Positions 1 through 64,000 of a stretch of DNA of 64,000 nucleotides are shown in pieces. The stretch spans positions 800,001 through 864,000 of the forward strand of contig CAWDXE010000007.1 of NCBI GenBank assembly GCA_963806185.1, written 5' to 3'. This stretch comes from an uncultured candidate division Zixibacteria bacterium. GTDB lineage: Bacteria > Zixibacteria > MSB-5A5 > GN15 > FEB-12. A program made the translations under genes and the position numbers. The notes below the pieces were generated by a model. That model was given only the letters and a program-made list of their open reading frames with translations. It searched no databases and was not told where the DNA came from. Each line of letters opens with the position of its first letter. Within the stretch, counting starts at the first letter, position 1.

Positions 1-2
1 TC

Positions 3-596
3 GCCTTTGAGAAATTCAATTGTGCCGGCGTGGGAGGGAGACTCCTGCCGATGTTCACGCCGGCTCCGCCCAAATGGTACCGCTCCGATATCCCCTTCCC
101 GTATCGTTTTGACTTTGGCGACCAGCCGACAGCTCTCACCGCCCCGCCCTTCGGTGCCAACATGGCTTACCGGCGTGATGCTTTCGTGAAATACGGCTTG
201 TTCCGCACTGATCTCGGCTCGACCCCCGACAATCCAGCCGGCAAAGGAGTGGATTCCGAATTTGGTCGCCGACTCATGGCCGGTGGGGAGAAGATCATGT
301 ACGCGCCCGATGCGCTCCTCTACCATCCGCTCGATGCTCGCTTGATTACCCCCGCCTTCATGCACAAGTGGTATTACCAGTACGGCCGTTCGCAGGTGCT
401 CAGGCAGTCAGCCGACCTGGCGGGTGTCCGCTGGTTCGGTATTCGCCGCCACCTGATTCGATCGCTGGTATCCAATTGGCTGAAGGGGAAATTGCTGTTT
501 GACCCCGCCGAGCGTTACCTCCGCGAGATGGACGTCTATCGTACGCTGGGGATTATTGCCGAAGAACGCGAGCAGGCTCGCGCCGGCAAATCGTGA
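3..596 (+). CDS. Glycosyltransferase family 2, 5'-truncated by the window edge
   Basis: Frame is open from base 3 (AFEKFNCAGVGGRLLP...). GT2 C-terminal motifs GANMAYRRDAF, GLFRTDLG, G.DSEFGRRL, IMYAPDALLYH. Confidence 0.85.
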   Translation, partial: AFEKFNCAGVGGRLLPMFTPAPPKWYRSDIPFPYRFDFGDQPTALTAPPFGANMAYRRDAFVKYGLFRTDLGSTPDNPAGKGVDSEFGRRLMAGGEKIMYAPDALLYHPLDARLITPAFMHKWYYQYGRSQVLRQSADLAGVRWFGIRRHLIRSLVSNWLKGKLLFDPAERYLREMDVYRTLGIIAEEREQARAGKS

Positions 597-621
597 GTAT
601 CAGGATGAGCGCTGTGCCGTG

Positions 622-1857
622 TCAGGCGCTGAGCAGGTCAATGACCGAGCGCTGCGAAAGAGCTTCCTGCGTATCCGCAAATCGACTCACGTATTCAGGA
701 CCAAGATTCCGGCACATTGCCTCTGCCACCGTCGCTGCCAGGGTATGCCAATCATACGCCCGGGCCGTCTCGCGACGTTGCGCCACCAGGTTGGGCTCTC
801 GCATCTCCGGGCGCTGGGCGAATTCCAGGGCTTCGATCCACCCGTCGACTCCGTCTGCAATCGTGAGCACGTTTGAAAACTCCATCGCTGCCGGAATCGG
901 TGAACTGACCACCGGAAGACCGGTCGCAAGATACTCGTGCATCTTGAGCGGATAGATGTACTTGGTGTAATTGTTCCGCTTGTAACCCATCAGACAGACG
1001 TCAAAATGCTGACAATACGCCGGCAGATCATCCACCGCTTTGGGTCCCATGTAGTGGACATTGGGCAGCGAGAAGAGCGCATTCACCACCGACATCTGAT
1101 CTCCTACCGCACCGATGGGCCCCACAAAAACATACTGCCATTCCGGCTTTGCTCTGGCCAGCTCGAGGTGCATGTTCAGGTCCATGTGACTCTTGATGTA
1201 CCCGATATATCCCATTCGCGGATGAGGGATGTCGCGCATATCCTCCGGTTCCTCGCGCGGGGTCGCGTATGCCCCGAAGTCAACCCCGTTCGGCACTCTA
1301 ATACTGCTCTGGTTCAGGTACCCCTTCTTGATCATCAGATTGTTTGAATGGATGAACACCTGGTTGACCCGCTTTATAATCCCTATCTCCACGGGATCAT
1401 TCGGCGGATCATCCGGCAAGAAGGAATACTCGTCGTCAATATGATAACAACTGATGTCATACCTGGCGTGATCCAAAGTCGAGACGTAATCCGGATGCCA
1501 GAGATACAGCACCCATTTCCGAATTTTGATCGGACGAATCGCATATCGTGCCTGGGTAAGGCGTATCCGCTCAAAAAGCTCTGAAGCAAAATGGGGTCGA
1601 TACACCTTGGGGAAAAGCGAGCTCGGTGTGTACTCGACCAGCCCGCCCAACCTGCGTTCCGCCCGGTACCAGGGGGCGAAGCGATGATCTCTGACCACCC
1701 GCCGCCACTCCGGCACGGGACCGTACCAGACGATATGAAAGTACTCCGAAAGGGCGGTGAGTAAATGATGCCGCGTCTGGCGCGGATTGGCCCAGCGGTC
1801 TGGGACAACGGCCATGACGCCGACCTCAGGGATGAGCGGAGCCCGGTCAATTTTCAC
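622..1857 (-). CDS. Glycosyltransferase family 4 (GT-B, TuaH-like)
   Basis: RQTRHHL at the N-terminus, VPNGVDF, MGYIGYI, HYMGPK, YPLKMHEYLATGLPVVSS. Confidence 0.88.
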   Translation of the reverse strand: MKIDRAPLIPEVGVMAVVPDRWANPRQTRHHLLTALSEYFHIVWYGPVPEWRRVVRDHRFAPWYRAERRLGGLVEYTPSSLFPKVYRPHFASELFERIRLTQARYAIRPIKIRKWVLYLWHPDYVSTLDHARYDISCYHIDDEYSFLPDDPPNDPVEIGIIKRVNQVFIHSNNLMIKKGYLNQSSIRVPNGVDFGAYATPREEPEDMRDIPHPRMGYIGYIKSHMDLNMHLELARAKPEWQYVFVGPIGAVGDQMSVVNALFSLPNVHYMGPKAVDDLPAYCQHFDVCLMGYKRNNYTKYIYPLKMHEYLATGLPVVSSPIPAAMEFSNVLTIADGVDGWIEALEFAQRPEMREPNLVAQRRETARAYDWHTLAATVAEAMCRNLGPEYVSRFADTQEALSQRSVIDLLSA

Positions 1858-2172
1858 TATTTGCTCGAACTTTCCATATTCCTACTCAGTATCGGCACGT
1901 TTTCGTTTTGGTAAAGATAACCCTGGTATTCCATGATACCATCGCCAAACGCCCATGCCGGATAGCCTAAAGCTCGCTTTGACACGACTTTTCTTCATTT
2001 CCCAGGTCCTTGAGATTTGCACTTGGCCGTATTGGTAGCCGGGGGATGACGCCGGATGATTGGCAGTTGCTGGACGGACGAAAAGTTCGGGACTTCGTGA
2101 CAGCCGCCTCTCCAGAGTTATTCGCCTCGCAGGTACAATCGCTTTCTTGTGACTGACGAGCTACACAGTCGG

Positions 2173-2201
2173 ATAATACCGCCTAAGTCACGCCTTGTCA
2201 A
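2173..2201 (-). promoter_or_regulatory. Sigma70-type promoter upstream of the GT4 gene
   Basis: Minus strand reads TTGACA-N17-TATTAT, implying a leader of about 300 nt. Confidence 0.5.
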
Positions 2202-2314
2202 GGTGTTGCCCGCCCGATGCTAGGGCGCAAGCCGCCTGTCCGAATTTGGACCAGCCACGAAACACAACCCGGCCCTGTCTCGTCCACTTCATGATCGCCA
2301 CGGCCGCCTCCTCG

Positions 2315-2665
2315 TTACTTGCGGTTTCGCTTTGACCAAAAGTCAAAGGACCGACCCGGCACGAAAATGTCCAATCCCACCGACGGAACCGCCAGCGGAT
2401 TCGTCACCACGTGCGTCTCGTTCCCCGGAATATACACCGCGTCGCCCGGTCCAAGTTCCCGCTTGTCGGTATCCGTTGTCACGACTATTTTGCCCTCGAG
2501 TACCACCAACACCTGAGCGTTGACGTGTTCATGTTTGGGCGAGGCGTGACCCGCCGGCTTGACAAAGTGCTCAATCGAAATGTCCGGCTGACTGCAAAGG
2601 CTTGATCGGCGCCAGTCTTTCTCCGGCTCATACTTCTCGGCTTGATCGAATCGTATCACGTGCAC
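2315..2665 (-). CDS. Cupin domain protein
   Basis: Cupin motifs PKHEH...QVLVVLEG and LGPGDAVYIPGNETH. Confidence 0.9.
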   Translation of the reverse strand: MHVIRFDQAEKYEPEKDWRRSSLCSQPDISIEHFVKPAGHASPKHEHVNAQVLVVLEGKIVVTTDTDKRELGPGDAVYIPGNETHVVTNPLAVPSVGLDIFVPGRSFDFWSKRNRK

Positions 2666-2736
2666 AGGCGCGCTCCTTTCATGTATCAGATCATGGTAAA
2701 CAAGGAGGGGTAATAGCGCAAATTCAATGCGCTGCT

Positions 2737-4293
2737 TTAGAGCGAATTTCCGGCCACCGAGAGCCGGGTCGATAGAACCGAACTGTCAGCCGCCGTGCCA
2801 AGCTGATGTAGGCGATAGATATTGAACTTGCCGAAGGTCGATTGCTTCTGCAGGTAGCGGCTGATTTCCGGTCGCCCCTCCAGCGTGCGCGAATCCGAAA
2901 TCAGATAGCGCGCCCCGCGCTCCAGCATATTCTCGAACTTATCCGTCGACACGTCCGCGGTTGTCGACCACCCCTTGCGGTGCATGAAGTACAAATCGAT
3001 GCTGGGCGATTGGTCCTCGGCGGCAATCACCAGTTCCGCCCTGTCGGGTATCACCTTGTCGAGGTGCGCCTCTATGCCCAGCAGATCGGCGTTAATTGGT
3101 GACCAATGAAATCGGGGAAGCGCATTCGCACACCCGGCGACCGGCACCGCCAGGAGGAGAACTGCTACCATGGCCTGTAGAGCGCGGGATCTCGACGACC
3201 ATTCCAGTGCAAACCGAACGCCCATCGTCCCAAGCACGACCAACGGCACCAGCGTCGTGGTCAGGTAGTATTCGTGATGCTCGAACATCGGCAACATTGA
3301 TGACATGAAGGCCAGGAGCGGCACCGTACTGAGTACCAGAAATTCAACAGCACTGGCCACTCGAATGCGAAGCAGGGAAAACGCCCCCACCACCAGTAGC
3401 ACGGTCTCCGCTCGATTGACCACAAATCCCGGCATCCATTTTACGAACACGTCCTGCAGCCGGGGGAGAATAATCGCCGTGCCGTACGGCAGCACGGCGC
3501 CCAGCACAAAATCCTCGTTGCCATAGGTGATATTCAGGTAGCGGGCGTAGACATACCAGCTTGCCACAATTCCGCACGCCGCGCCCGACGCCAGCACCAT
3601 GCGTAAACGTGTCGAACGAGACTGCGGTGACTTCACGATATCAAAGAGGTACCACAATACCACAATGATGCCGGTAATCTTTATCAGCGCTGATATCGCT
3701 AGAAATACCAGCGCCCAGACGGCGTACCGCCCGCGATTGACCGTCTTACCGATCTGCCAGCAGGCGAGCGATACGAACAACAGACAAAGTGCCGGGACAT
3801 CCGGCAGCGCCGTGATCGAATAGTACAGGAAAAGCGGACTGAAAATAAGAAAGACGGCGGCGACAAAGCCCATCACTTTCGAGCCCATGAGATAACGCAC
3901 AAATTGAAAGCAGCCGACGATGCCCGTGAAACTGAGAAGTAGCATTACTACCCGCGACAGGGTGTGACTGAATCCAAAAACAGCGTACCCCTGCGCAATG
4001 ATATAATTTACCACCGGGAATTCCATCCCCGCAATTCCCGTCAGATTTCCCCGGGAATCTACGCGCGGCTGAAAGATACTGCCGCCCTCTTCATAGAAAT
4101 TACGAGCCACCGACAACGTCTGCGTCTGCCTCCAGACATGACGACCGGTCGGCGGTAGGGTCACGTAGGGGAGATGTACCAGAATCTGACTCAGTAACAA
4201 AACGGCGACCAGACTGAAAGTTCGGCGCGCTTCCAGCCAGTTGATGATTTGCCCCATTATCCCGGAAATAGCGGTCTGCCCGGTCGCTTGCAT
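2737..4293 (-). CDS. Integral-membrane glycosyltransferase, GT39/ArnT (PMT-like)
   Basis: HVWRQTQTLSVARNF, MEFP, many TM helices, PDVPAL and LIK motifs. Confidence 0.8.
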   Translation of the reverse strand: MQATGQTAISGIMGQIINWLEARRTFSLVAVLLLSQILVHLPYVTLPPTGRHVWRQTQTLSVARNFYEEGGSIFQPRVDSRGNLTGIAGMEFPVVNYIIAQGYAVFGFSHTLSRVVMLLLSFTGIVGCFQFVRYLMGSKVMGFVAAVFLIFSPLFLYYSITALPDVPALCLLFVSLACWQIGKTVNRGRYAVWALVFLAISALIKITGIIVVLWYLFDIVKSPQSRSTRLRMVLASGAACGIVASWYVYARYLNITYGNEDFVLGAVLPYGTAIILPRLQDVFVKWMPGFVVNRAETVLLVVGAFSLLRIRVASAVEFLVLSTVPLLAFMSSMLPMFEHHEYYLTTTLVPLVVLGTMGVRFALEWSSRSRALQAMVAVLLLAVPVAGCANALPRFHWSPINADLLGIEAHLDKVIPDRAELVIAAEDQSPSIDLYFMHRKGWSTTADVSTDKFENMLERGARYLISDSRTLEGRPEISRYLQKQSTFGKFNIYRLHQLGTAADSSVLSTRLSVAGNSL

Positions 4294-4434
4294 TATTCGT
4301 CTTCCTGTAGAGGGAGTGCGTAGATCGTTATTATCTATATATATGTCAGGCTGGTCGGAAAGTCAACTGGTGAACGGCCAACCCAATTGACTACTATGAC
4401 AGGGCTGTGATTTAGTGTAGATTGAGATATGTGC

Positions 4435-5811
4435 CTAGCGCGCCGACGACGACAGCACCGAGTCGGGGGAGAGGCAATCGACGGCCAGTACCCAATCCCC
4501 TTCAAACGGCGGCGTAATGGTCTGCACAACTTTCCGAGACCGAACGGTTTTTGATGACATGCCGCTGCCGGGGTTGATCCAGGTGACCAGCACCGAGTCA
4601 CCCTTCACACACGATGGACTTATTGTAATGGAGCGTTGCGTCGGTACATACCCAAGGATGCCGCTCGAATCAGCCGCATAGGCCAACGTGGCTGGGTCGT
4701 CGGCCGATCCCTCTCCGGCCGTCAGCACTTTTCCAGTCAGGTCCGGCACCAAAGTCCACCAATGGCGTTGGGTCATCACCGACTTGAATACTGACATCGC
4801 CATCGAGCTCCGGCTCCGCAGTGAGGCCCGCCAGTTGTACTGGTCGCCCGGAGGACGCAACTCGCATAGGTCATAACCAAACCACCAGATCGGACAATTG
4901 CCCATGATCGCGCCGACAGCACCCCTCATGGCCGGCCACCAGACTTGCTTGTGATGCCGCAGATCACTCCAGCGGTGCAGTCCCCATTCGCCGTTCTCGT
5001 AGAGCCCCTCAATTTGAAACACAGGGCGTACCGTTTCCAGCGCATAGGCAGCAGTGGTGAGCGTCACATTCTCCAACTCACGATAGGTGTAGATGCCGCG
5101 CAGGTCGATCCAGTTCCCGGGGAATTGCTCGTCGATTGGCTTGACGTCGTCCCCGTGCGCAGTATACAAACGCGCAGAATTGGTGTCCGTGGCCTTCAGC
5201 GCCATCACCAGCGTATCTATCTTGTCACTTAATTGAGCATCCCGAGGATCCTGATCCCCGCCGATCAGCCAAATGATGTTCTTTCCCCCCCGGTAGTGTT
5301 CCCCCAGCCATTCTCCCCATGCCCGAATATCTGCGCTCTTTGCACCGCGAATCTCCGCACAAAATCCGTCCCTGCCGCTGCCTGCTTTGGGCGTACATCC
5401 GGCGCCGATATACATGGGTGCCAACAGTACCGCGATCCCTAGTTCGCCCGCCCGATCAATCATCGAATCGGCGAGAGCAAAGTAAGCCGGGTTGGGGGTC
5501 GCGAAACACCTCCCGGTAAACGGAGATACATTATATGTGTTGTTGGGAGCCGAAAACGCAAACCGATGCTCGATCAGATTTACGATGACTACGTTGAATC
5601 CCCGATTCGCCCGATCCGTCAGATAGATATCAGCCTGACGGTACGTCAACTGGGTTGTCAGTGACCAGGCCGCGTCGCCCACCATCAGGAATGGCTCACC
5701 CCTGTTGTCCTCCAGATAGCGGCCGTTCGCACTCACACGGAGCGGGAACTCGTCCGCCGCCACCGTCGTGGCAGCCAGAATCAACAGCACTAAGATCGGC
5801 CTGATCATCAT
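4435..5811 (-). CDS. Secreted DUF4038 (GH140 apiosidase-like TIM barrel) protein with C-terminal beta domain
   Basis: Signal peptide; LRVSANGRYL...GEPFLMVGDAAWSL, RANRGFNV, NIIWLIGGD, EGLYE; C-terminal WINP...GDWVL. Confidence 0.75.
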   Translation of the reverse strand: MMIRPILVLLILAATTVAADEFPLRVSANGRYLEDNRGEPFLMVGDAAWSLTTQLTYRQADIYLTDRANRGFNVVIVNLIEHRFAFSAPNNTYNVSPFTGRCFATPNPAYFALADSMIDRAGELGIAVLLAPMYIGAGCTPKAGSGRDGFCAEIRGAKSADIRAWGEWLGEHYRGGKNIIWLIGGDQDPRDAQLSDKIDTLVMALKATDTNSARLYTAHGDDVKPIDEQFPGNWIDLRGIYTYRELENVTLTTAAYALETVRPVFQIEGLYENGEWGLHRWSDLRHHKQVWWPAMRGAVGAIMGNCPIWWFGYDLCELRPPGDQYNWRASLRSRSSMAMSVFKSVMTQRHWWTLVPDLTGKVLTAGEGSADDPATLAYAADSSGILGYVPTQRSITISPSCVKGDSVLVTWINPGSGMSSKTVRSRKVVQTITPPFEGDWVLAVDCLSPDSVLSSSAR

Positions 5812-5883
5812 TCACTATAATACAACAGGCAACGGTCGTCGGGCTAGTTGATTTGTAGATCTCACCGTCCGAAGACACTGAGG

Positions 5884-7482
5884 TTATTGCATGATGAGTA
5901 TGTCAATCCGCCGGTTCTTAGCCCTTCCTTCCGGTGTACTTTGCGAGGCGATCGGCTTCTCGGATCCATACCCTATCGCCCGAATTCTGTCCGACGGTAT
6001 ATTCATAGTTTGGCGCAGATATTGCATGACTGCAAACGCTCGCTTCTCCGACAACTGTGTATTGGCCGCCGGCTCGCCCCGATCGTCGGTATGCCCCTCA
6101 ATCACCAACGGTGACTCGGGGAAGAGGCCGATGATTTGCTTCACCTTTTCAAGCAAGGGCAACTGCTGATCGACTATCTCGCTCTTGCCCGCCGCAAACG
6201 ACAGCCCGGACAATCGCAAGACGATGTCATTGGAGGCGTTGACGATCATCTCGCCCTGCGTCGGGTCAATCATCGACTTCGCCGTAATGAGCCGTTGTTC
6301 GCGCTCTTCCTTGGATTGCAGCGCGGTAGTCACTTCACGATGTTCCTCTGAAAGTTGGGTGAGCTTGCTTTGTTCGGCCGCCACCTGTTCGGAGAGGCGG
6401 CTCCGCTCCACCGCGACTCCTGCCGCGATACTGTCGATGGCCTGGAGCATCCCCATTGGACTCTGAATGGTGGTGTCCCCGCCAAGCGCCACCAGCGTCG
6501 ACATAAGGCTCTCCCGAAGCTGCTCGCGCGTGCCTTTCACTTCTTCCATTTCTCTGCCCAGTTTAGCCAGGGAGTCGCGCAACACGTTTACGTCGGCCGA
6601 TGATGACGACCGCAGCGCCTGTATTCCGGAGATCAGCGAGTCGGCGGCTTTTGACGGTCCCAGGTCGAATGGCAGATGATCTATCCCCAGAAGCAGTCCT
6701 GCGCGGTCCATCTGGATTTCATAGAGCAGCATCAACTTCTCCCAAGCCTGATCGTTTCTATTGAGCGACCGAACCGACTGGGAGATATTCGATGCGTGGC
6801 GGGCCTCGTATTCCGCCTCGGTCGCCGTCTTGGTGGCTTCCGTCCGGTTATACCGATTGGCCGTCAATATACCATTCGCCTTCTCGCGGGCCGTTTTGGC
6901 CTTGTCGAGTATGGTCAGGGCATATTTGGGCGCTTCATCCGCTGTGGCAGTGGCGATCAGCTTGTCGGCCGCTCCGAGTACGTCGACCCGAATCGACTCC
7001 ATCTCCGCAACATCGTAGAGAGGCGTCGATTTGGCTGCCTCTTTCAGTCCCCCCTTGACGTCACCGGACTCAACCTTGGCCGCCGCGGCAATGAATTGCG
7101 CCTCCGCTTTGTCGTATAGCGTGGTCACCAGCATAGGTGCCTTGGCGACGCGCGCCTTTGTTCGGGCCGGCAGATATTCTCGTAATGACAACTTGCAGAC
7201 ATCGGTGTTTTTGAGCGCATTTTCGCCGTATTCACGTGCCTTGGCGAAATACCCGGTCACCGTCGAAGCTCCCCGTTTCAAGCTGACCGCCTGCTGCCCC
7301 ATGTCAAACTGCGCCTTCGCTTTCTCGTAAGCCTTGGGGGAGAATATGGGCGCTTCCACTACCTTGAGCGAATCAAGCAACCGCTGCACCTCGGCGCCGT
7401 CAGCGCCGCTTTGTGCCCGGCCGTTATCTGCCAGCACGCACATCGCCAACGTCGCGAGAATAAGCTTGAATCCATTCTTCAT
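5884..7482 (-). CDS. OmpA-family peptidoglycan-binding protein with long helical/coiled-coil N-terminus
   Basis: Signal peptide; C-terminal IEGHTD.RG...N..LSEKRA..V...GYGSEKP...NRRIDI. Confidence 0.88.
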   Translation of the reverse strand: MKNGFKLILATLAMCVLADNGRAQSGADGAEVQRLLDSLKVVEAPIFSPKAYEKAKAQFDMGQQAVSLKRGASTVTGYFAKAREYGENALKNTDVCKLSLREYLPARTKARVAKAPMLVTTLYDKAEAQFIAAAAKVESGDVKGGLKEAAKSTPLYDVAEMESIRVDVLGAADKLIATATADEAPKYALTILDKAKTAREKANGILTANRYNRTEATKTATEAEYEARHASNISQSVRSLNRNDQAWEKLMLLYEIQMDRAGLLLGIDHLPFDLGPSKAADSLISGIQALRSSSSADVNVLRDSLAKLGREMEEVKGTREQLRESLMSTLVALGGDTTIQSPMGMLQAIDSIAAGVAVERSRLSEQVAAEQSKLTQLSEEHREVTTALQSKEEREQRLITAKSMIDPTQGEMIVNASNDIVLRLSGLSFAAGKSEIVDQQLPLLEKVKQIIGLFPESPLVIEGHTDDRGEPAANTQLSEKRAFAVMQYLRQTMNIPSDRIRAIGYGSEKPIASQSTPEGRAKNRRIDILIMQ

Positions 7483-7852
7483 TTGATATTACTCCGGATA
7501 GGCGTGATTGATTTTGTACTGGGAAATTGGGGCCCTTGATCCGGTCACGCAAGCCTAAAACTCGCGCCCCCGGCGACGGCTCGGACGGTCGCAATCGGAG
7601 GATAAACCCCCATCGAGAAACCGACGGGACTCACGAAACCAAGTTCGCATGTTAAGAGTGCCTGTTCACAGCCTCTTAGTACACCCGGACAGGCAACTAA
7701 TTCTGTTGCATTCTGGCGCTATTCGTCTACTTTATTGATAGGGACTATAGGACGTCATCGTCTGCCATATTATGTCAACGCTTCACGGTCACGCATGCAT
7801 CGGATTCTTGACAACACACTGAAGTAACATCCGCCCGCGACGCCACTGAACT

Positions 7853-8401
7853 ATGCCTCAATCTATCGCACAACTCTGGTCAGGCATTCTGGATGGCAAT
7901 CCGCGCTCGTGGGAGGAGATGGTCCGCCGCTTCAATCCGCTGGTTGTCGCCGCCGCTCGGGCTCACGGTCTTGCGGCGGTGGATTTGGAGGATTGTGCCC
8001 AGCAGACCTGGTTGGCCCTCTACACCGGCCGGGCACACATCAATGATCCCCTGGCCATACCGACATGGCTCGTCACCGTCGCCAAACGCAAAGCGCAACG
8101 CCTGCAAATAAGACAGAAGGCCGGAACCACCGCAGAACAGGAATTCAACCCGGAAGCCAACAGCGTCTCACCCGAAGATTTATATGTCAAGGCGCTCGAG
8201 GCGGCACGCCTCCATATCGCCCTCGAGCTGTTGGACAGCCGCTGTGCCCGCCTGCTCAAGCGATTGTTTCTGGCATCGGAAGAATATACGTACCAGGAAA
8301 TTGCCGAAGAATTACGGATCGCGCCCAACAGCCTCGGCCCAATCCGCTCCCGCTGTCTGGCCCGGTTGCGCAAAATCCTGAGTGAACTTGATCACGGATA
8401 G
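7853..8401 (+). CDS. ECF sigma-70 family sigma factor
   Basis: Region 2 DLEDCAQQTWLAL...PTWLVTVAKR; region 4 YQEIAEELRIAPNSLGPIRSRCLARLR. Confidence 0.9.
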   Translation: MPQSIAQLWSGILDGNPRSWEEMVRRFNPLVVAAARAHGLAAVDLEDCAQQTWLALYTGRAHINDPLAIPTWLVTVAKRKAQRLQIRQKAGTTAEQEFNPEANSVSPEDLYVKALEAARLHIALELLDSRCARLLKRLFLASEEYTYQEIAEELRIAPNSLGPIRSRCLARLRKILSELDHG

Positions 8402-8491
8402 TACTAACTCCCTTTGAGCCGGTACTTATTGAATGACTGGCCTGATCGCATACGACGGTCCGAGCCACGCCCGCGAAACGAGACCTGATTT

Positions 8492-9055
8492 ATGACAAAT
8501 GCCACCAAACATCCCTCGAGACAGGCGCTTCACCGTCACCTGCAAGTTGCCGAATCCAGCATCTCCCGGCATCTGAAAAGTTGCGAAGACTGCCGACTAA
8601 TTGTCCACTCAATGCGCCACCTTATGGCTGTTGACGATCAGGCGGCCGACCGGGCCCGCCGGGAGTCTCTGGTGCAAAGCATCTTGAGTGTGCCGGCACT
8701 CTCCGCTCCTCCGGCAGGCCGCCCGCGCCTCGCTCCAATTGTGCGGGATTCGTGGCAATCCGCCATGGTTGCCCAATTGCGTCACGCCGCTCACGGGGTA
8801 GAAAGACGCCTGAGATTCCACGTCGGCGACATTACCGTCGACCTCGTCGCCGATCGTCTCGGCGACAAGTGGAACTGCTCTATGCGCATCAGCCGCCGGG
8901 GACGGTCCGTCTCTCAATTCGCGGCCAGCCTCGGCAAGCGGAAGATGCTGCCGGTCGACGTCGGCTTCTTCTCCTGGGTGGCCAAACGCCCGCCTAAGCA
9001 AATTCGACTATGGTCTTCCGATTCGAAAATCCTCCTGGAGACCATACCGTGGTAG
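8492..9055 (+). CDS. Putative soluble zinc-binding anti-sigma factor
   Basis: N-terminal H...HLKSCEDC (ZAS-like HxxxCxxC); no TM helix; directly downstream of the sigma gene; beta-rich C-terminal part. Confidence 0.6.
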   Translation: MTNATKHPSRQALHRHLQVAESSISRHLKSCEDCRLIVHSMRHLMAVDDQAADRARRESLVQSILSVPALSAPPAGRPRLAPIVRDSWQSAMVAQLRHAAHGVERRLRFHVGDITVDLVADRLGDKWNCSMRISRRGRSVSQFAASLGKRKMLPVDVGFFSWVAKRPPKQIRLWSSDSKILLETIPW

Positions 9056-11820
9056 CCTCACGCCCAAAGCTCAGTCTGGCTGCCCGGCGCTTCCTGGACG
9101 GCGGGGGAATCCCGTCCGATCCATCGGCCATGATCCGGGAATGCGACACTTATGTCCGGAAATACACCCAGGTTGACCTGGTCAAAGCCAGAACCCTGGC
9201 CCACCAGTTTGTTCTCCGAACCCGCACCCTGCCACCAGCCGACCGGGCCACCGCACTCCGCGCCCTTGGTTGGACCTGCCAAGTGGGTGCCGCCTATCGG
9301 GAAGCCGAATCCGCTTACCTCAAAGCCCGCAAGCTGGCTGGAAACGACACCGATCTGCGCGCTCGTATCGACCGCATTCTCATCGATGTATATATGTATC
9401 TGGGCGACTACCGCGAAGCCGTCCGTCGGGCGCGCATCGCCATCGCCGCTTTTCGCCGTTTGCACGACCGCGACGGAGAAGCCAAGACCCTCGTTAATCT
9501 CGCCAACGTGTTCCATCGTCAGGATCGGCACGTCGATGCCCTGCGGCTGTATCGAAAAGCCGCCCGGCACTACGAAAATACAAGTGACAAGCTCACCTTG
9601 GGTGTGTGCAGCTACAATTGTGCCAACTGTCTGGTGCAGTTGCTCCAGTTTGACGAGGCCGATGCTCTCTATCGGAGCGCCGAACGGCTGTTTGGCGAGG
9701 TCGAGTATGGCCTCTATGTCAACGAGGCCAGATACGGCCGCGCCTGGTTGGATAAGCTCCGGGGCAATTATCACCTCTCCCTCCGCGCCCTCGCCGAATG
9801 CGAGGAGGAATATCGAAAGATTGGTCAGCCGAAGGGGGTGACGCTCTGCCAGCTCGATCGTGCCGAAGTCATGCTCGAATTGCAGCTCCTCTCTGATGCC
9901 CGGGCCCTTGCTAAAGATGCCGAAAAAAGCGCTCGAAAACTCAAGATTCAGTATGAGGCTGCCAAAGCCGCGCTCTTCCTGGCGAAAGCTGCCTTCGGCC
10001 TCGGGGCAAATCGCGAGGCACAGGAGGCTCTCAGGCGCGCCCGCATTGGCTTTGAATCGGTTAAGAACGATACCATGGTCGGTGTCAGTCGATTCTATGA
10101 CGCCCTGTATCACGACGGTGAATCCAGCCTGGCTGAACTCGACTCGACTCGACGGCTGTTCCATTCCGCCCAATTGCCCCTCTGGCAGGCGGTGTGTGAT
10201 CTGACGTCAATGGCCATACGCGCGCCCCGATATGATGCGGCTACCCTTCAACGATTGGCGAAAAATCCCGCCGTTTCCTCCGTCCCGCACCTCTACGCAG
10301 GATGGAAAACACTTCTGGGTGATCGTTCGCTGAGTCGCCACGACCTCACCGGCGCCAAGCGCAACTGGACCCGGGCGGCCGATGCGCTTGATAAAATGCG
10401 GGCCAAACTCCCGCCCGTTGACATGCGTCAAACCCTGACCGAAAAAAGCCTGGATCCGTACAAGCGTATGTTTGGCCACGAAATGACTCGCCACCCCGAG
10501 GCGGCCGCCATTTGGTCCGAACGAAGCAAGATTGCGGGCATCTGGACATACGATCAATCGGCCGACCTCCCCGACGCTCGACGCAAAGTCGCCGACCGTC
10601 TGGCCGAATTGGCCCAACATGTCACGGCGCTCTCGTCATCGCTCGAACGAACCAGGGGAGAGGCGGCCGGCCAACTCTGGCCGACCGACAATCGATTCTG
10701 CCGACTGCAGGCTGAAATCAGACGTGACCTTCTGGCCGCGCACGAAAGCGACTTTTCCGTTGCCGGTACGCATAACACAATCAGGGATACCATCCGCGAT
10801 GCCTCAACGGTCAATCCTCTGGTGCAATTCCACATGGACGATGATCGACTGGTGGCCTTTGTCCATCAGCGAGGTGTCACTCGCACACACATCTACCCTG
10901 ACTCGCAGCGTATGCTGACCCGCTTTCTCGGTCAGTGGAATGTTCTGCTCATCAATACTGTCGCCCGGGGGCAACGGCAGCGTCTGGCCGACCGGGACGA
11001 GGAGACCCGCCTGCTAACCATGCTCGGCGACTGGCTCTGGAGACCGCTTGAGCTACCCTTGGATTGCCCACAAGTCACCATTATTCCAACCGGCGAGATG
11101 GCCAGTCTGCCTTGGTCAGCCATGATTGTCGATGGCTCTGCACTCATCGATCGTCATCGCTTCACCCTGGCTCCCAGTATCAGCCATTTTGCGGCTTCCG
11201 CCCGGTTTAGAATTACCAGCCGCTCAGCCCGAATCTTTGTGGGCGATACCAGCGGCCTCAAGTATGTCGCCGATGAACTCTCCGCCGTGTCACCGCTCCC
11301 CGCTGTCGACCTCGACGTCTGTCGACCATGCCTCCGGGAGAACTGGCCCCTGTCCGGAGAACATCTGCTCTGGCACTACATCGGCCACGCGCAATTTCGC
11401 GGCGATAATCCGTTTTATTCTTCACTCCTGCTGGAAGACGGCCCGATCTTCGCGGCCGATTTCCGACTGCGTTCCTGTCGGGTCGGCCTGGTCACCCTGG
11501 CCGCCTGCCGTACCGGCGTGCAATCGTCCGTGCCCGCCTACGAATCGACCGGCCTGGTACGGTCCCTCCTTGAAATGGGAGCGCAAAACGTCCTCGCCAG
11601 CCACTGGTCGGTGGGTGACCGCCCCACCGCCGACTGGATGAGGACCTTCTATGCTTTACTTGGCAACGGCCATACCCTGTTGGACTCCACACGCCTCACC
11701 ATTCAACGCATGCGCGAGATGTACCCGTCGGCCGGACAATGGGCCGCGTTTTCCCTGTTTGGTGCCGGTCGTGATGCCTGGGATAAGAATTTCTTCAAAA
11801 GAGATATGAGGAGAATGTGA
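9049..11820 (+). CDS. TPR-CHAT domain (caspase/separase-like) cysteine protease
   Basis: TPR-like helical repeats over the N-terminal half; CHAT motifs [19 protein letters not shown] (catalytic His), VTLAACRTG (catalytic Cys), [22 protein letters not shown]. Start placed at GTG 9049 after GGAG; the ORF is open from 9010. Confidence 0.9.
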
Positions 11821-14800
11821 TCATGCGTGCCAATCGATCAGTCAGTTGGTTGATCCCTCTGCTGGTGTTGCTTCTGGCGGCTACGGGAACGACCGGGGAG
11901 CACAATCCCTTTATCGTTGGACAACTGGTACTCAAGATGTTATCGGGCGGAGACGTCAACGCTCTGGCTCAGCAGTACAATCTGGACCTTCGACAACATT
12001 TGCCCCAAATTGACGTCTACCAGGTAGACGCAACGCCGGGTGCCGACCTCGATTCACTGTCGGCAGTGATCTCGGCGCAATCCGACGTCGAGTTCTGCCA
12101 TCCCAACTATGTGCTGGATCCACTGCGATCCGTGCAGAGCAGCCTGCCGATCTCCGACGACAAAGCCTTGCCTGACTATGAATCGCAGGGGTCGGTGAGT
12201 CGTCTCCAATTGACCGAGGTACATACTCTCACCACCGGTCAGGGAGTCAAGGTCGCCATTCTTGACGGCGGCGCCGAATTCTCCCATCCATTGATTTCCG
12301 GGGTCGTTCTTTCCGGCTATGATTATGTTGATGACGACGCCGACGCGTCCGACGTACCCGGCGGCAACAACTACGGCCACGGTACCTTCGTCGCCGGTAT
12401 CGTGCATCTCGTGGCCCCCGACGCACAAATCGTCGTCTACCGCGTCAGTGACCCCCAAGGCGAAGGGAATGGGTATATCGTCGCCGAGGCCCTCCTTCAG
12501 GCCGTTGCTGACGGCTGCAAGATTATCAACATGAGCATGGTCGTGCATGGATACCACATGGCTATCGCCAAGGCTGTCGAGTACGCCCGCGATCACAATG
12601 TCCTGGTCGTGGTCGCCGCCGGCAATGATCAGGAAAATCAAGGTGTTTTCCCGGCCGATCATCCGGACGTACTTTCGGTTCTGGCCGTCGACACGGCCGA
12701 TCACCTGTCCACTTTCTCAAATTACGGCAGCCATATCGACATCGCCGCCCCCGGCGAGCTGGTGGTAGGGCCTTACCACAGCGGTAAGTATGCGTTGTGG
12801 GGTGGAACGAGCTTTGCCGCGCCGTTCGTCGCCGGACAAGCGGCGTTGATCCTGTCGCTTGTGCCAAACATTCCCTGGAACAACCTCTTCCAGACCATCG
12901 TCAATTCCGCGGTCAATATCGATCTTAACAACCAGGGGTACGAGGGTCAACTGGGAAGCGGCCTGACCAATCCGCTCGGTTCGGTACAACAGGTCGAGCC
13001 TACCGACCTCCTGCACTTCGTGTGCTGGCCGGTGAGCAGCGGGGGAAATGGGCACTGGTATGGTGCGATCCCCGACCTGTTAAATTGGGACTCTGCCCGT
13101 CAACGGGCTACCACATACTCGTACGGGGGGTTCACGGGCCATCTCGCCACAGTCAATACGCCCGCCGAGAATAATTTCATCTATCAGCAGGTAATGGTCG
13201 GACTGACGCCAGGGTCGGTCCTTGAACAATACTTCCTCGGATCCCGGCTGGTCAACGGCCAGCGAACCTGGATAACCGGTGAGCCGTTCACGTATTCCAA
13301 TTGGGCGCCGGGAGAACCTGGTGGCGGCTTCAGCGAACCAGGATCTGCGATGTGGGGAAGCACGAATACTGCCGCCAATCGGACCCCCGGTACCTGGAAT
13401 GACGTCGCCATCGACCAAACATCCAGCAATTATCTCTATTTGGGGATAGTTGAATTCGGCGACACAGTTGACACCGACCCATTTGATTCCAGTGCTGTTT
13501 GCGGTAATGTCAACATGGATTTGCTCGGCCTGGTGGACACGGCCGACGTCTCAGCGCTCATGTCCTACCTCCACAAGGACTTGTCACTTAGTATCTCGCC
13601 AACAGCCGCTAATGTCGACTTGAGTGTGAACCTCGATAACAATGACGTCGTCGTGCTGGCCGATCATGTATACGGCGCCCACAATCCGCTGACGTGCGCG
13701 CCGACCTTCGTCGGTAACTACCCCCAGAACACTGCTGACGTGATCACGATCAGCCCCCTGACCATCACTCCGCCGTATGCGGCAAGGGTTGTTGCCGAAG
13801 TCACGTTCACTGCCAGCGAACCGTTCCGGGGTCTTTCCTTCACCTTTGAATACGGGTCTTACGGCAACTACGGATACCTCTCGAGCATCACGCTGCATGA
13901 TTCCGCCGACCAATGCATGACCGGAATCTTCCCGAACACCCACAACGGCGCGATTGCCCTGCTGGAACAAGACACCGACTTACCCGCCGGTGAATACCAC
14001 ATTGCCACGCTGGTCTTTGACAACGTCGTAGGGCCCTCACCGCAAATATTCCTCGATACGACCACCCTCAGCCGTGGCGCTCGAGTCGTGGTTTCTCGGC
14101 AAGGCGGACTCGTGTCTACAATTCCGGAGATCCTCGGCCGCAATCCTGGTTTCGACCTCGACGGTGACGGTGTCCCGGACGCTACCGACAACTGCGCGGT
14201 AAGAGCCAACCCGGATCAGCTTGACGGCGATAACGATGGGGTCGGTGATGCCTGCGATCCCGACTTCGTCTGTGGCAACATCGACTGTGATTTGACGCTC
14301 GACCTCAGCGACCTTGCTAGATATATCGATTACCTGCATTTCGGAGGTCCCTCCGACATATGTGAATCGGTGGCTGACCTCGATCAGTACGTCGGCCTCA
14401 CGAACAATGACATTGTCGCTTTCATTCGCTGGATTTTTGTCACCTTCGAACCCCTGCAGTGTTCGCCTACTCTCCTGGGTTCATTTCCGGTCGACCCCGG
14501 CGATATCCTGACGATTGGTGATCTTAACGTTCCGCCGAATACACCGACGTGGGATGTGCCACTCATGTTCACCGCCAGTGCTCCATTCGACGCCCTCGCC
14601 TTCCCCTTTGTCTACTCCTCAACCGGAGATCAAGCCGTCCTGTCTTCAGTCACGGTAGTTATGGGAGACCAAATGGAAGTTGGCCGGGCGTTCCCCGCCA
14701 CCCATTCCGGAACCGTTGCCTTCTCTTCGTTTCAAAATGACTTTGCTGCGGGGTCATATCTCATCGGGACGCTCCATTTCACCAATACGAGCTCACCCAC

Positions 14801-16682
14801 CGGCATGCAGATCACGCTCGACTCGACCACCAATTCTCGCGGGAGCACAACGGTGGTGTCGCGCGATTGGGGAGTGCTGCCAAGCATTCCGTCACTGCGG
14901 GCCTACGACCCGACACTTGACTGGGACGGCGATGGTGTCGGCGGGACGACGGACAACTGCCCTTTGGTCGCCAACCCGGATCAATCCGATCGGGATCATG
15001 ACGGCGTCGGCGATGCCTGCGACGAATGCCCGGATCTCGTCAACCCCTGCGCCGTTGTCTGCGGACTCACGGGCGACGTTACGCTCGACGGCAACGTCAA
15101 CATCGGCGATCTCACCTATCTGGCCGACTACCTCTATCTCGGTGGTCCTGCCCCGGTGAATCCGCTTACTGCCGACTGTGACAATGTGGCCGGCATAACA
15201 CCTCGCGACCTCGTGGTGCTCAACGGGTACCTCTTCGCGCACACCACGACACTATCCTGCCCGCCGAGTTCCGCGACCTATCCGCCAACCGATCCTTCGA
15301 TCGTCCTGCGACTGCCCAGCCTGCTTCCTGCGGGTGTGTCGCAGCTCGCCTGTCCGCTCTGGCTGGAGGCGCCGGTTGACGTCGTGTCCTTCAATCTCCC
15401 GCTCCAGGTGCGCGTGGGCGATGAAGTACCGGTTATCGATTCCTTCGTGCAATCGCCCTTCTTCAAAGCAACGACCGCGTGGATCATGAAGCCGGAGGAT
15501 CTGTTTTCGACCAAAGCCGACTCCGGAATCGCCCTGATTGCCGGTTCAACCGCCATGGTATCCGACCTGTCCTTGCCGGCCGGAAGCAATTTGCTTGGCA
15601 CCCTTTATATCACGGTCACGGCGAACGACAGTGATCGCACCGTCTCCGGTTCCTGGGGCCTCATGTACCCGCAGCATCCGCTGCCCGTTAGCTATCCCGA
15701 GGTCGGCTTGTTGCCGCAGATCGTGGGCAAAGGGGGACCATCGTTGGCCAAGCCGCTTGACCAGCTCGCCGTCATCTACACGCAATATACGCCGACGCTG
15801 ATCGAGGATCCCGGCTGCTGCCTCGGCATCAGAGGCAACGTCGATTGCGACCCGGCTGACAACATCGACATCGGCGACCTTACCTGCTTCATCCAGGGTC
15901 TGTTCCTCTTCGGCGAGGGTGGAGGATGTATGTGCTGCCTTGAAGAGGCCGACGTGAACAGGGACAACGGCGTTGACATCGCCGATCTTACCGACCTGAT
16001 ATGCTACCTCTTCTTGGACTGTGATCCTCCGCCGTCCTGTGGACCCGTCGCTCTCGGACTTGTCCCGGCTGCGAAAGTGCAGGCTGGCGTGACAATCAAC
16101 ACCGAATATGCCGACGGCAAGACCACCGTAACTCTTTCCTCCGACGTCGATCTCCTCGGTGTTCAACTCACACTTCCCGGTTCGTCGCTCGGCAAAGCGC
16201 AATCACGATCGCCGGAGGGCATGGAACTCTACCAGGGCACTTGGGACAATAGGACGCACATTGGATTATTGGATATGGAGGGAAAGCTCTCCTGGAGCCC
16301 AGGCAATCACACGCTGCTGGTCATCGACGGTGAGGCGACGATTACCGAAGCTATTGTGGCCGATCTGAATCACCATTCCTGGACCGCCGAGACTTCTTCC
16401 TCCAGGTCGTCGGTGCCGGCAACATTCTCATTGGCGCAGAACCACCCCAATCCGTTTAACCCGGCAACGACCATTGAGTTCAGTATTCCCAAACCCGCGC
16501 ACGTTGAACTGTCCGTGTACAACGTGAGCGGGCAATTGGTCGCCGTGCTCGTCGATCGGGAACTGCCGGCCGGCGCCCAGTCACTCGATTGGAACGCTTC
16601 CGCGCTCGCGAGCGGTGTGTACGTCTATCGCCTGACCACGCGCGATTATTCGGCGACGCGCAAGATGATTCTGCTCAAATAA
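11817..16682 (+). CDS. Secreted multidomain S8 (subtilisin-like) serine protease: prodomain, S8, C-type lectin, dockerin/cohesin-like and TSP3 repeats, FlgD/T9SS-like C-terminal domain
   Basis: Signal peptide; triad motifs [24 protein letters not shown] and oxyanion AAGND; CTL motifs [10 protein letters not shown] and [17 protein letters not shown]...WND; DxDGDGV...DNC repeats; C-terminal [19 protein letters not shown]...ASGVYVYRL. Confidence 0.92.
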
Positions 16683-16718
16683 TTGCGAACCCGCAGTCCC
16701 CGGGAAATCGCCCAGCAT

Positions 16719-16756
16719 CCCGGCAGCGATCGTGCCTTTTCGCTGCCGGGGTTTCT
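16719..16756 (+). terminator. Intrinsic terminator after the S8 gene
   Basis: 11-bp stem CCCGGCAGCGA / TCGCTGCCGGG followed by GTTTCT. Confidence 0.55.
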
Positions 16757-16961
16757 ATAGGTCCTCACCTGCCCCGTCGCTGACCCGACCTCACCGTTTA
16801 AGGGACCTTGCGCCTGCTCTCATTTGTAAAAGCTGGTAACGGTAACTCAGGATCCGGTCGCAGTCGAATTGACCATTGACAAGCGGAATCGCCGCAGCAT
16901 TATTCGCTAGGCATCCGACCGGGCCATTGCACACTGCCCTGCGCTTTCCTTCGAGGAAGAT

Positions 16962-17468
16962 ATGACAGACTCCTCCGACCGTCAGAAAGAAATTACCATC
17001 ATTGACTTCAAGCGTAAATACGCGCGGAATTTTCGGGATATCAATCGCGCGTGGATCGAAGAGTATTTCGAGCTGGAACAATACGATCTCATCATGATCA
17101 ATGATCCGGAGGGCCAGATCATTGCGCATGGCGGCTGCGTGCTGTTTGCCGTCATTGACGGAGATGTTGTGGGCACGTGTGCGTTGCTCAGACATGCCGA
17201 GCGGAAATACGAACTCGCCAAAATGGGCGTGCTGAAGGCATATCACAATCGCGGCGTGGGGAAGAAGCTGGCCGAGGCCGCCATTCAGAAAGCCCGAGCG
17301 CTGGGAGCCGACGTTCTGGTTCTGGCCACGAGTCGGAAGTTGGAAGCGGCCAACCATCTCTATCGAAGTCTGGGCTTTTGCGATGTGGACCTTGCGGAAG
17401 TCGGCCCGCTGCCGTACAAGCGAGAGTCAATCGCGATGCGCCTGAGCTTGGGAGGGCCCGCGAAGTGA
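16962..17468 (+). CDS. GNAT family N-acetyltransferase
   Basis: VVGTCAL, YELAKMGV, acetyl-CoA motif HNRGVGKKL, ANHLYRSLGF. Confidence 0.9.
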   Translation: MTDSSDRQKEITIIDFKRKYARNFRDINRAWIEEYFELEQYDLIMINDPEGQIIAHGGCVLFAVIDGDVVGTCALLRHAERKYELAKMGVLKAYHNRGVGKKLAEAAIQKARALGADVLVLATSRKLEAANHLYRSLGFCDVDLAEVGPLPYKRESIAMRLSLGGPAK

Positions 17469-17482
17469 TCTCGGCAAATCTA

Positions 17483-17566
17483 TGCCGGAGGTCGGACTCG
17501 AACCGACATGTTCTTGCGAACGGGGGATTTTGAGTCCCCTGCGTCTACCAGTTTCACCACTCCGGC
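17483..17566 (-). tRNA. tRNA-Leu(CAA)
   Basis: Minus strand GCCGGAG...GGGGA-CT-CAA-AA-TCCCC, long variable arm, GGTTCGAGTCC, CTCCGGC-A; CCA not encoded. Confidence 0.96.
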
Positions 17567-17629
17567 AAGAATGCCCAAACTATACGCGACCCTTCACCTT
17601 GTCAAGATGGGAATTGACCGGACTCCGGC

Positions 17630-19780
17630 CTAAAAGTGCACTCGCTCGTTGGCCGTGTCCTCGACCACCGGCGTCCGACCGCGGGGCCGAATATACATCC
17701 CTCGCGACGGATGCAAATGACATGTCACCGTCGGCTGATTCTCAAACGTAAACAAGTCCGTCGCTACCTGCGTACACCGATCTGTCGCCAGTTCGCCCGA
17801 TTCCAAACAGACGTCCACTCTCACGATATCATCCGGCTGCTCGAAATCGGCAATCGGCAGCGAATCGTGCGCCGCCAACATGTACTCCGTCCAGACCGGC
17901 ACCGCATTACTCGAACCCTCCTGACCGTGCCCGAGCGACGTCTTGTCGTCGAATCCCAGCCAGACCCCCGCGGTAATCTGCGGCGTGAATCCCACAAACC
18001 AGTTATCGCAGAATTCGTTCGACGTCCCGGTCTTGCCCCCCGCCGGACGGCTGAATCCCATCGCCCGCGCGCGTACCCCCGTGCCCTCATCCACCACCGA
18101 ACGCATCATATCCACCATGATATACGCCGTCTGCGGCGACAGCACTTCGCTTTTCTGCACCACCGTGTGGTCCTCGAGCACCCGACCGTACCGATCGACA
18201 ATCTTCAGAATCATCCGGTAGGGGATATGTATCCCCTGGTTCGGAAAGACCGAAAACGCCGAGACCAGCTCGATCAGTTTCACCTCACTCACGCCGATCG
18301 CCAATGACGGCACGGGAGTGAGCGGCGTGGTAATGCCGAAACTCTTCGCGTAAAAAATCGCCTGCTCCGGGTTAATCTTCAACAGCAACCGAATGGCCGC
18401 CAGGTTGCGCGACTGCGCCAGCGCCGTCCGAAGCGTGATCGGCCCCATGAACTTGTCGTCAAAATTGTGTGGTCGCCATTGCTTGGCGCCGGGAATGTCG
18501 AGCACGATCGGATTGTCATCGATAATATCCGTCGGATGAAATCCATTGTCGATACAGGCCGTGTAGACAAACGGCTTGAAGGCCGACCCCGGCTGGCGAA
18601 GCGCCTGCACCGCGCGGTTGAACTTGGTCTTGTCGAACGACCGCCCGCCAATCATCGACAAAACATCACCGGTGACATTGTCGATCGCAACAAACGCTCC
18701 CTGAATCTTCTTCCATGTCCTGATCGAATCCCCAAACCGATTCACCGTGTCCGGCAAAATCTGCGTGTACGCCTGATCAGACAGGGGATAGGTCCGTTCG
18801 ATCCTCGCCCGCATCGAGTCAATTTTCTTGTACAGCGAAACCTCGGCCTTGCGCTGAAGTCGCGCATCCAGCGACGTGTACACCTTCAGCCCGCCGGAAT
18901 AGAGCTGATCCTCGCCATATTTCCCAATCAGATACTGGCGAACGGTCTCGGTGAAGTACGGCGCCTGTCCGCCCGCTTCCTCCGGCGGCGAAATCTCGAC
19001 CGGCCGACTTTTCAACGAGTCAAATTGGGCCTCGGTGATCCCGCCCCACGAATAGTACGAATACAGCACTCGGTTGCGCGCCTGCAGCGCCTTGTCCGTA
19101 CTGCTTAGCGGCGAATTGATATTCGGCCCCTTGAGCAAACCGATCAGGATAGCACAATCGTTTATGTTCAGATCGGCCACTCGTTTGTCGAAAAGCGCCC
19201 GGGCCGCGGCCGCAACACCGTACGAACCCCTCCCGAAATAATGCTGGTTAAGATACATCTCCAGTATCTCGTCCTTCGAATACGTCCGCTCCAGCTTGAT
19301 CGCGGTCAACGCTTCCTTGATCTTGCGCGACATCGTCCTCTCCGGCGTCAGGAACAGCATGCGCGATACCTGCTGCGTGATCGTCGACGCACCGGCTTTG
19401 ATCTGCCAGTGCACGACATTGGTGAGCGCAACCAGGAAGAGCCGTCGAAGGTTGATCCCCCAATGGTGGTAGAATTCCTGATCCTCGGACGCGATCAGCA
19501 TCTCCACCAGCGGCTTCGGCATATCGGTCAGCGGCGTCAGTGCCCGGTTCTCGGTGTAGAATTCCTTGAGGAGCACGCCGTTGCGATCGTACAACTTCGT
19601 GCTCAGGTTCGGCTCTATATTGTGCAGTTGTTCAAATGAGGGAAGTTCCGACTGATAGACCCGATACGTCATCCAGGCGCCATACCCGAATGCCGCCAGA
19701 ACGATCACCGCCGCAACCGTGAGCACGGTTCGCCAGGGTGATCGGCCTCGGCCGTCTGATGCAAATGAAAACCAGCTCAT
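17630..19780 (-). CDS. mrcA: Class A penicillin-binding protein (PBP1A family)
   Basis: N-terminal TM; transglycosylase EDQEFYHHWG, GASTITQQ, RKIKE; transpeptidase SAFK, SRN, KTGT. Confidence 0.9.
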   Translation of the reverse strand: MSWFSFASDGRGRSPWRTVLTVAAVIVLAAFGYGAWMTYRVYQSELPSFEQLHNIEPNLSTKLYDRNGVLLKEFYTENRALTPLTDMPKPLVEMLIASEDQEFYHHWGINLRRLFLVALTNVVHWQIKAGASTITQQVSRMLFLTPERTMSRKIKEALTAIKLERTYSKDEILEMYLNQHYFGRGSYGVAAAARALFDKRVADLNINDCAILIGLLKGPNINSPLSSTDKALQARNRVLYSYYSWGGITEAQFDSLKSRPVEISPPEEAGGQAPYFTETVRQYLIGKYGEDQLYSGGLKVYTSLDARLQRKAEVSLYKKIDSMRARIERTYPLSDQAYTQILPDTVNRFGDSIRTWKKIQGAFVAIDNVTGDVLSMIGGRSFDKTKFNRAVQALRQPGSAFKPFVYTACIDNGFHPTDIIDDNPIVLDIPGAKQWRPHNFDDKFMGPITLRTALAQSRNLAAIRLLLKINPEQAIFYAKSFGITTPLTPVPSLAIGVSEVKLIELVSAFSVFPNQGIHIPYRMILKIVDRYGRVLEDHTVVQKSEVLSPQTAYIMVDMMRSVVDEGTGVRARAMGFSRPAGGKTGTSNEFCDNWFVGFTPQITAGVWLGFDDKTSLGHGQEGSSNAVPVWTEYMLAAHDSLPIADFEQPDDIVRVDVCLESGELATDRCTQVATDLFTFENQPTVTCHLHPSRGMYIRPRGRTPVVEDTANERVHF

Positions 19781-19966
19781 ATCGTGGCTCTATTAAGCCG
19801 TCCGACCGCCCAAAGTGCAAGGTAAAAACCACCCCTCAACAACGGTTTGCCTTTTGCGGCGCAATTTCGTATCGTCTGTGTCAATCCATTCGGCTGCAAT
19901 TGCATAGGAATCACCTCCCATATTATATGCCGACATGGGTGCAAAGTCTAGACTGAGGAGACCAGT

Positions 19967-21229
19967 GTGACGACCGAAAACGAGGTCAGCGCCGATATCC
20001 GCCGCGAATTCGAACGACAATGGCATGTTTTTTCCCGTCGAACCATCGACCTCCTGCCCGAAAACGAATTCCGCGAGAAACTCCTGAATGCCATACGCGA
20101 TAACAAGCCCTTGCGTGTCAAGCAGGGGTTCGACCCAACCTCTCCGGATATCCACATCGGTCACGCTGTCGGTATCCGCAAACTGCGGGAATTCCAGGAC
20201 TTCGGCCATCAAATCGTCCTCATCATCGGCGACTATACGGCGATGGTGGGCGATCCGTCCGGCCAGTCGGCCACCCGACCGCAGCTCGGCTACGATGAAA
20301 TCATGAAAAACGCCGAGACCTACCAGGCTCAGTTCTTCCACATCCTGGATCGGTCCAAGACCGAGGTCCGGCGCAACGGCGAGTGGTTTGAGAAAATGAA
20401 CTTTCTCGAGATTATGAAACTCGCCTCCAAGTTCACCGTCGCTCGCCTTCTGGAACGTGACGATTTCGCACAGCGAATGAAGAACCTGACCCCTATCTCC
20501 GTGCATGAACTGTTCTATCCGTTGATGCAGGCGTATGACTCCGTCGCTATCCGGGCCGATCTCGAACTCGGCGCCACCGAACAGAAATTCAACCTGCTCG
20601 CCGGTCGCACCATCCAGGAAGCCTACGGCGTTCCACCCCAGTGCATCATGACCCTGCCCATCCTGGTCGGCCTGGACGGGGAGAAGAAGATGTCCAAGTC
20701 GCTCGGCAACTATGTGGGTATCACCGAGTCAAATCGGGAGATCTTTGGGAAGATCATGTCCATCCCGGATGACGTCATTGCCCAGTTTTTTGAACTGGCT
20801 ACCGATCTTTCAACGGAGGAACTGGTCGACATTAAACGGCAGCTTCAGGATCCGTCTGTCAACCCCATGGGTCTGAAGAAGAGTCTCGGCGAGAAAATTG
20901 TCGACATGTATCACCCGAAGGGATCGGGTAGGAGCGCTCGCGAGGAATTCGAGCGCGTCTTCTCCCAGAAACAGCTCCCCGACGATATTCCGGAACTATC
21001 TGCCGGTCAGCTCTCTGGTCTCGGCCTCCGGCCCGACGCTGTTTATCTCGTCGGCCTGATCACCAAGACTGGCATGGCTAAGTCAAACAGCGAGGCCCGG
21101 CAGCTCATTCAGGCCGGGGGAGTCTACCTCGATGACGTCAAAATCGGGGACCCGGCGTTTGAATTTTCCGTAAAAGGCGAGATGATTCTGAAAGTGGGGA
21201 AACGACGCTTTCTCAAAATAAAACCCTGA
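19967..21229 (+). CDS. tyrS: Tyrosine--tRNA ligase
   Basis: GFDPTSPDIHIGH, YPLMQAYD, KMSKS, C-terminal S4 domain. Confidence 0.97.
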   Translation: MTTENEVSADIRREFERQWHVFSRRTIDLLPENEFREKLLNAIRDNKPLRVKQGFDPTSPDIHIGHAVGIRKLREFQDFGHQIVLIIGDYTAMVGDPSGQSATRPQLGYDEIMKNAETYQAQFFHILDRSKTEVRRNGEWFEKMNFLEIMKLASKFTVARLLERDDFAQRMKNLTPISVHELFYPLMQAYDSVAIRADLELGATEQKFNLLAGRTIQEAYGVPPQCIMTLPILVGLDGEKKMSKSLGNYVGITESNREIFGKIMSIPDDVIAQFFELATDLSTEELVDIKRQLQDPSVNPMGLKKSLGEKIVDMYHPKGSGRSAREEFERVFSQKQLPDDIPELSAGQLSGLGLRPDAVYLVGLITKTGMAKSNSEARQLIQAGGVYLDDVKIGDPAFEFSVKGEMILKVGKRRFLKIKP

Positions 21230-21308
21230 TCCCTGCAACTTTCGAACCTGTCTCGCACTATTACATCAGTGATCAGTGTCACTATGAATTGAACGGTTTG
21301 GAGCAAGT

Positions 21309-22943
21309 GTGAATAAGCCCCGTCAGCGCCCTTTGGTATTTGCCGTGTCCGCGATGGCCCTTTGTCTCGTGGCCGTCAGTGCATTCGCGGCCCAATCCAG
21401 ACCAGGCGCCGTCGACACCACTCTGAAGCATCTTCCTACGATCGCCATCAAGGCGCCCGGCGCGCTGATGGACCGACGCGCTTACGATCTGTACGTGACC
21501 GGTATTCTGCAGGAGAACATCGGTGACCTCCCCTCAGCGATTGAAACTTACAAGCTCGCTCTCCAGTACTACCCCGAGTCGTACGAAATCGGCTTCTCGC
21601 TGGCCAACGTACTGGTCAACACTCACCGGCCGGATGATGCCCTTGACATCCTCAAAAGGCTCCTCCCGCGCGACGCCGGTGTCTACGAGTTGTCCGCCAC
21701 CTGCTATCGAATGAAAGGCGACGACCGCTCCGCCATCGACTCCTATCGCAAAGTCATCGCCCTCGACACCACCAACTTCCTCGCCTACAGCGTCCTCGCC
21801 GGCTATTTTCAGGTGGCCGGGGATATCGACTCAACACTCTGGGCCTACGAGCAACTCACCCGTATTCGCCCCGACAACTATCGCGTCTGGTTCGAAATCG
21901 GCCGAGTAAGAGCGCTCAAGCAAGACATCGACGGCGCCAAGAAAGCCCTCAATTTGTCCCTGTCGATCGAGGACGGCCCGGAAAATACCAATACCCTGCA
22001 AGCCCTCGGGGAACTGTATACAGTCGGTCGACAACTGGATTCTGCCGCCCTGATATATAAAGCAGGACTTGAACATGATCGTGCTAATATACAATTGCAC
22101 AATAAGTTAATCGGTGTCTATATTCAGCAGGACTCGCTCGCCCAAGCCCTGCCACATGCGAAGTTCGTCGCTGACATAAACCCGCTCGACAAACCGTCCC
22201 TGCGCCGCCTCGGCATTCTGTATTTCTCTCTTGACTCCATTCCGGCCGCCGATTCGATCTTCACTTCGCTGATTAAGTCGGGTGATGATAGCCCCACTGA
22301 CCTTTACTACATGGGCCGTATTGCCGGGCTCCGCAAGGACTACGACAAAGCCATCGACTACTTTACGAAGCTGACTCAGGCTGCGGATACCGCCATCGGC
22401 AGCTGGTACAGCCTCGGCTATGTCTATCGTGACCTCGGCCAGCGCGACAAGGAAATTGAGACATACCGAACCGGCATCAAACACATGCGTTCAGAAGAAA
22501 ACGCAGTCAATCTCTATTTTGCCCTCGGTGCATCGCAAGAGCAGGCAGGTCAGTTTGATTCGTCGGTGAGTACGTTCGAGGAACTGCTCAAGCACTCCCC
22601 GGACCACAGCCAGGCCCTCAATTACCTCGGTTATATGCTGGCCGATAAGGGAGTCCGCCTCGACTACGCCAAAAGCCTCATAGAACGAGCCGTCGCCCTT
22701 GCCCCCAACACCCCGGCCTTTCTCGATAGCTACGGTTGGGTTCATTTCCGGCTCGGCAATCTCGAAGCCGCTCTCCAATATCTGAATCAAGCCGCGGAGC
22801 TTGACACCGACGTTACGATTTTCGATCATCTGGGCGATGTCTACAATGCCCAGGGAAACATCGAACAAGCACGCCACTGGTGGAATCGGGCCTTGGAAGT
22901 CCAGCCTGACAACGCCGCCATTCGACAGAAACTGGTCCGTTAA
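21309..22943 (+). CDS. Exported tetratricopeptide repeat protein
   Basis: Signal peptide; many TPRs; C-terminal ALNYLGYMLAD...FLDSYGWVHF...IFDHLGDVY. Confidence 0.85.
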   Translation: MNKPRQRPLVFAVSAMALCLVAVSAFAAQSRPGAVDTTLKHLPTIAIKAPGALMDRRAYDLYVTGILQENIGDLPSAIETYKLALQYYPESYEIGFSLANVLVNTHRPDDALDILKRLLPRDAGVYELSATCYRMKGDDRSAIDSYRKVIALDTTNFLAYSVLAGYFQVAGDIDSTLWAYEQLTRIRPDNYRVWFEIGRVRALKQDIDGAKKALNLSLSIEDGPENTNTLQALGELYTVGRQLDSAALIYKAGLEHDRANIQLHNKLIGVYIQQDSLAQALPHAKFVADINPLDKPSLRRLGILYFSLDSIPAADSIFTSLIKSGDDSPTDLYYMGRIAGLRKDYDKAIDYFTKLTQAADTAIGSWYSLGYVYRDLGQRDKEIETYRTGIKHMRSEENAVNLYFALGASQEQAGQFDSSVSTFEELLKHSPDHSQALNYLGYMLADKGVRLDYAKSLIERAVALAPNTPAFLDSYGWVHFRLGNLEAALQYLNQAAELDTDVTIFDHLGDVYNAQGNIEQARHWWNRALEVQPDNAAIRQKLVR

Positions 22944-22947
22944 TTCC

Positions 22948-24618
22948 GTGAACTTTCGATCGCTTCTCGGCTGGCTCACAATCCTACCGATAGTGTGTGT
23001 CCTGTCCTGTGCCGAAGTTGCTCCCCCCCCGGGAGGAGAAATCGACAAGAAAGGCCCCATCATTCTTGGCACGACGCCGGCCAGCGGCTCGGTCAACGTG
23101 GCACCGACCGACAAAATCGTAATCTCATTTTCCGAACCGGTTCAGCGTCCGACCGGCGGACAAACGCTCTTTCTCTCACCGCGCCAGACACAACCACCAA
23201 AAGTCCACTGGAAATCAGATCGTATCGAAATCGAACTGAGCGACACCCTTGCCCCCAACCAAACCTACATCCTCTCGCTCAGCGCCAATATCACCGATCT
23301 GCGAAATAACAAGGTCGACTCCCTGGCTCCTATCGCCTTTTCCACCGGCCCCGCGCTCGACACCGGTGTCATCACGGGTGACGTCCTCGAACAGCGCGCC
23401 GGCGTCGGCGGTATCGTGATCGCCCTCTTTGACTCGTTGCCCCCGGATGGCCAACCGTACGATTCGACCTTTCCGCAATACCTCACCTCGTCCGGCAGCG
23501 ATGGCCGCTTCACCTTCCGGTATCTTCCGTCGCGCAGTTTCTACCTGATCGCTTTCCAGGACAAGAATAACAACGGTCTCTTCAACCCGTCTTCTGAACG
23601 CTTTGCCGTTCCTGATCGGTCCGTTTCACTGGGTGATTCCATCGGCGTCCCGAACCTGCACCTTCAACTGGCCCCGGCCTTTCCGCCTTCGGCCATTCAG
23701 GATGCTTCATTCTCAGTCGACGGCATGGTGCGCCTTCGCTTCGTCGGTCCCATAATTCCGAAGTTCATCAGCCGTCATCCGTCCGGTGCTCGCATCTGGT
23801 TGCGCAGCGACTCAGCCAAAACATACTCCGGCCTGGCTATAGCCCAGGCGCCTGAGGACACCACTCGCGTCCTCGATCTCTGGCTCGGTCCAGTCGACAC
23901 CGGCGCCTACGTTGGCTCCATTCAACTGGACTCACTCGCCAATCCTATGGCCATCGACACCTTTGAGGTAAAGACGGGGGAGGACAAGACCCCGCCGCGA
24001 ATAACAGCGACCAGTCCTGCCGCCGGCAGCCACTTTCGAGATCAGATTCTGCTGACCTTCGCCTTTTCCGAGCCTATCGATACCGCCCGGCTTCAGCCGA
24101 GCACCTTCACGCTGATCGCCTCGCCGGCCGACACCATTCCGCTGACTCGCACCTGGTCCGACCTTATGCATCTGCACCTAACGCCGGGTTCTTTGGCTAC
24201 GGGCATGAGCTATACTCTGACGGCTTCCGCACCCGACATTCTTGATCTCCATGGCACCCCTGTCGGCGATTCCGTGCGCGTCTATACTTTTTCCACGCTT
24301 GATCCGGACTCCGTTGGCACTGCCGTTGGAACAGTGACGCTGGCTTCGGACGTATCTCCAAACGCGGTCAAACTCAGCTTCGTCCGCCTGCCCGACCAGC
24401 ACCCTTTTGCACTCTCGCTCAGCGACTCCAAATTCTCCCTTTCTCTGCCGGCCGGGAAGTACCTCCTCTCGGGCTACATCGATCGTGACAGCGACGGAAC
24501 CCTCTCCAGAGGCTCGGTCCAGCCGTATCGCTATGCCGAAACGGCCGCCCTCTACCCGGACACGATCGCCGTTCGTGCCCGCTTCGAAACTACAGGCATC
24601 AACTTCGAAATTCGGTGA
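22948..24618 (+). CDS. Ig-like (Big_5) domain lipoprotein
   Basis: Lipobox VLSC followed by AEVAPPPGGEIDKKGP; two FSEP Ig-like domains. Start placed at GTG 22948 (ORF open from 22801). Confidence 0.75.
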   Translation: MNFRSLLGWLTILPIVCVLSCAEVAPPPGGEIDKKGPIILGTTPASGSVNVAPTDKIVISFSEPVQRPTGGQTLFLSPRQTQPPKVHWKSDRIEIELSDTLAPNQTYILSLSANITDLRNNKVDSLAPIAFSTGPALDTGVITGDVLEQRAGVGGIVIALFDSLPPDGQPYDSTFPQYLTSSGSDGRFTFRYLPSRSFYLIAFQDKNNNGLFNPSSERFAVPDRSVSLGDSIGVPNLHLQLAPAFPPSAIQDASFSVDGMVRLRFVGPIIPKFISRHPSGARIWLRSDSAKTYSGLAIAQAPEDTTRVLDLWLGPVDTGAYVGSIQLDSLANPMAIDTFEVKTGEDKTPPRITATSPAAGSHFRDQILLTFAFSEPIDTARLQPSTFTLIASPADTIPLTRTWSDLMHLHLTPGSLATGMSYTLTASAPDILDLHGTPVGDSVRVYTFSTLDPDSVGTAVGTVTLASDVSPNAVKLSFVRLPDQHPFALSLSDSKFSLSLPAGKYLLSGYIDRDSDGTLSRGSVQPYRYAETAALYPDTIAVRARFETTGINFEIR

Positions 24619-24624
24619 ACTCTT

Positions 24625-25722
24625 ATGCACAAGTTCCTCTCGCAGATTCCGGTAACTGAAGGCTGGCAGGAATTGATTGGCCTCGCCATCATCGTCGTCG
24701 GCACCCTGATTGCCGCCGCCGTCGTGCGCATCATCCTGTTTACCATCATTGGTCATTACACCAAACGTACCAAAACCGACCTCGACGACGCCCTCTTCGC
24801 TGCTACCCGCAAGCAGATCTACCTGCTCATTTACGTGTTCGGCCTGAGCGTATTGTTCAATTATCTGCAATCGATACACGAGGAATCACTCGGCGCCAAA
24901 CTGTTCGAGATCTGCGATCGGGTCATTTTTGCCCTCGGCGTCCTGGTCGTTGCCTTTACGATCGTACGCATCGCTCACACTTTCCTGCACTGGTACGGAC
25001 GGACCGTTGCCTCCAGAACCGAATCTACACTGGACGATGAATTCGTCCCCCTGCTCGACCGCGTCGTGAAAATCATCGTCTTTTCCCTGGCGATTCTCAT
25101 CGTCCTCGACCATTTCCATGTCGACGTAAAGGGCTTGATCGCCGTATTGGGCGTCGGTTCCCTGGCCATTGCCCTCGCCGCTCAGGACACGATCGCCAAT
25201 ATGATCGCCGGCTTCGTCATCATGATCGACCGTCCCTTTCGCGTGGGGGATAGGCTGCGCCTTCCCGACGGCACGGTCTGTATTGTCAACCAGATCGGCC
25301 TCCGCTCCACGCGCATGCTGACCTTTGAAAACACGTTCATCATTTCGCCCAACGCCGAACTGACCAAAACGACAATTCACAACCTGAGCTACCCGTCGCC
25401 CGAGATTCGCGTCGACGTTAAGTTCGATATCGGTTACCAGTCCGATATCCCGCACGCCCGCCAGATCATGCTCGACGAGGCCCAGCACCACCCGAAGGTA
25501 CTCAAGGATCCCAAACCGACTTTTGCCCTCAACAAGTTTAAGGACAGCGCCATTGAGGTTGCCCTGTATGCTCGCGTCGGCGACGTGGCCGATCAGTTTC
25601 AGACCAACCAGGACCTCGCCGAACGAATCCTCAACCGCTTCCGGACTGAGAAAATCGAAATCCCCCTCCCACAGCGCGTGGTTCACCTCGTGGACAATCG
25701 CCAGACCGACCGGCAGCCATAA
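24625..25722 (+). CDS. MscS family mechanosensitive channel
   Basis: GVGSLAIALAAQDTIANMIAG, DRPFRVGD, IGLRST, IPLPQR. Confidence 0.93.
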   Translation: MHKFLSQIPVTEGWQELIGLAIIVVGTLIAAAVVRIILFTIIGHYTKRTKTDLDDALFAATRKQIYLLIYVFGLSVLFNYLQSIHEESLGAKLFEICDRVIFALGVLVVAFTIVRIAHTFLHWYGRTVASRTESTLDDEFVPLLDRVVKIIVFSLAILIVLDHFHVDVKGLIAVLGVGSLAIALAAQDTIANMIAGFVIMIDRPFRVGDRLRLPDGTVCIVNQIGLRSTRMLTFENTFIISPNAELTKTTIHNLSYPSPEIRVDVKFDIGYQSDIPHARQIMLDEAQHHPKVLKDPKPTFALNKFKDSAIEVALYARVGDVADQFQTNQDLAERILNRFRTEKIEIPLPQRVVHLVDNRQTDRQP

Positions 25723-25751
25723 AAAAACCGGCGATCGTTCGACCGCCGGTT
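25721..25751 (-). terminator. Intrinsic terminator between convergent mscS and ompA genes
   Basis: Stem ACCGGCG / CGCCGGT with an A7 run on the plus strand (U-tract on the minus strand). Confidence 0.7.
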
Positions 25752-25774
25752 CGTTGCGAGTCAGTAGGCAACTC

Positions 25775-26413
25775 CTAGTTGGTTATTTGAGTCCGCTCCG
25801 CCGCCGGTTGCTGATCCGGAGTCGGAATTCCCCACACGACCAGGGTCACGCGCCGGTTCTTGGCTCCGGCATTGCTCTGATCGGTCATCTCCGCCTTGCG
25901 GCTTTCCCCGTGCGAAATGCTGAACAGCCGATAGAGCGCGACACCGTACTTCTCATTGAGATACAGCTTCGCCGCATCCGCTCGCCGTCCGCCCAGGACC
26001 AGATTGTACGCCGCCGGGCCGGTCTTGTCCGTGTATCCCCCGATCTCCATGATCGAGGACTTGTTGGCTTCCAACGCTTGACCGCCCTCGTCGAGCACTG
26101 ATTGCGCCTCTCCGGTCAATTCGAATGAATCAAAATTGAAATTGATCTCGCCCTGCCATAGAATCTGATAATTCTCGAACCCGGCCGCCTTATTGACCGC
26201 CAGATCAGCCTTCTTGTCCAATTCGGTCGCCAGTTGCTGAAGACGCGCAACGTCGGCGGCCGTCATATCCTGCTTGGATGACATGTCGGAAAGGCGGGTA
26301 CTCGTGCGAGCTTCCGAGGCCGCAATCTCCTGAGCGACAAAATCCTTCTTCACACCGCAGCCGGCCATCATCACGGTCAGGCCAAGCAGTGTGATTGCCC
26401 AAAAGTTTCTCAT
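25775..26413 (-). CDS. OmpA-family lipoprotein
   Basis: Lipobox MAGC; FNFDSFEL, GYTDKTG...YNLVLGGRRA, SHGE, NRRV. Confidence 0.88.
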   Translation of the reverse strand: MRNFWAITLLGLTVMMAGCGVKKDFVAQEIAASEARTSTRLSDMSSKQDMTAADVARLQQLATELDKKADLAVNKAAGFENYQILWQGEINFNFDSFELTGEAQSVLDEGGQALEANKSSIMEIGGYTDKTGPAAYNLVLGGRRADAAKLYLNEKYGVALYRLFSISHGESRKAEMTDQSNAGAKNRRVTLVVWGIPTPDQQPAAERTQITN

Positions 26414-26513
26414 TTCGGTCCGTCCTTTCATTTCCAAAAGTGGAAGGTCATTCCCTTATACAGCCAACTGCCTGCTGGTTTCCGCCTAAAAACCCGCCCC
26501 AGCGGCCAATTCG

Positions 26514-27341
26514 CTATTGCTTGATCCCGCCGGCCATGATGCCGGAGACGATCTGACGCTGTCCGATGATGAATAACACGAGAATCGGTAGCACGGCCAG
26601 ACTTGAACCGGCCATGAGATGCTGCCAGTCGATGGCTTGGTGTCCCTGAAGCATCGCCAGCGCCACCGGCAATGTGCGCAGCGAATCACTCGATGTCAAG
26701 ATGTAAGGGAAGAGGAAGGAATTCCAGTTGGTGACAAACACCTGTATCGCCAGCACGGCAATGGCCGGCTTGCACAACGGCATCACGATACGAAACACTA
26801 TCGTGTACTCCCCGGCCCCGTCCACCCGCGCCGCCTCTTCCAACGATGTAGGAATCGCCTCCACGTACTGCTTGATCAGAAAGATGCCGATCGGGTTAAC
26901 CAACCACGGGATAATCAGCGCCCAGTACGAATCATAAATGCCCGCCTTGATACACATCAAATACAGCGGTATGATCACGATGTGCGCCGGTATCATGAGT
27001 ACGATTACCACCGACGCGAACAGGATCTTGTTGCCGATCGAGCGGTACCGCGCCAGCCCATACCCCACCATGAAGCAGAAGAGAATATTCCCGGCGGTTA
27101 CCACCAACCCCACGAACAGCGAATTGAATAGATACCGACCGACATTCCCGTCGCGCCACAAATCGACAAAGCTCTGCAGCGTCACCGAGCCCATGAACAT
27201 CTCACGTACGCCGGTAGCCGAGCCCGCCGGCATAAGCGACACCCGAAGCATCCACAAAAGAGGGAGGACCATCGCCAGCAGTATCGTCGTTAACACAACG
27301 TACCTGATCAGGCGAATGACCCGGCCTTCCCGACTTACCAT
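26514..27341 (-). CDS. Carbohydrate ABC transporter permease (MalG-like)
   Basis: EAA loop IPTSLEEAARVDGAG; WNSFLFP; TLPVAL. Confidence 0.92.
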   Translation of the reverse strand: MVSREGRVIRLIRYVVLTTILLAMVLPLLWMLRVSLMPAGSATGVREMFMGSVTLQSFVDLWRDGNVGRYLFNSLFVGLVVTAGNILFCFMVGYGLARYRSIGNKILFASVVIVLMIPAHIVIIPLYLMCIKAGIYDSYWALIIPWLVNPIGIFLIKQYVEAIPTSLEEAARVDGAGEYTIVFRIVMPLCKPAIAVLAIQVFVTNWNSFLFPYILTSSDSLRTLPVALAMLQGHQAIDWQHLMAGSSLAVLPILVLFIIGQRQIVSGIMAGGIKQ

Positions 27342-28204
27342 ATGGACTCCCTCCGCCGCAGCAGCGCAAACTGCGCTATCGATATCACCGCCACCAGCAA
27401 AAAGAGCGACCAGGCAATCGCCGACGCATACCCGAATTTGAAATTGGTCGTCAACCCCGTGTCGTACATATAGTACACCACGGTCGCCGTCTCATACTTC
27501 CCCTTGGTCATCACGAAAATCTCGACAAATACCTGGAACGACTTGATCGAGTTGACCACGATGATAAACAGCGCCACCGGCCGCAGTAGCGGCAGGGTAA
27601 TCGACCGAAATTGCCGCCACCACGAAGCTCCCACGATCTCCGCCGACTCGTACAACTCTTCCGGTATCGCCTTCAATCCGGCCAGGAAGATCAGCATGTA
27701 ATACCCGACCGACATCCAGATATCCATCGCCATGATTGAATACAAGGCCGTCCGATTGTCATAGAGAAATCCGTACTGCGGGGGAGTGAACCCGGCCATC
27801 TCCGCCAGCATCGCCACATACCCGCCGCGCTCATACAAATTCGTAAAGATGAGCGCGATCACCACCATCGAGGTGATCCAGGGAAGAAAGAACCCCGCCC
27901 GAAACAACCCGCGCCCCGGAAATTCATGATTTACCAGCAACGCCAGAAGCAGCGCTATAATCGTTGTGACCGGAATCGTGCCAAGCACGAACACAAACGT
28001 GTTTTTCAATGAAGACAGAAACGCCGGATCGTCAAGCAGGGCACGGTAATTGTCCAAACCCACCCAATGCGTCTCGTGGGTCAGCAATTGACCGTCGGTA
28101 AACCCCATGTACAGGGAATAACTGAGCGGGAAAATCCAGAAAAAGAGAAACGTCAACAGCCACGGTGAAACCAGCGTCAGAGAAATCCAGCGCCCCGTTT
28201 TCAT
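27335..28204 (-). CDS. Carbohydrate ABC transporter permease (MalF/UgpA-like)
   Basis: WVGLDNY, IPEELYESAEIVGAS, FGYASA. Confidence 0.92.
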   Translation of the reverse strand: MKTGRWISLTLVSPWLLTFLFFWIFPLSYSLYMGFTDGQLLTHETHWVGLDNYRALLDDPAFLSSLKNTFVFVLGTIPVTTIIALLLALLVNHEFPGRGLFRAGFFLPWITSMVVIALIFTNLYERGGYVAMLAEMAGFTPPQYGFLYDNRTALYSIMAMDIWMSVGYYMLIFLAGLKAIPEELYESAEIVGASWWRQFRSITLPLLRPVALFIIVVNSIKSFQVFVEIFVMTKGKYETATVVYYMYDTGLTTNFKFGYASAIAWSLFLLVAVISIAQFALLRRRESIW

Positions 28205-29412
28205 GGCTTTTTCAGTTTTGCGATCTCTATCTGCGCCTGGTGAAGGGCCTCGCTCGCGAGGCCGTCGTTGAAGACCACTTCTTCAACCGCCTTCTCGAGA
28301 ATATCTTCGATCGCCGGCCATTGCGGCGTCACCGGCGGATATTTGGCGCTTTTAATCTGTTTGATAAACGTCACCAGATGCGGGTCTCCTGCGAAAAACG
28401 GATCCTTCTGCGCCTCCAGACTCGATGGGTTCGCCGAATAATTCGCCCGGCAAAAACGCACCTGATTGGCCGGCTTGGTCATGAAGGCGATGAACTTCAG
28501 CGCCTCCTCTTTATACTGCGACTTCGCATTGACCGCCAGGAATTCACCGCCCATGAATGACAGCCCGGGCCCCTTCGATCCGGGAATCAGCGACGACATC
28601 AGGTTGAATTTCCGCTTCTCGTTTGCGATCCGCTTCAGTAGCCAATCACCGGAAATGATGAACCCGACCTTGCCGTCCAGAAAGGCATCTTCGATACCGC
28701 GTTGCGTCGCCACATATCCGGTCGAATCATGCAATGCCTTGTAGTAATTCAACGCGTCAATGGCATAATAGGACGATACCACGCAATACTTGCCGTCATC
28801 CGTGAATATATCGCTGCCCGATGACCAGAAAAACGGGAGATACTTCTTATAGAGCCGGTGTTTCTCGGCCGTATTGGACCCCCAGCCGAACAATGCCTTG
28901 CGATCGAGCAGGCGAATCCTGTACGCCGCCCCCAGCAAATCCATCGCCGTCGTCGGCACCCATTCCTGGCCGAATCCGGCTTTGGCCATCAGATCCCTGT
29001 TGCCGAACAGCACGCGCGTCCCCAGTATCCACGGCCAGGCGTACACCTTCCCCTGGTACGTCGCCATGCCCCACCCTTCAAATTGAGCGCTGTCGTGTGC
29101 TATTGCCGATGATATATCCAGCAACTGGTCATTCGCCGCAAACTGCGCCATCCAGTCGGATCCCATTTCGAACACATCCGGTCCGGTACCCGCCGAAAAC
29201 GATATCACCAGTTTCTCCTGGCCGTTTGCCCAGGTCAGGTCGGTAATCTTTACGGTGATGTCAGGATTGGCCGCCTCGAACTCCTTCACCAGGGAGTCTA
29301 TGGTCGGCTTGATTTCGGGATCGGTCCAGAACTGCCACCATTCCAGAGTCGTCGTCGCCTGAGCCGCTCCGGTCAACATGAGTAGTAGCAGAAATATGCG
29401 CACCAGATTCAT
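28201..29412 (-). CDS. Sugar ABC transporter solute-binding protein
   Basis: Signal peptide; FEAANPDITVK, AGTGPDV, YQGKVYAWPW, FLDGKVG. Confidence 0.88.
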   Translation of the reverse strand: MNLVRIFLLLLMLTGAAQATTTLEWWQFWTDPEIKPTIDSLVKEFEAANPDITVKITDLTWANGQEKLVISFSAGTGPDVFEMGSDWMAQFAANDQLLDISSAIAHDSAQFEGWGMATYQGKVYAWPWILGTRVLFGNRDLMAKAGFGQEWVPTTAMDLLGAAYRIRLLDRKALFGWGSNTAEKHRLYKKYLPFFWSSGSDIFTDDGKYCVVSSYYAIDALNYYKALHDSTGYVATQRGIEDAFLDGKVGFIISGDWLLKRIANEKRKFNLMSSLIPGSKGPGLSFMGGEFLAVNAKSQYKEEALKFIAFMTKPANQVRFCRANYSANPSSLEAQKDPFFAGDPHLVTFIKQIKSAKYPPVTPQWPAIEDILEKAVEEVVFNDGLASEALHQAQIEIAKLKKP

Positions 29413-29527
29413 GATCAATTTCCTATGTGTCAGCGGTTGTTGCGCCAATATATCGCCGCTCGACAGCCGGTCAACAATAAATCTTTTTGTTGCCCCTGAC
29501 TCGGCGCTTTCTCAATCTTGTTCGTGG

Positions 29528-30337
29528 ATGCTGATACTCTTGATTCCCATCCTCATACAGACCGAACCGGCCTGGTTTGATCAGGGCAAACTTGTCGTAC
29601 TGCTCGCCGCCCTTATCTCGACCGCCATCGTCTTGTACACCACCTTCCACCGGGCCAGCCGGGATCGCTTCAAAGTCCGTCAGATTTCCGGTCTCAAAGC
29701 GGTTGAGGAGGCCATCGGCCGAGCCACCGAAATGGCCCGCCCGGTCGTTTTCACACCGGGATGGGGGGGAGATATCCAGCGCCCAACCACCATCGCTTCG
29801 CTCAATATCCTGGCCTACGTCGCCGAGAAGACTGCTCAATACGATTGCGCCCTCATCTTTCCCACCCATGATCCGGTCATCATGACCGTCGCGCAGGAGG
29901 TGGCCCGGGAAAGCTACGCCCGCTCCGGCTTCGCCGATCGATTTCACGAGGAGAATTATCAATACGTTTCCTCGTCGCAATTCGGCTACGCCGCCGCCGT
30001 CGAGGGTATCATCAGTCGCCAGAAACCCGCCTCGGTGTTTCTATTGGGCACCTTCGAGGCTGAGTCGCTCATTCTCGCCGAGACCGGCAACGCCGTCGGC
30101 GCCATCCAGATCGCGGGCACCGATTCCACCATCCAACTTGCCTTTTTTATCGTCGCCTGCGATTACACGTTGATCGGCGAGGAATTGTTCGCCGCCTCCG
30201 GTTACCTCTCCGGTGACCGCTCCATCCTGGCCTCCGTCCGCGCTCAGGATATTCTCAAAGTCATCCTGATCGGGCTGCTGCTTCTCGCTTCGATCTGGGC
30301 GTCGATTAATCCGTCTGCTACCTGGTGGAAAATCTGA
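29528..30337 (+). CDS. DUF6754 domain membrane protein
   Basis: RQISGLKAVEEAIGRATEMARP, QFGYAA, AESLILAETG, IQIAGT, DYTLIGEELFAASGYL. Family assignment is from recalled motifs. Confidence 0.75.
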   Translation: MLILLIPILIQTEPAWFDQGKLVVLLAALISTAIVLYTTFHRASRDRFKVRQISGLKAVEEAIGRATEMARPVVFTPGWGGDIQRPTTIASLNILAYVAEKTAQYDCALIFPTHDPVIMTVAQEVARESYARSGFADRFHEENYQYVSSSQFGYAAAVEGIISRQKPASVFLLGTFEAESLILAETGNAVGAIQIAGTDSTIQLAFFIVACDYTLIGEELFAASGYLSGDRSILASVRAQDILKVILIGLLLLASIWASINPSATWWKI

Positions 30338-30959
30338 TGAATCGCCGCCTCGCTCAGCTTGCCTGCGGCGCCTTCGGCGTCATCCTGTTCTTGCTCTACT
30401 TTTCCCGGCACCCGGTCGCCCGCTCGATGTATCAGACGATTCTCGACGATTACTGGCAAATCATTGCCGCTTTCGCCCTCGTCGTCGGCGTCGTCAGTTA
30501 CTTGAAAATCAGTCTGGTCGGCATACAACGAAACGATCAGCGCTTCTTCCGCATCGTCGGGCTTCTCGGTCTGTTTGCCATGCCGGTCTTTGCCGCACTC
30601 TGGGGCATTCAGGGCGGCACCCCGTTCATGTGGACGTTCGAGAATATCCAGGTGCCGATTCAATCGACCGTCTTTGCCCTGCTCGCCTTCTTCGTTGCTT
30701 CTGCTTCCTATCGCGGCTTCCGCGCCCGCTCCTTGCCGGCGACTGTGTTGCTGATCGCCGCGCTCTTACTCCTGCTAACCCGGTCGAATATCGGCGGCTC
30801 CGGCTTCGCCTGGCTCGGTGACTTCACCGACTGGCTGCGAAACTATCCGTCAATGTCCGCCCGTCGCGCCATCCTGATCGGCATCGGCCTCGGCTCGCTC
30901 ACCACGTCGTTGCGCGTGATATTGGGTATCGAACGGAATTGGCTGGGGGGAGTCGATGA
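30337..30959 (+). CDS. Uncharacterised multi-pass membrane protein of the DUF6754 operon (as assembled it reads on to 31083)
   Basis: STVFALLAFFVASASYRGFRARS and RAILIGIGLG...LRVILGIER. One extra G in the G6 run at 30945-30950 would end it in an ATGA overlap with the next gene. Confidence 0.7.
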
Positions 30960-31765
30960 AACTCGAATCCCGCCACTGGACTTTTCTCGGCCTATTCGTC
31001 GTCGTCGTGCTTACGATGAGTCTGGGGATCGATCTGAAAATGCCCGCCTCCAAAGAGGTCCGTCAGTTCTACAACTACATTGATTCCTTGCCTCCCGGCT
31101 CGACCCTGATCGTCTCGTTCGATCACGAGGCCTCCGCACTGCCCGAAATCCGCCCCCTTGCGCTCGCTGTCCTACGCCACATCTTCGCCAAAGGTCACAA
31201 AGTGATCGGCGTCGCTCTCCTCGCCGAGGGCACCGCGATCGGCTACCGCCTCATGGACCAGGTTGCTCAGGAAACGGGGAAGACCTACGGCACCGACTAC
31301 GTCTATCTCGGTTTTCAGCCGCAGTACATAGCCGCCATCCTCTCGATGGGCGAATCAATCACCACTACCTTTCCGAAAGACTATCTAGGTCATCCCAGCG
31401 CCACTCTGCCCATGCTCGCCACCGTCAGAAATTACGCCGACATAGCCGCGGCCGTCTCTATTGCCGATGGTAATCTGACCACCCATTGGATGGAGTACGC
31501 CGGTGCCCGCTACAATCTCCGCGTCGTGGCTGCCGTCACTGCGGCGATGGTCACGACCTACGACCCGTACCTGTCTTCCGGCCAGCTCTACGCCATGTTT
31601 GGCGGCTTGCGCGGCGCGGCTGAGTATGAACAGCTCCTCGGACAGCCCGGCAGCGGGACGCGGGCTATGCTCGCCCAATCCAGCGCCCACATCTACATTG
31701 CTCTGCTGGTGATACTCGGGAACGTCGTTTTCTTTATCGCCCGCCGAAAGAGGGGAGAGCGCTGA
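30956..31765 (+). CDS. Uncharacterised membrane-anchored protein of the DUF6754 operon
   Basis: TM at each end around an alpha/beta domain: YIDSLPPGS...SFD, YGTDYVYLGF, PYLSSGQL..MFGGLRGAAEYE. Confidence 0.75.
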   Translation: MKLESRHWTFLGLFVVVVLTMSLGIDLKMPASKEVRQFYNYIDSLPPGSTLIVSFDHEASALPEIRPLALAVLRHIFAKGHKVIGVALLAEGTAIGYRLMDQVAQETGKTYGTDYVYLGFQPQYIAAILSMGESITTTFPKDYLGHPSATLPMLATVRNYADIAAAVSIADGNLTTHWMEYAGARYNLRVVAAVTAAMVTTYDPYLSSGQLYAMFGGLRGAAEYEQLLGQPGSGTRAMLAQSSAHIYIALLVILGNVVFFIARRKRGER

Positions 31766-32376
31766 TGGACTGGGGCACTATCGTCGCCGGCCTCCTGACA
31801 CTCGCGGTTCTCACCTTCCTCTACCGCGACAACCCGATTTACAAATTTGCCGAATACTTGCTGGTCGGCGTCTCGATCGGCTACGTCATCGTGATCGCCT
31901 GGACAAACACCCTCACGGCCAAGCTTCTCACCCCGCTTTTTGAGAACGGTGATCTTGCCCTGGTCGTGCCGTTTCTACTCGGCCTCATGATGTTCGGCCG
32001 CTTTCACCGCAAGACAAGCGCCCTCTCCCGCATTCCGATTGCCGTGCTCATAGGCTCCGGCGCGGGGGTAGCCATCCCCGCCATGCTCGAGGCGCGCACG
32101 CTCAAACAACTCTCCGACACCGTCATGCCGCTTTTCACCGGCGGCGGCTTCAACTTCTCCGGCCTTGTGGTCATGGTCGGCGTTGTCACAACCATCTCAT
32201 ATTTCTACTTCAGCCGGGAACATGTCGGCTGGCTCGGTCGGTCGGCCAAAACGGGTACCTTCTTCCTGATGATCTTCTTCGGCACTACCTTCGGCTACAC
32301 CGTCATGTCGCGCATGTCGACCTTCATCGGCCGCGTTGAGTTCCTGCTGTCTGACTTCCTGAGGCTGACCCGATGA
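31765..32376 (+). CDS. Uncharacterised multi-pass membrane protein of the DUF6754 operon
   Basis: LTLAVLTFLYRDNPIYKFAEYLLVGVSIGY, YFYFSREH, FLMIFFGTTFGYTVMSR. Confidence 0.75.
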   Translation: MDWGTIVAGLLTLAVLTFLYRDNPIYKFAEYLLVGVSIGYVIVIAWTNTLTAKLLTPLFENGDLALVVPFLLGLMMFGRFHRKTSALSRIPIAVLIGSGAGVAIPAMLEARTLKQLSDTVMPLFTGGGFNFSGLVVMVGVVTTISYFYFSREHVGWLGRSAKTGTFFLMIFFGTTFGYTVMSRMSTFIGRVEFLLSDFLRLTR

Positions 32377-32510
32377 CCTGCCCCCGCTGCAAATCGGCCA
32401 TGATCGAACAAAAGCGGACCTTTCATAAACAACGCAAATGGATCTGCCCCAAATGTGGCAGAACCCGCTTTCAGCAGCTCAGGAAGCCGACTCCAAAACG
32501 ATCAAATTGA
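32373..32510 (+). CDS. Small Zn-ribbon protein (45 aa, absent from the ORF track)
   Basis: MTCPRCKSAMIEQKRTFHKQRKWICPKCGRTRFQQLRKPTPKRSN; ATGA overlap with the upstream stop; two CxxC pairs. Confidence 0.65.
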   Translation: MTCPRCKSAMIEQKRTFHKQRKWICPKCGRTRFQQLRKPTPKRSN

Positions 32511-32538
32511 TGTAACTGTTACCGGCATCGCACGTATA
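32511..32538 (+). promoter_or_regulatory. Putative ECF (SigW-like) promoter upstream of the DUF72-ABC unit
   Basis: TGTAAC-N16-CGTATA. Confidence 0.5.
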
Positions 32539-32581
32539 TATTGCAACCGGCCGAGCCGCCCTTTGCTTACCGGCCTGAACA

Positions 32582-33364
32582 ATGGACCAGAAACAAAACG
32601 TTCGCATCGGAACCTCCGGCTTCTCCTTTGAGGACTGGCGCGGTAACTTTTACCCCGCCGGCATCGAGAAGGGGAAGATGCTCGATCATTACGTGCACTT
32701 CTTTACCACGGTCGAGATCAACTCGACCTACTACCGCATTCCACATCCCAAAGTGATGGCCAACATGGCCGCCAAAGCGCCGGCCGGATTCGACTTCATG
32801 GTCAAGGTTCCGCAATCATTCACTCACCGCCGCACTGACCTCGATACCGATCGCGCACACTTTCACGAAGCAATCAAGCCGCTCGCCGAAACCGGCCGCA
32901 TCTCCGGCTTGCTCGCTCAATTCCCCTATTCGTTCAAGTTCACGCCCGACAACTTGGATTATCTCACGATCTGTCGCGATGCGGTAGCCCCGCACTCGCT
33001 GTTTGTCGAATTCCGCCACGACGGGTGGGTCAATCGCACCATGTACGACCGCCTTCGCTCCGACGGCATCGGGTACGTTTGCGTGGACGAACCGCCGCTC
33101 CCCGGCCTCCTCAAGCCCGACCTCTTTGCCACCACCGAAATAGCTTACCTCCGCTTGCACGGCCGCAACACGGAGCACTGGTGGGAGGGGGGCGATAAAC
33201 GATACGATTACTTGTATTCCGAATCCGAGCTCTCCGAATGGCGCGACAAAGTGAATAAGATCGCGGCCAAGGTGAAACAGGCCTACGTCTACTTCAATAA
33301 CTGTTACGAGGGGCAAGCCGTCCGCAATGCCACCGAATTCATGCAGCTTCTCAAGACCCAATAG
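32582..33364 (+). CDS. DUF72 family protein
   Basis: RIGTSGFSFEDWRGNFYP, TVEINSTYY, VEFRH, YLRLHGRN, YDYLYS, YFNN. Confidence 0.92.
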   Translation: MDQKQNVRIGTSGFSFEDWRGNFYPAGIEKGKMLDHYVHFFTTVEINSTYYRIPHPKVMANMAAKAPAGFDFMVKVPQSFTHRRTDLDTDRAHFHEAIKPLAETGRISGLLAQFPYSFKFTPDNLDYLTICRDAVAPHSLFVEFRHDGWVNRTMYDRLRSDGIGYVCVDEPPLPGLLKPDLFATTEIAYLRLHGRNTEHWWEGGDKRYDYLYSESELSEWRDKVNKIAAKVKQAYVYFNNCYEGQAVRNATEFMQLLKTQ

Positions 33365-33418
33365 TCACGTTGAAAAGTGAGCAGAATGTTCCACATAACC
33401 AGCGAGGGTAAGTAGGGT

Positions 33419-34354
33419 ATGTTACTCGAACTTCAGAATATCCGGAAACAGTTCGACGATAAAGTCGCCGTTGCAGGACTGTCGCTCGGCGTGCCAAAAG
33501 GTGCCATCTACGGCATCATCGGACCCAACGGCGCGGGGAAAACCACCTCGATCCGCATGATTATGAATATCACCGCTCCCGACTCCGGTTCGATTCTCTT
33601 CGAGGGAAACCAAATCGACGAGCATTTCAAGAATCGGGTCGGGTACTTGCCCGAAGAGCGCGGCCTGTACAAAAAAATGACGCTCGAAGAGGTCATCGTG
33701 TATATGGCCGAACTCAAAGGCTTTCCGAAAAGCCGCACCATGCCCAAAATTGACCCATGGCTCGAACGCATGGGTTTGAAAGACTACCGGCTCAAGAAAG
33801 TTGAGGAACTCTCCAAGGGTATGGCTCAGAAACTGCAGTTCATTACCACCGTCCTGCACGAGCCCGAAATCGTCATTCTCGACGAACTCTTTTCCGGCCT
33901 CGATCCACTCAATATGGAATTGATGAAAGGCGTCCTGCTTGACCTCAAGAGGGAAGGGAAGACCATCCTCTTTTCCACCCATGTCATGGAGCAGGCCGAA
34001 AAACTGTGTGACTATGTCTGCATGATCTCAAAGGGACAGAAGGTCCTCGACGGCCGCTTGAGCGACGTCAAAGCCCAGTTTGGCAAGAACGCAGTTCAGG
34101 TCGAGTTCGAGGGCGACGGCGCCTTCCTGAATGCGCTCCCAAGCGTGCAAAACGTAACCGCCTTCAATAACTACTATGAACTCCGCCTCAAGCCGGGTGC
34201 GGACGCCAAGGCATTGCTCAAAACGATGGTGGAGCGCGTTGCTATCAGCCGCTTCCAGATCGTCGAACCGTCTCTCTACGACATTTTCATCGAGGTCGCC
34301 AAGGTCGATCCGTCCGAAGTTCACCAGTCCGCACAGGGGGTGTCGCATGTCTAA
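33419..34354 (+). CDS. ABC exporter ATP-binding protein (NatA/YhaQ-like)
   Basis: GPNGAGKTT, LSKGMAQK, ILDE, STH; C-terminal EPSLYDIFI. Confidence 0.92.
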   Translation: MLLELQNIRKQFDDKVAVAGLSLGVPKGAIYGIIGPNGAGKTTSIRMIMNITAPDSGSILFEGNQIDEHFKNRVGYLPEERGLYKKMTLEEVIVYMAELKGFPKSRTMPKIDPWLERMGLKDYRLKKVEELSKGMAQKLQFITTVLHEPEIVILDELFSGLDPLNMELMKGVLLDLKREGKTILFSTHVMEQAEKLCDYVCMISKGQKVLDGRLSDVKAQFGKNAVQVEFEGDGAFLNALPSVQNVTAFNNYYELRLKPGADAKALLKTMVERVAISRFQIVEPSLYDIFIEVAKVDPSEVHQSAQGVSHV

Positions 34355-35678
34355 GTTCTGGGTAATCTTTAAGCGCGAATATGCGCAGGTCGTCAAGAAG
34401 AAATCGTTCATTTTCGGTATCCTCCTCACGCCGGCGCTGATGGCCGTATTCACCATCCTGCCCAGCTGGCTGGCGACTCAGAAGGCGACCGAATCGATCA
34501 AGCTGGCCGTTATCGACCTGAGTCAGTCCGGCGCCGGTCAGAAATTCAGTTCGTCGCTCGCCGAGTACGAATTGGAAAAAGACGGCAAAAAGACCGGCGT
34601 TCCGTATTACCTCATCACCAATGTCTTTACGTTGCCCGGCAGCTCCGACAGCCGCTACCAGGTCGTTTACGATTCGTTGGCCGAGCTCGTGACCAGCAAG
34701 GAACTGAGCTACTTCCTGGTGATCAAACCCGGCTACATTGAGAATCCTAAGGACAGCCTCTTCCTGGTGACCAACGCCACTGAATTCATCACGCAGAGTC
34801 GGTTTGAAAACAAGATGTCCAATATCATCTCCACCGACCGGCTTCAGGCCTCCAGCATCAATCTCCCGGTTGACTCGGTACTGAAACTGACAAGGGGGAT
34901 TGATCTCACCACCCGCGATACTCGCGGCGAGTCGGTGCCGTTCTTCGTCAAGTACATCGCGGCTATCGTTTTCGTTATGTTGATCTACATCATGATCCTG
35001 ACCTACGGTCAGACTGTCATGCGCTCTGTCATTGAGGAAAAAACTTCCCGAATAATGGAAGTTCTGGTTTCCTCCGTCTCGCCTTTCCAACTGATGCTCG
35101 GCAAGATCCTTGGCCTCGGGGCGGCCGCCTTTACGACCGTGGCTATCTGGATTCTCCTCGGCGGTGTCGCCTTTGCCGTCAGCGGAGCCATGGCCCTGAA
35201 GCTTGACCCAGGGACAGTGAAAGTACTGCTCAACCCCATGGTGGTGATATTCTTCGCTCTTTTCCTGACTGTCGGCTATATCCTCTATTCAACTCTCTTC
35301 GCTCTGGTTGGTTCAATTGTGAACAGCGACAAAGAAGCGCAGAATTTCATCTTTCCGATCGTCATGTGCCTGATCCTGCCCATGATCCTCGGCATGTCCG
35401 TTATCCAGGATCCTAATTCGACTCTCGCCCGGACCCTCTCATTGATTCCCTTCTTTGCGCCGACAATGATGATGATGCGAATTGTTTTTGTTGCGCCGAC
35501 CGTGACTTCGTATTCATTCTTCTCAGGGATTCTGGCGGAATCGACCCTGTCGTTTCTCCTGGTCACCCTGACGACGGTCGGAATGGTCTGGCTGAGCGCG
35601 CGTATTTTCCGCGTCGGGATCCTGATGTACGGCAAGCGTCCGACTCTGCCGGAGCTTGTCAAATGGATAAAATATTAG
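34347..35678 (+). CDS. ABC-2 exporter permease (NatB/YhaP-like)
   Basis: VIFKREY..VKKKSF; SVIEEKTSRIMEVLVSSV...LMLGKILG; IFRVGILMYG. Confidence 0.9.
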   Translation: MSKFWVIFKREYAQVVKKKSFIFGILLTPALMAVFTILPSWLATQKATESIKLAVIDLSQSGAGQKFSSSLAEYELEKDGKKTGVPYYLITNVFTLPGSSDSRYQVVYDSLAELVTSKELSYFLVIKPGYIENPKDSLFLVTNATEFITQSRFENKMSNIISTDRLQASSINLPVDSVLKLTRGIDLTTRDTRGESVPFFVKYIAAIVFVMLIYIMILTYGQTVMRSVIEEKTSRIMEVLVSSVSPFQLMLGKILGLGAAAFTTVAIWILLGGVAFAVSGAMALKLDPGTVKVLLNPMVVIFFALFLTVGYILYSTLFALVGSIVNSDKEAQNFIFPIVMCLILPMILGMSVIQDPNSTLARTLSLIPFFAPTMMMMRIVFVAPTVTSYSFFSGILAESTLSFLLVTLTTVGMVWLSARIFRVGILMYGKRPTLPELVKWIKY

Positions 35679-35696
35679 TGACGGAATGATCGACGC

Positions 35697-36626
35697 ATGA
35701 AGTTTAAGGCGCACCTGATGAAAATCGGACTTGTCACGGCCACCGTGCTGGCTGTGGGCGTTGGGACGATGTCCCTCCTGGAAGGTTCGGAATCGATTGT
35801 CCAGGCCTCTGTTGGACCGAAACCAGCTTATGACTTGGCCTACGACAAGTGCATTACCAAGGGCTTGAAAATCAACCTCGCCTCCGCCGTTCTGGTGGAT
35901 TATGAATCGGGCGAGGTTCTCTATGCCAAGAACCCCGACTCGATCAGACCCATCGCCTCAATCAGCAAACTGGTGGCTGCCATGGTCATAATCGACAAGG
36001 GCCTGGACATGTCTATGACCCAGACCATTTCGCGCGAGGATGCTTTCCACTCGTCCAAATCGAGACTCGCGGTCGGCTACAAATTGACCTTGAAAGACCT
36101 GCTCTATGCCGGTCTCTTGGTATCCGATAACCGGGCCATCCGAGCTCTGGCACGGGCCGTCTCGGGCGACTATGATTCCTTTGCCGCTGAAATGAACGCC
36201 AAGGTCAAAGCACTCGGTCTGCAGAATACGCAGTTCTATGATCCGACCGGACTCGACGCTCGCAATGTATCAACTGCCCACGAGGTCGCGTTAATCATCT
36301 ACCACTCTTCCAAGTACAAGACGATCACGGATATTACATCCCTCTCGAGCTACCCAGCCAGGATTTTGAATCGCAAACGGACCTTCCGCATCCTTCGGAA
36401 CACCAATGATCTGGTTAAGTCAAAACAGTACGACGTACTGGCGGGAAAGACCGGCTACATTCGAGCCTCGGCCTATTGTTTGGCCACACTCGTAGCCAAT
36501 AATAGGGGCGACAAGCTGACGTTGGTAGTTCTCGGCGCGCCGGGGGAGAAGCTCCGCTTTCGCGAGGCTCGCAAGATGGCCGACTGGGGCTTCAAACAGC
36601 TCAAGACGCTGTCGACGCGCGGCTGA
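35697..36626 (+). CDS. Peptidase S11, D-alanyl-D-alanine carboxy/endopeptidase (PbpG-like)
   Basis: SxxK (ASISKL), SDN, KTG; N-terminal signal/TM. Confidence 0.9.
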   Translation: MKFKAHLMKIGLVTATVLAVGVGTMSLLEGSESIVQASVGPKPAYDLAYDKCITKGLKINLASAVLVDYESGEVLYAKNPDSIRPIASISKLVAAMVIIDKGLDMSMTQTISREDAFHSSKSRLAVGYKLTLKDLLYAGLLVSDNRAIRALARAVSGDYDSFAAEMNAKVKALGLQNTQFYDPTGLDARNVSTAHEVALIIYHSSKYKTITDITSLSSYPARILNRKRTFRILRNTNDLVKSKQYDVLAGKTGYIRASAYCLATLVANNRGDKLTLVVLGAPGEKLRFREARKMADWGFKQLKTLSTRG

Positions 36627-36650
36627 CGGCAGTCACAAATTTCCCTGTGT

Positions 36651-36690
36651 AAACGGGTCGTCGTGGGCTTAACACGGCGCCCCGTTTTTT
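36651..36690 (+). terminator. Intrinsic terminator after the S11 peptidase gene
   Basis: AAACGGG-TCGTCGTG / CACGGCG-CCCCGTTT stem followed by a T-tract. Confidence 0.7.
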
Positions 36691-36703
36691 CTTTTCCCTC
36701 CAT

Positions 36704-36897
36704 GTCACCCCGGCGAGACCGGGGGCCCATTCCTGCATTCGCACACCGAACGCCCATCCATGAGTCATTGCGAGACTCGCTTCTTAGCGAGGCGTGGCAA
36801 TCCTTCAGTTCGTGGGGTATTCCGCAGGCTGGCGTACGTCCCGTGCGCCAGCCAACCATCGGGCGAACTCATCTGCCCATTCATGAAGAGCTTTGCC
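36704..36897. repeat. Cluster of REP-like palindromic elements
   Basis: GTCACCCCGGCGAGACCGGGGGCCCA, GTCATTGCGAG...CGTGGCAATCC, GCAGGCTGGCGTAC...GTGCGCCAGCC, GGCGAACTC...GAGCTTTGCC. Confidence 0.55.
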
Positions 36898-37064
36898 TGT
36901 CTGAATTACTCGTCCGGCTTGTTGAAAAATCTGAAATGCGAGTACAACCTACGAGCGGAAACTCCTGGTATCACGCGTTTATAATGGATACTTGCCCCCA
37001 GTCATTTCGCTTGACATGTGATTGGAGTCTTCAATACTTTTGACGACATCAGTCACGCTGATGA

Positions 37065-38253
37065 TTGCGAGTCAATATGATAGCTTCAGCACACAACGGA
37101 ATCCACCGACTTTCCCGATTGCTAATCTCGGAGGTTCTCCATTTCTGCAGATTCATCCTTGCCAGAAGATCAACGGCGATTTGGACAGTTATCCTAATAG
37201 CCTCGTCGGTACTCATGGTTTCTTGTGATGACAAGGGCACTGATCCTGTCTATAAACCAAGAGACTATCCGATTTATTTCTGGGATGCAACGGGGAGCGG
37301 CCGTTTCTTCTCGTATCATCCTACCGATAAGTCGATTGACACTTTCTCGCTTTCATTGCCCGTGCCTTACGGCATGAGCGTTTCCGCCGATGGCTCACGG
37401 CTGTATATTCCGTGTGCGATTGGGTGCATCGTCGCCGATGCCCGTTTCGCACGAGATCATCGATACGCTCAATATTCCTGGTGCCGTGGCCGAGTCCCCG
37501 GACGGCAAACTGGCCGCGCTGGTCACTGACAGTCTGATCATTTTCCGGCGGTGCGATTCGAGCCGAGTACTCACGTTACCTGATGGATCGTCCGCCGGGA
37601 TGTTCACCAAAGACTCCAAACACTTCTTAACTACGGGTGCAGGTCCAGTTGATCGCTATGTGATTTGTGCGACGCTGTCGGGCAATGTCGGTGCCGTAAG
37701 GAAGACTTTCGATAGCTGCAGCGTATTCGCAGTAGGTGGTAACTCCGACGCCACGCGATGGTTTCTTTACGTCGTCTATGATTTGTGGGTGTGTGGATTT
37801 CTTGTATACGATGTTCGAACTGACAGCATCATTTACCGACACACGCTCATCCCGGGCTCGGGATTCATCGCAGTGACTAACAACTATGTGGTGTACACCA
37901 ATGGCGGGTCGATAATGGTCGGTCCGCCCCCACCGTCGGAATTCTATATTTATGACATCAAGGCAAATGCCCTGGCGGCGACCGTTTCCACGGTCGGCGC
38001 GAAGGTGGGACGAATCCAATTGTTCTGCCACCAGCGAGGTAGCGGTGACTCCGGACGGCAAAGACATCCTTCAATTGCAGGCCGCGTGGGGCGCACGCTG
38101 TCGCACTACAGTCTGAGTCAGATGAGATGCTCAACTATATCGAGATGGAGGAGATACAAGAGCCCGGGACTTGGGCTGTCAGTCCGGCAGGTGAAAGAGC
38201 AATACAACTTGGGAACCAGGCTTGCCCGTCGGGCAAACTCATCTTCCGTTTGA
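37065..38253 (+). pseudogene. Frameshifted beta-propeller (YncE-like) lipoprotein; pseudogene or assembly error
   Basis: Lipobox MVSC-DDKGTDP; propeller turns SVSADGSRLY, AESPDGKL, and VAVTPDGKD in another frame; coding signal changes frame near 37445 and again after about 38020. Confidence 0.55.
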
Positions 38254-38328
38254 CAGGAGTTTTGCCATCTTGTCTCGCCCACGTCCTGAGCGCCGAAGGG
38301 CAACGACAAATTTCACACCCATAAAGAC

Positions 38329-38353
38329 AAAAGGCCCGCCTTCGCGAGCCTCT
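38329..38353 (-). terminator. Intrinsic terminator after the helicase gene
   Basis: Minus strand AGGCTCGC-GAAG-GCGGGCCT-TTTGTCTTT. Confidence 0.65.
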
Positions 38354-40632
38354 CACCCCACCGTCACCGCCAGCATGTACTCCAGCAGCTTCTTTACCCC
38401 CTCTTTGCCCCCCTCGCCAACCTCCAGCGGCGGCCCGATGCAGGTCGGACACCCGCCCGCACACGGGCAGTTGCGAACATGCTCCAGACATGCTTCAAAC
38501 AACTTCTCCGCCTCGATAAACAGCTTCTCCGACAACCCCACTCCGCCGGGAATATTCTCATACACATAGATCGTCGGCAACTCCGTAAACGGCGCCCGCA
38601 CCTGCGAAATCGACCGCAAGTCGCGCGGATCGCACATCACCCAGAGCGGCGCGATCGTGCCGATCACATTCGCCAGTCCGCGCAATGCTCCGCCGAACAC
38701 GCTTCCCTGAAGGTTCAGCTTGGCGGCAATATCTCCCGGAAACGCATACCAGAACGCATGAGTGTGCATCTCCAGTTCGGGCAGCGTCAGTTGCCCCGAG
38801 CCGACATTCTCATGCGTCTCAAACTTGATCTTCTTGAACAGCACCGTCACACACGTCACCGAAACTTCGCCGCAGCAGGCGTGAGCGTTATCGAGCGTCT
38901 GCGTCTGCTGATTGAGCGCCAGCACCTTCAGGTCGGATTTCGTCTCGGCGTCGGTGTAGTAATCAACCGACACCTCTTTGACGTACGCTTTCTTTCCCTC
39001 CCAATCCAGATTCGTCACCTGATACTGGTTGGCCCCGTGAAGGTAGATTGCCTCGGGATGCAGAAAGATCGGCGCCGAGAAATAGTCGACCTCGCCGATC
39101 ACCTCGGACTGTCTCGATTCATTGAGTATGACAAAATTATCCGGCGACGCCGACCTGAGCGACACCTGCTGCGCCGGGTAGATCTCGCTCGACCAGTGAT
39201 ACCGTCCTCCCGAATTGCGCAGGATCCGTTCGTCCGCCAGGTAACCCAGGATGCCGGCCGTATTGGCGTCCGAACCATACTCATCCTGGTCAAACGGTAG
39301 TTCAAACACCGCACACTTCAGATGATTCGTCTTGATGATCAGGTTATCCGGATCGATAATTCCCGACTCCGGCGTACGGTCAAACAGATATTTCGGCTCC
39401 GCCACCAGAAACTGATTGATCGCCGTCGAATTGGCCACCAGCACCGTCACCGCCGTTCCCGACCGCCGCCCGGCTCGTCCGGCCTGCTGCCAGAGTGACG
39501 CTATCGAGCCGGGGTACCCCACAATGATCGACACATCGAGCGACCCGATATCTATCCCCAGCTCGAGCGCATTGGTCGACACCACTCCGGTAATCTCGCC
39601 GTTGCGCAGTCCCTGCTCGATCCGCCGCCGTTCATTGGGCAAATACCCACCACGATACCCCGCCACCGAAATCCCCTGCCCGAAGTCACCTTTGAGTTCG
39701 CGCTGGAGATAGGTGAGCAGCACCTCGACATATAACCGGTAATGCGCAAAGACAATCGTCTGAATTTTGTTGCGCAGGAACATCGCCGCCACGCGAGCCG
39801 CCTCGGTCACCGATGATTTCCTGATTCCCAACTGCTTGTTCAAGACCGGCGGATTGTACACGATGACATGCTTCTCGCCCGACGGTGCGCCGTTGTTGTC
39901 GATCAACCTGACCGGCCGTTGGATAATCCTCTGGGCCAGATCATCAGGATTGGCAATCGTCGCCGAACAACAGATGAACGTCGGATTCGAGCCATAAAAT
40001 CTACAGATCCGCTGCAGCCGCTTGATGACGTTCGCCAGATGCGATCCGAACACACCCCGGTAGTGATGAATCTCGTCGATCACCACATACTGCAGATTCT
40101 CGAACAGCTTGATCCACTTGGTATGATGGGGAAGAATCCCCGCATGCAGCATGTCCGGATTGGTAACGACGATGTGTCCCGCCGACCGAATCGCCCGCCG
40201 TGCCGTTTGCGGCGTGTCCCCGTCAAACGTGTAGGTTTTGATATCGACATCGAGCCTCTGGATCAGATCATACAGTTCACTCAGTTGGTCCTGGGAAAGC
40301 GCCTTGGTAGGGAAGAGGTACAACGCGCGCGCATTCGGATCTTTGAGAATCCGCTGTAACACGGGAATGGTGAAGCATAGGGTCTTGCCCGAGGCCGTCG
40401 GCGTCACCACCACCAGATCTTCGTTGTTCATCGCCGCTTGCACTGCCTCGGCCTGGTGGCTGTACAACTGCTTGACGCCTCGACGGGCCAACGCGTCGGT
40501 CAGCCGCCGATCAAGCCCGGCCGGAAAATCGGCATACACCGGCTCTCGCGATGGCAGCGTCCGCCATACCGCTATATTCTTCTTGAAATCGGAATCAGTG
40601 CGAAGAACGTCGAGAAGTTGCTCAAGCGTCAT
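38353..40632 (-). CDS. SF2 DEAH-box helicase with C-terminal DUF1998 Zn-binding domain (MrfA/YprA/SftH/Hrq1 family)
   Basis: PTASGKT, FPTKALSQDQ, DEIH, SAT, STNALELGIDIG, QQAGRAGR; C-terminal CPCAGGCPTC. Confidence 0.92.
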   Translation of the reverse strand: MTLEQLLDVLRTDSDFKKNIAVWRTLPSREPVYADFPAGLDRRLTDALARRGVKQLYSHQAEAVQAAMNNEDLVVVTPTASGKTLCFTIPVLQRILKDPNARALYLFPTKALSQDQLSELYDLIQRLDVDIKTYTFDGDTPQTARRAIRSAGHIVVTNPDMLHAGILPHHTKWIKLFENLQYVVIDEIHHYRGVFGSHLANVIKRLQRICRFYGSNPTFICCSATIANPDDLAQRIIQRPVRLIDNNGAPSGEKHVIVYNPPVLNKQLGIRKSSVTEAARVAAMFLRNKIQTIVFAHYRLYVEVLLTYLQRELKGDFGQGISVAGYRGGYLPNERRRIEQGLRNGEITGVVSTNALELGIDIGSLDVSIIVGYPGSIASLWQQAGRAGRRSGTAVTVLVANSTAINQFLVAEPKYLFDRTPESGIIDPDNLIIKTNHLKCAVFELPFDQDEYGSDANTAGILGYLADERILRNSGGRYHWSSEIYPAQQVSLRSASPDNFVILNESRQSEVIGEVDYFSAPIFLHPEAIYLHGANQYQVTNLDWEGKKAYVKEVSVDYYTDAETKSDLKVLALNQQTQTLDNAHACCGEVSVTCVTVLFKKIKFETHENVGSGQLTLPELEMHTHAFWYAFPGDIAAKLNLQGSVFGGALRGLANVIGTIAPLWVMCDPRDLRSISQVRAPFTELPTIYVYENIPGGVGLSEKLFIEAEKLFEACLEHVRNCPCAGGCPTCIGPPLEVGEGGKEGVKKLLEYMLAVTVG

Positions 40633-40644
40633 GACTGGCCTGGG

Positions 40645-41187
40645 TTACACCACACTGGTGAGTTGTCGACGACAGATATCACAGAACTTGTCCGTCTTGG
40701 AATCGATATCAAGCATGATCTGGCTGTAGTAATTCACACACTTCGGATTTCGACATTCGGTCATATCAAACAGGTGCGCCAGCTGGTGAACTACTTCTTT
40801 GAAAAGGCGCGGATATACTTTGCTCTCATCCTCCGGCAGTCCGTAAAACTCCTGCCGAATATGATACAGCGAAATGATCGCCGTCCCCGACAGCCGGTCG
40901 CTGAGACTCATAATGTACGGCTCATCCGGCATATACAGGTCCTCTTCACAGATGGCCACTACCTTCTCGCGGCTGTTCGCCTTCGTCCGTTCGATCTTGG
41001 CCAGGATTACCTGCGCGTAGTGCTGATTGCGGACAACATTGTACGCCTCGGTCGGCATCTTCATCCCCTTGAGAATGTCCACCGACCGATTAAACACCGG
41101 ACCTATATTTGACGCGAGCTTGTTGACCAGCATAAAGTCAACTTCGCCCATGGGAACAACGACAACTTTCGATTTCACTATCGACAC
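40645..41187 (-). CDS. Archaemetzincin (M54)-like protein with degenerate catalytic motif
   Basis: AYNVVRNQH.A, DLY, RLFKEVVHQLAHLFDMTECRNPKCVNYYS...IDSK...FCDIC. Confidence 0.75.
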   Translation of the reverse strand: MSIVKSKVVVVPMGEVDFMLVNKLASNIGPVFNRSVDILKGMKMPTEAYNVVRNQHYAQVILAKIERTKANSREKVVAICEEDLYMPDEPYIMSLSDRLSGTAIISLYHIRQEFYGLPEDESKVYPRLFKEVVHQLAHLFDMTECRNPKCVNYYSQIMLDIDSKTDKFCDICRRQLTSVV

Positions 41188-41205
41188 CTCGTCAGCCCCC
41201 GCGCT

Positions 41206-41397
41206 TCACTCGGCCGTGAAGAATCGCGACGACGAACCGGTAGGCGAGACCTTGACCTCGACCTTGGCAGCACATTTCGGACACCACCCCACAAACGCCG
41301 TACCGGCCGCATTCAGGTATATCCGCGAATAGACCTTGCAGCAAGCGAAACTTACGCCGATAAACGGCCGCTTCGTCGGGGCAGGCTCCTCTTTCAT
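41206..41397 (-). CDS. Small Cys-rich (putative Zn-binding) hypothetical protein
   Basis: RPFIGVSFACCKVYSRIYLN...GWCPKC...SSRFF. Confidence 0.7.
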   Translation of the reverse strand: MKEEPAPTKRPFIGVSFACCKVYSRIYLNAAGTAFVGWCPKCAAKVEVKVSPTGSSSRFFTAE

Positions 41398-41473
41398 TCC
41401 CTCACCAATATACGCATTTCGCCCGTCCGGCAAGGTTCAAATTACTCCCCATAATCTGCCTCTTTCGGCACCG

Positions 41474-42148
41474 TCAACCACCTTTGACCGCAAGCAGTTC
41501 CGCCATAATACGGACCGATGCCGAGCTTCCGATTCGGCTCGCACCGGCAAAAATCATTGCCTTTGCTTCCGCCAACGTCCGAATCCCCCCGGCCGCCTTC
41601 ACCTCAATCCGCCCTGCGCTCAAACGCACGAGGCTCTGCACCTGCTCCACCGTCGCCGATCCAAACATACCCGTAGCTGTCTTCGCAAACTGTGCCCCAC
41701 CGGCAACGATACATTCCACTCCGGCCTTCACTTGATCTACAGTCAACTTATTCACTTCCAGGATGACCTTCAGTTTCACCTCCGTGGGGAGATTTCGACG
41801 AACTTTCCGAATTTCTGCAAGCACCGAATCGGTATCTCTACCGACCAGCCAGCCGACATTGACCACCATGTCGATCTCGTCCGCACCATCTTCGGCAGCC
41901 CCCGCCGCTTCGGCAACCTTAATGTCCGTCCGCGTTGCTCCCATGGGGAAACCGGCCACACTCACCACCAGGACCCCGGCCCCTTTCAACTGTTCCTTTG
42001 CCGGTCTCACCCACACCGGATTGACACAAACCCCCGCAAATCCAAACTGCCTCGCCTCCTCGCAGAGACGCGCTATCGCACTCGCGTCCGCCTCTTGCGC
42101 CAATAGCGTGTGCTCAATCCGTCGCGGCAGCTCTGTTTCGCCAATCAA
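41474..42148 (-). CDS. deoC: Deoxyribose-phosphate aldolase
   Basis: IEHTLL, VCVNP, VAGFPMG, GADEIDMV, KVILE, FAKTATG, VKAAGGIR, RIGSS. Confidence 0.93.
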   Translation of the reverse strand: MIGETELPRRIEHTLLAQEADASAIARLCEEARQFGFAGVCVNPVWVRPAKEQLKGAGVLVVSVAGFPMGATRTDIKVAEAAGAAEDGADEIDMVVNVGWLVGRDTDSVLAEIRKVRRNLPTEVKLKVILEVNKLTVDQVKAGVECIVAGGAQFAKTATGMFGSATVEQVQSLVRLSAGRIEVKAAGGIRTLAEAKAMIFAGASRIGSSASVRIMAELLAVKGG

Positions 42149-42154
42149 GCTCGT

Positions 42155-43337
42155 TCATTTCTTTAGCATTTCTGCGAAGCTCTTGCCGGGAAAGTTCGCC
42201 TTCACCTCCAGCAACTCACCCAGTGTCGACGCCAGATCGGCAAAACTCGGCCTTGTTCCGACATTTACACCCTTTGCGATTCGCTCCCCATACATCAGTA
42301 CCGGTACATATTCGCGCGAATGATCGGTCGACGTCTTGATCGTCGGGTCACACCCGTGATCGGCCGTGATGACCAGTATGTCATCTTCCGTCAATTGCGG
42401 TAGTACATCTCCCAACTGCCGGTCAAACGCCTCGAGCGACTTCGCGAAATTCACCTCGTCGTTGCGATGCCCCCACCATTGATCGAAATCAACACAATTG
42501 GCAAAGATCAACTGATGCTCACGATCGGTATCGATGGCGTCGCGTATCGCCGCCATGACTTCGTCATTATTGGCCGTCTTCAACTTTTTCGCGATCCCCC
42601 GCCCGGCAAACAGATCGTAGATCTTGCCGATCGCCAGCACCTTGTCACCCCGCCTGGTCAATTCATCCAGCAGCGTGGGGGAGGGGGGCACGCGCGAAAA
42701 ATCACGCCGCCCGTCGGTGCGCACAAACGATCCCGGCTCTCCGACAAACGGCCGCGCAATTACGCGCCCAACATCGTAGGGACCAACACACAGATCGCGC
42801 GCAGATTTGACAGATCCGATATAAACGCTCTCGGGAATACAATTTCTCATGCGCGGCCAACTGAAAGACCGAATCGGCCGAGGTATACAGGATCAGCGCG
42901 CCTGTGGCCAGATGTTCCGCCCCCAACCGCTCGATAATCTCCGTTCCACTGGCGGCACAGTTGCCGATTGTCTTGACTCCCGTCGCTCTCTCAAATCGGC
43001 TCACCAACTCCTGCGGAAAACCGTCGGGGAATACAGGGAAAGCCTCCGGTAGTATGACCCCCGCCATTTCCCAGTGCCCGGTTGTCGAATCCTTGCCGGG
43101 CGACTTCTCCGCCATCTTGCCGTACGCCCCTTCCGGTTGTTCTGCCGGCGCGACACCGGCTATCGGCACGATATTGCCCAGCCCCAGCCGCCGGCAATTG
43201 GGCATAGTCAATCCGCCGACCGCCGCGGCCACGTGGGGAATTGTCGATGAACCCACGTCGCCGTAGTTCGCCGCGTCCGGAAGCTCTCCGACACCACACG
43301 CATCGATGACAATAATAATGACTCGCGCCCTTTTCAT
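42155..43337 (-). CDS. deoB: Phosphopentomutase, split by one frameshift near 42804
   Basis: IVIDACGVGELPDA, GKDSTTGHWE, YTSADSVFQ in one frame; GRVIARPF, DFDQWWGHRND, TADHGCDP, TDHSREYVP in the next. Confidence 0.9.
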
Positions 43338-43377
43338 AGTCTGCCAATCTACTGCTTGAACTCGCTCCACGCCATCA

Positions 43378-43412
43378 CAAAACAAAAGCCCCGCGTGACG
43401 GCACGCGGGGCT
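43378..43412 (-). terminator. Intrinsic terminator after the 43433-44290 gene
   Basis: AGCCCCGCGTG / CACGCGGGGCT stem; minus strand continues TTTGTTTTT. Confidence 0.75.
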
Positions 43413-43432
43413 CAACGTACTATTCTCGAGGC

Positions 43433-44290
43433 CTATTTTCCGGGCGATTTTACATCGCGCAGAGCGTACGAAACTTCATAGTTTACCGCCACTGTGTAAT
43501 CCTGATTCTTGCCGTTCATGGTCCGCTGACGTTTTCCGTGCAGGTCCCACGTTTCTCTCTGCAGCACGACTATGCCCTGCTTGTAGGCAAAATACAATTT
43601 CCCCTGCATGTGGACCCGATCCACACCGCGCCGCTTCAGTGAGTCGGCCGGCGCCGCGTCCAGCGGCAATACCATGTTACCGTCATACGACACGACGGCG
43701 CAATCGTACCCCTGCTCCCGCACGAATGATTCTATCTTGAAAGTCGTCGATGCATCGATCGGCCCTTCGTCGAGAATCACCTTCGTCGACTGCGTCCACG
43801 CGTACCCCAGCCCGATTTCTTCACTGGGGAATACCGGCATCCCCTGCTCATAGAAATTCTTGAGGTACGACACGTTCATATCCTCCGTGCCGGTGACAAA
43901 CTGAAGATCCAGCACCTTTCCATTGGGAGCGATATACATGATCAGCTCGCGCCCCGGCTCCGTGCTGTCGATTCTTGACGAGTCGATTCTGTTAAACGAC
44001 TTGAACCGAAACTGGCTCTTTTCCGTGACTTCGCCCACTGAATCGTCGACTATCCGCCGAACTTCAGTCTCGACTGTGGCGGTAATCTCATTCACCCGAT
44101 CGCTGATCAGGGAATCACCGCGGGCTCCCTTGGCCATCGCCTTGGAAGTCCCTTTAGTGACCTGCTCGTAGACGAGATGCTGGCCGGTTTCAAATTTGTA
44201 CTGAATCCTGACTGATTTCCCGCCCTGATTGCAGCCCAGGCCGAGCAAAATCAGAAGGGGCAGGAGTGAGGTTCTTATGATTCGATTCAT
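43433..44290 (-). CDS. Hypothetical beta-rich lipoprotein, third gene of the ECF operon
   Basis: Lipobox LGLGC; YKFETGQ, FPSEEIGLGYAW, GKLYF. Confidence 0.7.
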   Translation of the reverse strand: MNRIIRTSLLPLLILLGLGCNQGGKSVRIQYKFETGQHLVYEQVTKGTSKAMAKGARGDSLISDRVNEITATVETEVRRIVDDSVGEVTEKSQFRFKSFNRIDSSRIDSTEPGRELIMYIAPNGKVLDLQFVTGTEDMNVSYLKNFYEQGMPVFPSEEIGLGYAWTQSTKVILDEGPIDASTTFKIESFVREQGYDCAVVSYDGNMVLPLDAAPADSLKRRGVDRVHMQGKLYFAYKQGIVVLQRETWDLHGKRQRTMNGKNQDYTVAVNYEVSYALRDVKSPGK

Positions 44291-44320
44291 ACGTCTCCGT
44301 CTCGCAGGTGTTCGCGCTCC

Positions 44321-44887
44321 TCATTTAGCTAGGAGCAGACAGGCAAACTCGCCCATTCGTCCATGGACAGGCGGCCCGAGTAAACTCACGGCCCCGGCCA
44401 GTTTTGCCCGCTCCCTGGCTGTATATATCTCATCGGTCGGAATGGTTAACGGATTGATACTCGCCGCCACGAGAAACTCTTTGGTCGGCGTCTGAACGAC
44501 AAATGTTCCGTTGTGGCGCTGTGAGCCAAGCCAGATGGCGCCCAGCAGGACAACCAGCGAAAAGGCCACTGAGGCGACCGACCGCATCAGCGTCTGGCGA
44601 GCCTCGCGGGAGGCCGAGACCGGTACGCGTTGATAAACTGGTGACGGAGGAGCTTCCCCTTCCACCGTCCGCGCGAGAATGAGCCGGGATACTTCATCCC
44701 AGTACTCATCTCCCGGGTCCGGCCGGGAAAGTCCTTTGATCATGCTCTTGAGGATGGCCGATGATTCGACCTCAGCCCGGCATTCATCGCATTCCAGCAG
44801 GTGTGCCTTCAGCGACTCGGCGGTAGCCAGGTCAACCTCACTATCGACATAGTCCTCAAGAAGCGAATGGGTGTGGCGGCACGTCAT
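44321..44887 (-). CDS. Membrane-anchored zinc anti-sigma factor (zf-HC2, RsiW-like)
   Basis: MTC...LLEDYVDSEV...HLLECDEC followed by one TM helix. Confidence 0.85.
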   Translation of the reverse strand: MTCRHTHSLLEDYVDSEVDLATAESLKAHLLECDECRAEVESSAILKSMIKGLSRPDPGDEYWDEVSRLILARTVEGEAPPSPVYQRVPVSASREARQTLMRSVASVAFSLVVLLGAIWLGSQRHNGTFVVQTPTKEFLVAASINPLTIPTDEIYTARERAKLAGAVSLLGPPVHGRMGEFACLLLAK

Positions 44888-44889
44888 TC

Positions 44890-45465
44890 TTACCCCTTCC
44901 TGGATATCCGCTTCTGGAGAATCTTCTTTAACTTCGATCTGGCGATGTGCAAATTGGAGCGAACCGTCGCTTCCGGACACCCGAGGATCTGCGCAATCTC
45001 ACTCTTCGTGTACCCTTCAACGTCGTGCAGGATTGCCGTCAGTCTCTGGCGCGGGGGAAGAGTGCCCAGGGCTTTGGTTATCTCCGCCATCACCACCTTG
45101 TCTTCGAACAGCTCGCCCGGTGTCCGCACCTTGCGCGAAAGTTCAATCTGATCTTCCGTCGGCAATAGGCTCACATCATCGGTGACCCTGGCCCGACCCC
45201 GCTGCTTCCGCAGCAGATCGATTGAATAGTTCGTGGCTACCCGTATCAAAAACGAGGTGAAATTCTGTACGTTGGAAAGCTCCTTTCGTCGACGGTATAC
45301 CCGAACAAACGTCTCCTGGACCACTTCGTCCGCGTCCAGATGACTGCCCAGAATCTCAAAAGCCAGATAGTAGACCCGCTTCTGATACCGACTGACCAGT
45401 TCAGCAAATGCCGTGGCATCGCCCTGGATAAACCGTTCGACCAATTCGGGAATTGTCTCTGTCAT
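44890..45465 (-). CDS. ECF sigma-70 family sigma factor
   Basis: GDATAFAELVSRYQKRVY, DADEVVQETF, RVATNYSIDLLR, EIAQILGCPEATVRSNLHIAR. Confidence 0.93.
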   Translation of the reverse strand: MTETIPELVERFIQGDATAFAELVSRYQKRVYYLAFEILGSHLDADEVVQETFVRVYRRRKELSNVQNFTSFLIRVATNYSIDLLRKQRGRARVTDDVSLLPTEDQIELSRKVRTPGELFEDKVVMAEITKALGTLPPRQRLTAILHDVEGYTKSEIAQILGCPEATVRSNLHIARSKLKKILQKRISRKG

Positions 45466-45492
45466 ATCCCGGCGAGTCTATTGTCTTCATAA

Positions 45493-45520
45493 TAGACGCT
45501 CAAAGTCACGCCCCGTTTAA
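45493..45520 (-). promoter_or_regulatory. Putative autoregulatory ECF (SigW-like) promoter
   Basis: Minus strand TTAAAC-N16-CGTCTA, 27 nt upstream of the sigma start codon. Confidence 0.6.
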
Positions 45521-45535
45521 CATAAGAGAATCCTG

Positions 45536-45564
45536 TTGACCCCTGGCTCGACATACGGTATTAT
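45536..45564 (+). promoter_or_regulatory. Sigma70-type promoter of the MFS gene
   Basis: TTGACC-N17-TATTAT. Confidence 0.5.
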
Positions 45565-45621
45565 TGCCGCCGGTCAAAGTCAACGCTTTTTTCGGCAACG
45601 AGTTATGAGGATTGAACCCTG

Positions 45622-47025
45622 ATGGACCCCGAGATTGTGAAAGCCAACCGCTACAAGTTGTTCGCCGTCGGAGCCATCGGCACCCTCATGGCTACCCTCG
45701 ATGCTTCAATTCTCAACGTCGCCCTCCCGTCGATTTCCAACGATCTCCACGCCGATATTGACACTGTTGCCTGGGTCATTCTTTCCTACTCGTTGACGCT
45801 CATTTCTCTCATGATCGCCTTCGGCGCCTGGACCGAGCGACGCGGCTACAGCTTCGCCTACAAATTCGGCTACGGCTTCTTCCTGGTTGGCTCCGTCGTT
45901 TGTGCGCTCAGCCAGTCTATTCACCTCTTGATTTTGGGCCGAATAATCCAAGCCACCGGTACAGCCATGTTTGCCGCCATCGGCCCCGGCATGGTCACGC
46001 TCGTATTCCCCCGCGAAGAACGCGGAAAGGGGATAGGGCTGATGGTCATGATGGTCTCGGCCGGCTTTATGATCGGGCCACCCGTCGGCGGCCTGATGCT
46101 CGGCATCTGGCCTTGGCAATCGATCTTCATCGTCAATATCCCGATCGGACTCATTGGCATCTATCTGACCGTTAAGTATTTCAAGATTCTGCCCGTTCCG
46201 ACTGACCGCCGTCGGATACCTCTCGTGGCTGCCGCCCTTATCGCCGCTTGTCTGGTTTCCTTCGTTTTTGCCCTCAAGCTGATCAGTGACTATCCGCTGA
46301 GCGATCCTCGCGTCTGGGGCCTGGCCATCATCTCGGCCGTTTGTTTTGTTTTCTACGTACGCGAGGAAGCCATTCCCGAGCAGGCGATCATCGGCCTCGA
46401 CCTCTTCCGCAATCGACAGTTTACCGCCTCACTTCTCGCTCAGCTCATGCACTTCATCGCCACCACCGGCGTTCTTGTCCTCATTCCGTTCTATTTCGAA
46501 CAGGTGAGACACCTTGAACCCAAACAGGTGGGACTTTACCTTGTCATCATTCCCATATTCATGTTTATCTTTGCGCCGCTTTCCGGTCGCGTCTCCGACA
46601 AGATCGGTGTGCGCTTCCTGACAAGTCTTGGCATGCTGACGATGGCCGGCGGGCTGGTGCTCCTGTCGTTGCTGCAGTCCGATTCTTCGCTGGCCTATGT
46701 TGCCGTCGCACTTGGCGTCGTCGGCATGGGCAACGGCATCTTCAACACTCCCAATACCAGCGCGACAATGGGATCAGTGAGCGAATCAAGACGAGCCGTC
46801 GCTTCCGGGATTCTGGCTACGAATCGCAACATCGGCATGTCGTTCGGCGTCGCTTTGTCGACCGCTATGTTCAGCTACTTTGAACTGCGCAACGCCGGCT
46901 TGGGTGATGCCACAACCATCTTCCTATCTAGTTACCGTCCGGTCATTTATATCGCCGTCGGCGTCGCTCTGGTGGGCTTTCTGCTCTGTCTTATCCGGGA
47001 CAACCGCGTGAAACAATCTCATTGA
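45622..47025 (+). CDS. MFS drug:H+ antiporter (DHA2/EmrB-like)
   Basis: LDASILNVALPSI, GRIIQATG, GPPVGG, WQSIFIVNIPIG, DLFRNRQF, GRVSDKIG. Confidence 0.9.
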   Translation: MDPEIVKANRYKLFAVGAIGTLMATLDASILNVALPSISNDLHADIDTVAWVILSYSLTLISLMIAFGAWTERRGYSFAYKFGYGFFLVGSVVCALSQSIHLLILGRIIQATGTAMFAAIGPGMVTLVFPREERGKGIGLMVMMVSAGFMIGPPVGGLMLGIWPWQSIFIVNIPIGLIGIYLTVKYFKILPVPTDRRRIPLVAAALIAACLVSFVFALKLISDYPLSDPRVWGLAIISAVCFVFYVREEAIPEQAIIGLDLFRNRQFTASLLAQLMHFIATTGVLVLIPFYFEQVRHLEPKQVGLYLVIIPIFMFIFAPLSGRVSDKIGVRFLTSLGMLTMAGGLVLLSLLQSDSSLAYVAVALGVVGMGNGIFNTPNTSATMGSVSESRRAVASGILATNRNIGMSFGVALSTAMFSYFELRNAGLGDATTIFLSSYRPVIYIAVGVALVGFLLCLIRDNRVKQSH

Positions 47026-47050
47026 CAGGTCCACCCCTCAGCCGTATACT
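47022..47050 (+). promoter_or_regulatory. Sigma70 promoter of tRNA-Ala
   Basis: TTGACA-N17-TATACT. Confidence 0.7.
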
Positions 47051-47073
47051 GCCGTTCTCAAAAATCGACGATT

Positions 47074-47146
47074 GGGGCCTTAGCTCAGCTGGGAGAGCGC
47101 TTGACTGGCAGTCAAGAGGTCGCGAGTTCGATCCTCGCAGGCTCCA
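47074..47146 (+). tRNA. tRNA-Ala(GGC)
   Basis: GGGGCCT / AGGCTCC acceptor stem with G3:U70; CTTGA-CT-GGC-AG-TCAAG; GAGTTCGATCCTC; CCA not encoded. Confidence 0.97.
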
Positions 47147-47180
47147 CTTTTTTTGCCCCAAACTTAATCACCCATCGCAC

Positions 47181-47206
47181 GAAACCTTTGTCCGTGACGT
47201 CGCGTA
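47181..47206 (+). promoter_or_regulatory. Putative ECF (SigW-like) promoter upstream of the four-repeat protein
   Basis: GAAAC-N17-CGTA. Confidence 0.4.
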
Positions 47207-47264
47207 TTGGTAAATGTTTTACGTTAGCTAAATATTACGCCCGGAATCCCGAGGGAGAATAGGT

Positions 47265-48998
47265 ATGTCCTATTTGCGCGTATTCGTTATAGCCTCGGCG
47301 CTGATTGTCGTTCTCGTGATGACTTCCGCCGCCGAAACACTTGTTGATCTCAACGCACCAAAACGCCAGTCGCTGGCTTCGGCCGGCTTCGAGATCACCA
47401 AGCCGATGGAAGTTCAGATCGAAGCCGTTGGCCTGCGCTCAAAATGGCAAAACGACCTCTTCGCCTACGGCTGGGTGCTCAATTCGTCGACGCGCGAGCT
47501 CGTCTGGGTGATGCGAACCAACAACTCCGATCGCTCCGAATCCGGCAAACCGCTCCGCAAAGCCGAACACACCGAGACACTCCCCGCCGGCAAGTACGAA
47601 GTGTACATGTTTGTCGGTAACTACCCGTTTTATTTTGACGGTTCGAGCAACGGTGTCGTCGGTGTCATCCGCAATTGGGTGACCGGCGACGACGAACAAA
47701 GCGACAACCTCGAGCGGTACGTCCGCGACTGTTACATCCGCGTGACCGCTGCTGCCGCCTCGTCGGCCGACGTCAAACCGTTCGAGCCGACCGGCGAAAT
47801 CCCGAATTCGCTCATCCGGTGGACGCAGCTCGGCGACGAGGAATCACACGAGCAGGCCTTTCAAATTGATAAACCCATCACCTTGCGCGTTTATGCCCTT
47901 ACCGAACAACCCAAGGGGTATAATGCGCCCGCTGACGGCGGCTGGATTCTCAACGCCGAGACTCATGAACGCGTCTGGTCGATGAACCGTGTCGAAACTT
48001 TCTGGGCCGGCGGCGATCGCAAAAATCGTAAGTTCGACGATGAAATTCGCCTCAATCCGGGCAAATACATTCTTTATTACGCCACCGACGATTCGCATTC
48101 GTTTGAACACTTCAACGCCAACCCGCCGACCGATCCCCTCAACTGGGGGATAACTGTTCTCCCGGGACAGGGCTTTGATCGCGCCGCCTTCCATCTCCTG
48201 GACAAAATGGAAGGGCCCAAACCTCTTCTCGACATGACGAAAGCGGGTAATGACGAGAATCTGGAACAGCCGTTCCGCCTCTCGAAACAAACCAATCTGC
48301 GCATCTACGCGCTCGGCGAATACAACGGTGAGTTTTCCGATTATGGTTGGATTCAGGATGCCCGCACCAACAAGACCGTCTGGGAAATGACCCGCCGCAA
48401 CACCGAACCGGCTGGCGGCGCCGAAAAGAATCGCCAGTTCAATGGTGAAATCACCCTCCCGGCCGGCGATTACATGGCCTATTATTCGACCGACGCTTCC
48501 CACTCCTATCGCGACTGGAATGACTCCCGCCCTCTGGATCCCTCGGCCTGGGGACTGGCCATTTTCCCCGGCAAAGGATGCCAGCCGACAGACTTTCAGA
48601 TGGTAAACGCTCAGGACCTCGCCAAAACGGAGGGCGTTCTCGTTCGCCTTATCAAAGTGCGCGATGATGAGCGCCGCCGGGCTACTTTCAAACTGGACAA
48701 GACCGCCCGTGTCCACGTCTACTCATTGGGTGAAGGCACCAACGGTGATATGTACGACTACGGATGGATCGAGAACACTTCCACCGGCCGTACCGTATGG
48801 GAAATGACCTGGCGCAACACCGACCCGGCCGGGGGCGCCGACAAGAACCGGATGTTCGATGATGTCATCGTGCTCGAACCGGGAGAGTATGACGTGTTCT
48901 ACGTGACCGACGATTCTCACGCGTTCAACGACTGGAATGCCGGTAAGCCGCGCGACCCTTCAAACTGGGGTATCACGGTCTCGCTGGCCGAGAAATAG
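47265..48998 (+). CDS. Secreted protein with four tandem copies of an uncharacterised beta-rich domain
   Basis: Signal peptide; recurring GWI...VW.M...AGG..KNR.F...L..G.Y...Y.TD.SH...N...P.DP..WG. Confidence 0.8.
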   Translation: MSYLRVFVIASALIVVLVMTSAAETLVDLNAPKRQSLASAGFEITKPMEVQIEAVGLRSKWQNDLFAYGWVLNSSTRELVWVMRTNNSDRSESGKPLRKAEHTETLPAGKYEVYMFVGNYPFYFDGSSNGVVGVIRNWVTGDDEQSDNLERYVRDCYIRVTAAAASSADVKPFEPTGEIPNSLIRWTQLGDEESHEQAFQIDKPITLRVYALTEQPKGYNAPADGGWILNAETHERVWSMNRVETFWAGGDRKNRKFDDEIRLNPGKYILYYATDDSHSFEHFNANPPTDPLNWGITVLPGQGFDRAAFHLLDKMEGPKPLLDMTKAGNDENLEQPFRLSKQTNLRIYALGEYNGEFSDYGWIQDARTNKTVWEMTRRNTEPAGGAEKNRQFNGEITLPAGDYMAYYSTDASHSYRDWNDSRPLDPSAWGLAIFPGKGCQPTDFQMVNAQDLAKTEGVLVRLIKVRDDERRRATFKLDKTARVHVYSLGEGTNGDMYDYGWIENTSTGRTVWEMTWRNTDPAGGADKNRMFDDVIVLEPGEYDVFYVTDDSHAFNDWNAGKPRDPSNWGITVSLAEK

Positions 48999-49024
48999 CC
49001 GAATCTCTCCTTTCGGTTTCCAAA

Positions 49025-49063
49025 AGGGCGGGTGCGGATCATGTATGGTCCGCACCCGTTTTT
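49025..49063 (+). terminator. Intrinsic terminator
   Basis: GGGCGGGTGCGGATCA / TGGTCCGCACCCGTTT stem then T-tract. Confidence 0.75.
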
Positions 49064-49148
49064 GCTTCAGCGATCAACTTCTGTTCAAATCCCTTGCCGT
49101 CTCGTCCGGTTTCGGCTACACTATTGAGTATACGCGAAGGAGCGAATC

Positions 49149-50643
49149 ATGAAATACACCTACACCGCCATTCCTGTGCAAAACCTGGCAACCGATGCAG
49201 TCATCGTCTTCGCTGCTCAGTTTGATAATCTGTCGAAGAGTAACCTTAAGCCTCTTGATAAATTCACCGATGGCGCCATCGGTATCGTCGTCGAATCGGG
49301 CGAATTCTCCGGCAAAGACGGCGAGGTTGCCCAGATCGTGCTCCCCAAGGGAATGAAGGCCAAACGCCTCATGCTCGCCGGACTGGGCAAGAAGGAGAAG
49401 TTGACTCCGGACTCTTTCCGTCGGGCCATGGGCACCATTGCCAAGTCGAAAGGCGCCATTGGCGTCGCCAGTGCCGCCGTGCATTTCCTGGACTTCAACG
49501 ACCCCGCCTGTTTCCAGGCTGCCATCGAAGGCTATTTGCTCGGCTCATACAAATTTCTCGAATACAAGAGCGGCGAGGCCGCCGAGAATCCCGGTCAAAC
49601 TCGCTTCACTTGCCTTTGCCGTGAACCGTGCCTCCGGTGTCGCCAGACTCAGGGCCGCCGTCGAGCGGGGCAACATTATCGCCGAGGGCCAGCTCCTTGC
49701 GCGGAATTTCTCAGCCACACCCGCCAATTTCCTTACCCCGCGCCTCTATGCCGAAAAAGTCAGCGCTCTGGCTCGTAAGCACAAACTGGGTGTTGAAATT
49801 CTCGACGAGAAACGCATCGCCGCTGAAAAAATGGGTGGCCTCCTCTCCGTTGCCCGAGGATCCGTCGAACCGCCGCGCTTCATGATCCTTAAATACAAGG
49901 GCGCTGCCGCCGCGCAAAGACCGGTTGTGCTGGTGGGGAAGGGCGTCACGTTCGACGCCGGTGGTATATCGATTAAGCCGGCTCTCGATATGCACGAAAT
50001 GAAACAGGATATGACCGGCTCCGCCGTCATGATTGCCACCATTATCACTGCCGCCCGACTCAAACTGCCTCTGAATCTGGTTGTCCTCGTGCCGGCCACG
50101 GAAAATCTCCCGTCCGGCACCGCGACCCGCCCCGGCGACATCATCACCATGCGAACGGGGAAGACCGTCGAGATTATCAACACCGACGCCGAAGGGCGGT
50201 TGATCCTGGCTGATGCTCTCGACTACGCCAACAATTACAATCCCCAAGCAGTCATCGATATCGCCACCCTTACCGGTGCCGCCATCTTTATCCTCGGTTA
50301 TGCCGGTGCGCCCATTCTCGGCAATAACGAAAACCTCCTGAAACGGATCGAAGTTGCCGCCGATGCCACGGCGGAGAAGGTATGGAGACTACCGATCTGG
50401 GACGAACACCGCGAGCAGATGAAATCAAGCATCGCCGACTTGGTGAATTCGGGCGGCCGCGCCGCCGGCACTATCGCTGCGTCTGCATTCTTGGAGAATT
50501 TCATCGGTGACTATCCCTGGGCGCATATTGATATCGCCTGGATGGATATGGAGCATTCCGGTAAACCGTACACGCCAAAAGGTGCGACCGGTTTTGGCGT
50601 CCGCCTCCTCACCGAGATGCTGTCACACTGGAAGAAGCTCTGA
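49149..50643 (+). CDS. pepA: Leucyl aminopeptidase (M17), split by one frameshift near 49590
   Basis: N-domain FSGKDGE...LAGLGK in one frame; VGKGVTFDAGGISIK, MKQDMTG, NTDAEGRLILADAL, WAHIDIA in the other. Confidence 0.92.
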
Positions 50644-50652
50644 TCTTCTCAA

Positions 50653-50912
50653 GTCATCGCGAGGCCCGCTTCTCACACACGTCATCGCGAGGCCCGCTTC
50701 GGGCCGTGGCGATCTTTCAGTTCTCTTCCGTGTAGGTCGAAACCGCTTCGGTTTCGACCTACAACTCGGCTTGCGCTGTCGCGCAGCGTCATGCTGAGCG
50801 CAGTCGAAGCGTGAGCTACCGTCGGCAGAATTCCCGTCACTTTGTGTGTGGCGTCGCCACTGGTGCGCTCTTCTCTTCCCCCTCTCCCTTCGGGAGAGGG
50901 CTGGGGTGAGGG
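50653..50912. repeat. Mosaic cluster of REP-like elements
   Basis: 20-bp direct repeat GTCATCGCGAGGCCCGCTTC (50653 and 50681); perfect inverted repeat TGTAGGTCGAAACCG-CTT-CGGTTTCGACCTACA (50731-50763); GTCATGCTGAGCGCAGTCGAAGC; CCCTCTCCCTTCGGGAGAGGGCTGGGGTGAGGG. Confidence 0.7.
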
Positions 50913-50931
50913 CTCAATAAGGCCATTCCCC

Positions 50932-50962
50932 AAAAACAAAAAGCCCACCTCTCGGTGGGCTT
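50932..50962 (-). terminator. Intrinsic terminator after the TolB-like gene
   Basis: AAGCCCACC / GGTGGGCTT stem with A-tract on the plus strand. Confidence 0.75.
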
Positions 50963-50985
50963 CTTCAAAACTCCTGGAATAGACC

Positions 50986-52017
50986 TCACTTCGCCGTCGT
51001 TGCCTTGCGCAGTGCTTTAGACCACGCCGGCGCCGAATCCGTCCCCGGTCCCGAAATCCGCTTCGGCTGATTTCCCGTAATATCCGATATCCAGACCGAT
51101 CCGTCCGAGGTGGCAAACGTCAGCCACTTCGAATCCGGCGACCACCCCGCCGCGTGCGTCATCAAATACGTATTTGGCGTCGGCGTAAACACCACGTACC
51201 GCTCGGCTAAATCCGGCGTGCAGATAAACAGGCCGTTGTCCTTGATCTCATTGGTCACGTAGGCAATCCACTTCCCGTCAGGCGACCACGAAGGACCTAC
51301 CGCGCTCGTCATCCGGGAGGATTGAGCGCGCACGTCATCCAGAGGCGCCATGAATTTCAAGCGATTCAGAACTGCTGTGCCCTGTGGACGCTTGTCGTAA
51401 AAGTGCACAAAGGCAATGTCCCCTTTTCCATTCATCGAGGGTGACGTGAAGAACTCCGACATCGTCTGAAAATCCTTGCGCAAAATATCAAAATGCCCGC
51501 CGTCGCCGTCCATCGTGCAGACCTGGTAATTCGGTAATATGGCGTTGGCCTGATTGGCATTCAGATCCTTGGTGAAAATGATCTCCCGGCCGTCAGCCGA
51601 CCATTCCGGTTCCCGACTCCCCAGGTCGTCCGTCAGGCGATACCAGAAGAATGTCTTCCCGGCATCTGCCGAATCCAAATAGGCTATAAAGAGGTCATAC
51701 ACTTTGTGTTTGCCGCCAGTCCCGTCGGGAGCCTTCAGTTCCACCGCGCCGGCTCGGGTGAACACGATTCGCCGTCCATCCGGCGACCAGCTCAGCTTCC
51801 CCTCGGCGTTGGTGGCCTCGCAAACCATCATCTTGTTGGCCCCGCTCGCCTCCATGACCCAGACATTCTTGTCTCGAATAAACGCAATCTTCCCCGAAAC
51901 CGGCGGGATGGAGCCCGCTTTGGCGGCCGGAAGTTTCTCCGCGGCAAACGAAGTCGCCGCAATCAATAGTGCCGCCGCAAATGAGGCGACCGTACGCGCA
52001 CGAGTGGTGATAATCAA
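50986..52017 (-). CDS. Exported TolB-like (PD40) beta-propeller protein
   Basis: Signal peptide; repeats SWSPDGRRIVF, EWSADGREI, SWSPDGKWIAY, WSPDSKWL, APAWS. Confidence 0.85.
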   Translation of the reverse strand: MIITTRARTVASFAAALLIAATSFAAEKLPAAKAGSIPPVSGKIAFIRDKNVWVMEASGANKMMVCEATNAEGKLSWSPDGRRIVFTRAGAVELKAPDGTGGKHKVYDLFIAYLDSADAGKTFFWYRLTDDLGSREPEWSADGREIIFTKDLNANQANAILPNYQVCTMDGDGGHFDILRKDFQTMSEFFTSPSMNGKGDIAFVHFYDKRPQGTAVLNRLKFMAPLDDVRAQSSRMTSAVGPSWSPDGKWIAYVTNEIKDNGLFICTPDLAERYVVFTPTPNTYLMTHAAGWSPDSKWLTFATSDGSVWISDITGNQPKRISGPGTDSAPAWSKALRKATTAK

Positions 52018-52204
52018 CTGATGTACTCCGTCTTGTCAGAAAGTTACTGGGGAGAAGATAGTGCAAAACCTATATCTGTCAATCATTTTGCTGTATCGAA
52101 CCCGTCCGGCTTATTTTGCCCGTTTCGCCTTATACATTCCTGGGCTAATTCGGTTCTTCAACCGGTATCGGCCAATTTCAATACTCCGTCACCGACCCGG
52201 TACG

Positions 52205-52234
52205 AAAAGGGACGGGTCTCACGACCCGCCCCTT
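52205..52234 (-). terminator. Intrinsic terminator after nifJ
   Basis: Minus strand AAGGGGCGGGTC-GTGA-GACCCGTCCCTT-TT. Confidence 0.7.
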
Positions 52235-52258
52235 CATTGTCGTCACAATTACAGCCTA

Positions 52259-56508
<4,250 letters not shown>

Positions 56509-56604
56509 GATATTCCTGCAACCACCATCCTGATGGTCCATTGCCCCAGCGAATGCCTTAGGCAGGCTGATGTACATCGACTCGCCGAATTGCGCAAGGC
56601 TTTT

Positions 56605-57036
56605 TTACAGCGGCGAGACTTTCGTAGCTTGCCATTTGGCCAGATCCGCCAGCGTATACTGCTCAAAGACGGAAACCAATTTCCGTTGTGCAATCAGCAA
56701 TATCTCCCGAAGGGCACAAAACTCATCCGGTCCTTTGACACACACCGAAGTATCCTTAAGACATTTCATGAGGAAATAGGGCCCTTGAATTGTCTCCAAT
56801 ACTTCTTTGATCGTAATTTCACTCGGGTCCTTCGCCAGTGTAAAACCACCCCGCACACCCCGGTGAGATCGGACAATTCCGGCCTTTGATAGCGACTGAA
56901 ATATCTTGGCCAGAAACTTCTCCGGTATCCCCTGAGCTTCAGAGATTTCGGACAGTGGCGTAACCACTGATCGGTCGCGTTCGGCCAAGTATAGAACCCC
57001 AAACATCCCATACTCTTCCGCCTTGGTGAACTGCAT
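56605..57036 (-). CDS. Rrf2 family transcriptional regulator with three Cys (probable Fe-S sensor)
   Basis: FLAKIFQSLSKAGIVRSHRGVRGGFTLAK; KCLKDTSVCVKGPDEFC. Confidence 0.9.
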   Translation of the reverse strand: MQFTKAEEYGMFGVLYLAERDRSVVTPLSEISEAQGIPEKFLAKIFQSLSKAGIVRSHRGVRGGFTLAKDPSEITIKEVLETIQGPYFLMKCLKDTSVCVKGPDEFCALREILLIAQRKLVSVFEQYTLADLAKWQATKVSPL

Positions 57037-57107
57037 AACCGCCTTTCTAACTAACGGTTTACGACCTCGGACCAATCACCAATACCACTGATCAGGTTCG
57101 ATAAGTC

Positions 57108-57145
57108 ATCACTGAAAGAGTAGTGATTAGAGATCGTAAAGTCAA
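57108..57145 (-). promoter_or_regulatory. Sigma70-type promoter of rrf2 overlapped by an inverted repeat
   Basis: Minus strand TTGACT-N17-TACTCT; palindrome ATCACT-N8-AGTGAT at 57108-57127. Confidence 0.5.
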
Positions 57146-57290
57146 CATAAATTGGTTATTTTTTTCACAAATCTCCCCGCCCTAGTCCGGATTCGAACCC
57201 CACCCGTCCACCACCCCCCACCGCAAAAAACCCCTTTTCTTTTGTCCTTCTCCGCCATACATTTGGCCGGATATTTGGGGATACAACTAT

Positions 57291-57836
57291 ATGCCGCTCA
57301 AAGAAGAAAATAAAGGTCTGGTTTTAGTGTACACCGGTGACGGAAAGGGTAAGACTACCGCCGCCCTCGGAATGTGTGTCCGCGCCGTCGGGTATGATTG
57401 GTCGATCTGTCTTATCCAGTTTGTTAAGGGGAGCTGGAAGTATGGGGAGCTCAAAGGCCTCAAACGGCTCGAACCCAACGTGGAACTCCACGTCATCGGT
57501 GAGGGTTTCGTCGGGATCGTCGACGATGACAAGTCGTTCGAGGTGCACCGTGCGGCCGCCCGCAAGGGGGTAGAGCTCGCTCTGGAGAAGTTACGGTCAG
57601 AGCAGTACCAGTTGGTTATTCTCGACGAGCTCAACGTCGCCTATAACCTCGGCCTCGTCACTACGGAAGAAATGGAATCGATACTGGCCGCCCGCACACC
57701 TCGACAAAACCTCGTCATCACCGGTCGCTCAGCCGCCGACTGGCTCATTGACAAGGCCGATCTCGTCACCGAAATGAAAGAAATCAAGCATCCGTTCCAA
57801 AAGGGGATACTCGCACAAAAGGGGATTGACTGGTAA
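57291..57836 (+). CDS. cobO: Cob(I)alamin adenosyltransferase (CobA/CobO/BtuR)
   Basis: VYTGDGKGKTTAALG, IQFVKG, ILDELN, VITGR, ADLVTEMKEIKHPF. Confidence 0.93.
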   Translation: MPLKEENKGLVLVYTGDGKGKTTAALGMCVRAVGYDWSICLIQFVKGSWKYGELKGLKRLEPNVELHVIGEGFVGIVDDDKSFEVHRAAARKGVELALEKLRSEQYQLVILDELNVAYNLGLVTTEEMESILAARTPRQNLVITGRSAADWLIDKADLVTEMKEIKHPFQKGILAQKGIDW

Positions 57837-57904
57837 TCCTTTTTCTGTGTTGATTGTCTAAGTTTGGCTACACGGATTGACAGGGTAACCATTGGAAAGG
57901 CAAA

Positions 57905-58858
57905 ATGCCCGAAGTAAAGCAATATGACATTGTCATTGTCGGCGGCGGCCCGGGTGGTCTATGCGCCGGTCTCTACGCCGCACGCGCTCGGAGAAAAGTA
58001 GTCTGCCTGGAGAAATTCTCAATCGGCGGCCAAATCGCCCTCACCGGCGAAGTGGAAGACTATCTCGGTTTTGAACATATCAGCGGGGCCGAGTTGGGTG
58101 AACGATTCGCCAACCACGCTAAGAAATTCGGTCTCGAAATTGAACTGGAAGAGGTAGAAGAGGTCTATACCGACGGTGATGACCGGGTCGCCCGCTGTGC
58201 CTCCGGCAACATCTACCGTGCCAAGGCGATTATCCTGTCCACCGGCGGATCGCCCGTCAAGCTCGGGGTCCCCGGCGAGTTGGAATTGAGTGGCCGGGGA
58301 GTATCGTATTGCGCTATCTGTGACGGCGCGTTTTTCCGCGATAAGGTCATTGCCGTGGTAGGCGGGGGAGACGCGGCGGTGGAAGAGGGAACGTTTCTCA
58401 CGAAATTCGGTACCAAAGTGTACATCATTCATCGGCGCGCCGAATTGCGCGCCCAGAAGATCATCCAGCAGCGCGCGCTTGATAATCCGAAGGTCGAGTT
58501 TATTCTCGATACCGTCGTCGAATCGATCAATGGCGAGAGTGGCCGCGTCTCGAGCCTATCGCTGAAAAACGTCAAGACCGGGAAGACTTCGAATCTCCCC
58601 ATTGGCGCCGTGTTTGTGTACATCGGTTTCACACCCAATTCCGGCCTCGTGCGAGGCGGCCTCAAAACCGACTCGGGCGGATATATCATCACCGACGAAC
58701 GAATGGAAACGTCCGTCAGAGGCATCTATGCGTGCGGCGACGTACGCTCACAATTGGTGCGGCAGGTCACAAATGCCGTCGGCGACGGGACAACCGCGGC
58801 CGTGGCGGCCGAAAAATATCTCGAACAGCTCGAGGACAAACATGCCCGTCGTGTGTGA
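57905..58858 (+). CDS. trxB: Thioredoxin-disulfide reductase
   Basis: GGGPGG, GVSYCAICDG, GGGDAAVEEG, HRR, GIYACGDV. Confidence 0.95.
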   Translation: MPEVKQYDIVIVGGGPGGLCAGLYAARARRKVVCLEKFSIGGQIALTGEVEDYLGFEHISGAELGERFANHAKKFGLEIELEEVEEVYTDGDDRVARCASGNIYRAKAIILSTGGSPVKLGVPGELELSGRGVSYCAICDGAFFRDKVIAVVGGGDAAVEEGTFLTKFGTKVYIIHRRAELRAQKIIQQRALDNPKVEFILDTVVESINGESGRVSSLSLKNVKTGKTSNLPIGAVFVYIGFTPNSGLVRGGLKTDSGGYIITDERMETSVRGIYACGDVRSQLVRQVTNAVGDGTTAAVAAEKYLEQLEDKHARRV

Positions 58859-58973
58859 CAATGAAGGGAAACCGGCAAACTTGAGTTTGAGAGTCTTTGA
58901 TGTGTTGTATCTCGGTCACGATCGATTGAGGGTAGGATAGCGACTCCCGACCGGCGGGTACAACCGTATAATT

Positions 58974-59000
58974 TGAAACTTTAGCCTTACACTTTCGTTA
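58974..59000 (+). promoter_or_regulatory. Putative ECF (SigW-like) promoter of the YIP1-TolC-MacAB operon
   Basis: TGAAAC-N16-CGTTA, 23 nt before the start codon; GGAG RBS follows. Confidence 0.65.
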
Positions 59001-59023
59001 ATTACCACCAAACAGGAGCAAGC

Positions 59024-59764
59024 ATGGAATCATCAGTGCACTCCGGGCCGGTCCAGCCGCCGACCGGTACCGACACCTCTGGGCTGTCGGTCAAAGGGCT
59101 GTATTTGGTGTTCACCGATCCCGTTGGATTCTTCACAAAACTGAAAGAACGGCACAGTATTGTCGTGCCGTACATTGTCATTCTCATCCTGGCCTTGCTC
59201 TCCGCATACCTCATCAAGGATCTGATGGGACGGTATGTTTTCTCAGAGATGCAGCGCCAGGCTATTGACAGCCCCCAGATGAAGGCGGCTATCGAACAAG
59301 GGTATGTCTCCGAAGCCAAAATGGCCTGGAACATCATGATCTTTGGGCCGATCTTTTCCCTGCTGATTCCGCTAGTCGGCGCAGCTCTGGCCCTTTTTTG
59401 GGGGAATTTCGTTTACAGTGGCAAGGCGCGGTTTGCCCAGATACTATCGGTGATGCTCTACGCCAATATTATTTATTGTGCCGGCAATCTGCTGACTGCG
59501 GTTTTCATGCGCATCAAGGATTCGCCCTCAGCCGGATTCACGCCGGCCATTCTGGTCGCCGACAAGGGGCTGGACACACCGCTGTACACTCTTTTGAGCA
59601 AGATTAATCCATTCATTATATGGGAAATCATCGCCGTTGGCATCGGCCTGTCAATTCTCTACGGCTTCACCCGCAACAAAGGCTATCGGGTATCGGTCCT
59701 ATCGGTGGGCCTGTTGTCGATCTTACACGTGGTCTGGACGGCAATCAGTTCTTTAATGCGATAA
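59024..59764 (+). CDS. YIP1 family membrane protein (YknW-like)
   Basis: VFTDPVGFF, ARFAQILSV, INPFIIW...GIGLS; about five TM helices; leads the exporter operon. Confidence 0.75.
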   Translation: MESSVHSGPVQPPTGTDTSGLSVKGLYLVFTDPVGFFTKLKERHSIVVPYIVILILALLSAYLIKDLMGRYVFSEMQRQAIDSPQMKAAIEQGYVSEAKMAWNIMIFGPIFSLLIPLVGAALALFWGNFVYSGKARFAQILSVMLYANIIYCAGNLLTAVFMRIKDSPSAGFTPAILVADKGLDTPLYTLLSKINPFIIWEIIAVGIGLSILYGFTRNKGYRVSVLSVGLLSILHVVWTAISSLMR

Positions 59765-59774
59765 AGGAGATAGA

Positions 59775-61040
59775 ATGACTTCGGCTCTTAGAACTTCTCT
59801 TATACTCGTCGCGGCCGCTTTCATGGTAGGTTCAACCGCCGCCGCCGAATTGACTCTCGATGATTGTATCGACCTGGCTATGAAGAATCGAGCCGTCATC
59901 ATTCAGTCCCAGGGGGCGGAAAAGCTGGCCGCGGCCGGCAAGCGCAGTGCCCTGGGAGCGTTTTTGCCGAATCTGTCGGCCTCCTACGGGTATGCCGACA
60001 ACTTGAATTCGTCAGCCAAAGGCGACGAACTCGCGGCCAAGTTCGCCTGGAACGTAACACCGATTCCGAGTTATTTTGAATATCGTGCCGCCGCGGCTGA
60101 TCTTGCCGCCGCCCGCCTGGATGTGATCGGCTCCGAACAGGATCTGATCCTGGCCGTTAAGCTGGCCTATTTTAACTACCTGGCGGCCGTGCAGAACGTC
60201 ACGGTCAACGACCAAGCATTGAAGCGCGCCGAAGAACAGCTCAAGCTGATTCAATCCCGCTTTGATCTCGGCTCGGCCTCGCTCTCCGATGTCCTTAAGC
60301 AGAAAGTAGAGTACGGCAATGTAAAGCTTACGCTACTGAAGGCACAGAACCTCGTGACGACCACTCAGGCCAAACTGGCCTACACGATCGGCATCGACCC
60401 CCGGCAGGAACAGGCGTTCTCGTCCACGTTCGCTCCCCGGACCTACGATGGCGCCATGGATGACGCGGTGGCCTTCGCTCTTGAACACAAGCCGGAATTA
60501 CTGTCGGCCCAGAAGTCGCTCGAGTCGGCCGGCTACACGGTGAAGTCGACGATGACGACCTACTTCCCGGAACTGTCCTTTAGTCTCAACGCCGGCAGGT
60601 CATGGTTTTCCGACAAAAACTTTGGCGCCTTCGGCGGCGACAATGATATCTCCAATGAAGGAAGTGTCGGCTACGGTCTGACCTGGAATATATTCGACGG
60701 CTTCAGCCGCGAAGCCCGGGTAGCGTCGGCAAAGGTCTCCCGCAATAACCAGCGGGCTGGTCTGGCCGATTTGCGCAACCGCATCGTCTTTGATGTCAAG
60801 ACGGCTTTCACCGACATTCAGCAGTTTCGTGACCAGCATTCGGTCGCCCAGGAAAACGTGACTGCCTCCGAAGAAGACTTGAAGATTACCCAGGAAAAAT
60901 ACAACCTTGGCGCCGCCACTATTCTGGACCTGCTCAATGCGCAGGTTTCTCTCCGGCAGGCCCAGGTGGATTTGATTCAGGCCGATTTTGATTTGAATCT
61001 GGCCATTTCCCGTCTTGAAAATGCTATGGGCAAAATGTAA
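59775..61040 (+). CDS. TolC family outer-membrane efflux protein
   Basis: LTLDDCIDLAMKN, FLPNLS, RFDLGSAS..DVL, KYNLGAATILDLLNAQ. Confidence 0.92.
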   Translation: MTSALRTSLILVAAAFMVGSTAAAELTLDDCIDLAMKNRAVIIQSQGAEKLAAAGKRSALGAFLPNLSASYGYADNLNSSAKGDELAAKFAWNVTPIPSYFEYRAAAADLAAARLDVIGSEQDLILAVKLAYFNYLAAVQNVTVNDQALKRAEEQLKLIQSRFDLGSASLSDVLKQKVEYGNVKLTLLKAQNLVTTTQAKLAYTIGIDPRQEQAFSSTFAPRTYDGAMDDAVAFALEHKPELLSAQKSLESAGYTVKSTMTTYFPELSFSLNAGRSWFSDKNFGAFGGDNDISNEGSVGYGLTWNIFDGFSREARVASAKVSRNNQRAGLADLRNRIVFDVKTAFTDIQQFRDQHSVAQENVTASEEDLKITQEKYNLGAATILDLLNAQVSLRQAQVDLIQADFDLNLAISRLENAMGKM

Positions 61041-61063
61041 CTGTTGAAGGCAGGGTCGAGATA

Positions 61064-62389
61064 ATGCGAAACAAGAAAGTCATTTGGATCAGTGTGGCCG
61101 TGGTGGTCGTCGCCGCCATTGTCGTACTGAACTTCACCACCAACACCAAAAAGTCGACGGACGTCACAGCGGTGACGGTCGGCGCGATGGATCTGACCGA
61201 GCAAGTGTCCGCTTCGGGGCGCATTCAGCCGCAGACCTTTGTTGACATCACCGCCCAGATTAGCGGCAAGATCATCAGCCTGCCGGTCAAGGAGGGCGAT
61301 CCGGTCATCCGCGGCAATCTGCTGGTCGTGTTGGACACCGTTCAACTCCGCAGTGATCTCGATCAGGCCCGCTACGCCGTGAGCGAAATCGACGCCCGCT
61401 TGAATGGCGCCAAGACGTCGCTGGATCAGGCGCGGGAAGAACATGAGCGGCAGCAGCGCCTGCTGAAGCAGAATCTGACCCCGGAAACCACGGCGAAGGA
61501 CGCCATGTATGCGTATGAAGCCGCGAAATCGAATTACACGGCAATGGAAGCTCAGGCCGAACAAACCAAGTCGGGGTATGACAAGGCGCTTGATAACCTG
61601 AGCAAGGCCAAGATTGTGGCGCCGATGGACGGCGTAATCACGCTGGTCGATTGTGAAGTCGGCGAAATCGCTGCCGCCCAGAATGCCTTCACTCAGGGCA
61701 AGACGCTTATGACCATTTCGAACATGAACATTTTCGAGGTCGAAGTCGAAGTGGACGAAACCGAAATTGTCAAAATCCAGCTCGGCCAGAAAGCCAAGAT
61801 TCAAGTCGACGCGTTCCAGGATACGTCGTTTGCCGGCAGCGTGGCTGAAATCGGCAACACGGCTATCATCAAGGGCTCCGGGACACAGGATCAATCGACC
61901 AATTTCAAGGTGAAGATCATCTTTGCGGAAGCCAACGCCGGCATTCGTCCCGGGATGTCAGCCACTGTCGATATTACGACCAATGAACGCAAGGATATTC
62001 TCGGCGTGCCCTATAGTGCCATCGTCATGAGATCCTTCGATATGGACTCCCTCGAGGCGGCCCGCAAAGGTGAAAAGGGGGAGACGTCGATGGTCAGCGA
62101 GGTACAGGCGGCCGAGGGTGACAGTGCCAATCCAGTCAAGCCCAACGGCGCAGAAGAGACTGAACGAAAAGAACTCAAGGGCGTCTTTGTCGTACGCGAC
62201 GGCGTTGCCCGTTTTATCGAAGTTCAGACCGGCATCGCGGACCAGAAGCACATTGAGATCAAGTCCGGCCTGCAGAAGGGCGACTCGGTCATCTCCGGTC
62301 CGTATCGCATCCTGCGCACCGTCAAAGACGGTGAAAACGTTAAGACGTCGGCTAACAAGGGTCCGGGCGAAGAAAGGAAAGAGGCCTAA
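61064..62389 (+). CDS. Periplasmic adaptor / membrane fusion protein (MacA/YknX-like)
   Basis: [48 protein letters not shown]. Confidence 0.92.
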
Positions 62390-63093
62390 TGGCGCTCATT
62401 GAAACCAGAGACCTCTGGAAAACTTACCAGATGGGTGCCGAAGAGGTTCATGCCCTGCGCGGCGTCTCAATCAAAATTGAGCGCGGTGAGTATGTCGCCA
62501 TCATGGGACCATCTGGTTCGGGCAAGTCGACCCTGATGAATCTGATCGGCTGCCTCGACACCCCCTCGCGTGGAGACTACATCCTGAACGGCAAAAACGT
62601 CAGCCTGATGAACGACGACGAATTAGCGTCCATCCGGAACCGCGAGATCGGCTTTGTTTTCCAGACGTTCAATTTGCTGGCCCGAGCGACGTCGCTGCAT
62701 AACGTCGAACTGCCGCTCATCTACAACGGTACTCCGGCTGCCGAGCGCCTCGAAATGGCCAAGGCGGCCCTCGCCAAAGTCGCTCTGGCCGATCGCATGA
62801 TGCACAAGCCCAACGAACTGTCCGGCGGACAGCGCCAGCGCGTGGCAGTTGCTCGCGCCCTGGTGAATAACCCGTCGCTCATACTCGCCGACGAACCGAC
62901 CGGCAATCTGGACAGTAAGACATCGCAGGAAATCATGCGCTTGCTCAACGACCTGCATCATCAGGGGAATACCATTATCGTCGTGACGCATGAACACGAT
63001 ATCGCCAAATACGCCCATCGCGTGCTGTCGATTCTCGATGGTGAGATCGCGTCGGATGAAATAAACAGCGCACCAGCTCTGGTGTCCGCCTGA
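62389..63093 (+). CDS. ABC transporter ATP-binding protein (MacB/YknY-like)
   Basis: [37 protein letters not shown]. Confidence 0.95.
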
Positions 63094-63103
63094 AAGGCAT
63101 CGT

Positions 63104-64000
63104 ATGATCCTCGGCTCACTGGTAAAGATCTCGTTTGACGCCCTGTGGGTGAACAAACTGCGTTCCGGTCTGACTCTGCTCGGCATTCTGATCGGTGTCA
63201 CGTCGGTGATGACGATCGTCTCCGCCCTGGAGGGTATGTCGGATGCCATCAAGCGCGATCTGGAATCGATGGGCCCGAGTACGTTCATGGTCATGAAGAT
63301 GGGCATTGTCACCTCGGACGAAATGTGGTGGGACAAGGTCAAGCGCAAACCGATCAACATGAAGTCGGTCGAACTGGTCGAAGCCGGGTGTACCCTGTGT
63401 GAGAAGATCGCTCCTCGCGCGTTCCAGGGGGCGAATGTCAAATACCGCAACGAAACGCTCCACGACGTCTTCGTTATCGGCAGCACTTCCAACTACGTCG
63501 ATATCGTCGATCTGGAAGTGGCTCAGGGGCGGTTCCACGCCTCTGAAGATGATCTCTACCGCCGCAATGTCGTTTTTGTGGGCGATCAGATTCGCGAGAC
63601 CTTCTTCGAGGGTCTCGATCCTCTGGGCAAGGAAATCCGCCTGGACGATCAGAAGTACACCGTCATAGGTGTGGCCAAGAAGCAGGGATCGACTTTTGGA
63701 GATAATCAGGACAATTTTGTGGTCATCCCGCTGAATTCCTTCTTCAAGCAGTTCGGCGAACCGCGCCGCCGCGGCATCAATATGGTGGTCAAGGCGGTGT
63801 CGGTTGAGCGAATGGGTGAGGCCCAGGACCAGGTGCGGGCCATCCTCCGGGCGCAGCGCCACGTGCCGTTTAATGCCGAGGACGATTTCGACATGCTGAC
63901 TGCCGACAATATCCTCGAGGTTCTCAATTCGATCACCAAAGTGCTCCGCTGGGGCCTGATCGGTATTTCGTCCATTTCTCTGGTGGTGGGCGGCATTGTC
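63104..64000 (+). CDS. MacB/YknZ-like ABC permease, 3'-truncated by the window edge
   Basis: Not in the ORF track because no stop is reached; reads MILGSLVKISFDALWVNKLRSGLTLLGILIGVTSV...ISSISLVVGGIV. Confidence 0.9.
   Translation, partial: MILGSLVKISFDALWVNKLRSGLTLLGILIGVTSVMTIVSALEGMSDAIKRDLESMGPSTFMVMKMGIVTSDEMWWDKVKRKPINMKSVELVEAGCTLCEKIAPRAFQGANVKYRNETLHDVFVIGSTSNYVDIVDLEVAQGRFHASEDDLYRRNVVFVGDQIRETFFEGLDPLGKEIRLDDQKYTVIGVAKKQGSTFGDNQDNFVVIPLNSFFKQFGEPRRRGINMVVKAVSVERMGEAQDQVRAILRAQRHVPFNAEDDFDMLTADNILEVLNSITKVLRWGLIGISSISLVVGGIV

Follow-up and report, generated by a model that had tools for sequence, protein, structure and literature searches.

The window analysed here, a stretch of 64,000 nucleotides from an uncultured Zixibacteria bacterium, carries a conserved four-gene unit encoding an ECF sigma factor, a small soluble anti-sigma-like protein, a cytoplasmic TPR-CHAT protease and a secreted S8 subtilase. 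The reading favoured here, to which a probability of roughly 0.55 is assigned, is that the small protein blocks the sigma factor, that the CHAT protease cuts the small protein after Arg97, and that the sigma factor drives genes for exported proteins. This combination of genes has been catalogued before, in actinobacteria; what is new is a promoter-like motif, an invariant Arg97 in the small protein, a zinc motif with which the family can dispense, and an S8 gene that appears replaceable.

All four genes lie on the + strand and the last three overlap, as a previous sequence-only reading of the window had described. The first (7853-8401) encodes an ECF54-like sigma factor of 182 aa (Sigma70_r2, E 5e-9; TIGR02937 above cut-off), and the second (8492-9055) the anti-sigma-like protein of 187 aa, which comprises a helical ZAS/ASD region (residues 5-73) and a beta-sandwich (79-187). 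The TPR-CHAT gene (9049-11820; 923 aa from a GTG start, the longest open reading frame beginning at ATG 9010; TPR_12 E 4e-17, CHAT E 3e-31) overlaps the end of the small gene, the GTG and TAG being read at 9049-9055, and shares GTGA at 11817-11820 with the S8 gene (11817-16682; 1621 aa; Peptidase_S8 E 6e-44). The terminator proposed to close the group corresponds to a 13-bp terminator-like hairpin at 16717-16752 on the + strand that scores better than shuffled sequences (z -3.3; 0 of 200 shuffles equal); it has a weak U-tail and is absent from the output of the consensus scanner.

Comparison with related loci confirmed that the four genes form a real conserved unit. The order sigma–small–CHAT–S8 was intact in 42 of 43 Zixibacteria-type loci of sufficient length, all chosen by sigma alone, and the anticipated co-occurrence of the four genes is therefore conserved. 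Across 285 genomes the small gene was found in 142 and the CHAT gene in 140, with family tallies that agree except in family f1 (65 vs 63), and the unit is present in about half of the phylum's genomes. Three weak sigma matches (L112-L114), whose + strand open reading frames showed no module neighbours by eye, were excluded from the counts. The sigma gene of a Streptomyces plasmid (L054) is accompanied by the promoter-like motif, but the + strand open reading frames there include none recognisable as S8, CHAT or the small gene; the Miltoncostaea sigma (L056) has only a short S8 gene at +1. Two candidate gene fusions were rejected: a 1058-aa frame joining the small protein to CHAT (genome G041) is an artefact of an N run, and a 2288-aa open frame (genome G098) separates into distinct CHAT and S8 ORFs.

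A promoter-like motif of the GTACTAA-N15-CTCT type was present in 28 of 28 loci, and in 53 of 55 the best match lay +2 to +4 from the end of the sigma gene. The copy in the window occupies 8401-8427 on the + strand (-35 GTACTAA, 15 nt, -10 TACTT), and the consensus of the window's subfamily is G(T/G)AC(T/G)AA at -35 and C(T/A)CT at -10. Located at the sigma stop, the motif would drive genes 2-4 and not sigma itself, and its conservation there suggests that these three genes possess their own sigma-dependent transcript as opposed to belonging to a plain four-gene operon. A second, divergent copy (7656-7682, - strand; 15.1 bits) faces a gene for an OmpA-domain exported protein (5884-7482, - strand; Pfam OmpA E 9e-20), and reverse copies of at least 11 bits occur upstream of sigma in 12 of 55 loci, the control strand giving one in 55. 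The OmpA-domain gene gave no blastp match among the matches listed in a survey of 20 loci, and it is regarded as a candidate target of the divergent promoter without the status of a conserved neighbour. In 16 of 29 loci a further copy stands behind a short S8 gene, against 1 in 55 control windows, the genes behind this copy encoding an exported DUF5666 lipoprotein or a CHRD-type protein. Genome-wide, the promoter matrix returned 95 matches of at least 13 bits, the window's two sites ranking 22nd and 23rd, and prediction of the regulon by this route was rejected as unspecific.

In a tree of sigma factors the window protein joins the Zixibacteria module sigmas plus sigmas from Nonomuraea and Streptomyces (support 99/97), a grouping that is a proxy for ECF54 classification, with an outgroup of only nine other ECFs, all from the host genome. 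The tree omits the long-branch outgroup rows L114 and C7:160529, L114 having fallen among the module sigmas in an earlier tree. The published ECF54 descriptions (PMC7826278 supplement; PMC8999054) give the same, uncharacterised gene set as the context of ECF54 in Actinobacteria, namely sigma, a small beta-sandwich (carboxypeptidase-regulatory-like) +1 gene, a subtilase and TPR-CHAT; they describe no putative anti-sigma factor, and propose regulation without one. The supplement also predicts an ECF54 promoter with -35 GTATCAG and -10 CTCC. A search of the open literature found no experimental study of the module. On this point the earlier reading needs correcting: the gene set, although uncharacterised, is already in print.

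The resemblance to ECF54 extends to the subtilase and TPR-CHAT genes adjoining the sigma locus and to a similar promoter geometry. The Nonomuraea sigma that groups with the window sigma has the ECF54 layout, with an exact GTATCAG immediately upstream of its S8 gene, and GTATCAA..CTCCT occurs in one of six distant-subfamily loci. Conversely, the host phylum differs (Zixibacteria vs Actinobacteria), the Zixibacteria genes are collinear (sigma–small–CHAT–S8), and the -35 core is GTACTAA where the ECF54 prediction has GTATCAG, so that the -35/-10 sequences do not agree. The Zixibacteria S8 has a signal peptide and T9SS tail, whereas the N-terminus of the Nonomuraea S8 shows, by eye, no hydrophobic stretch. 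Furthermore, the Zixibacteria +1 protein combines a complete zinc anti-sigma motif with helices that weakly resemble RsiW, whereas ECF54 is listed without an anti-sigma. Alignment of the small protein with the Nonomuraea +1 protein by hhalign gave E 0.006 and a probability of 6%. The carboxypeptidase-regulatory-like Pfam domain had no match in the window's 187-aa protein, and PF13620 was matched below cut-off in two of five distant relatives (E 4e-4 and 4e-3).

The small protein had previously been described as having an HxxxCxxC motif and no transmembrane segment, and both features were verified: H27-x3-C31-x2-C34 is present together with an upstream H7, and a transmembrane helix is not predicted because the best 19-residue hydropathy window reaches 0.75. 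The motif is kept in 88 of 132 full-length relatives and absent from the other 44; in many of the latter the N-terminus is instead basic and of low complexity, and the zinc-less relatives mostly retain a helix aligning with the RsiW match. The zinc motif is, judging by this alignment, dispensable for the family, and zf-HC2 is matched only weakly, with E 0.27, and by 7 of 25 members when E values up to 1 are allowed. RsiW was the sole PDB sequence match of the small-protein profile, again a weak one (E 0.063). The N-terminal helices of the AF2 model (pLDDT 86.7) superimposed on RsiW with Z 4.8 (rmsd 3.5, 65 aligned) and on RslA with Z 4.7, values that fall in the range of common helical matches. 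These data are in keeping with the anti-sigma role proposed before, in which the N-terminal helices would bind sigma. Foldseek returned nothing at E 0.001 or better for the small protein, the best structural match being CrdA (Z 7.9), a generic Ig-like sandwich; Csx30 was matched neither by sequence nor by fold, with which distant kinship is still compatible.

Between the helical domain and the beta-sandwich the model places a low-confidence loop (block 91-100, pLDDT 57) that contains Arg97 (codon 8780-8782, + strand), the predicted P1 residue for CHAT. Arg97 was invariant in 150 of 150 relatives, which are matches of a profile whose Arg column was already invariant, while its flanks vary (consensus (G/A)(V/L)R(D/G)); it is kept in 30 of 30 aligned rows, distant subfamily included, and the Nonomuraea +1 protein carries its Arg one column away. 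Since D86 and R105 are equally invariant, Arg97 is possibly a structural or docking residue.

The CHAT protein retains the His (WHYIGHA) and Cys (LAACRTG) pointed out in the sequence-only reading. All 30 aligned relatives keep H780 and C820 (codons at 11386 and 11506, + strand), the catalytic His being the second of WHYIGHA. The claimed lack of a signal peptide likewise stood, the N-terminus having no hydrophobic stretch (maximum 0.16); neither this protein nor the small one shows transmembrane or signal stretches. In the AF2 model (pLDDT 84.7) the His-Cys dyad sits in a caspase-like fold behind the TPRs. The top Foldseek matches were separase, Csx29 and DdvA (PDB 8rot, 8rw5; E 4e-12), the best being human separase (E 9e-15, TMq 0.51), and a separase profile matched the sequence weakly (E 0.88). 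Separase cuts after Arg with an Asp in its pocket (PMC10317155). The candidate S1 Asp, D857 (codon at 11617, + strand), lies in a W-x-V-x-D motif in 29 of 30 rows; the exception, L011, has Asn, and its partner still has Arg97. By position only, D857 resembles D1080 of C. elegans separase, being five residues past a strand end as D1080 is after T1075, and the Cys-to-Asp spacing is 37 compared with 41 in human separase. The Csx29 chains displayed have no Asp at the equivalent place. It is the placement of this residue, like that of the Arg-binding Asp of separase, that makes Arg97 the predicted cut site. W-x-V-x-D is found also in the host genome's other CHAT protein, and the Asp in DdvA, and the residue is therefore not specific to this CHAT family.

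An arginine so placed could also be read as a docking residue of a protein whose main partner is CHAT and which would act as an inhibitor or adaptor in the manner of securin or PCi, its Arg97 loop docking at the active site or close by. The real substrate of CHAT would then be sigma or another protein, with control by partner switching or by destruction of sigma. The invariant part of the small protein, which is DSW..R..RR and the sandwich region to the exclusion of the zinc motif, is consistent with this reading, as are the overlap of the small gene with the CHAT start, the regulation without an anti-sigma proposed in the ECF54 sources, and the type III-B cascade in which PCaspase cuts sigma and PCi acts as an inhibitor (10.1101/2023.06.23.546230). 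However, securin blocks separase by swapping the Arg for a hydrophobic residue (PMC10317155) whereas this loop retains it, and two thirds of the relatives have a full ZAS motif, with the zinc-less remainder mostly keeping the RsiW-aligning helix. On balance this alternative to cleavage of a sigma inhibitor is considered unlikely.

The S8 protein has a signal-peptide-like N-terminus, a prodomain, the residues D150, H188, N270 and S332, TSP3 repeats and a T9SS type-A tail (TIGR04183, 40.8 bits against a cut-off of 23), with weak C-lectin-like and dockerin matches. The host genome contains SprA and PorV matches plus 46 T9SS-tail matches, and by signal peptide, sorting domain and these genes the subtilase classes as predicted T9SS type-A cargo. 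The large C-terminal cargo of S8 is lineage-specific (460 to 2173 aa), and in two loci, L040 and L066, a non-S8 exported protein occupies the S8 position. L040 comes from a genome of one contig in which CHAT is matched just once. The earlier proposal that sigma induces the subtilase has to be broadened: S8 does lie downstream of a sigma-type promoter motif, but it is likely a replaceable output, one among several exported proteins under the switch.

The TPR residues N150, N153, N190 and N193 are invariant, and the nearest TPR sequence matches are LGN/Pins, with RapJ among the weak ones (E 6e-6). LGN/Pins TPRs bind peptides. The subtilase could be an input as well as an output, the exported enzyme freeing peptides, its own or those of external proteins, that are imported and bound in the TPR groove in an RRNPP-like, self-amplifying loop. 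The position of S8 after CHAT in 42 of 43 loci with variable cargo domains, the invariant Asn in the groove and the RapJ match would all suit such a loop, as would a CstA-family gene two genes downstream of S8 in the second copy of the module that the host genome carries. Against it stand the two loci with a non-S8 protein in this position and the finding, by eye in 13 loci, that no small-peptide ORF is conserved behind the divergent motif. The loop is accordingly viewed as rather improbable; it would be compatible with the favoured model and alter only the role of S8.

Under the favoured model, the 187-aa protein would hold the ECF sigma inactive through its ASD helices, zinc being optional, until a peptide ligand bound in the TPR groove switched CHAT on. 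The cytoplasmic protease, with its presumed Arg specificity, would cut the inhibitor after Arg97, and the N-terminal fragment would, by analogy with Csx30, be degraded; since strand 79-86 is part of the beta-sandwich, the model requires this step. Freed sigma would transcribe the anti-sigma, CHAT, S8 and other exported-protein genes from the predicted GTACTAA-N15-CTCT promoter, and with both anti-sigma and CHAT in the regulon the switch would have negative and positive feedback.

A comparable arrangement is type III-E Craspase (Csx29/Csx30/CASP-sigma), in which an ECF sigma, its soluble two-part inhibitor and a cytoplasmic TPR-CHAT protein likewise lie side by side, Csx30 is cut within its C-terminal domain to leave an unstable N-terminal fragment, and sigma motifs occur in the locus (PMC10028731). 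In contrast, the window locus has no Cas7-11, crRNA, Csx31 or array, and the predicted P1 residue is Arg as opposed to Met or Leu in the Csx29 family (PMC10028731). DdvA/DdvS of Myxococcus xanthus also unites a ZAS domain, TPR-CHAT and an ECF sigma in one circuit, but DdvA is a single chain in the membrane whose CHAT domain is periplasmic, and it controls a CBASS-CRISPR island (PMC11506125), whereas the window parts are separate and soluble, without transmembrane segments, and their putative outputs are exported proteins. Separase shares the TPR-like scaffold, caspase-like domain and candidate S1 Asp, but is eukaryotic and cuts cohesin at ExxR, a consensus missing before Arg97. That the module is an anti-phage or cell-death system resembling Craspase or DdvA/DdvS is very improbable, since, although the characterised TPR-CHAT/sigma systems compared are all defence-linked, the motif-linked genes encode exported enzymes and lipoproteins, the host genome (82% complete) gave no RAMP or Cas1 match, and a CRISPR-like array was absent from the window, as had been stated, and likewise from 75 related loci.

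A wider reading, held more tentatively than the favoured model and at somewhat less than even odds, is that the module represents a widespread soluble separase-like switch, in which a peptide-sensing, Arg-specific CHAT protease cuts a one-site bait loop to turn on a secretome regulon, with S8 possibly making the peptide. ECF54 sigmas are listed without an anti-sigma and with an obscure mode of control, and the Zixibacteria version keeps a zinc anti-sigma motif on the +1 protein; if true, the soluble separase switch would provide ECF54 sigmas as a whole with the anti-sigma they are said to lack and with a mechanism, and would stand as a parallel to Craspase signalling outside both defence and CRISPR. 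Three predictions are offered: Arg97 as cut site, Asp857 as specificity residue, and 8401-8427 as promoter. Should they hold, the three-protein core would constitute a compact protease-gated transcription switch, and CHAT/sigma signalling would be a general cytoplasmic route of signal transduction that extends beyond its role as a CRISPR accessory.

The four co-directional genes claimed in the sequence-only reading, encoding an ECF sigma factor (7853-8401), a 187-aa soluble anti-sigma-like product, here termed the small protein (8492-9055), a TPR-CHAT protease (9049-11820) and an S8 protease (11817-16682), were all present on the + strand of the window, as were both overlaps, the HxxxCxxC motif of gene 2, the CHAT His and Cys residues and the closing hairpin. 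CHAT most likely begins at GTG 9049, as alignments with relatives start at residue 1-14 of the 923-aa form that this codon gives. Independence from CRISPR, also claimed, was borne out: no match to RAMP or Cas1 was found in the genome (82% complete), and no array in the window or 75 related loci. Tandem repeats with near-identical units of ~69 and ~85 nt, at 835.8-836.9 kb of contig C1 and 11.5-11.8 kb of contig C3, are not CRISPR arrays. Downstream of the module, past a GNAT gene and at a distance of 0.8 kb, is a tRNA-Leu(CAA) gene (17482-17567, -), overlapped by a probably spurious ORF (17482-17751); a tRNA-Ala(GGC) gene is located at 47074-47147 (+).

Co-occurrence of the four genes was examined at loci selected by CHAT or by sigma alone. 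Of the 285 genomes belonging to the phylum, 140 had a match to CHAT and 142 to the small protein; tallies by family are the same for both apart from family f1. Among the best 29 non-self loci of 231 CHAT matches, sigma and small genes precede CHAT in 27, both misses being at contig ends, and S8 lies downstream in 28. Selection by sigma alone returned 58 loci, from which 3 weak matches were left out; the small gene follows sigma in 53 of the remaining 55, with less than 400 nt of contig left in the other two, and all four genes are in order at 42 of the 43 loci with at least 3.8 kb of room. The two sets overlap and contain kin, and are therefore not independent samples. The module is real, conserved and CRISPR-independent. 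A distant subfamily (~25% identity) occurs within the phylum, and the window's genome carries a second copy (C1:889.2-884.0 kb, within the wider stretch C1:889.3-882.4 kb, - strand; L115:6401-13256), with a short S8 of 470 aa, a CstA-family gene two genes downstream of that S8, and a CHAT interrupted into three ORFs in different frames, reflecting either decay or assembly error.

The AF2 model of the small protein (pLDDT 86.7) comprises helices (residues 10-71), weakly resembling RsiW and RslA, followed by a beta-sandwich (strands at 79-86 and 104-182) with a low-confidence block at 91-100. The ESM Atlas contains look-alike clusters from Zixibacteria and from Acidobacteriota; in one of them the share of zf-HC2 is 27%. 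The zinc motif is kept in 88 of 132 relatives of at least 165 aa, a count drawn from the best 150 of 414 matches, with 18 shorter ones omitted and at least one relative miscounted through an N-terminal extension. No covering row (149-150, among the same best 150 of 414) varies at residues D86, S87, R97 or R105, and D86, R97 and R105 are kept in the distant subfamily also, where 2 of 5 small proteins gave a sub-cut-off match to the carboxypeptidase-regulatory-like family. In orthologs from loci L009, L011, L014, L015, L016, L021 and L026, and in about one third of the relatives P0001-P0150, a basic, low-complexity N-terminus replaces the zinc motif and first helices, with Arg97 and the helix preceding the sandwich retained.

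CHAT residues H780 and C820 are invariant (30/30 aligned), and the fold of the CHAT model (pLDDT 84.7) best matches human separase, then Csx29 and DdvA. Separase is described as cutting after Arg via a pocket Asp (PMC10317155), to which D857 of CHAT, in a W-x-V-x-D motif kept in 29 of 30 rows, would be equivalent by position as far as PMC4626109 describes it, the Cys and Asp being spaced by 37 here and by 41 in human separase; this type of Asp is absent from the Csx29 chains compared. CHAT probably has an Arg pocket, and since an exposed loop of its translationally coupled neighbour bears an Arg that never varies, CHAT is predicted to cut the small protein after Arg97. An inhibitor or adaptor role for the small protein, one of the two main rivals to a protease-gated switch, appears unlikely. 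The TPR region of the protease, with invariant N150, N153, H156, R157, D159, N190 and N193, is closest in sequence to LGN/Pins, kinesin light chain, AfsR and RapJ, and may bind a peptide ligand. Elsewhere in the genome (C7:160.5-165 kb; L001), a different ECF sigma/membrane zinc anti-sigma pair, with a convergent TPR-CHAT in a 1071-aa frame, resembles the split-DdvA type.

The motif G(T/G)AC(T/G)AA-N15/16-C(T/A)CT was found just past or overlapping the sigma stop in 28/28 loci (8401-8427, +, in the window). For a matrix trained on 27 of these, with training and test genomes overlapping in part, the top-scoring site in 53 of 55 loci lay at +2 to +4 relative to the end of sigma. Given this location, sigma would drive transcription of genes 2-4 from the predicted promoter, and not its own gene. 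Behind short S8 genes, 16 of 29 loci have a further copy (at least 11 bits), as against 0 of 3 behind long ones; it precedes exported genes that, where scanned, encode DUF5666 lipoproteins or CHRD proteins. The second module copy has a second motif before a DUF5666-like lipoprotein gene. Divergent copies occur upstream of sigma in 12/55 loci versus 1/55 control windows, that in the window (7656-7682, -) facing an OmpA-domain gene (5884-7482, -). The exported product of this gene, 532 aa in length, is helical over a long N-terminal part and has its OmpA domain at the C-terminus; a hairpin (7608-7629) lies in the gene's leader. Genome-wide, the matrix scan was not selective. On a Streptomyces plasmid with a sigma of the module clade (L054), GTATCCA-N15-CTCT lies at 8564-8590, ahead of a gene that by eye resembles one for a cytochrome P450; no CHAT or S8 was recognised on the sigma's strand.

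The S8 protein has a hydrophobic N-terminus, a prodomain and a D150/H188/S332 triad, and its T9SS type-A tail scores above cut-off; SprA, PorV and 46 tail matches are present in the genome, making the surface targeting proposed earlier plausible. Lengths among relatives range from ~460 to 2173 aa around a constant catalytic part. The fourth gene is replaceable, encoding exported non-proteases at L040 (6081-10100; FG-GAP repeats and a T9SS tail in 1340 aa) and L066 (near 11761; an acidic protein of 187 aa). It is doubtful that S8 acts upstream by making the signal, the other main rival, though a role compatible with a protease-gated anti-sigma switch.

A similar gene set surrounds the sigma group ECF54, listed as 100% actinobacterial in the supplement of PMC7826278, which describes a carboxypeptidase-regulatory-like gene at +1, with subtilase, CHAT and TPR genes nearby, a GTATCAG/CTCC promoter and no putative anti-sigma; PMC8999054 restates this context and proposes that control is proteolytic. 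A Nonomuraea locus found with the window's sigma has the ECF54 layout, with a frameshifted TPR-CHAT at -2, S8 at -1 directly preceded by GTATCAG, and at +1 a 156-aa protein with a YDS..LR..R motif similar to that of the small protein. In a tree with 9 other ECFs of the Zixibacteria genome as outgroup, the Nonomuraea sigma clusters with those of the module (99/97). Together, layout, GTATCAG and grouping argue that the window's unit works like ECF54. However, the unit is not assigned to that group, because its -35 core differs from GTATCAG and its small protein carries a zinc anti-sigma motif, whereas ECF54 as described has no anti-sigma. Other comparable systems, as far as the sources describe them, are Csx29/Csx30 (PMC10028731), PCaspase/PCi (10.1101/2023.06.23.546230) and DdvA (PMC11506125), the caspase/ECF system outlined in PMC8195603 being of a different kind. 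A literature search found no experimental study of this sigma/small-protein/CHAT/S8 module. The gene set is of a known but uncharacterised kind, of which the window's unit is a variant, and the module most likely, with a probability of roughly 0.55, acts as a switch in which a protease gates an anti-sigma and so controls exported proteins.
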